From: a virus
Taxonomy: Duplodnaviria > Heunggongvirae > Uroviricota > Caudoviricetes
Virus record (IMG/VR): IMGVR_UViG_2585427751_000007
Location: 1-6,291 of that record
Length of the DNA stretch: 6,291 nucleotides
Reading direction: 5' to 3' (one strand)
Part shown: positions 1 to 6,291 of the stretch, one piece after another
Layout: every line of letters starts with the position of its first letter
Position numbering within the stretch: position 1 is the first letter of the stretch
Position numbers and translations under genes: made by a program
The notes under the pieces: generated by a model
The model's database searches: none
Seen by the model: the letters and a program-made list of their open reading frames with translations, nothing else
What the model was told of the DNA's origin: nothing

Positions 1-267
1 ATGAGGGTATCCAGACAAGCATCGAATAATTTGTTTGTTCGAGAGGGGTGTGACTGGTCTGCTAAAGCGGTATATGCAGCCCTTGAAAACAAAGGCACAG
101 ACCTCCCTGAACTGGAAAGGGAGTTAGGATTAAAAAGCGGATCAATGCGCAATGTGTTTTACCGCCAGTGCCGTAAATACGAAGCCGCCATCGCCGAAAA
201 AATAGGGGTTGAACCTGCTGTAATCTGGCCCAGCAGATACCAGGTGGACGCCAGAGAAGTGGCTTGA
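1..267 (+). CDS. ner: Ner-like DNA-binding transcriptional regulator (Mu Ner / E. coli Nlp family)
   Basis: 88-aa ORF. The C-terminal motif ...GVEPAVIWPSRYQ and the preceding DW...helix-turn-helix-like segment match phage Mu Ner and E. coli Nlp as recalled from memory. It sits directly upstream of a MuA-like transposase gene, as in the Mu early operon. The ATG is at the window edge and the ORF has a ~10 aa N-terminal extension relative to Mu Ner, so the true start is uncertain. Confidence 0.8.
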   Translation: MRVSRQASNNLFVREGCDWSAKAVYAALENKGTDLPELERELGLKSGSMRNVFYRQCRKYEAAIAEKIGVEPAVIWPSRYQVDAREVA

Positions 268-277
268 TGGGGGATGT

Positions 278-1408
278 ATGTGGGTAACAGCAAAAGAATG
301 TGTTGGTCTTCCTGATTTACCAATGATGGAACATAACATTCGCCATCGACTCACAAAAGCAGCTGCGGGAAATGCAGCCATGTTACGCAAACGTAAGGGG
401 ACAAAAGCAATCGAATTTAATATCGATTGTTTGCCTTCTGGCGCGCAACAAGTATTGCGTGAACGTTATGCCCTTCAACTGATGACGCAAAAAGCTGATG
501 AATCACCGGCTCCGGTGGTGACAAAGGCCAGACGCTCATCTGCCGTGGTTGATGCGGTGGAGGCATATCGCGGATCACCACAACTGATGCTCGAACGCCT
601 CAATGCCCTGACTGAAAACCAGCGCCAGGTGGCTGATGCACGAATCGCGATCGTCAGCGAAGTTCTGAAAGTCGCGCAACAACCTGGTTTCAGCTGTGCG
701 AAGGCTATCCGGTTTATCGTTGACAACCTGGCACGTTCGCAACTGGACGAGCGCATTGTGGCAATGGTTGAGACGGCGAACGCCAAAAAGGGAAACAGCC
801 GTGCGTTGAGTGAAATCACGCTGAAACGCTGGATTGCGGCCTTTAACAAGGCACAGAACGCCGCTGAACGCCTGCTTTTACTGGCACCGGGTAAACGCCA
901 GGAAATAAAAGCCGAAGATATTAACTGGCTGCCCGAATTTCTGGCGCAGTATCGCCAGTCAAACGGCCGACCAATGACCGAGGCTTACGAGGATTTTGTT
1001 GCTGAATGGCAGCACCGGCACGCTGATGAGCCTTATATGCTCGATATCATGCCCTCTTATGACACCATTCGCCGCGCAATGAAGAAACTGCCGGAAGTGG
1101 TGAAACAAAAAGGCCGGGTAACTGGCAGTGAATACCGTCAGCTTGAGGGATTCACGCGCCGCGACTGGTCCAGAATGCCGGTGAATTATGTCTGGATTGG
1201 TGACGGTCACGGCATGAAGCTGAAATGCGCGCACCCGGTTCACGGGCGGCCATTCGCACCGGAAGTGACCTTTGTTATCGACGGTGGCACGCGCTTTGTG
1301 GTGGGCTGGAGCCTTGATCTGGCTGAAAATGTTTTCGCTGTAGCCGGTGCCATACAGCACGGCATTCGCCATCACGGCAAACCGTTTCTGTATTACTCGG
1401 ATACCGGG
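278..1408 (+). other. MuA-like transposase portion of the chimeric ORF (enhancer/end-binding region and partial RNase-H-like DDE core; catalytically incomplete)
   Basis: Residues 1-~377 of the 533-aa ORF align by eye with the MuA N-terminal half, including two of the three DDE residues. The third acidic residue and the C-terminal domain are absent. Confidence 0.65.
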
Positions 1409-1879
1409 ATCAAAACCCGTGCGGATGCGCACGACACCCTGAAAACGCAGGTTGCCAGCCTGTCGGCAGAACTGGAAACCGCAAAAGGCACACCAACTGG
1501 CGGCACTATTGATCTGACGAAATATGTGCCCGTTGAGACGTATAACACCCTGCGTACCGAATATGCCGCGCTGTCGGCACAACACGGCAGCACCACGCTG
1601 GAGCAGTTGCTGGATAAGGCCGAGTCCGAAGGACGCATTTTCAAAAGCGAACGCGGATACATGGAAGGACTCGGACAACAGATTGGCGTCGCGGCACTTT
1701 CTGCACAGCTTGACGCCCGCCAGCCGGTTGCGGCTCTGACCACTCTTCAGACCGACACCGTAACCGTGCCGGATAAAAAGACCGCCACCGCTGTGCTGTC
1801 GGCTGAAGATATCGCCGCCGCACGTCTGTTGGGTAAAACCGAAGCCGAGTTCCTGAAAATGAAAGAGGAAATGCAATAA
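278..1879 (+). CDS. Chimeric ORF: truncated MuA-family transposase (N-terminal DNA-binding domains plus DDE core through the second Asp) fused in frame to a phage scaffold-like C-terminal domain (gpI/gpZ-like)
   Basis: The N-terminus MWVTAKECVGLPDLP...KGTKAIEFN resembles the MuA N-terminus (ELWVSPKECANLPGLP...KGGKAIEYN, from memory). The catalytic-core motifs are VWIGDGHG (Asp codon 309, nt 1202-1204) and LYYSDTG (Asp codon 375, nt 1400-1402), a spacing of 66 residues against 67 for MuA D269-D336. After that there is no MuA-like segment and no Glu in a MuA-like context. The last ~150 aa are Ala/Leu/Glu/Thr-rich and coiled-coil-like, ending ...LSAEDIAAARLLGKTEAEFLKMKEEMQ, and the stop TAA overlaps the ATG of the major head gene (TAATG at 1877-1881). 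A GGGGGA Shine-Dalgarno-like sequence lies 3 nt upstream of the start. Confidence 0.7.
   Translation: MWVTAKECVGLPDLPMMEHNIRHRLTKAAAGNAAMLRKRKGTKAIEFNIDCLPSGAQQVLRERYALQLMTQKADESPAPVVTKARRSSAVVDAVEAYRGSPQLMLERLNALTENQRQVADARIAIVSEVLKVAQQPGFSCAKAIRFIVDNLARSQLDERIVAMVETANAKKGNSRALSEITLKRWIAAFNKAQNAAERLLLLAPGKRQEIKAEDINWLPEFLAQYRQSNGRPMTEAYEDFVAEWQHRHADEPYMLDIMPSYDTIRRAMKKLPEVVKQKGRVTGSEYRQLEGFTRRDWSRMPVNYVWIGDGHGMKLKCAHPVHGRPFAPEVTFVIDGGTRFVVGWSLDLAENVFAVAGAIQHGIRHHGKPFLYYSDTGIKTRADAHDTLKTQVASLSAELETAKGTPTGGTIDLTKYVPVETYNTLRTEYAALSAQHGSTTLEQLLDKAESEGRIFKSERGYMEGLGQQIGVAALSAQLDARQPVAALTTLQTDTVTVPDKKTATAVLSAEDIAAARLLGKTEAEFLKMKEEMQ
1409..1879 (+). other. Scaffold-like C-terminal domain (Mu gpI C-terminus / gpZ-like) of the chimeric ORF
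   Basis: Low-complexity, Ala/Glu/Leu-rich sequence with predicted coiled-coil character and an acidic C-terminus, placed immediately before the major head gene with stop/start overlap. This arrangement is typical of scaffold/protease genes in Mu-like phages. Boundary is approximate (within about 20 nt). Confidence 0.55.
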
Positions 1880-2826
1880 TGCCTACCCCGATTACACCGG
1901 CGATGATCACCGCCCTGATGACGGGCTACCGTTCTGATTTTCAGGCCGGGATGTCCATGGCTCCGTCGCAGTACCAGAAAATTGCGATGACCGTGCCGTC
2001 CACCTCGAAATCCAACACCTACGGCTGGCTGGGGCAGTTCCCGCAGTTCCGTGAGTGGATCGGCTCCCGCGTCATCGAGAAGATGAAAGCCTATGGCTAC
2101 GCCATCGTGAACAAAACCTTTGAAGGCACCGTTGCCATTAGCCGCGATGACTTTGAAGACGACAATCTCGGCATCTACTCCCCGTTATTCCAGGAAATGG
2201 GTCGTGCCGCTGCGGCACAACCGGATGAACTGGTCTTTGCTGCACTGCGTGATGGTCTGAATGCGGCCTGCTATGACGGCCAGAACTTCTTTGATACCGA
2301 ACACCCTGTTTACCCCAAAGTGGATGGCTCCGGTGATGCACAGATGGTCAGCAATATGTTTGTGGCAAAAACCGGCTCTGTCGGTGCACAGGCGGATTAC
2401 AGCGGCCCGGCCTGGTATCTGCTTGACTGCTCCCGCGCGGTAAAACCGCTGATTTATCAGGATCGCCGCAAAGCCGAACTGGTTGCCCAGACAAAAGTCG
2501 ATGAAGGCCGTGCGTTTACTGATAACGAGTTTGTGTTCGGTGCTTCCGCCCGTCGCAATGTGGGCTACGGCTTCTGGCAGATGGCCTACATGATGCAGTC
2601 ACCGCTGACGCTGGATGCGCTGTGGCACGGCTGGTCAGCCATGCGTGACTTTAAGGCTGACGGTGGCCGCAAACTCGGCATCAAACCCACCCATATTGTT
2701 GTCCCCACCTCGCTGGAAAAACAGGCGGTGCAGCTGCTGGAGCGCGAGCTGTTCGCAGACGGTAACGCCACAGTCTCTAACGAGATGAAGGGCAAGCTGG
2801 AGCTGGTTGTCGCGGATTATCTGTAA
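1879..2826 (+). CDS. T: Major head (capsid) subunit, Mu gpT-like
   Basis: 315-aa ORF of the right size and position, with an N-terminus (MPTPITPAMITALMTGYRSDFQAGM...) of the kind I associate with Mu-like gpT proteins. AGAGGA Shine-Dalgarno-like sequence at 1864-1869, 9 nt upstream of the ATG. Overlaps the upstream stop. Confidence 0.85.
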   Translation: MPTPITPAMITALMTGYRSDFQAGMSMAPSQYQKIAMTVPSTSKSNTYGWLGQFPQFREWIGSRVIEKMKAYGYAIVNKTFEGTVAISRDDFEDDNLGIYSPLFQEMGRAAAAQPDELVFAALRDGLNAACYDGQNFFDTEHPVYPKVDGSGDAQMVSNMFVAKTGSVGAQADYSGPAWYLLDCSRAVKPLIYQDRRKAELVAQTKVDEGRAFTDNEFVFGASARRNVGYGFWQMAYMMQSPLTLDALWHGWSAMRDFKADGGRKLGIKPTHIVVPTSLEKQAVQLLERELFADGNATVSNEMKGKLELVVADYL

Positions 2827-2833
2827 ACGGTGA

Positions 2834-2852
2834 GCCGGGCTTACGGCCCGGC
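2834..2852 (+). terminator. GC-rich stem-loop just downstream of the major head gene (7-bp stem GCCGGGC/GCCCGGC, 5-nt loop); possible attenuator or mRNA-stabilising hairpin
   Basis: The inverted repeat at 2834-2840 and 2846-2852 is seen directly in the sequence. No U-tract follows, so it is not a canonical intrinsic terminator. Confidence 0.3.
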
Positions 2853-2869
2853 CCCTGCGGAGGGCAAAT

Positions 2870-3229
2870 ATGAATGAACATCACACTGTGGCAGCAACAG
2901 ATGATTCAGGCCTTCAGGTCAGTGGTGACAGTCCTGTCACGGTACTGGCAGAAGTGCGTTGCAGTCGTACGCATTTTCGTCGTGCGGGGTTCCTGTTCAT
3001 GCGGGGACGCCAGCAGGTTGACGTCACCCCGGAGCAGCTTGCCCGACTGGAAGCGGAGCCATGCCTCACTGTACGAATACTACAGACGCCTGGTGATGAT
3101 GCGGGAGCCGTGGCGGGTGTGGTTCATGCAGAGACCGGTGCAGATTTAGCCGAAGCCGAAACCGTACAGGATGCTCCCCGGAAAAAGACCGGCAATAACG
3201 CCAGACAGGCGAAAAAGGCGCGCGCATGA
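2870..3229 (+). CDS. Small hypothetical protein in the gp35 position of Mu-like late operons (between major head and gp36-like genes)
   Basis: 119-aa ORF with a GGAGGG Shine-Dalgarno-like sequence at 2859-2864, 5 nt upstream of the ATG. Its stop overlaps the next start (ATGA at 3226-3229), indicating translational coupling. Strongly basic C-terminal tail (RKKTGNNARQAKKARA). Function not recognised. Confidence 0.6.
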   Translation: MNEHHTVAATDDSGLQVSGDSPVTVLAEVRCSRTHFRRAGFLFMRGRQQVDVTPEQLARLEAEPCLTVRILQTPGDDAGAVAGVVHAETGADLAEAETVQDAPRKKTGNNARQAKKARA

Positions 3230-3645
3230 ATTACGCCACCGAAACCGATATGCGGGCACGTTACCGCGAGGATTTGCTCAGGCCATTACTGGCCGTGCCC
3301 CGTTCGGATGAACCGGACACGCGCAAGCTGAACCGGGCACTGACGGACGCGTCTGCCCTTATCGACAGCTATCTGTCTTCCCGTTACACGCTGCCGCTGG
3401 CGGTGGTTCCGGCGGTCCTTGTTCAGCATTGCTGCACGATTGCCTTTTATTACCTGTGCGATCAGCGGGCATCCGATCAGGCGCGTGACCGTTACCGTGA
3501 GGCGCTGGCCTGGCTGAAAGATGTCATGAACGGTAACGTGCCGGTCGGCGTGGATACAGACGGTGCGGCCCCTGAATCCGGGGATTTACCGCAGGTGCAG
3601 TCTGATGCGGCGGTGTTCGGGCGCAACCAGAAGGGCTTTATATGA
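3226..3645 (+). CDS. Mu gp36-like head-tail joining/neck protein (DUF1320 family)
   Basis: 139-aa ORF. The segment ...ALTDASALIDSYLSSRYTLPLAVVPAVLVQHCCTIAFYYLCD...YREALAWLKDV... matches the conserved pattern of the DUF1320 / Mu gp36 family as recalled. Correct size and position. ATGA overlap with the next gene. Confidence 0.8.
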   Translation: MNYATETDMRARYREDLLRPLLAVPRSDEPDTRKLNRALTDASALIDSYLSSRYTLPLAVVPAVLVQHCCTIAFYYLCDQRASDQARDRYREALAWLKDVMNGNVPVGVDTDGAAPESGDLPQVQSDAAVFGRNQKGFI

Positions 3646-4205
3646 TTACGGAAACCGAGCAGGCGTACATCGCCCGTATCCGTGAGTATTTCGGGAATGA
3701 ACTGGTGTCTGTTGACACACATCCCGGCGACTGGAGCGACAGCGTACTGCGCACCATGCTGATTAACGCCCCGGCTATCTATGTTGCCTGGCTGGGTGCC
3801 GGTGAAGGGCGTACCCGTGGGCGTCTGGTCAGTCACTGGGTGTTCTACGTCATCGGCGACATGCTCAATGGCCGTGAGGTCAGCCGTCCCGGGCTTTATC
3901 AGATTGTGGCCCGCCTGATTACCGTGCTGGACGGCTTCAGAGCAGAAAAAACCTCACCGCTTTACTTTGAAAAGGCGGTCAACGGTTACACCGAAACGCA
4001 GGCAGGCAGCGGTGCCGTGATGTACGCCCTGTATTTCTCATGCGAGGAAATGATCGACCCGCTGACGGATATCAGCTCGCTGGATGATTTCCTGCGCCAT
4101 TACGAAACCTTTACCGAACCGGAAGGCACGCCGGAATTTAAGGCACACATCCGTCTGCCTGGTGCAACTGCCGCCGGTGAAAACGCCGGACTGTCAGAGG
4201 AATAA
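3642..4205 (+). CDS. Mu gp37-like virion protein (DUF1834 family)
   Basis: 187-aa ORF of the right size and position for the gp37-like family. AAGGG Shine-Dalgarno-like sequence 6 nt upstream of the ATG. Start overlaps the upstream stop. Confidence 0.75.
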   Translation: MITETEQAYIARIREYFGNELVSVDTHPGDWSDSVLRTMLINAPAIYVAWLGAGEGRTRGRLVSHWVFYVIGDMLNGREVSRPGLYQIVARLITVLDGFRAEKTSPLYFEKAVNGYTETQAGSGAVMYALYFSCEEMIDPLTDISSLDDFLRHYETFTEPEGTPEFKAHIRLPGATAAGENAGLSEE

Positions 4206-4208
4206 CAG

Positions 4209-4487
4209 ATGACAACCATTTTTATTAAACCTGCGCCGGGATGCCTGATCCGCGATCCCGACACGATGACTCCGCTCTCTCAGGACGGGGAAGAGAAACC
4301 CTTCACTCCGTTCTGGTGCCGCCGTCTTAATGATGGCGACGTCATTGTGGTGGATAAAACGGCGGAGCCTGCCCCGGCTGCCACAACTGCTAATACCGGC
4401 GCGGCGGCAAAACCAGCGGGAGCGGTAGCAGAAAAAACTGCGGCGGTGGCTGAAAAAACCGCAGCATCAGATAAGGGGACGTCCTGA
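4209..4487 (+). CDS. Mu gp38-like small protein (DUF2635 family) with an Ala-rich repetitive C-terminal tail
   Basis: 92-aa ORF. The N-terminus MTTIFIKPAPGCLIRDPDTMTPL...FWCRRLNDGDVIVV matches the gp38-like pattern as recalled. AGAGGAA Shine-Dalgarno-like sequence at 4196-4202. Its stop overlaps the sheath start (TGATG at 4485-4489). Confidence 0.75.
   Translation: MTTIFIKPAPGCLIRDPDTMTPLSQDGEEKPFTPFWCRRLNDGDVIVVDKTAEPAPAATTANTGAAAKPAGAVAEKTAAVAEKTAASDKGTS
4422..4463 (+). repeat. Imperfect 21-bp tandem duplication (gcggtagcagaaaaaactgcg / gcggtggctgaaaaaaccgca) encoding AVAEKTA-AVAEKTA
   Basis: Direct tandem repeat seen in the sequence inside the C-terminal tail of the gp38-like ORF. Confidence 0.5.
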
Positions 4488-6058
4488 TGATTAACTTTGA
4501 TTATATCGGCGATAACAATCGCATTCCGCTGGTACAGATTGAAATCAATAATTCAATGGCCGTGACCGGCACTCCACCACAGCGTCAGGCGGTACTGTTG
4601 TTTGGTCAGGCTGCAATGAAAGACACTACCATTCAGGGGCGCGGTCAGCTTGATGTACCAGTACGTATTACCCGAGCTTCACAAGCAAGAGAACTCTGGG
4701 GGCGAGGTTCCATGATTGCACTGATGGTAGAGGAATTTATCGCCATTAACCCTGACACAGAGTTATATGCCATTGCACAGGGGGCTGGAACAGGTCAGTC
4801 CAGGGCATGCGTGATGAATATCATTGGAACAGCATTGGCAGACGGGGTGTTAAGTGTTTACATCGGCGGTCGCCGTTACCTCCTGCCCGTCAGTAAGGGG
4901 AAAAAAGGTAAAGAGCTTGTGGAAGAGCTGGCTAAGGTCATTAACGCTGACACTGATGCGCCATTCACTGCTATCGCAGCTGAAGTCAGTGGTGATAATG
5001 CTGAAGGACTTAAAGGCAGCATGGGGGTTAACGCCCGCTTTATCGGTGAATGCTCAGCTCATGATTTACGGGTGAACTATTATGACGGTGAAACTACACC
5101 GGCCGGTCTTACGCTGGAGCTCGTCGCGCCAACACAGAAGGCAACAAACCCCGATATCACCCGTAGCGTCTCAGGGATGGGGAATCGTCAGTACAACTAC
5201 ATCGTCATGCCCTATAAGGATGCGGCAAATCTCAAAATTCTGGCGGATGAACTGCTGAAACGCTGGGGACCGGTAAAAATGTCGGACGGTATGGTCTGGA
5301 TGGCGCATACCGGCACCTTCGGTACGGCAACCAGTTTTGGTGAATCCCGTAATGACTTCCTGTTTACCTGCACTTCTATTCCTAAAGCACCAGAGCCGGA
5401 TTATGTCTGGGCGGCCTCCATTTGTGCGGTCTGTGCGCCCTCCCTGTCAACGGATCCGGCCCGACCATTACAGACACTGGCGCTGCCTGCCCGTATGGCA
5501 CCTGAAGCACCGGCTCGTCTGACGCGGGAAGAGCGAAACAGCCTGCTTTATACCGGCATGTCCACGGTGACCGTTGCGGCCGCTGATGTGGTGCAGATTG
5601 AACGTCAGGTGACGATGTACCGTCAGAATGCATACGGCGAAAGCGATCCCAGCTATCTGGATGTAGAAACCATCTACACCCTGTCATATCTGCGTTATTC
5701 CCTGCGCACCTTTATCACGCAGCGTTTCCCGCGCCACAAACTGGCCGATAACGGTACTCCCGTCCGGCCCGGTCAGAATATCGTGACGCCGGAGATTATG
5801 ACGCTCCAGCTGATTGCACTGGGGGAAGAATGGGTGGAACTCGGGCTGGTCGAAAATCTGGACACCTTTAAAAAGAATCTGCTCGTGGAGCGCAACACAA
5901 AAGACCGTAACCGTCTGGATGTGATGTGTACACCGGATCTGCACGGCAGCGTGCCCTGCGTGAAATGCGCCGTGCGATTGCCCGTTCAGAACGGTTTTCT
6001 GCCACCGTGCGTGGCTGGTTCCGGGATGATGGCCGGTTATGGGATGTCAATCTGCTGA
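4487..6058 (+). CDS. L: Contractile tail sheath protein (Mu gpL-like); the C-terminal ~38 codons look like out-of-frame read-through into a neighbouring gene fragment
   Basis: 523-aa ORF of sheath size and position, sheath-like through ...NLLVERNTKDRNRLDVMCTPDL. AAGGGGA Shine-Dalgarno-like sequence at 4473-4479. The final segment HGSVPCVKCAVRLPVQNGFLPPCVAGSGMMAGYGMSIC is Cys/Pro/Gly-rich and atypical, while the -1 frame over the same DNA gives a well-formed protein sequence. Confidence 0.8.
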   Translation: MINFDYIGDNNRIPLVQIEINNSMAVTGTPPQRQAVLLFGQAAMKDTTIQGRGQLDVPVRITRASQARELWGRGSMIALMVEEFIAINPDTELYAIAQGAGTGQSRACVMNIIGTALADGVLSVYIGGRRYLLPVSKGKKGKELVEELAKVINADTDAPFTAIAAEVSGDNAEGLKGSMGVNARFIGECSAHDLRVNYYDGETTPAGLTLELVAPTQKATNPDITRSVSGMGNRQYNYIVMPYKDAANLKILADELLKRWGPVKMSDGMVWMAHTGTFGTATSFGESRNDFLFTCTSIPKAPEPDYVWAASICAVCAPSLSTDPARPLQTLALPARMAPEAPARLTREERNSLLYTGMSTVTVAAADVVQIERQVTMYRQNAYGESDPSYLDVETIYTLSYLRYSLRTFITQRFPRHKLADNGTPVRPGQNIVTPEIMTLQLIALGEEWVELGLVENLDTFKKNLLVERNTKDRNRLDVMCTPDLHGSVPCVKCAVRLPVQNGFLPPCVAGSGMMAGYGMSIC

Positions 6059-6291
6059 CCGGTGTTTCAGCCCTGCGTTTCGGTATAGAACAGACTGAAC
6101 TGCTGGTCTGTCAGGTGGAGTTTTTACTTGATGAGCATAACGGGGAAGTCACCCGGCTGGTACTGGCACCGCGTGACGGCTTTATCGTTCCGGCAGAGCC
6201 GGACAGTAAGGGCCGGGGTGGTTCCGGTGACGATGTTGATGCCTTTATTCGCCAGCAGATGAAAAAACAGGGGATCAGCTTTGATGAATGA
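5926..6291 (+). pseudogene. C-terminal fragment (~115 aa) of a baseplate hub protein of the gpD family (P2 gpD / Mu gpP-like), lacking its N-terminal ~2/3 and its own start
   Basis: The frame is open from nt 5911, with the first GTG at 5926 and an ATG at 5965. The translation ...RRAIARSERFSATVRGW...VNLLTGVSALRFGIEQTELLVCQVEFLLDEHNGEVTRLVLAP... resembles the C-terminal region of P2 gpD-like hub proteins as recalled from memory. It overlaps the sheath ORF by ~130 nt in the -1 frame and has no Shine-Dalgarno sequence. Family assignment is tentative. Confidence 0.45.

What the first reader, a model, noticed from the sequence alone, without database searches (positions are those of the whole stretch)
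1..6291. Element retains an intact, coupled head-neck-sheath gene set but lacks packaging, portal, protease and tube functions
T, the gp35-position ORF, gp36-like, gp37-like, gp38-like and most of the sheath gene are uninterrupted, each with a plausible Shine-Dalgarno sequence and start/stop overlaps (TAATG, ATGA, ATGA, TGATG). None of the genes needed to make a particle (terminase, portal, protease, tube, tape measure, baseplate) is in the window. Either this is a recently deleted cryptic prophage not yet decayed by point mutation, or the retained block is maintained for some host function. The window alone cannot tell these apart.
Basis: inference. Interest (0 to 1): 0.45.

Follow-up and report, generated by a model that had tools for sequence, protein, structure and literature searches.

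The report
Recently deleted Mu-like prophage remnant
The window is the left part of a dead, Mu-type transposable prophage in an E. coli gut isolate that lost about 25 kb in three internal deletions; its head, neck and sheath genes look intact because the deletions are too recent for decay, so the finding is ordinary.

Summary
No complete packaging, portal, protease, tube, tape-measure or baseplate gene is present.

Comparison with full-length relatives shows two deletion joints in the window. J1 (1402-1403) fuses transposase A residues 1-375 in frame to the last 158 residues of protease/scaffold I, removing 16.5 kb. J2 (5940-5941) fuses sheath residues 1-485 out of frame to the baseplate gene P, removing 5.2 kb. 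A third joint, J3, lies 27-34 bp past the window and removes 3.2 kb.

The source is E. coli 4-203-08_S3_C1, with the prophage inserted in yaeF. J1 occurs on only 2 contigs and in none of 5,426 complete E. coli genomes. The retained 4.5 kb carries one private substitution against six full-length relatives, so dN/dS says nothing about selection since the deletion.

A sister element in malX shares J2 and J3 but has lost T and fused gp36/gp37, so the block is not conserved. The native late promoter region and activator lie in the deleted DNA.

Verdict: a recently deleted, immobile cryptic prophage. Side finding: the sister element keeps an intact transposase and shows nested flank deletions.

The parts
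1..267 (+). ner-like early regulator (88 aa), first gene of the early operon
   Evidence: Pfam HTH_35, E=1.7e-20; 37.5% identical to Mu Ner. The exact protein is seen on at least 1000 contigs. A divergent 203-aa CI-type repressor gene and a sigma70-like site (TTGATA-17-TATGAT) lie just upstream in L002.
278..1403 (+). 5' part of transposase gene A (residues 1-375 of about 695)
   Evidence: PHROG transposase profile positions 8-354 of 696; Pfam HTH_Tnp_Mu_1. blastn 446-1403 = L001 2504-3461, 94.6%. It aligns to MuA residues 3-328, so the DNA-binding part is kept. The region holding MuA's third catalytic residue (E392, from my own knowledge) and the C-terminal domains are lost.
1402..1403 (.). 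Deletion joint J1 (A::I), 2-bp microhomology TA, about 16.5 kb missing
   Evidence: blastn of the window against the full-length prophage L001: 446-1403 = 2504-3461 and 1402-5941 = 20001-24541; joint sequences. Missing: A 3' part, B, the early genes, gam, Mor/C-family activator, lysis genes, terminase, portal, F, G and the I protease domain.
1404..1879 (+). 3' part of gene I (last 158 codons, equivalent to Mu scaffold Z residues 33-182), in frame with A'
   Evidence: Pfam Mu-like_Pro positions 198-330 of 330; PHROG head maturation protease positions 203-338 of 339; 58% identical to Mu I 211-360 / Z 33-182. It holds the only substitution private to this element (1547, Thr for Ala).
1879..2826 (+). 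Major head protein T (315 aa), intact
   Evidence: Pfam Mu-like_gpT, E=3.7e-119; 67% identical to Mu T; 0 nt differences from L001; exact protein on at least 1000 contigs.
2870..3229 (+). gp35-position protein (119 aa, FluMu_N / HI1506-related), intact
   Evidence: Pfam FluMu_N; phrog_3622; Mu gp35 46.5% over 43 aa; identical to L001.
3226..3645 (+). gp36-like head-tail adaptor (139 aa), intact
   Evidence: Pfam Phage_Mu_Gp36, E=6.6e-36; PHROG head-tail adaptor; 47% identical to Mu gp36.
3642..4205 (+). gp37-like protein (187 aa, DUF1834), intact
   Evidence: Pfam Phage_Mu_Gp37; phrog_490; 39% identical to Mu gp37.
4209..4487 (+). gp38-like protein (92 aa, DUF2635), intact
   Evidence: Pfam DUF2635; 54% identical to Mu gp38.
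4487..5941 (+). Tail sheath gene L, codons 1-485 of 500
   Evidence: Pfam Phage_sheath_1 and Phage_sheath_1C; 49% identical to Mu L. Full-length relatives encode 500 aa. The region differs by 2-3 nt from the AF39/M-type and L001 alleles.
5931..5941 (.). Deletion joint J2 (L::P): exact microhomology TG at 5940-5941 inside an imperfect 8/11 match, about 5.2 kb missing
   Evidence: blastn 1402-5941 = L001 20001-24541 and 5931-6291 = L001 29739-30096; sequences. Missing: the last 15 sheath codons, tube, tail assembly chaperone, tape measure, DNA-circularisation protein N and about 256 codons of P. The same joint is found in the malX elements.
5942..6058 (+). 38-codon out-of-frame tail of the sheath fusion ORF, read from gene P DNA
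   Evidence: ORF 4487-6058 = 523 aa. The P frame (5926-6291) is offset from the sheath frame.
5942..6291 (+). 3' fragment of baseplate gene P (Mu gp44), ending at its native stop codon
   Evidence: Pfam GpP_4th; 45% identical to Mu P 259-370; identical to the AF39 prophage apart from the joint. No native start codon; only internal GTG (5926) or downstream starts.

Best explanation
The window is the left 6.3 kb of a roughly 14-kb remnant of a 38.6-kb Mu-like transposable prophage. The prophage sits in the 3' end of yaeF in E. coli 4-203-08_S3_C1, whose flanks are nearly identical to K-12. Three internal deletions with short microhomologies (2, 2 and 5 bp) removed about 24.9 kb. J1 removed the transposase catalytic and C-terminal part, B, all early and lysis genes, the late activator, terminase, portal, F, G and the protease domain of I. 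J2 removed the sheath C-terminus, tube, chaperone, tape measure, N and most of P. J3, just past the window, removed gp45-gp48 and the 5' part of the tail-fibre gene. What is left cannot transpose, lyse the cell or build a particle. The head-neck-sheath block is passenger DNA. It looks intact because the deletions are recent compared with the rate of point mutation, not because it is being maintained. Its native promoter region upstream of I and the late activator gene are deleted. Any transcription would have to be read-through from the repressor-controlled early promoter via ner and the A'::'I fusion; this step is inferred. J1 is private to this strain. The J2-J3 module is older and shared by descent with a heteroimmune sister element in malX. 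It most likely reached this prophage by recombination between related prophages or phages, but the route is inferred.
For: Shown by tool results:
- Three collinear segments against full-length prophages, with sharp joints.
- Pfam and PHROG hits on both halves of each fusion ORF.
- Source contig and flanks: chromosome (dnaE to nlpE, yaeF 3' end, 100% K-12), then a Mu-type left end with two TTTGATACCGAC repeats, a divergent repressor and ner.
- The contig ends 71 bp after the window, inside the inverted repeat of the invertible tail-fibre segment.
- The J1 fusion protein is on 2 contigs / 3 samples only. No complete E. coli genome (0 of 5,426) covers a J1-spanning or a J2-J3-spanning query. The J2 26-mer is absent from GTDB species representatives and JGI metagenomes.
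- Window 1402-5941 is 99.67% identical to the JE86-ST05 prophage. Only 1 substitution is private to the window against six full-length relatives.
- dN/dS for window versus relatives is 0.09-0.18, the same range as relatives among themselves, 0.08-0.20.
- The malX sister elements carry identical J2 and J3 but have lost T and fused gp36/gp37.

Literature: defective E. coli prophages recombine with and are complemented by other prophages (PMC2669165).
Against: The right end of the element is on another contig, so the full extent, the target duplication and the absence of the missing genes downstream are inferred from 71 bp plus the sister elements. Whether another Mu-like prophage in the same genome could complement the remnant was not testable. 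With at most one private substitution, sequence cannot exclude selection acting since the deletion; it only shows there is no evidence for it. The exact sheath fusion protein occurs on at least 27 contigs, which could be read as conservation, although clonal spread explains it.
Confidence: 0.86

Rival explanations
1. The retained head-neck-sheath block is kept by selection because it serves the host, for example as a capsid-like or sheath-like structure, or as a dominant-negative 'poison' subunit against related superinfecting phages.
For: Five ORFs are intact with preserved translational coupling. The sheath::P fusion protein is identical on at least 27 contigs and in two different elements.
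Against: The J1 arrangement is limited to 2 contigs / 3 samples. The sister lineage has deleted T and fused gp36/gp37. One private substitution in 4.5 kb makes intactness the neutral expectation. The region upstream of I and the Mor/C-family activator are deleted in the window element, and the region upstream of I is also deleted in the sister element, so an incoming phage could not switch the block on. Portal, protease, tube and baseplate partners are absent, and the sheath lacks its last 15 residues.
Confidence: 0.04
2. The joints are assembly artefacts: the contig is chimeric and the real prophage is complete.
For: The source is a short-read draft assembly and the window lies at a contig end.
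Against: J2 and J3 recur, base for base, in at least 12 independent isolate and metagenome contigs of 10-240 kb. The J1 protein has two GenBank accessions, was read on 2 contigs, and its contig is listed in 3 samples. Overlaps at the joints are 2-5 bp, far below any assembler k-mer. The contig end is explained by the invertible-segment inverted repeat.
Confidence: 0.02
3. This is rearrangement rather than loss: the missing genes lie elsewhere in the same prophage or genome, so the element is still functional or complementable as a unit.
For: The right part of the element is unseen, and Mu-like prophages are common in E. coli (about 250 of 5,426 complete genomes match), so a second helper-type copy could exist.
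Against: The upstream flank is chromosome. Downstream, the sequence passes through J3 straight into the tail-fibre invertible segment. In sister elements with the same J2-J3, the rest is only tail-fibre assembly, invertase, DUF6645, com and mom, then the right end. Even with a helper, the element lacks a functional transposase and could only be moved in trans.
Confidence: 0.06
4. J2 and J3 arose independently in the window element and in the malX element (recurrent deletion at the same short repeats) rather than by shared descent.
For: Both joints sit in short imperfect repeats (8/11 and 7/8 matches), which favour slippage.
Against: Exact microhomology is only 2 and 5 bp. Two identical joints 390 bp apart, with 0 differences in the P/gp45 piece between them, are very unlikely to recur. 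Neither joint is seen among the Mu-like prophages found in about 230-250 of the 5,426 complete genomes searched.
Confidence: 0.03

Closest known systems
Escherichia phage Mu (Muvirus) and relatives D108 and SfMu
   Same: Gene order matches: c / ner / A ... I(Z)-T-gp35-gp36-gp37-gp38-L-M...P-gp45, then an invertible tail-fibre segment, an invertase, com and mom. Every retained protein matches its Mu counterpart. Relatives sit at many different chromosomal sites.
   Different: Protein identity is only 37-67%; the A part is 22% identical to MuA. The repressor is CI/HTH_3-type. The right end finishes in ...TATA rather than ...CA, and three full-length relatives show 4-bp, not 5-bp, flanking repeats. 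The window element has lost about 65% of the genome.
Full-length E. coli Mu-like prophages of the same lineage (AF39 in dcyD; JE86-ST05 in an Rhs gene; 23CRST047 in elyC)
   Same: 97-99.7% nucleotide identity over window 1402-5941, and the same ends.
   Different: These carry the 24.9 kb that the window element lacks. The immunity region and the A 5' part are mosaic (94.6-95.3% identity, or no match).
Classical defective prophages of E. coli (the 'defective prophage pool' of O157 Sakai, PMC2669165; 'grounded' prophages, PMC6379469)
   Same: Internal deletions remove replication/transposition, lysis and morphogenesis functions while leaving runs of intact genes. Modules are exchanged with related prophages by recombination.
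   Different: The backbone here is a transposable Mu-type phage rather than a lambdoid one, and no cargo or virulence gene is evident in the window.
Laboratory A+ B- defective Mu prophages and mini-Mu (comparison for the malX sister element, not for the window element)
   Same: The sister element keeps both ends and a full-length A but has a truncated B. Its flanks show nested deletions ending exactly at the element ends. [quoted passage not shown]
   Different: It is natural rather than engineered, and activity is inferred from population variation, not measured. The window element itself has a truncated A and is immobile.

Membership tests
Mu-like transposable prophage (Muvirus-type) | Divergent repressor / ner-A early region next to a left end carrying repeated transposase-binding motifs | tested here: met
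   L002: left end TGTAACCAGG... at 8600, TTTGATACCGAC at 8617 and 8712, 203-aa repressor on the minus strand, then ner and A'.
Mu-like transposable prophage (Muvirus-type) | Mu-type DDE transposase A with an N-terminal Mu DNA-binding domain | tested here: inconclusive
   Only residues 1-375 remain (Pfam HTH_Tnp_Mu_1; PHROG transposase positions 8-354 of 696). The catalytic core is truncated and the C-terminal domains are deleted. Full-length relatives have 694-696-aa A proteins carrying Mu-transpos_C.
Mu-like transposable prophage (Muvirus-type) | Late-gene synteny I/Z-T-gp35-gp36-gp37-gp38-L with homology to the Mu proteins | tested here: met
Mu-like transposable prophage (Muvirus-type) | Insertion at essentially random sites with a short (5 bp in Mu) target duplication | tested here: inconclusive
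   Relatives sit in Rhs, elyC, dcyD, malX and yaeF. Three full-length relatives show 4-bp flanking repeats (TACA, CGTG, TAGA); the elyC case was checked against the K-12 target. For the window element the right end is on another contig, so it is not testable.
Functional (inducible, particle-forming) prophage | Complete transposition/replication, lysis, packaging, head and tail gene sets | tested here: not met
   Missing relative to L001/L032: A 3' part, B, the lysis genes, terminase, portal, F, G, the protease domain, tube, chaperone, tape measure, N, most of P and gp45-gp48.
Tailocin / contractile injection system | Sheath together with tube, baseplate, tape measure and a lysis or release module, without head genes | tested here: not met
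   No tube, tape measure or baseplate genes are present, the sheath lacks its C-terminus, and head genes are present.
Capsid-forming phage satellite (cf-PICI-like) | Own integrase and replication module plus capsid, portal, protease and head-tail connector genes, relying on a helper for tails | tested here: not met
   There is no integrase, replication module, portal, complete protease or terminase. The element is collinear with a Mu-like phage at 99.7% identity.

The most novel reading that the evidence does not exclude
The truncated sheath::P fusion (identical in two heteroimmune elements and on at least 27 contigs), or the remnant as a whole (repressor, plus a DNA-binding but catalytically dead A'::'I protein), is retained because it interferes with superinfecting Mu-like phages. 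The mechanism could be poisoning of tail assembly, occupation of phage ends, or repressor immunity. A better supported but less radical reading is that the J2-J3 deletion module is one ancestral allele that has moved between heteroimmune prophages at yaeF and malX. In the same reading, the A+ B- sister element is still transpositionally active in natural K-12-like E. coli and erodes uidA-malX.
Probability: 0.05. Interest if true: 0.55.

Novelty: new member of a known kind. Interest (0 to 1): 0.18.

Why it matters
For the window itself it matters little. It is one more example of how prophages are disarmed by a few large microhomology deletions. It also shows that a run of intact, translationally coupled phage genes is the neutral expectation for a young remnant and should not be read as domestication.

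The comparative by-products have some value for prophage evolution. First, one deletion module (J2-J3) is shared by two heteroimmune Mu-like prophages at different chromosomal sites, so defective alleles circulate by recombination. Second, a natural A+ B- relative shows flank deletions of the kind expected when MuB-dependent cis-immunity is lost, removing uidA (the beta-glucuronidase gene) and malX in some gut isolates.

Tried and rejected
- **Whole-window and joint-spanning megablast** against 5,426 complete E. coli genomes found no record with J1, J2 or J3.
- **Exact 26-mer across J2** gave 0 hits in GTDB species representatives and in JGI metagenome contigs.
- **Phage collection.** Megablast found only distant matches, namely Mu-like inserts in Stx phages and Yersinia phages. 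tblastn with T placed the family.
- **dN/dS (Nei-Gojobori)** for window versus relatives cannot be told apart from relatives versus relatives. With one private substitution it carries no information on selection after the deletion.
- **Promoter and terminator scans** of the window gave no more sites than shuffled controls (1 promoter-like site against 3.3 expected). No internal promoter can be claimed.
- **Rfam, tRNA and tandem-repeat scans** found nothing relevant.
- **Locating a W/M recombination breakpoint at the sheath start** was weakened. The sheath is nearly invariant across the whole family (0-5 nt among most relatives), so the sharp drop in divergence at about 4472 is a family-wide mosaic boundary.
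- **Inversion between two co-resident prophages** was considered as the source of the hybrid and rejected. Both elements have the same orientation on the K-12 map, so reciprocal exchange would delete 1.5 Mb.
- **Target duplication of the window element** could not be tested, because the right end is on another contig.
- **Large protein searches and structure prediction** were not run, because every ORF was already assigned by Pfam, PHROGs and Mu homology.


Full report
**1. What is in the window**

One search lists a single + strand array:

| Coordinates | Gene or ORF |
|---|---|
| 1-267 | ner |
| 278-1879 | 533-aa ORF |
| 1879-2826 | T |
| 2870-3229 | gp35-position ORF |
| 3226-3645 | gp36-like |
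| 3642-4205 | gp37-like |
| 4209-4487 | gp38-like |
| 4487-6058 | 523-aa sheath ORF |
| 5926-6291 | 121-aa GTG ORF |

- Pfam, PHROGs and blastp against phage Mu proteins confirm each assignment.
- Identities to Mu are Ner 37.5%, T 67%, gp35 46.5% over 43 aa, gp36 47%, gp37 39%, gp38 54%, L 49% and P 45%.
- The overlaps TAATG, ATGA, ATGA and TGATG, and SD-like purine runs 6-11 nt upstream of the starts, are present.
- Rfam, tRNA and tandem-repeat scans add nothing.

**2. The two fusion ORFs are deletion joints**

Megablast against 5,426 complete E. coli genomes finds window 1402-5941 as one uninterrupted block in full-length Mu-like prophages. Identity reaches 99.7% (JE86-ST05), but no record covers 80% or more of the window.

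blastn against that prophage (L001; annotation) splits the window into three collinear pieces:

| Window | L001 | Content | Identity |
|---|---|---|---|
| 446-1403 | 2504-3461 | transposase A | 94.6% |
| 1402-5941 | 20001-24541 | I 3' part to sheath | 99.67% |
| 5931-6291 | 29739-30096 | 3' end of baseplate gene P | 98.9% |

- **J1 (1402-1403, microhomology TA)** deletes about 16.5 kb. It fuses A residues 1-375 in frame to the last 158 residues of I, which correspond to Mu scaffold Z residues 33-182.
- **J2** has exact microhomology TG at 5940-5941, inside an imperfect 8/11 match, and deletes about 5.2 kb. It joins sheath codon 485 of 500 out of frame to P, giving a 38-residue foreign tail.
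- The window therefore holds a scaffold/protease fragment and a baseplate fragment. The sheath is C-terminally truncated.
- From my own knowledge, the C-terminal strand of contractile sheath subunits takes part in the inter-subunit 'handshake'. The truncated product is therefore unlikely to polymerise; this was not tested.

**3. Source and flanks**

An exact-protein look-up places the A'::'I fusion on NCBI contig JOQJ01000001.1 (GCA_000714025.1, E. coli 4-203-08_S3_C1). It was read on 2 contigs, and this contig is listed in 3 samples.

- The window is L002 9724-16014, and the contig ends 71 bp later.
- Upstream are dnaE to nlpE and the 3' end of yaeF. This stretch is 100% identical to K-12 up to K-12 position 216,260.
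- Next comes a Mu-type left end (TGTAACCAGG...) with two TTTGATACCGAC repeats. It is followed by a 203-aa CI-type repressor on the opposite strand, a sigma70-like site, and ner.
- In the last 71 bp there is a third joint, J3, at L002 16041-16048, 27-34 bp past the window end. Its microhomology is TAACG. It links the first codons of gp45 to the tail-fibre gene at L001 33284 and deletes about 3.2 kb.
- The contig stops inside the inverted repeat of the invertible tail-fibre segment, because the sequence matches L001 33284-33328 and also 34614-34574 in reverse. That explains the assembly break.
- In total about 24.9 kb of a 38.6-kb phage are missing.
- A clean full-length reference is the AF39 prophage in dcyD (L032).

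**4. Is the arrangement conserved?**

- J1 is not conserved. It is found on 2 contigs only. No other fusion occurs in its 90% identity cluster, and none of 5,426 complete genomes spans it.
- J2 and J3 are also absent from complete genomes, from GTDB species representatives and from JGI metagenome contigs.
- However, the exact 523-aa sheath fusion is listed on 27 contigs and in 58 blocks of the collection. All 10 places shown belong to a different element inserted in malX ('M-type', L003-L012).

Mapping the M-type element to L001 gives the following:
- It carries the same J2 and the same J3.
- It has a different immunity region (168-aa repressor, 81-aa Ner).
- Its A is full length (694 aa).
- Its B is truncated and joined to the last codons of T (L001 4967>21415).
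- It has a further gp36::gp37 deletion (21856>22579).

From window 4472 to the contig end (1.9 kb) the two elements differ at 2 synonymous sites. Just upstream they differ by about 13%.

With exact microhomologies of only 2 and 5 bp, two identical joints 390 bp apart mean shared descent of the J2-J3 module, not recurrence. The sheath is nearly invariant across the family, and the M-type allele is identical to AF39. The crossover that placed J2-J3 on two backgrounds therefore cannot be located precisely. Four informative sites are compatible with a crossover between 5018 and 5414.

**5. Selection or recency?**

- Against six full-length relatives, the 4,540 retained nucleotides have a single private substitution (1547, Thr for Ala in the I fragment). 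There are none in T through the sheath.
- The T, gp35-position, gp36, gp37 and gp38 proteins are identical to alleles seen on at least 1000 contigs.
- Nei-Gojobori dN/dS is 0.09-0.18 for window versus relatives and 0.08-0.20 among relatives. It records the shared past as a working phage.
- From my own knowledge, short-term E. coli substitution rates are of order 1e-7 to 1e-6 per site per year. A 4.5-kb neutral stretch would then gain one substitution in roughly centuries to millennia. Intact ORFs are therefore the null expectation.
- The sister lineage has discarded T and broken gp36/gp37, so the block is not being preserved.
- The native regulatory context is gone. The 178-nt gap upstream of I, where I would expect Mu's late promoter P_I by analogy (not tested), lies inside J1. 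So does the only Mor/C-family activator gene.
- The promoter scan of the window finds fewer sites than shuffles.
- Any expression would be read-through from the early promoter, which the resident repressor should keep off. This is inference.

**6. Mechanistic reading**

- Shown: three microhomology deletions, loss of every function needed for transposition, lysis and particle formation, and strain-restricted J1.
- Inferred: the order of events was J2-J3 first, in an AF39-like phage, then transfer of that module onto a JE86-like, heteroimmune genome, then J1.
- The transfer could have occurred by recombination in a mixed infection or induction, or by gene conversion between co-resident prophages.
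- Both host backgrounds are at least 99.8% identical to K-12 in the 3-8 kb compared (at least 99.96% in all but one flank), which makes in-cell contact plausible.
- Prophage-prophage recombination and complementation of defective E. coli prophages is documented (PMC2669165).
- A reciprocal exchange between the two sites is excluded, because the two elements have the same orientation on the K-12 map.

**7. Side observations in relatives**

(a) Nested flank deletions in the M-type elements.
- The M-type elements keep exact ends, but their host flanks differ between assemblies.
- In coordinates of the fetched K-12 locus L029 (malX = 16356-17948), there are seven left junctions: 17261, 17189, 16824, 16709, 12431 in uidA, and 10673 and 10477 in uidB.
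- There are five right junctions: 17364, 17468, 17529, 17599 and 17934.
- Each of the five fully spanned contigs has its own pair, and none retains a simple insertion.
- Nested deletions that stop exactly at the element ends are what intramolecular transposition by an A+ B- element would produce. [quoted passage not shown]
- This is an inference from population variation.

(b) Target duplications in full-length relatives.
- Three full-length relatives are flanked by 4-bp, not 5-bp, direct repeats. One was checked against the empty K-12 target.
- The right end terminates in TA rather than CA.

**8. Comparison and verdict**

- The element is a member of the Mu-like transposable phages by end structure, early-region layout and late-gene synteny. 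It is not a functional prophage, a tailocin or a capsid-forming satellite; see the membership table.
- It is a new, unremarkable member of a known kind, a young deletion remnant.
- Interest is low for the window and moderate for the comparative by-products.

Noticed in passing
L003-L012, L025, L028 (malX-region elements); element ends at e.g. L004 5195 and 18302: Sister Mu-like elements have an intact transposase A but a truncated B, and they keep exact ends. Their host flanks differ between isolates: 7 left junctions and 5 right junctions, nested around malX and reaching into uidA and uidB. This pattern is expected from repeated transposase-mediated adjacent deletions after loss of MuB cis-immunity.
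   Followed up: partly
L002 16041-16048 (27-34 bp beyond the window end) and L003 11445-11455 / 11832-11839: A third deletion joint J3 (gp45 start to the tail-fibre gene) lies just outside the window. J2 and J3 are base-for-base identical in the yaeF element and in the heteroimmune malX elements. One deletion module is therefore shared by two prophages at different chromosomal sites.
   Followed up: yes
L032 about 682 / 39755; L001 about 1134 / 39753; L033 with L013 42301; K-12 target L034 4588-4612: Three full-length relatives are flanked by 4-bp direct repeats (TACA, CGTG, TAGA) rather than the 5-bp duplication of phage Mu. Their right end terminates in ...CTATA instead of ...CA, and the second base of the left end varies (TG or TA).
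   Followed up: partly
L002 1-8599; L003-L007 flanks: Chromosomal flanks of the window element and of the malX elements are 99.8-100% identical to E. coli K-12 MG1655 over 3-8 kb (99.96-100% in all but one flank). Both defective elements therefore live in very K-12-like (probably ST10-complex) backgrounds, including human gut metagenome assemblies.
   Followed up: partly
L001 23086-28988 (JE86-ST05 prophage); L013 3587-5922 and 28037-30453: The nearest 'full-length' relatives are themselves damaged. JE86-ST05 is annotated with frameshifts in the sheath, tube, tape measure and N genes, which may be assembly errors. 23CRST047 carries two IS66-family insertions. AF39 (L032) is the only clean reference fetched.
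   Followed up: no
L023 9162-10285 (Logan SRR29410221): An otherwise complete tail region has gene P called as two ORFs (296 aa plus the same 94-aa ORF as in the window). This implies a frameshift in P, or an assembly error, in that sample.
   Followed up: no
window 4334-4472 (gp38 3' half): The alanine- and lysine-rich C-terminal half of gp38 is the most variable stretch of the block. It differs by about 13% between allele groups, and gp38 is 90, 92 or 95 aa in different elements. It lies next to an almost invariant sheath gene, a sharp mosaic boundary common to the whole phage family.
   Followed up: partly

What the first reader, a model, noticed from the sequence alone, without database searches (positions are those of the whole stretch)
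278..1879. In-frame chimera of a truncated MuA-like transposase and a scaffold-like domain, marking a large internal deletion
The ORF matches MuA from its first residues through the two catalytic Asp motifs (VWIGDGHG and LYYSDTG, 66 residues apart). At about nt 1405-1425 it switches to coiled-coil-like, Ala-rich sequence that ends with a stop overlapping the start of the major head gene, the normal context of the gpI/gpZ scaffold C-terminus. In a canonical Mu-like genome these two segments are separated by B, the semi-essential early region, the late activator, lysis genes, terminase, portal, F, G and the protease part of I. The simplest reading is a single deletion of roughly 15-20 kb (by analogy to Mu) that happened to fuse the two genes in frame.
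Basis: partly seen in the sequence, partly recalled or inferred. Interest (0 to 1): 0.7.

Follow-up and report, generated by a model that had tools for sequence, protein, structure and literature searches.

The report
Deletion-scar fusion gene in decayed Mu-like prophage
The 533-residue ORF is a real in-frame fusion of the front of a Mu-type transposase gene to the tail of the head protease/scaffold gene, left by a ~16.5-16.9 kb deletion in a decaying E. coli prophage. That is ordinary, except that at least four other independent prophage remnants broke the transposase gene at the same few nucleotides.

Summary
ORF 278-1879 (533 aa) consists of residues 1-375 of a Mu-like transposase joined in frame to residues 217-375 of the gpI-like protease/scaffold protein.

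**Origin.** Two intact E. coli Mu-like prophages (L013, L001) match both sides at 98.6-99.7% identity. They place the junction at nt 1402-1404, with a shared "TA". The deletion is 16,926 bp measured against L013 and 16,541 bp against L001. It removes the rest of A, then B, the early region, Mor, lysis, terminase, portal, F, G and the protease part of I.

**Likely function.** The fusion lacks the catalytic Glu, the transposase C-terminal domain, the protease part and the nested scaffold start. It is most likely an inert scar.

**Surroundings.** The window is a mosaic, multiply deleted remnant in E. coli 4-203-08_S3_C1. A second deletion lies at nt 5940-5941 (sheath::gpP, out of frame). A third lies just past the window end, at the core of the invertase site gixL.

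**Unexpected result.** The same transposase breakpoint (...TCGGATA|) recurs in four other independent fusions with different partners: Mor, DUF6645, baseplate J and sheath. These come from E. coli, Salmonella and a lineage only 44% identical. None of 277 copies in complete E. coli genomes is broken there. The cause of this hot spot is unknown.

The parts
1..267 (+). ner-like early regulator gene (88 aa), intact
   Evidence: Pfam HTH_35 E 1.7e-20 and phrog_769. Same length as the annotated gene in L013.
278..1403 (+). 5' part of the Mu-like transposase gene A (residues 1-375). It holds the DNA-binding domains and the first two catalytic Asp (D309, D375). The catalytic Glu and the C-terminal domain are missing.
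   Evidence: 98.7% identical to L013 21125-22531. phrog_310 positions 8-354 of 696. RSV integrase alignment.
1399..1404 (+). Deletion junction 1. GGATA (1399-1403) comes from A, C1404 onward from I, and TA (1402-1403) is shared by both parents. It coincides with the recurrent breakpoint.
   Evidence: Three-way alignments. Sequence read. Other fusions at the same site.
1404..1879 (+). 3' part of the gpI-like protease/scaffold gene (I residues 217-375, 158 aa). It is in frame with A'. The stop overlaps the T start.
   Evidence: Pfam Mu-like_Pro 198-330 of 330. Equals L001 20003-20478 at 99.7%. The nested scaffold start Met183 is deleted.
1879..2826 (+). Major head subunit gpT gene, intact (315 aa)
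   Evidence: Pfam Mu-like_gpT E 3.7e-119. Same length as in L001.
2870..4487 (+). Four intact late genes: FluMu_N/HI1506-like (2870-3229), gp36 (3226-3645), gp37/DUF1834 (3642-4205), DUF2635 (4209-4487)
   Evidence: Pfam and PHROG hits. Collinear with L001 21469-23086.
4487..6058 (+). Truncated tail sheath gene: 485 native residues followed by 38 out-of-frame residues read from gpP DNA (native length 500 aa)
   Evidence: phrog_165 1-488. Comparison with the 500-aa P0014.
5940..5942 (+). Deletion junction 2 (sheath::gpP). About 5.2 kb is missing: tube, assembly protein, tape measure, DNA circularization protein and the 5' part of gpP. 'TG' microhomology; out of frame.
   Evidence: Shared with the malX-inserted remnant family L003-L012.
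5942..6291 (+). 3' fragment of the baseplate gene gpP (about residues 259-374 of 374, fourth domain)
   Evidence: Pfam GpP_4th. Equals L001 29746-30096 at 98.9%.

Best explanation
**What it is.** The ORF is a deletion scar in a decaying Mu-like prophage of E. coli 4-203-08_S3_C1. The prophage's left end lies 282 bp downstream of nlpE.

**How it arose.** One illegitimate joining event removed about 16.5-16.9 kb. It linked codon 375/376 of the transposase gene A to codon 217 of the head protease/scaffold gene I through a 2-bp 'TA' microhomology, and the two genes happened to be in frame.

**What the product lacks.** It keeps the transposase DNA-binding domains and two of the three catalytic residues. 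It lacks:
- the catalytic Glu;
- the C-terminal Mu-transposase domain;
- the protease part of I;
- the first 34 residues of the nested scaffold protein.

It therefore cannot transpose DNA, process heads or (inferred) scaffold them.

**Expression (inferred).** It sits in the early operon behind ner, under an intact divergent c-type repressor gene. Expression is probably only what escapes repression.

**Rest of the element.** It carries at least two further deletions (sheath::gpP, and gpP/V::tail fibre at gixL). It is a mosaic of three phage lineages, so it cannot form particles.

**Shown:** the structure, the parents, the junctions and the loss of catalytic parts.

**Inferred:** the joining mechanism. 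I propose a break or a stalled 3' end right after GGATA, joined by microhomology. The lack of function is also an inference.

**The breakpoint recurs.** The break site in A recurs in independent remnants, so the break itself is probably site-specific. Its cause is unknown.
For: - Two-domain composition.
- Collinearity with intact prophages on both sides at 98.6-99.7% identity, with 16,541 bp or 16,926 bp missing.
- Gene content of the missing segment.
- Junction with only 'TA' shared.
- The catalytic Glu lies downstream of the junction.
- The nested scaffold start is deleted.
- No full-length homologue; the highest coverage is 81%.
- The exact protein occurs only in 2 contigs / 3 samples of one strain set.
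- 0 of 277 copies in complete E. coli genomes carry the junction.
- Further deletions and mosaicism.
- Recurrence of the breakpoint.
Against: - No reads were available, so coverage across nt 1350-1500 was not checked.
- Nothing was measured about expression or activity.
- An in-frame fusion that keeps the DNA-binding domains could in principle act as an inhibitor of related transposases.
- The recurrent breakpoint shows that 'random illegitimate deletion' is not the whole story.
Confidence: 0.93

Rival explanations
1. The fixed endpoint is made by the phage's own transposase. It would nick or use a pseudo right end inside its own gene (...CGGATA-3') together with the true left end. This would give adjacent deletions that run from that point into downstream phage DNA. 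Survivors would be selected because killing and lysis genes are lost.
For: - The left endpoint is fixed while the right endpoints vary, and all deletions run rightward, keeping attL-c-ner-A'.
- The natural right end of this phage family ends ...GCGCTATA-3' (TA, not CA), as the hot spot does.
- From memory, unverified: one-ended mini-Mu elements have been reported to use pseudo-ends (Groenen et al. 1986).
Against: - The 45 nt inside the hot spot show no significant similarity to the true ends or to their TTTGATACCGA transposase-site repeats (z 0.55-0.68, against 5.3 for left end versus right end).
- All three exactly defined right-hand parents carry 'TA' at the joint. Chance would give this about 1 in 4096 times if strand transfer needed no homology. 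That points to annealing rather than transposase strand transfer.
- From prior knowledge, not checked here: Mu genomes are normally immune to self-integration.
Confidence: 0.15
2. The fusion is retained because it is useful. A catalytically dead transposase that still binds phage ends and operators could block transposition of incoming related Mu-like phages (dominant-negative superinfection interference). The recurrent breakpoint would then reflect selection for this particular truncation.
For: - The DNA-binding N-terminal part is intact.
- All five fusions at this site are in frame.
- The repressor and ner genes are kept in the window's element, L014 and L189; L018 has a c-like ORF but no called ner.
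Against: - Selection on a protein would not fix the breakpoint to within about 1-4 nucleotides.
- The C-terminal partners are unrelated proteins.
- The in-frame bias is expected from how the fusions were found. Out-of-frame versions hide inside clusters of partial transposases, as the window protein itself did.
- Each fusion is rare: 0 of 277 copies in complete genomes.
- The window's fusion occurs only in sister isolates.
Confidence: 0.07
3. The junction is an assembly artefact that joins two different Mu-like prophages of the same draft genome.
For: The source is a short-read draft. E. coli strains often carry several Mu-like prophages (up to 4 copies per genome). The contig ends 71 bp after the window, in a repeat.
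Against: - The parents share only 2 bp at the joint, far below any assembler k-mer.
- The identical protein is recorded on 2 contigs / 3 samples.
- Independent data sets from other laboratories show fusions at the same site with other partners.
Confidence: 0.02
4. The phage's Gin-type invertase made the deletion by recombining quasi-gix sites.
For: - The third deletion of the element ends exactly at the core of gixL (TTATCGATAACG|TC|GGTTTACGGGAA). Its partner has a matching half-site, CGGTAACG.
- The hot spot contains GATAACG, the inner 7 bp of that half-site.
Against: At the hot spot the joint lies 3 nt to the left of where a Gin crossover would fall, and the fusions lose 'ACG'. The other half-site is absent, and no register puts a core at the observed 'TA' (my reading of the sequences).
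Confidence: 0.03

Closest known systems
Bacteriophage Mu transposase MuA (DDE transposase; Pfam HTH_Tnp_Mu_1 plus Mu-transpos_C)
   Same: Same N-terminal Mu DNA-binding domain, same position after ner in the early operon, and a D...D spacing of 66 residues. Full-length relatives are 681-697 aa.
   Different: Only residues 1-375 are present. The catalytic Glu and the C-terminal domain are missing. Sequence similarity to Mu's own A is too low for a direct PDB hit from the fusion; a full-length relative gives E 0.02-0.08.
Mu gpI protease with nested in-frame scaffold (gpZ-type); Pfam Mu-like_Pro PF10123
   Same: The C-terminal third of the family profile is present, and the stop overlaps the major head gene start. 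Nested scaffold genes embedded in frame in the protease gene are described for Mu-like phages (PMC2628397).
   Different: The protease two-thirds and the likely scaffold start (Met183) with its first 34 residues are deleted.
Cryptic (defective) prophages of enterobacteria, decayed by internal deletions
   Same: Multiple internal deletions with 2-5 bp microhomology, mosaic ancestry and loss of lytic functions.
   Different: The breakpoint in A is shared to within a few nucleotides by independent remnants at other chromosomal sites and in other species.
The widespread malX-inserted Mu-like remnant of E. coli (loci L003-L012)
   Same: Identical 523-aa sheath::gpP fusion protein and the same gixL-core deletion. 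DNA differs by 2 nt in about 1.8 kb.
   Different: That remnant has a full-length A (694 aa), a different repressor type, B::T and gp36::gp37 deletions, and another insertion site.

Membership tests
Mu-type DDE transposase (functional MuA family member) | N-terminal Mu DNA-binding domain (PF02316) | tested here: met
   26.2 bits against a cut-off of 23.3, residues 6-143
Mu-type DDE transposase (functional MuA family member) | Complete D-D-E catalytic triad | tested here: not met
   D309 and D375 are present. The Glu of GIIERLNR lies downstream of the junction and is deleted.
Mu-type DDE transposase (functional MuA family member) | C-terminal Mu-transpos_C domain (PF09299) | tested here: not met
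   Absent from the fusion; present in full-length relatives.
Mu-like prophage I protease/scaffold (PF10123) | N-terminal protease portion (profile positions 1-197) | tested here: not met
   Only profile positions 198-330 of 330 match. I residues 1-216 are deleted.
Mu-like prophage I protease/scaffold (PF10123) | C-terminal (scaffold) portion ending at the start of the major head gene | tested here: met
   E 4.8e-29. TAATG overlap.
Deletion derivative of a Mu-like prophage | Both flanks collinear with one intact relative, with the intervening genes missing | tested here: met
   L013: 21125-22531 and 39452-42527. L001 likewise.
Deletion derivative of a Mu-like prophage | Physical continuity of the junction in the source DNA (reads or PCR) | not testable with these tools
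   Only assemblies are available. Indirect support comes from 2 contigs / 3 samples.
Transposase pseudo-end (adjacent-deletion) site | Similarity of the sub-terminal 45 nt to true phage ends and transposase-binding repeats | tested here: not met
   z 0.55-0.68, against 5.3 for left end versus right end. Only the terminal TAT is shared.
Gin/Hin-type quasi-site recombination | Crossover at the 2-bp core between two 12-bp half-sites | tested here: not met
   For junction 1 the joint is 3 nt off the only plausible core. For the third deletion, outside the window, the joint is at the gixL core, which is consistent.

The most novel reading that the evidence does not exclude
Mu-like transposase genes may carry a conserved fragile site at the codon of the second catalytic Asp (TCGGATA|ACGG, encoded by YSD-NG). 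A site-specific nick or break, or a replication stop, would occur there. It could be self-inflicted by the phage or imposed by the host. The exposed 3' end would then join by 1-4 bp microhomology to downstream phage DNA. This would repeatedly produce one-sided deletions that disarm the prophage in E. coli, Salmonella and more distant hosts.
Probability: 0.3. Interest if true: 0.65.

Novelty: new member of a known kind. Interest (0 to 1): 0.4.

Why it matters
On its own the fusion is a textbook example of prophage decay. It matters mainly for annotation: RefSeq names the protein 'phage protease', and one GenBank record names it 'mu-like prophage I family protein'.

The recurrent breakpoint is the part worth following. 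Deletions that inactivate prophages are usually taken to have random endpoints. Here five independent fusions with five different partners start at the same few nucleotides of the transposase gene. If that reflects a specific break, it would be a defined, testable route by which transposable prophages are grounded.

Tried and rejected
1. **Collection scans with short patterns.** An exact 34-mer of the junction found nothing in genome contigs. A 17-mer pattern for 'hot spot followed by non-A' in metagenome contigs and genome contigs returned only chance matches. None of loci L020-L156 contains the transposase sequence.

2. **Viral contigs.** Longer patterns found 32 intact copies and no broken one.

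3. **DNA secondary structure.** Structure at the hot spot is not above shuffled controls (z -0.4 to -1.1).

4. **Chi sites.** There are none in the window or in the L001 prophage; L013 was scanned only as a whole locus.

5. **Pseudo-end similarity.** Not significant.

6. **Gin quasi-site register.** It does not fit junction 1.

7. **PDB sequence search.** The fusion gave no hit. The catalytic residues were mapped through a full-length relative instead.

8. **The Salmonella contig ending at ...GGATAA (L019).** I first counted it as a hot-spot case. I then set it aside, because codon 376 is polymorphic (AAC/AAT) and an assembly fork explains the contig end.

10. **Literature search on Mu-like prophage deletions.** It found nothing about a breakpoint hot spot.
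Full report
**1. What is in the window**

The six-frame ORF list shows a compact, same-strand gene series:
- a ner-like gene (1-267);
- the 533-aa ORF (278-1879);
- the major head gene T (1879-2826);
- four small late genes (2870-4487);
- a 523-aa sheath ORF (4487-6058);
- a C-terminal fragment of baseplate gene P (to 6291).

Pfam and PHROGs identify each of them.

For the ORF in question the two halves belong to different families. Residues 1-381 match the transposase family phrog_310 at profile positions 8-354 of 696 (E 3.5e-112). Residues 386-532 match the head maturation protease family phrog_328 at positions 203-338 of 339 (E 2.1e-36). Pfam gives HTH_Tnp_Mu_1 at the N-terminus and Mu-like_Pro positions 198-330 of 330 at the C-terminus.

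**2. Source**

The exact protein is on record only for E. coli 4-203-08_S3_C1 and sister samples. The accessions are KEL13902.1, KEL19885.1 and WP_050496164.1 (2 contigs, 3 samples).

- The window is JOQJ01000001.1, about positions 275,867-282,157.
- The prophage left end (TGTAACCAGG...) lies 282 bp downstream of nlpE.
- A 203-aa c-type repressor gene lies divergently upstream of ner.
- The contig ends 71 bp after the window.

**3. The deletion**

An intact 38-kb Mu-like prophage of E. coli JE86-ST05 (L001) matches three stretches of the window:

| Window | L001 | Identity |
|---|---|---|
| 446-1403 | 2504-3461 | 94.6% |
| 1402-5941 | 20001-24541 | 99.7% |
| 5931-6291 | 29739-30096 | 98.9% |

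A second intact prophage of the same strain (L013) has the window's immunity type. It matches window 1-1407 at 98.7% and window 1402-4480 at 98.6%.

The missing segment is 16,541 bp in L001 and 16,926 bp in L013. In those annotated records it holds the rest of A, B, the early genes, gam, gp16, Mor, lysozyme and lysis genes, both terminase subunits, portal, F, G and the first 216 codons of I.

At the nucleotide level:
- left parent: ...CTCGGATA|ACGGC;
- right parent: ...GCCCTTA|CCGGG;
- window: CTCGGATACCGGG.

GGATA is nt 1399-1403, and only TA (1402-1403) is shared. The reading frames happen to agree, which a random join would do one time in three.

**4. What the fusion can and cannot do**

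The two Asp motifs are at residues 309 and 375. A full-length relative aligns to RSV integrase so that YYSD375NGS is the second catalytic Asp and GIIERLNR carries the catalytic Glu. That Glu and the Mu-transpos_C domain lie in the deleted part.

On the I side the protease two-thirds are gone. In Mu-like phages the scaffold gene is embedded in frame in the 3' part of the protease gene (PMC2628397). In L013 the likely internal start is Met183, with AAGGA 8 nt upstream. The fusion begins at I residue 217.

The product is therefore a DNA-binding transposase stump joined to a headless scaffold tail.

A promoter-like site (TTGATA-17-TATGAT) sits upstream of ner, where the early promoter is expected. 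This is only a consensus match. I infer that the ORF is a pseudogene-like scar. Residual DNA binding is possible but untested.

**5.

- A search of 5.8 billion proteins found no full-length match. The highest coverage is 81%, from full-length and contig-truncated transposases whose local alignment runs a little way into the I part.
- An assembly join is very unlikely, because the parents share only 2 bp and the protein recurs in sister assemblies. Reads could not be inspected.

**6. The rest of the element**

*Second deletion.* It joins sheath codon 485 to gpP residue ~259 at nt 5940-5941 (TG shared, out of frame). It removes about 5.2 kb holding the tube, tape measure and neighbouring genes.

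The resulting 523-aa protein is identical to one found in many E. coli genomes and gut metagenomes (58 index blocks). There it lies in a different remnant, inserted in malX, with a full-length A and other deletions.

From nt ~4500 to the contig end the window differs from that remnant by only 2 nt. Between 3980 and 4500 it differs at 70 positions.

*Third deletion.* Both elements also share a deletion just beyond the window (L001 30130->33292). Its right end is exactly at the core of the invertase site gixL, TTATCGATAACG|TC|GGTTTACGGGAA. Its left parent carries CGGTAACG. That fits a Gin quasi-site event, although 5-bp microhomology alone could also explain it.

The contig stops inside the inverted repeat of the invertible segment.

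The element is thus a mosaic with an L013-like left arm, an L001-like middle and a malX-remnant-like right part. It carries at least three deletions.

**7. The unexpected part: a recurrent breakpoint**

The homologue searches and cluster listings turned up other fusion proteins that break the transposase at the same residue:

| Fusion | Protein junction | Partner | Source and context | DNA junction and right parent |
|---|---|---|---|---|
| P0026 | ...YYSD\|MAETQ | whole Mor | E. coli, next to yedD; 6 contigs, at least 4 separate samples | GGATA\|TGGCTG; parent GCGGGTA\|TGG |
| P0028 | ...YYSD\|NQYAL | C-terminus of DUF6645 | E. coli, other immunity type, next to nemR | GGATAAT\|CAG; parent CGGCTAAT\|CAG |
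| P0397 / P0395 | ...IYYSD\|TRSWC | C-terminus of baseplate J | Salmonella-type A | DNA not obtained |
| P0267 | ...VYSDNG\|LTPFE | C-terminus of tail sheath | metagenome lineage 44% identical to P0027, an E. coli full-length A | TTCGGATAACGG\|ACTG; parent not available |

- With the window, that makes five events. They lie in different lineages. The three E. coli events, whose flanks were read, lie at three different chromosomal sites.
- The four E. coli/Salmonella joints are all compatible with a break right after GGATA.
- The three joints with exact parents all have TA at the joint.
- A further deletion in the yedD remnant also starts after ...CCTGGATA|.
- Other transposase deletions with different breakpoints do exist: P0145, P0274 and P0264. 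The site is therefore preferred, not obligatory.
- It is rare in absolute terms. In 5,426 complete E. coli genomes the 150 nt to the left and to the right of the site each occur 277 times, so none is broken there. The 32 copies in viral contigs are also intact.
- All five fusions are in frame. I attribute that largely to how they were found, since out-of-frame versions would be hidden in clusters of partial transposases.

**8. Why the site breaks**

I tested the obvious ideas.
- DNA hairpins are not above shuffled controls.
- There are no Chi sites in the window or in the L001 prophage.
- The natural right end of this phage family ends ...CTATA-3', like the hot spot. However, the adjacent 45 nt have no significant similarity to either true end or to their TTTGATACCGA repeats.
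- The motif GATAACG equals the inner half of gixL, but the joint is 3 nt away from where a Gin crossover would be.

The consistent terminal microhomology points to annealing of a 3' end that stops at ...GGATA. What creates that end is unknown. Candidates are a nick by the phage's own transposase, a host nuclease or a replication stop. I rate the 'real site-specific break' reading at about 0.3. It is the only part of this finding that goes beyond ordinary prophage decay.

**9. Verdict**

The junction is at nt 1402-1404. The 'LYYSDTG' motif is chimeric. The scaffold part is itself truncated.
- The feature is a new example of a known kind: a deletion-fusion pseudogene in a cryptic Mu-like prophage.
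- The overall interest score of 0.4 rests mainly on the recurrent breakpoint.

Noticed in passing
window 1399-1404; L014 8634-8640; L018 11122-11130; L189 11158-11170; proteins P0397/P0395: At least five independent in-frame fusions break the Mu-like transposase gene at the same site (...TCGGATA|, the codon after the second catalytic Asp). The partners differ: I, Mor, DUF6645, baseplate J and sheath. They come from E. coli, Salmonella and a lineage only 44% identical. The cause is unknown.
   Followed up: partly
window 5940-5942 (ORF 4487-6058): A second deletion junction joins sheath codon 485 out of frame to gpP residue ~259, with about 5.2 kb missing. The identical 523-aa fusion protein is widespread (58 index blocks) in a different Mu-like remnant inserted in malX (L003-L012).
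   Followed up: yes
L002 16048-16049 (34 nt past the window end); L003 11839: A third deletion (L001 30130->33292) ends exactly at the core of the invertase site gixL (TTATCGATAACG|TC|GGTTTACGGGAA). Its partner has a matching half-site, CGGTAACG, which suggests a Gin quasi-site deletion. The source contig then stops inside the invertible-segment inverted repeat.
   Followed up: partly
window 3980-4500 versus 4500-6291: There is a sharp change in relatedness to the malX remnant family: 70 mismatches in about 500 nt, then 2 in about 1,800 nt. The element is a recombinant mosaic with an L013-like left arm, an L001-like middle and a malX-remnant-like right part.
   Followed up: partly
L001 39742-39753, L003 18291-18302, L018 13871-13882 (right ends); L002 8600 (left end): This phage family's right end terminates ...GCGCTATA-3' (TA rather than the canonical CA of Mu). 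L001's left end starts TATAACC instead of TGTAACC. For L001 and L018 the flanks share a 4-bp direct repeat rather than a clean 5-bp one. The malX remnant shows no target duplication.
   Followed up: no
L189 9953-11493: In the distant metagenome scaffold, the transposase::sheath fusion gene is inverted relative to both ner and the tail tube gene. Either a further inversion occurred or the scaffold is wrong. No terminal inverted repeat explains it.
   Followed up: partly
L014 14800-14820: The yedD-adjacent remnant has a second deletion (portal fused to a DNA-circularization-like region, 727-aa ORF). Its left breakpoint also follows ...CCTGGATA|.
   Followed up: no
L001 18574-18653 and L013 38035-38114 (inside the segment deleted from the window): RefSeq annotates a minus-strand 'tRNA-OTHER' between the F-like and G-like genes of the intact prophages. 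This is near where Mu has its strong gyrase site (between G and I, per PMC2628397).
   Followed up: no
protein records for window 278-1876: RefSeq names the fusion (WP_050496164.1) 'phage protease' and one GenBank record (KEL13902.1 or KEL19885.1) names it 'mu-like prophage I family protein'. Neither name mentions the larger transposase part.
   Followed up: yes

What the first reader, a model, noticed from the sequence alone, without database searches (positions are those of the whole stretch)
278..1410. The catalytically incomplete transposase keeps its DNA-binding N-terminal domains and could act as a transposition inhibitor
The retained region corresponds to the MuA end- and enhancer-binding domains plus an incomplete DDE core (two Asp, no third acidic residue in context). 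Truncated transposases that keep DNA-binding or multimerisation domains are established inhibitors in other systems (Tn5 Inh, IS1 InsA, P-element KP). A protein like this could bind the ends of an incoming Mu-like phage and poison transpososome assembly, acting as a superinfection-exclusion factor. This is a hypothesis, not something the sequence demonstrates.
Basis: inference. Interest (0 to 1): 0.45.

Follow-up and report, generated by a model that had tools for sequence, protein, structure and literature searches.

The report
Truncated Mu transposase at deletion hotspot
The stretch is the front 375 codons of a Mu-type phage transposase gene, left behind when a 16.5-kb deletion fused it in frame to a head-scaffold gene; it is most likely a dead remnant, but the same nucleotide-exact breakpoint has arisen independently at least nine times in E. 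coli and Salmonella, which is unexplained.

Summary
Window 278-1402 encodes residues 1-375 of a Mu-type (Sp18-like) transposase. It keeps the enhancer- and end-binding helical domains and the first two catalytic Asp (D309 = MuA D269; D375 = MuA D336). The catalytic Glu and everything downstream are gone. At nt 1402/1403 the gene is joined in frame to the last 158 codons of the protease/scaffold gene I.

The window is a doubly deleted prophage in E. coli 4-203-08_S3_C1. This exact fusion occurs only in 2-3 sibling assemblies and in none of 5,426 complete E. coli genomes. It sits behind an intact repressor gene and the early promoter, and it matches no defence family. The inhibitor idea is mechanistically plausible, but nothing here supports it; an inert deletion scar is more likely.

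One finding was unexpected. Eight other prophages, with different immunity types, chromosomal sites and species, break at exactly the same nucleotide (...TCGGATA^A). Their right partners differ: mor, DUF2730, tape measure, baseplate J, DUF6645, host lsrC. Junction microhomology is 2-7 bp. The only GGATAA in a true Mu A gene is also a deletion breakpoint. So GGATA^A is a sequence-specific deletion hotspot of unknown cause.

The parts
1..267 (+). ner-like early regulator gene (88 aa). It is the first gene of the early operon and ends 10 nt before the chimeric ORF.
   Evidence: Pfam HTH_35 E 1.7e-20. Same gene order c / ner / A in intact relatives.
278..1879 (+). Chimeric ORF of 533 aa: transposase residues 1-375 fused in frame to protease/scaffold residues about 221-377. 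A GGGGGA Shine-Dalgarno lies 5 nt upstream.
   Evidence: The exact protein is on only 2 contigs / 3 samples.
278..487 (+). MuA I-alpha-like winged-helix domain (residues 1 to about 70), the enhancer/operator-binding type.
   Evidence: phmmer to 1TNS E 0.011. Profile to 1TNS 1.2e-9 and to Mu c repressor 1G4D 3.6e-4. pLDDT 80-85.
554..1105 (+). Helical domains (residues about 93-276) that correspond to the MuA I-beta/I-gamma end-binding domains.
   Evidence: hhalign to genuine MuA. pLDDT 70-91. Foldseek best hits 4FCY_A/B, E 1e-5, probability 1.0.
1175..1402 (+). First part of the DDE (RNase-H-like) core only. D309 is at 1202-1204 (= MuA D269) and D375 at 1400-1402 (= MuA D336). The Glu is missing.
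   Evidence: Low model confidence (pLDDT 35-57) for residues 280-375.
1391..1404 (+). Hotspot motif TATTACTCGGATA^; the deletion junction is the shared TA at 1402-1403.
   Evidence: Alignment with the intact A and I genes. The same left breakpoint occurs in L004-L007, L008, L009, L012, L069 and L072, and contigs end there in L013 and L073.
1403..1879 (+). C-terminal 158 codons of the Mu-like I protease/scaffold gene, in its native frame. The stop overlaps the start of the major head gene T.
   Evidence: Pfam Mu-like_Pro 384-527. 99.7% DNA identity to the intact prophage L001 from nt 1402 on. PHROG 328.
5931..5941 (+). Second deletion junction of the same prophage: tail sheath joined to baseplate gpP, about 5.2 kb lost.
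   Evidence: TG microhomology inside an imperfect repeat of about 11 nt.

Best explanation
Window 278-1410 is the surviving 5' part of the transposase gene of a Mu-like (Sp18-type) transposable prophage inserted next to nlpE in E. coli 4-203-08_S3_C1. Shown: an illegitimate, microhomology-mediated deletion of about 16.5 kb removed the rest of A, B, the semi-essential early genes, mor, the lysis genes, terminase, portal and the 5' part of I. It joined ...TCGGATA (the codon of the second catalytic Asp) to gene I, by chance in frame. A second deletion removed about 5.2 kb of tail genes. Shown: the left breakpoint is not random. GGATA^A is a sequence-specific hotspot, used independently in at least nine prophages with different downstream partners that share 2-7 bp of microhomology. 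Inferred: this pattern fits a fixed 3' end ...GGATA-3' annealing and priming elsewhere (template switch or end joining). Inferred: cells carrying such deletions persist because the lethal transposition-replication functions are gone while repressor and immunity stay. Inferred: the chimeric protein is a by-product. If made at the low basal level of the early promoter, it could bind the phage ends and operator but cannot cut DNA or build a transpososome. Any interference with related phages would be incidental and redundant with the repressor.
For: The window splits into three blocks that match distant parts of intact prophages: 1-1407, 1402-5941 and 5931-6291. The junction sequence was resolved. 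The source contig shows nlpE, an intact 203-aa repressor, ner and then the fusion. The left arm differs from the intact L002 at only about 20 of 2,528 nt. A Pe-like promoter (10 of 12 matches) lies upstream of ner. No complete E. coli genome carries this junction: 0 of 5,426, while 239 of 239 records are intact across the site. The same left breakpoint is seen joined to mor (L004-7), host lsrC (L008), DUF2730 (L009), DUF6645 (L012), tape measure (L069) and baseplate J in Salmonella (L072). These prophages sit at different chromosomal sites and carry four repressor types. Native partner sequences give microhomologies TA, TA, TAA, GGATA, TAAT and CGGATAA. All 220 retrieved proteins were compared systematically with intact A: six deletion-type lesions lie at the site and two elsewhere. 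Among 57 DNA loci the only deletion is at the site. The only GGATAA in a true Mu A gene is also a breakpoint (L076). The fusion has no PADLOC match.
Against: The cause of the hotspot is unknown, so the 'fixed 3' end' step is inference. Four of the seven junctions with a known partner are in-frame fusions (expected one third), but in-frame cases are easier to detect. Recurrence of one truncated product is also what selection for that product would give. No expression or binding data exist. Truncated forms were seen only in short-read or metagenome assemblies, none in complete genomes, although five different assembly pipelines agree.
Confidence: 0.7

Rival explanations
1. The truncated transposase is a selected trans-dominant inhibitor. 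A'(1-375) occupies the end sites and enhancer of incoming or co-resident Mu-like phages and blocks transpososome assembly. The same truncation recurs because it is the useful product.
For: The DNA-binding domains are intact and confidently modelled. The N-terminal domain is of the same type as the Mu c repressor, which binds Mu ends and inhibits transposition (PMC3820752 and the papers it cites). Basal Pe transcription occurs in Mu lysogens (PMC3820752). The same 375-residue fragment arose at least eight more times. Precedents are Tn5 Inh, IS1 InsA and the P-element KP repressor (own knowledge).
Against: Selection does not explain nucleotide-exact junctions, or the same GGATA^A motif being used at a different codon (101) in Mu A. 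The C-terminal partners are arbitrary and two events are out of frame. Each event is confined to a few samples. An intact repressor is already present. There is no defence-family match. The half core is probably unfolded.
Confidence: 0.12
2. The truncated copies were not made by later decay in place. They arose during Mu-type replicative transposition or integration: synthesis starting at the left end aborts at GGATA^A, 2,528 nt in, and switches template. This lays down a new, already defective copy at the new target.
For: Every event sits at a different chromosomal site with a normal left end. In L008 the transposase fragment is joined to host lsrC only 548 bp beyond the left-end insertion point in lsrA, which is easier to explain by a switch onto nearby target DNA than by a 35-kb deletion. 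L012 keeps the right end and a matching 4-5 bp target duplication. By the K-12 map (own knowledge), the orientation relative to chromosome replication differs between the window and L004, which argues against ordinary fork slippage.
Against: No intact sister copy can be shown in the same genomes. Nothing identifies why synthesis would stop at this motif. Template switches over 7-35 kb are unusual.
Confidence: 0.25
3. Assembly or library artefact, or a single ancestral event spread by descent; there is no real recurrent breakpoint.
For: All truncated examples come from short-read or metagenome assemblies. None is in the complete genomes.
Against: Microhomology of 2-7 bp is far below any assembler's k-mer. 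The junctions come from five pipelines (NCBI drafts, Logan, MEGAHIT, IMG and SKESA contig ends). The window contig recurs in three samples. The left arms differ by up to 33% in protein sequence, and the flanks and partners all differ.
Confidence: 0.03

Closest known systems
Bacteriophage Mu transposase MuA (PDB 4FCY, 1BCO, 1TNS)
   Same: Same domain order: I-alpha winged helix, I-beta/I-gamma end-binding domains, then a DDE core. D309 and D375 align with D269 and D336. The intact relatives also carry Mu-transpos_C.
   Different: Only about 15% identity to MuA. The window copy stops at the second Asp, so it lacks E392, domain II-beta and domain III. It cannot be an active transposase.
Mu repressor c, an N-terminal homologue of MuA that binds operators and Mu ends and inhibits transposition
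   Same: It shares the I-alpha-type DNA-binding domain (1G4D hit; PHROG 'transcriptional repressor' 1.6e-6). It is the natural precedent for a non-catalytic MuA-like DNA binder that blocks transposition (PMC3820752).
   Different: c is a dedicated gene with its own promoter and an oligomerisation region. In this prophage the repressor is a different, HTH_3/CI-type protein. A' is a deletion product expressed only from the repressed early promoter.
Truncated-transposase inhibitors: Tn5 Inh, IS1 InsA, P-element KP (own knowledge)
   Same: A non-catalytic fragment that keeps DNA-binding or multimerisation parts.
   Different: Those are regular products of the element (alternative start, no frameshift, internal deletion that spreads). 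Here there is no evidence of regular production, conservation or activity.
'Grounded' defective prophages, and survivors of Mu induction that carry early-region lesions (PMC6379469; Mu X mutants, own knowledge)
   Same: Loss of the lethal replication-transposition functions with retention of repressor and immunity. The window prophage and L004 each carry a second internal deletion.
   Different: The left breakpoint is nucleotide-exact and motif-bound (GGATA^A) across lineages. I did not find this described for Mu-like prophages.
Short-homology illegitimate recombination hotspots in E. coli, such as gyrase- or REP-associated deletions (own knowledge)
   Same: RecA-independent-looking junctions with 2-7 bp microhomology. 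CGGATAA also resembles the REP core CCGGATAAG (own knowledge).
   Different: Here one partner is fixed and the others vary. No gyrase, REP hairpin or other known signal could be shown at the site.

Membership tests
Mu-type DDE transposase (MuA family) | N-terminal I-alpha winged-helix DNA-binding domain | tested here: met
   1TNS profile E 1.2e-9; Pfam HTH_Tnp_Mu_1.
Mu-type DDE transposase (MuA family) | I-beta/I-gamma end-binding domains | tested here: met
   hhalign to genuine MuA over these regions. The AF2 model's best PDB hits are 4FCY_A/B. There is no direct Pfam HTH_Tnp_Mu_2 hit.
Mu-type DDE transposase (MuA family) | Complete D-D-E catalytic triad | tested here: not met
   D309 and D375 are present. 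The Glu (GIIERLN in intact L002) is deleted.
Mu-type DDE transposase (MuA family) | Domain II-beta (Mu-transpos_C) and domain III (assembly, MuB/ClpX contact) | tested here: not met
   Present in the intact relative (Pfam PF09299, 1.5e-17) and absent from the window ORF.
Element-encoded truncated-transposase inhibitors (Tn5 Inh / IS1 InsA type) | Retains the DNA-binding or multimerisation module without catalysis | tested here: met
Element-encoded truncated-transposase inhibitors (Tn5 Inh / IS1 InsA type) | Regular, conserved product of functional element copies | tested here: not met
   Intact elements encode the full gene: 239 of 239 complete-genome records and 56 of 57 other loci. The truncated forms are deletion products with arbitrary tails.
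Element-encoded truncated-transposase inhibitors (Tn5 Inh / IS1 InsA type) | Demonstrated inhibition of transposition | not testable with these tools
   Needs expression, plating, transposition and EMSA assays.
Mu gpI protease/scaffold | N-terminal protease domain | tested here: not met
   Only profile positions 198-330 of 330 are present; residues 1 to about 220 of I are deleted.
Known anti-phage defence proteins (PADLOC-DB) | Match to a defence-system model | tested here: not met
   0 families at E <= 0.01 for the fusion and for ner.

The most novel reading that the evidence does not exclude
GGATA^A(C/T) marks a site-specific DNA break or priming event that repeatedly turns Mu-like prophages into grounded, immunity-proficient remnants. 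The agent could be the transposase itself, a topoisomerase, or another sequence-specific enzyme acting during transposition-replication. Every remnant encodes the same DNA-binding transposase fragment A'(1-375), and that fragment may in addition be kept because it interferes with related transposable phages.
Probability: 0.2. Interest if true: 0.8.

Novelty: new variant of a known kind. Interest (0 to 1): 0.5.

Why it matters
As a single locus this is ordinary prophage decay, and the inhibitor idea remains an untested possibility. The wider pattern is more interesting. A motif-bound, nucleotide-exact deletion breakpoint inside the transposase gene recurs across E. coli and Salmonella Mu-like prophages of different immunity types, and again at the only GGATAA of a true Mu A gene. 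This suggests an unrecognised sequence-specific step in how transposable prophages become inactivated. That bears on prophage domestication, on the stability of Mu-based genetic tools, and on illegitimate-recombination mechanisms. It can be tested directly by sequencing survivors of induction and by synonymous mutation of the motif.

Tried and rejected
1. Pseudo transposon end. The real ends were defined (left T(G/A)TAACCAGGTGAATCATTTGATACCG..., right ...CGGTATCAAAAAAATCGCCGCGCTATA). The A site shares only the terminal ATA and has no end-site motif at the right distance. Rejected.

2. Gin-type invertase. The phage's gix sites (L001 31280-31306 and 32597-32622) share GATAACG with the A site. 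However, the crossover centre would lie 3-4 nt to the right, and the second half-site is mis-spaced. Rejected.

3. Hairpin or cruciform at the site. DNA folds are not better than shuffles (z -0.4 to -1.4).

4. IS insertion plus excision. No IS sequence occurs at any junction, and none of the 57 loci carries an insertion. Contig ends at the site (L013, L073) leave room for a repeat or a branch there.

5. Assembly artefact. See the rival explanations.

6. A double-strand break with both sides used. A search with the C-terminal half of A found no reciprocal X|NGSGE junction among 100 clusters. Selection against loss of the repressor could also explain this.

7. Post-deletion selection. The window and L004 A' differ by 15 synonymous and 0 non-synonymous changes. 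This reflects the intact ancestors, so it has no power.

8. Literature. Searches for truncated MuA inhibitors and for such a hotspot found nothing specific. The older Bétermier/Chandler papers on C-terminal deletions of MuA are not in the library.

9. Scans of GTDB representative genomes found no copy of the site at all.

Full report
**What the window is**

The 6,291-nt window lies near the end of contig JOQJ01000001.1 of E. coli 4-203-08_S3_C1 (GCA_000714025.1). It reads ner (1-267), a 533-aa ORF (278-1879), major head protein T, four head/tail-completion genes, a tail sheath gene and the 3' end of baseplate gene P.

Against 5,426 complete E. coli genomes it falls into three blocks. Nt 1-1407 match the ner-A region of intact Mu-like prophages at about 98-99%. 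Nt 1402-5941 match the I-to-sheath region at up to 99.7%. Nt 5931-6291 match gene P. No complete genome has the blocks adjacent.

In an intact relative (L001) the first two blocks are 16.5 kb apart and the last two 5.2 kb apart. The window is therefore a Mu-like (Sp18-type) prophage with two internal deletions.

**Checking the observation**

Residues 1-375 of the ORF differ by a single residue (H/Y) from the first 375 residues of an intact 696-aa transposase (L002). At nt 1402/1403 the A sequence ...TCGGATA|ACGG is replaced by ...CCCTTA|CCGGG of gene I, with TA shared. The reading frame of I is kept, so the ORF ends with the last 158 residues of the protease/scaffold protein.

The family is remote from canonical MuA (about 15% identity). 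Even so, a 20-sequence profile aligns to a genuine MuA found here (L011) with probability 97.7%, E 1.7e-12. That alignment places D309 on D269 and D375 on D336. A profile search of the PDB agrees and also matches MuA I-alpha and the Mu c repressor.

The Glu of the triad, the Mu-transpos_C domain and the C-terminal region are present in the intact protein and absent here.

An AF2 model of residues 1-375 is confident for the helical N-terminal domains (pLDDT about 80-90). It is poor for residues 280-375, the orphan half of the RNase-H fold. Its best PDB matches are the two MuA chains of the Mu transpososome, followed by TnsB.

**Context relevant to function**

Upstream in the source contig lie nlpE, the phage left end, an intact 203-aa HTH_3/CI-type repressor gene on the opposite strand, an operator region with a good sigma-70-like promoter, and ner. 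This left arm differs from an intact phage at only about 20 of 2,528 nt.

The fusion is thus the second gene of the repressor-controlled early operon. In Mu proper that operon is transcribed at a low basal level in lysogens (PMC3820752).

The exact fusion protein occurs on two contigs from two or three sibling isolates only. It has no PADLOC match. These facts show no sign of a selected function, and the repressor already gives immunity.

**The unexpected part**

A search of 5.8 billion proteins with residues 1-375 returned other proteins that switch to foreign sequence after exactly ...KPF(L/I)YYSD. Their contigs and a DNA-pattern scan gave these independent junctions. All follow ...TATTACTCGGATA:

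| Locus | Source or site | Sequence after the break | Partner |
|---|---|---|---|
| window / L003 | next to nlpE | CCGGG | gene I |
| L004-L007 | yedD/amyA site, four samples | TGGCT | start codon of mor |
| L008 | inserted in lsrA | AATGG | host lsrC, 548 bp of host DNA lost |
| L009 | different chromosomal site | TCAGC | DUF2730 gene |
| L012 | between ydhL and ydhF, right end intact | ATCAG | DUF6645 gene |
| L069 | IMG/VR | AGCAA | tape measure gene |
| L072 | Salmonella | CCCGT | baseplate J |

Two further assemblies have contigs that stop at ...TCGGATAA (L013, L073).

The left arms belong to at least four immunity types, and their transposase fragments are as little as 67% identical. The events are therefore independent.

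Native partner sequences show microhomology of 2-7 bp ending at the junction: TA, TA, TAA, GGATA, TAAT and CGGATAA. The imperfect similarity often extends to CGGATA.

**How dominant the site is**

All 220 proteins retrieved were compared with intact A. Six deletion-type lesions lie at this site and two elsewhere. Among 57 DNA loci carrying the site, 56 are intact across it. The other A-gene lesions in those loci are one nonsense and two frameshift mutations.

No reciprocal junction that keeps the right side of the site was found.

In true Mu/D108-type A genes, the only GGATAA (codons 100-102, TGG GAT AAC) is also a deletion breakpoint: TGGGATA|GCTGG, joined to baseplate J (L076). A second site there, CCGTGAA^ACAG, is used twice with different partners (L074, L075).

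The signal is therefore a DNA motif, GGATA^A, and not a property of the protein.

**Mechanism**

Shown:
- deletion junctions with a fixed left end
- variable right partners, all downstream
- short terminal microhomology

Inferred: a defined 3' end ...GGATA-3' anneals to microhomology and primes synthesis, or is joined. The products survive because A, B and the other lethal early functions are lost while repressor and immunity remain.

Where the end comes from is unknown. A pseudo transposon end, the Gin-type invertase, a hairpin, an IS element and assembly error were tested and found unlikely.

L008 and L012 hint that the event may happen during transposition-replication rather than by later decay. 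In L008 the junction to host DNA lies 548 bp from the insertion point. In L012 both ends and the target duplication are intact. The prophage orientations relative to chromosome replication also differ (K-12 map, own knowledge).

**Verdict**

The inhibitor hypothesis is mechanistically reasonable, and the closest natural precedent is the Mu repressor, which binds Mu ends. It is unsupported here, and I rate it at about 0.12 against about 0.7 for an inert deletion scar.

The novel element is the GGATA^A hotspot. It deserves experimental follow-up and raises the interest of an otherwise ordinary prophage remnant.

Noticed in passing
window 5931-5941 (sheath ORF 4487-6058; gpP fragment 5926-6291): There is a second internal deletion of about 5.2 kb that joins the tail sheath gene to the fourth domain of baseplate gpP. 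The junction is TG inside an imperfect repeat of about 11 nt (ACACCGGATCTG / CACCGGTG). The source contig ends 71 nt after the window.
   Followed up: partly
L076 5280-5310 (true Mu/D108-type A gene, E. coli GCA_012617725.1): The only GGATAA in a genuine Mu A gene (codons W100-D101-N102) is also a deletion breakpoint: TGGGATA|GCTGG, fused to baseplate J. So the hotspot follows the DNA motif, not the catalytic Asp codon.
   Followed up: partly
L074 6351-6400 and L075 6351-6400 (true Mu-type A genes): A second recurrent breakpoint in Mu A, ...GGCCGTGAA^ACAG, is joined to two different places in the baseplate J/gp48 region. The intact sequence there, AACAGAAATGTGC, fits the EcoKI recognition pattern AAC(N6)GTGC (own knowledge). 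This may be coincidence.
   Followed up: no
L072, L074, L075, L076: Baseplate gene J (gp47) is the right-hand partner in four of the twelve deletions catalogued (nine in Sp18-type and three in true Mu-type A genes), at different positions within J.
   Followed up: no
L003 9590-9700 (operator region upstream of the window): The c-ner intergenic region carries repeated half-sites CGATAA(C/T), for example AAATCGATAACCGATTTTGATTATCGGTT. They resemble the hotspot CGGATAA(C/T). In the L008/L009 subtype the left end itself contains TTCAAGATAACCGGG (L008 about 6790-6830). The relevance is unknown, because the hotspot is shared by phages with different repressors.
   Followed up: no
L012 6725-6745 and 11875-11890; L001 about 37770 with L014 about 1025: In this phage family the right end terminates in ...GCGCTATA and the left end starts T(G/A)TAACC. 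The flanks suggest a target duplication of 4-5 bp (CTAA(T), CGTG). That means a terminal TA instead of Mu's CA on at least one end.
   Followed up: partly
L004 14806-14818: The A'-mor prophage also carries a second deletion (portal to the N/DNA-circularisation region). The junction reads CCCTGGATAAGTGA, so GGATAA sits at that junction too.
   Followed up: no
P0117 (Logan, 518 aa): There is an in-frame internal deletion within the transposase (residue 143 joined to about 322). It keeps the I-alpha domain and the whole catalytic and C-terminal part, so it is a different kind of lesion at a different site.
   Followed up: no
window 278-1402 compared with L004 7513-8637: The two A' fragments encode identical proteins but differ at 15 synonymous sites. 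The window and L004 remnants therefore derive from distinct phage lineages whose transposases were under purifying selection before the deletions.
   Followed up: yes

What the first reader, a model, noticed from the sequence alone, without database searches (positions are those of the whole stretch)
5900..6291. Second junction: tail sheath gene runs out of frame into a 3' fragment of a gpD-like baseplate hub gene
Sheath-like sequence ends at ...DVMCTPDL (about nt 5941). The next 38 sheath-frame codons are Cys/Pro/Gly-rich and look like out-of-frame translation. The -1 frame, open from nt 5911, encodes a well-formed ~120-aa sequence resembling the C-terminus of P2 gpD / Mu gpP hub proteins, ending exactly at the window end. 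Tube, assembly chaperone, tape measure, DNA-circularisation and most of the hub gene would normally lie between sheath and hub C-terminus, implying a second multi-kb deletion. The junction sits next to a short direct repeat (GATGTGATGTG, 5921-5930) that could have mediated it. The window holds one more repeat in this interval that is at least as interesting as the junction itself.
Basis: partly seen in the sequence, partly recalled or inferred. Interest (0 to 1): 0.55.

Follow-up and report, generated by a model that had tools for sequence, protein, structure and literature searches.

The report
Deletion scar in dead Mu-like prophage
This is a real but ordinary 5.2-kb deletion scar in a decayed Mu-like prophage of E. 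coli: it joins a truncated tail-sheath gene, out of frame, to the last third of the baseplate-hub gene, and neither piece can work.

Summary
The junction is real and lies at window 5940-5941. Left of it is a Mu gpL-type sheath gene that lacks its last 15 codons. Right of it are the last 116 codons of a Mu gp44/gpP hub gene, in another frame.

Against an intact relative (E. coli AF39 prophage), 5,204 bp are missing: the sheath 3' end, tube, chaperone, tape measure, DNA-circularisation gene and hub codons 1-258. The breakpoints share only TG, inside an imperfect CACCGG..TG match. That pattern fits illegitimate recombination.

The "one more repeat" is at most an imperfect 18-nt tandem (6012-6046) inside native hub codons.

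The same 80-nt junction occurs in at least ten other independent assemblies. All of those are a prophage remnant in malX, whereas the window's copy sits beside nlpE on a different left-arm backbone. SNP patterns require a homologous crossover between 5017 and 5941. So the scar was inherited and moved by recombination, not made in this strain.

This is ordinary prophage decay and of low interest.

The parts
4487..5941 (+). Sheath-derived part of the pseudogene: codons 1-485 of a 500-codon Mu gpL/gp39-type tail sheath gene
   Evidence: Pfam PF04984 (6.3e-34) and PF17482 matched only over profile positions 1-89 of 104. Differs from the intact 500-aa AF39 gene at only two silent sites, 4627 and 5017. 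The intact AF39 protein aligns end to end with the Mu sheath, PDB 9khy (E 5.5e-149).
5940..5941 (.). Deletion junction J2: the 2-nt microhomology TG shared by both parental breakpoints
   Evidence: The two alignments of the window to L001 overlap by exactly these two bases. The 80-mer across it is identical in L003-L013.
5931..5936 (.). CACCGG, also present 2 nt upstream of the right-hand parental breakpoint (imperfect flanking microhomology CACCGG(ATC)TG versus CACCGGTG)
   Evidence: Parental sequences printed.
5942..6058 (+). Out-of-frame tail of the sheath ORF: 38 nonsense codons read from hub-gene DNA, then stop TGA at 6056-6058
   Evidence: ORF 4487-6058. Tail translated. Frame arithmetic.
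5941..6291 (+). 3' fragment of the Mu gp44/gpP-type baseplate hub gene: codons 259-374 plus stop. It has no start codon of its own; gene callers assign a 94-aa GTG ORF at 6007-6291.
   Evidence: 100% identical to L001 25746-26096. Pfam PF21929 GpP_4th. The intact protein matches Mu gp44, PDB 1wru (E 1.5e-110). The 94-aa call appears in L013.
5918..5928 (.). It is native sheath sequence and not involved in the junction.
   Evidence: Present in the intact gene (L001 left parent). Absent near the right breakpoint. Chance frequency.
6012..6046 (+). Imperfect 18-nt tandem (1.9 copies, 82% match) inside hub codons GWFRDD|GRLWDV. It is native and unrelated to the deletion.
   Evidence: TRF. Identical in intact AF39. 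The homologous peptides in AST198 (HWFRENGQLWDI) and Mu (GWTRKDGQLWMPN) show no repeat.

Best explanation
Window 5900-6291 spans a deletion scar (J2) in a dead Mu-like (Sp18/AF39-type) prophage of E. coli 4-203-08_S3_C1.

Origin of the scar. One illegitimate, microhomology-guided recombination event removed 5,204 bp. The shared bases are TG, within CACCGG..TG. The mechanism is inferred to be RecA-independent slippage or end joining. The deletion runs from codon 486 of the sheath gene to codon 258 of the hub gene.

Consequences:
- The sheath ORF loses its C-arm (VNQFRFMAAQIRFIL) and reads 38 nonsense codons instead. In Mu this arm forms the inter-ring 'handshake' beta-sheet and initiates sheath assembly on the baseplate.
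- The hub gene survives only as a startless C-terminal domain.
- Tube, chaperone, tape measure and DNA-circularisation genes are gone, so no tail can be built.

The scar has no function; it is a pseudogene boundary.

History. The scar was not made in this strain. The same junction, together with a third junction (J3) 34 nt past the hub stop, is carried by a prophage remnant inserted in malX in many other E. coli. Homologous recombination within the sheath gene then placed this scarred right arm on a different Mu-like left arm, which in the window's strain sits next to nlpE. The crossover lies between 5017 and 5941, most simply within 5018-5412.

Shown: the breakpoints, the content of the deletion, the microhomology, the recurrence of the junction, and the incompatible SNP/junction pattern.
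Inferred: the molecular mechanism of the deletion, loss of function, and the route of the recombination.
For: - Breakpoints and missing genes: with intact relatives also.
- Domain content. PDB matches to Mu gp39 and gp44.
- Role of the sheath C-arm in Mu: PMC11915804.
- The junction 80-mer is identical in 11 loci from NCBI isolate assemblies and ENA metagenome scaffolds. Ten of these are in malX with both chromosomal flanks assembled.
- The 523-aa chimeric protein is on 27 contigs, the longest 4.84 Mb.
- Source strain and the nlpE context.
- Four-gamete pattern:
  - window: J2 present, with T/C at 4627/5017
  - malX remnants: J2 present, with C/G
  - intact AF39 and JKHS016: J2 absent, with C/G
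  - intact L018, L021, L023: J2 absent, with T/C
- L023 differs from the window at 1 site over 1402-5412. The malX copies differ at 0 sites over 5018-6291.
- No resemblance to the Gin crossover site at J2.
Against: - The mechanism of the deletion cannot be proven from a single product. Two bases of perfect microhomology is minimal.
- The crossover inference rests on four SNP sites plus the junction.
- Reads of the source strain could not be examined. Physical linkage of J2 to the nlpE-side arm therefore rests on contig continuity and on the same gene order in two sister assemblies.
- None of 5,426 complete RefSeq E. coli genomes carries J2 or J3. All support therefore comes from draft and metagenome assemblies, plus one 4.84-Mb contig that I did not inspect.
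Confidence: 0.85

Rival explanations
1. Chimeric contig. J2 is real DNA but, in this strain, belongs to a co-resident malX-type remnant. The assembler crossed from an nlpE-side prophage into that copy within the 395-nt stretch (5018-5412) where the two are identical.
For: The switch from an L023-like to a malX-like haplotype falls in a stretch with no differences between the two types, which is exactly where an assembler could cross. The contig ends 71 nt after the window, inside a repeat. E. coli genomes carry up to 8 matches to this sheath-hub query, so several such prophages can share one genome.
Against: With two copies, contig breaks would be expected at 4487 (where the copies become about 15% divergent) and at 5941. 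There are none. The contig end is explained by the 45-bp gix inverted repeat of the element's own invertible segment. The same gene order was assembled in two sister isolates (KEL13902.1 and KEL19885.1). J1 and J2 have only 2 nt of overlap each and cannot themselves be graph artefacts.
Confidence: 0.12
2. The deletion was made by a phage recombinase: either Gin invertase acting on pseudo-gix sites, or MuA-mediated intramolecular transposition.
For: The neighbouring junction J3 falls immediately next to the central TC of the gixL site, so Gin-related events are conceivable in this element.
Against: With the crossover dinucleotide set at TG, the J2 parental sites match the gix half-site at only 4+4 and 2+2 of 12+12 positions, which is background level. 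MuA-made deletions have one endpoint at a Mu end, whereas both J2 endpoints are internal.
Confidence: 0.02
3. The arrangement is functional: a sheath variant with a new Cys-rich C-terminus and/or an independent small hub-domain protein, for example part of a domesticated tailocin.
For: The 523-aa protein sequence is conserved exactly across many assemblies. Gene callers annotate a 94-aa ORF with GpP_4th.
Against: - The conservation reflects recent shared descent: nucleotide identity is near 100%, with two silent differences.
- The tail is plain out-of-frame hub sequence.
- The C-arm needed for polymerisation is lost.
- Tube, tape measure, spike and wedge genes are absent in every carrier.
- No promoter-like site lies in 5600-6291 and the eye finds no Shine-Dalgarno sequence before GTG 6007.
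Confidence: 0.01

Closest known systems
Phage Mu tail sheath gpL/gp39 (PDB 9khy, 9ki1, 9lj8; Pfam PF04984 and PF17482)
   Same: The intact relative of the window's gene aligns end to end with Mu gp39 (E 5.5e-149). The window retains the N-arm and domains I-III.
   Different: The last 15 residues (the C-arm) are replaced by 38 out-of-frame residues, and no tube gene follows. It is a pseudogene.
Phage Mu baseplate hub gp44/gpP (PDB 1wru; Pfam PF21683, PF22255, PF21929). The homology of P2 gpD to this protein is from my own knowledge.
   Same: Window 5941-6291 is the C-terminal domain (PF21929) and is 100% identical to an intact 374-aa homologue.
   Different: The tube-like N-terminal domains (residues 1-258) and the start codon are missing.
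Sp18/AF39-type Mu-like prophages of E. coli (Sp18 of O157 Sakai, PMC2669165)
   Same: Same gene order (repressor, ner, A, B ... I, T, gp36, gp37, DUF2635, sheath, tube ... hub ... invertible fibre segment, gin, com/mom) and 97-100% nucleotide identity.
   Different: The window's copy has lost about 16.9 kb (J1), 5.2 kb (J2) and about 3.2 kb (J3).
Cryptic or 'grounded' defective prophages, and recombination among co-resident prophages (PMC6379469, PMC2669165)
   Same: Stepwise internal deletions, gene fusions and pseudogenes. Exchange of segments between related prophages by homologous recombination.
   Different: Nothing of principle differs. This is one more documented instance, with the detail that one scar is shared by remnants at two chromosomal sites.
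Laboratory mini-Mu elements (PMC3145075)
   Same: Internally deleted Mu derivatives. In principle they could be moved by a helper if the ends, and transposase supplied in trans, are present.
   Different: In the window the transposase gene is destroyed by J1. The right end could not be seen, and no evidence of mobilisation was obtained.

Membership tests
Contractile tail sheath, Mu gpL/gp39 type | Subtilisin-like sheath domain (PF04984) | tested here: met
   E 6.3e-34, profile positions 1-168 of 168
Contractile tail sheath, Mu gpL/gp39 type | Complete C-terminal domain including the C-arm strand used in the inter-subunit handshake | tested here: not met
   PF17482 is matched only over positions 1-89 of 104. 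The last 15 residues, conserved between AF39 and Mu (VNQFRFMAAQIRFIL / INQFRIFAAQVQFIL), are absent. Their role is described in PMC11915804.
Contractile tail sheath, Mu gpL/gp39 type | Followed by the tube gene, as part of a tail module | tested here: not met
   The tube, chaperone and tape measure genes are present in L001 and L016-L023 but absent from the window and from L003-L013.
Baseplate hub, Mu gp44/gpP type | C-terminal (fourth) domain, PF21929 | tested here: met
   E 1.3e-10. 100% nucleotide identity to the intact gene.
Baseplate hub, Mu gp44/gpP type | Tube-like N-terminal domains (PF21683, PF22255) and its own start codon | tested here: not met
   Residues 1-258 are deleted. Intact homologues carry these domains.
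Deletion by illegitimate (microhomology) recombination | The two flanks are collinear but separated in intact relatives, and no foreign DNA lies at the joint | tested here: met
   L001 20542 joins 25747 with 5,204 bp missing and no inserted bases.
Deletion by illegitimate (microhomology) recombination | Short shared sequence at the breakpoints | tested here: met
   Perfect TG, with imperfect CACCGG(ATC)TG versus CACCGGTG. By my own estimate, sharing a 6-mer within 12 nt of both ends has about a 1% chance.
Deletion by illegitimate (microhomology) recombination | Independence from RecA and from site-specific recombinases | not testable with these tools
   Only the absence of gix-like half-sites could be shown.
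Gin/gix site-specific deletion | Both parental sites resemble the 12-2-12 gix site and share the central dinucleotide | tested here: not met
   At J2, half-site matches are 4+4 and 2+2 of 12+12. The native gixL scores 7+12.
Mobilisable mini-Mu-like element | Both Mu ends present, with transposase intact or supplied in trans | tested here: inconclusive
   A left end is present (L013 about 8609, TGTAACCAGG...). Transposase is destroyed by J1 in the window but is an intact 694 aa in the malX copies. The right end of the window's copy lies beyond the contig end.

The most novel reading that the evidence does not exclude
The J2+J3-deleted element is not merely a fossil. It would have persisted for a time as a helper-dependent defective transposable phage, a natural 'mini-Mu'. 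It would have formed a hybrid with a second Mu-like phage by recombination in the sheath gene, been packaged with the helper's virion proteins, and transposed into a new site (nlpE flank) in a new host. That route would explain how one scar sits on two backbones at two loci.
Probability: 0.12. Interest if true: 0.4.

Novelty: already known. Interest (0 to 1): 0.13.

Why it matters
It matters little beyond annotation.

- The 523-aa 'phage tail sheath subtilisin-like domain-containing protein' entries (UniRef lists n=17 across Enterobacterales) and the 94-aa 'hypothetical protein' are two halves of one deletion scar. They should be flagged as pseudogene products.
- The case illustrates stepwise prophage erosion: three microhomology or near-gix deletions in one element.
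- It also shows a deletion allele being carried onto another prophage backbone by homologous recombination. This could serve as a lineage marker for the malX remnant.
- It opens no new mechanism or system.

Tried and rejected
- **Exact-pattern scans for the junction.** Scans of GTDB species representatives (33-mer) and JGI metagenome contigs (22-mer) found nothing. Those collections simply do not hold a carrier. The exact-protein look-up did find carriers.
- **Megablast against 5,426 complete E. coli genomes.** No genome has J2 or J3 in one piece. The phage collection has only the sheath part, at 79% identity or less.
- **GATGT tandem as mediator.** Rejected.
- **Gin pseudo-site at J2.** Rejected.
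- **A common 'CCGG' motif at all three junctions.** Considered after and dropped. The J1 perfect overlap is only TA and the motifs sit at different offsets from the joints.
- **Other repeats touching the interval**.
  - GGCTGGTTCCGG at 6013 and 6216 (11 of 12 matching).
  - A 16-nt inverted pair at 3987-4002 and 6072-6087 (15 of 16). My estimate is about 0.2 such pairs expected per window.
  - A 14-nt direct pair at 5605 and 6223.
  - All are short, lie in coding sequence and are present in intact relatives. I treat them as chance.
- **Rfam.** No hit.
- **Promoter and terminator scan.** No promoter-like site, and one terminator-like hairpin (5982-5994) at chance expectation.
- **Mosaic switch at the sheath start.** I first read the sharp rise in identity at about 4473-4487 between the window and the malX copies as the recombination point. 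I rejected this because intact phages already combine the window's DUF2635 allele with this sheath allele (L018). The SNP pattern inside the sheath is the better evidence.

Full report
**What is in the window.** The 6,291-nt window is L013:9724-16014. That is the last 6.3 kb but 71 nt of the 282-kb contig JOQJ01000001.1 of assembly GCA_000714025.1. The source names the strain as E. coli 4-203-08_S3_C1. The window sits immediately right of dnaE-accA-ldcC-...-nlpE and a cI-type repressor gene.

The ORFs and their Pfam hits give this order:
- a Ner-like gene
- a 533-aa in-frame fusion of a MuA N-terminus to the C-terminus of the Mu I protease/scaffold
- major head protein T
- FluMu_N, gp36, gp37 and DUF2635 genes
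- a 523-aa sheath ORF
- a hub fragment

It is a Mu-like prophage with large internal losses.

**Checking the observation.** The intact Mu-like prophage of E. coli AF39 (NZ_OZ547136.1, loci L001 and L002) aligns as follows:
- window 1402-5941 = L001 16000-20542 (97.2%)
- window 5940-6291 = L001 25745-26096 (100%)

In AF39 coordinates the missing stretch is 20543-25746, or 5,204 bp. It contains:
- the last 15 sheath codons (VNQFRFMAAQIRFIL)
- the tube gene
- the Gp41-type assembly chaperone
- the tape-measure gene
- the DNA-circularisation gene
- hub codons 1-258

Position 5941 is the third base of a sheath codon but the first base of a hub codon. The sheath frame therefore runs through 38 nonsense codons to a stop at 6056-6058. 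The hub frame is open from 5911 and ends with the native stop at the window end.

Domain and structure matches agree:
- Pfam gives PF04984 plus a C-terminally cut PF17482 (profile positions 1-89 of 104) for the sheath, and PF21929 GpP_4th for the fragment.
- The intact AF39 proteins match the solved Mu sheath (9khy, E 5.5e-149, end to end) and the Mu hub gp44 (1wru, E 1.5e-110).

**How the junction was made.** The parental sequences are ...GTACACCGGATCTG|GTTAACC... on the left and ...CATCACCGGTG|CACGGCAG... on the right. The product is ...GTACACCGGATCTGCACGGCAG.... The perfect overlap is TG. CACCGG lies just upstream on both sides, offset by 3 nt. No extra bases are inserted. This is the signature of illegitimate recombination at microhomology; the mechanism itself is inferred.

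It is part of the intact sheath gene and has no counterpart at the right breakpoint. Repeats of this type are as frequent as in shuffled sequence: 2 in the window against 1.8 expected.

I also tested whether the phage's own Gin invertase could have made the deletion. With TG as the crossover dinucleotide, the parental sites match the gix half-site at 4+4 and 2+2 of 12+12 positions. That is background level; the native gixL scores 7+12. MuA-type deletions would have one endpoint at a Mu end, and J2 does not.

**The 'one more repeat'.** Repeat searches of the interval and of the whole window give one candidate of any weight. It is an 18-nt unit in 1.9 copies at 6012-6046 (TGGCTGGTTCCGGGATGA / TGGCCGGTTATGGGATG, 82% match, TRF score 49). 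Only 0.7% of dinucleotide shuffles of the interval, and 1% of whole-window shuffles, reach that score, so it is not pure noise. However:
- It lies in frame in hub codons GWFRDD|GRLWDV.
- It is identical in the intact AF39 gene.
- The homologous peptides of AST198 (HWFRENGQLWDI) and Mu (GWTRKDGQLWMPN) are not repeats.

It has nothing to do with the deletion, and I see no reason to rank it with the junction. Rfam finds nothing in the window. The promoter and terminator scan of 5600-6291 is at chance level.

**Consequences for function.** In Mu, the sheath C-arm pairs with the N-arm of a neighbour and with a hairpin of the next ring in a four-stranded 'handshake'. It also starts sheath assembly on wedge protein gp46 (PMC11915804). 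The window's protein lacks that arm, and the tube, tape measure, spike and wedge genes are absent. The hub fragment has no start codon and no tube-like domain. I conclude, by inference, that both are pseudogene pieces.

**The scar is an inherited allele.** The exact 523-aa chimeric protein is listed in 58 blocks of the assembly collection and on 27 contigs, the longest 4.84 Mb. NCBI and UniRef name it a sheath protein.

Ten further loci (L003-L012) come from six NCBI isolate assemblies and four ENA metagenome scaffolds. All carry the identical 80-mer across J2. All ten are one prophage remnant inserted in malX, between malI and malY, with both chromosomal flanks assembled. That remnant has an intact 694-aa transposase and different upstream deletions.

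The malX remnant and the window's contig also share a third junction, J3. It lies 34 nt after the hub stop and joins to the left arm of the gixL site of the invertible fibre segment, removing about 3.2 kb. L013 stops inside the 45-bp gix inverted repeat, which explains the contig end.

By contrast, junction J1 (window about 1402-1407) removes about 16.9 kb and creates the MuA::I fusion. It is known only from two sister assemblies (KEL13902.1 and KEL19885.1).

**One scar on two backbones.** The window and the malX copies compare as follows:

| Window region | Comparison with malX copies |
|---|---|
| 1-457 | unalignable |
| 458-1407 | 3% different |
| 4004-4472 | about 15% different |
| 4487-6291 | 2 silent sites differ (4627, 5017) |

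At those two sites the window (T, C) agrees with the intact prophages L018, L021 and L023. The malX remnants agree with intact AF39 and JKHS016 (C, G). At 5413 and 5514 the window (G, C) agrees with malX and AF39, against L018, L021 and L023 (T, A). L023 carries 25 further differences between 5575 and 5845 that the window lacks. L023 differs from the window at one site over 1402-5412.

All four combinations of J2 presence or absence with the 4627/5017 allele therefore exist. If J2 arose once, a homologous crossover between 5017 and 5941 is required. Given two shared junctions with 2-nt and 5-8-nt overlaps, a single origin is by far the likeliest reading. The crossover most simply lies in 5018-5412.

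The window is thus an L023/L018-like left arm joined to a malX-type right arm that already carried J2 and J3. Recombination among co-resident or incoming related prophages is well documented in E. coli (PMC2669165).

**Caveat.** The same pattern would arise if the strain held two copies and the assembler crossed between them in the 395-nt identical stretch. Three points argue against this:
- The contig does not break at 4487 or 5941.
- The contig end is explained by the element's own inverted repeat.
- The structure recurs in the sister assembly.

I could not inspect reads, and I give this rival about 12%. It concerns only the linkage in this strain, not the reality of the junction.

**Comparison with what is known, and verdict.** The parts belong to well-known families: Mu gp39-type sheath, Mu gp44-type hub, and Sp18/AF39-type Mu-like prophages. 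Each fails the 'complete gene' criteria. The process is ordinary prophage erosion, namely internal deletion at microhomology followed by recombinational reshuffling.

The proposed mediating repeat and the extra 'interesting' repeat are not supported. Novelty: already known. Interest: low (0.13).

The most novel reading still open is that the deleted element spread as a helper-dependent natural mini-Mu. I rate that at about 12%, and it would be of moderate interest if true.

Noticed in passing
window 1402-1407 (ORF 278-1879): First junction, J1. An in-frame fusion joins a MuA transposase N-terminus (HTH_Tnp_Mu_1) to the C-terminus of the Mu I protease/scaffold (Mu-like_Pro, profile 198-330), giving a 533-aa ORF. 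About 16.9 kb is missing relative to AF39. The perfect microhomology is only TA, within TA[A/C]CGG. It is known only from two sister assemblies of strain 4-203-08 (WP_050496164.1).
   Followed up: partly
L013 16041-16050 (27-36 nt beyond the window end); L004 11832-11841: Third junction, J3, shared with the malX remnants. The sequence 34 nt after the hub stop joins the left arm of gixL, with the overlap (CGGTAACG versus CGATAACG) ending exactly at the central TC crossover dinucleotide of the gix site. About 3.2 kb is lost: most of the spike gene, the gp46, gp47 and gp48 genes, and the constant part of the fibre gene. The left parental site scores 7+3 of 12+12 as a gix site, or 7+6 when shifted by one base, which is in the top 0.3% of positions. 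It could be an aberrant Gin event or microhomology; this is unresolved.
   Followed up: partly
L003-L012 (for example L004 5283-18302): A heavily deleted Mu-like remnant is inserted in malX in many E. coli isolates and gut metagenome scaffolds. It has a Mu c-type repressor, an intact 694-aa transposase, a truncated B gene, the gin invertase, a DUF6645/SASA gene and com-mom. A GGTCT/GTCTG target duplication appears to flank it. Variants exist: L003 has lost the chromosomal uidA-malX flank, L010 has a further deletion from the scar to gin, and the invertible segment is found in both orientations.
   Followed up: partly
window 4473-4487 versus 4004-4472: There is a sharp module boundary at the sheath start. 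The DUF2635/gp37-end module exists in two alleles about 15% apart, which are found in both combinations with the same sheath allele among intact prophages (L018 versus AF39). The window's 92-aa DUF2635 protein is listed in 3,288 blocks of the collection.
   Followed up: partly
L014 (E. coli JKHS016, NZ_CP147059.1) and L015 19223-20440 (E. coli AST198): Other members of this prophage family carry independent rearrangements. JKHS016 has a scrambled copy, with the tape-measure gene split and segments inverted. AST198 has its own protease-to-gp37 deletion and a hub C-terminus only 74% identical to the window's.
   Followed up: no
L001 14582-14661; L015 21132-21211 (not in the window): RefSeq annotates an 80-nt 'tRNA-OTHER' on the opposite strand, between the minor head protein and virion morphogenesis genes of intact prophages of this family. 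The region lies inside the J1 deletion, so it is absent from the window.
   Followed up: no
window 3987-4002 and 6072-6087: A 16-nt inverted pair (15 of 16 complementary) lies 2 kb apart, with one arm in the gp37 gene and the other in the hub fragment. A similar pair lies at 2061-2076 and 3095-3110. My estimate is about 0.2 such pairs expected per window, so this is probably chance.
   Followed up: no
L013 8609-8700 versus L004 5204-5290: The left ends of the nlpE and malX elements share about 90 nt (TGTAACCAGGTRAATCATTTGATACCGACAAGG...) and then diverge into different repressor types: a cI-like 203-aa protein in the nlpE element and a Mu c-like 168-aa protein in the malX element.
   Followed up: no
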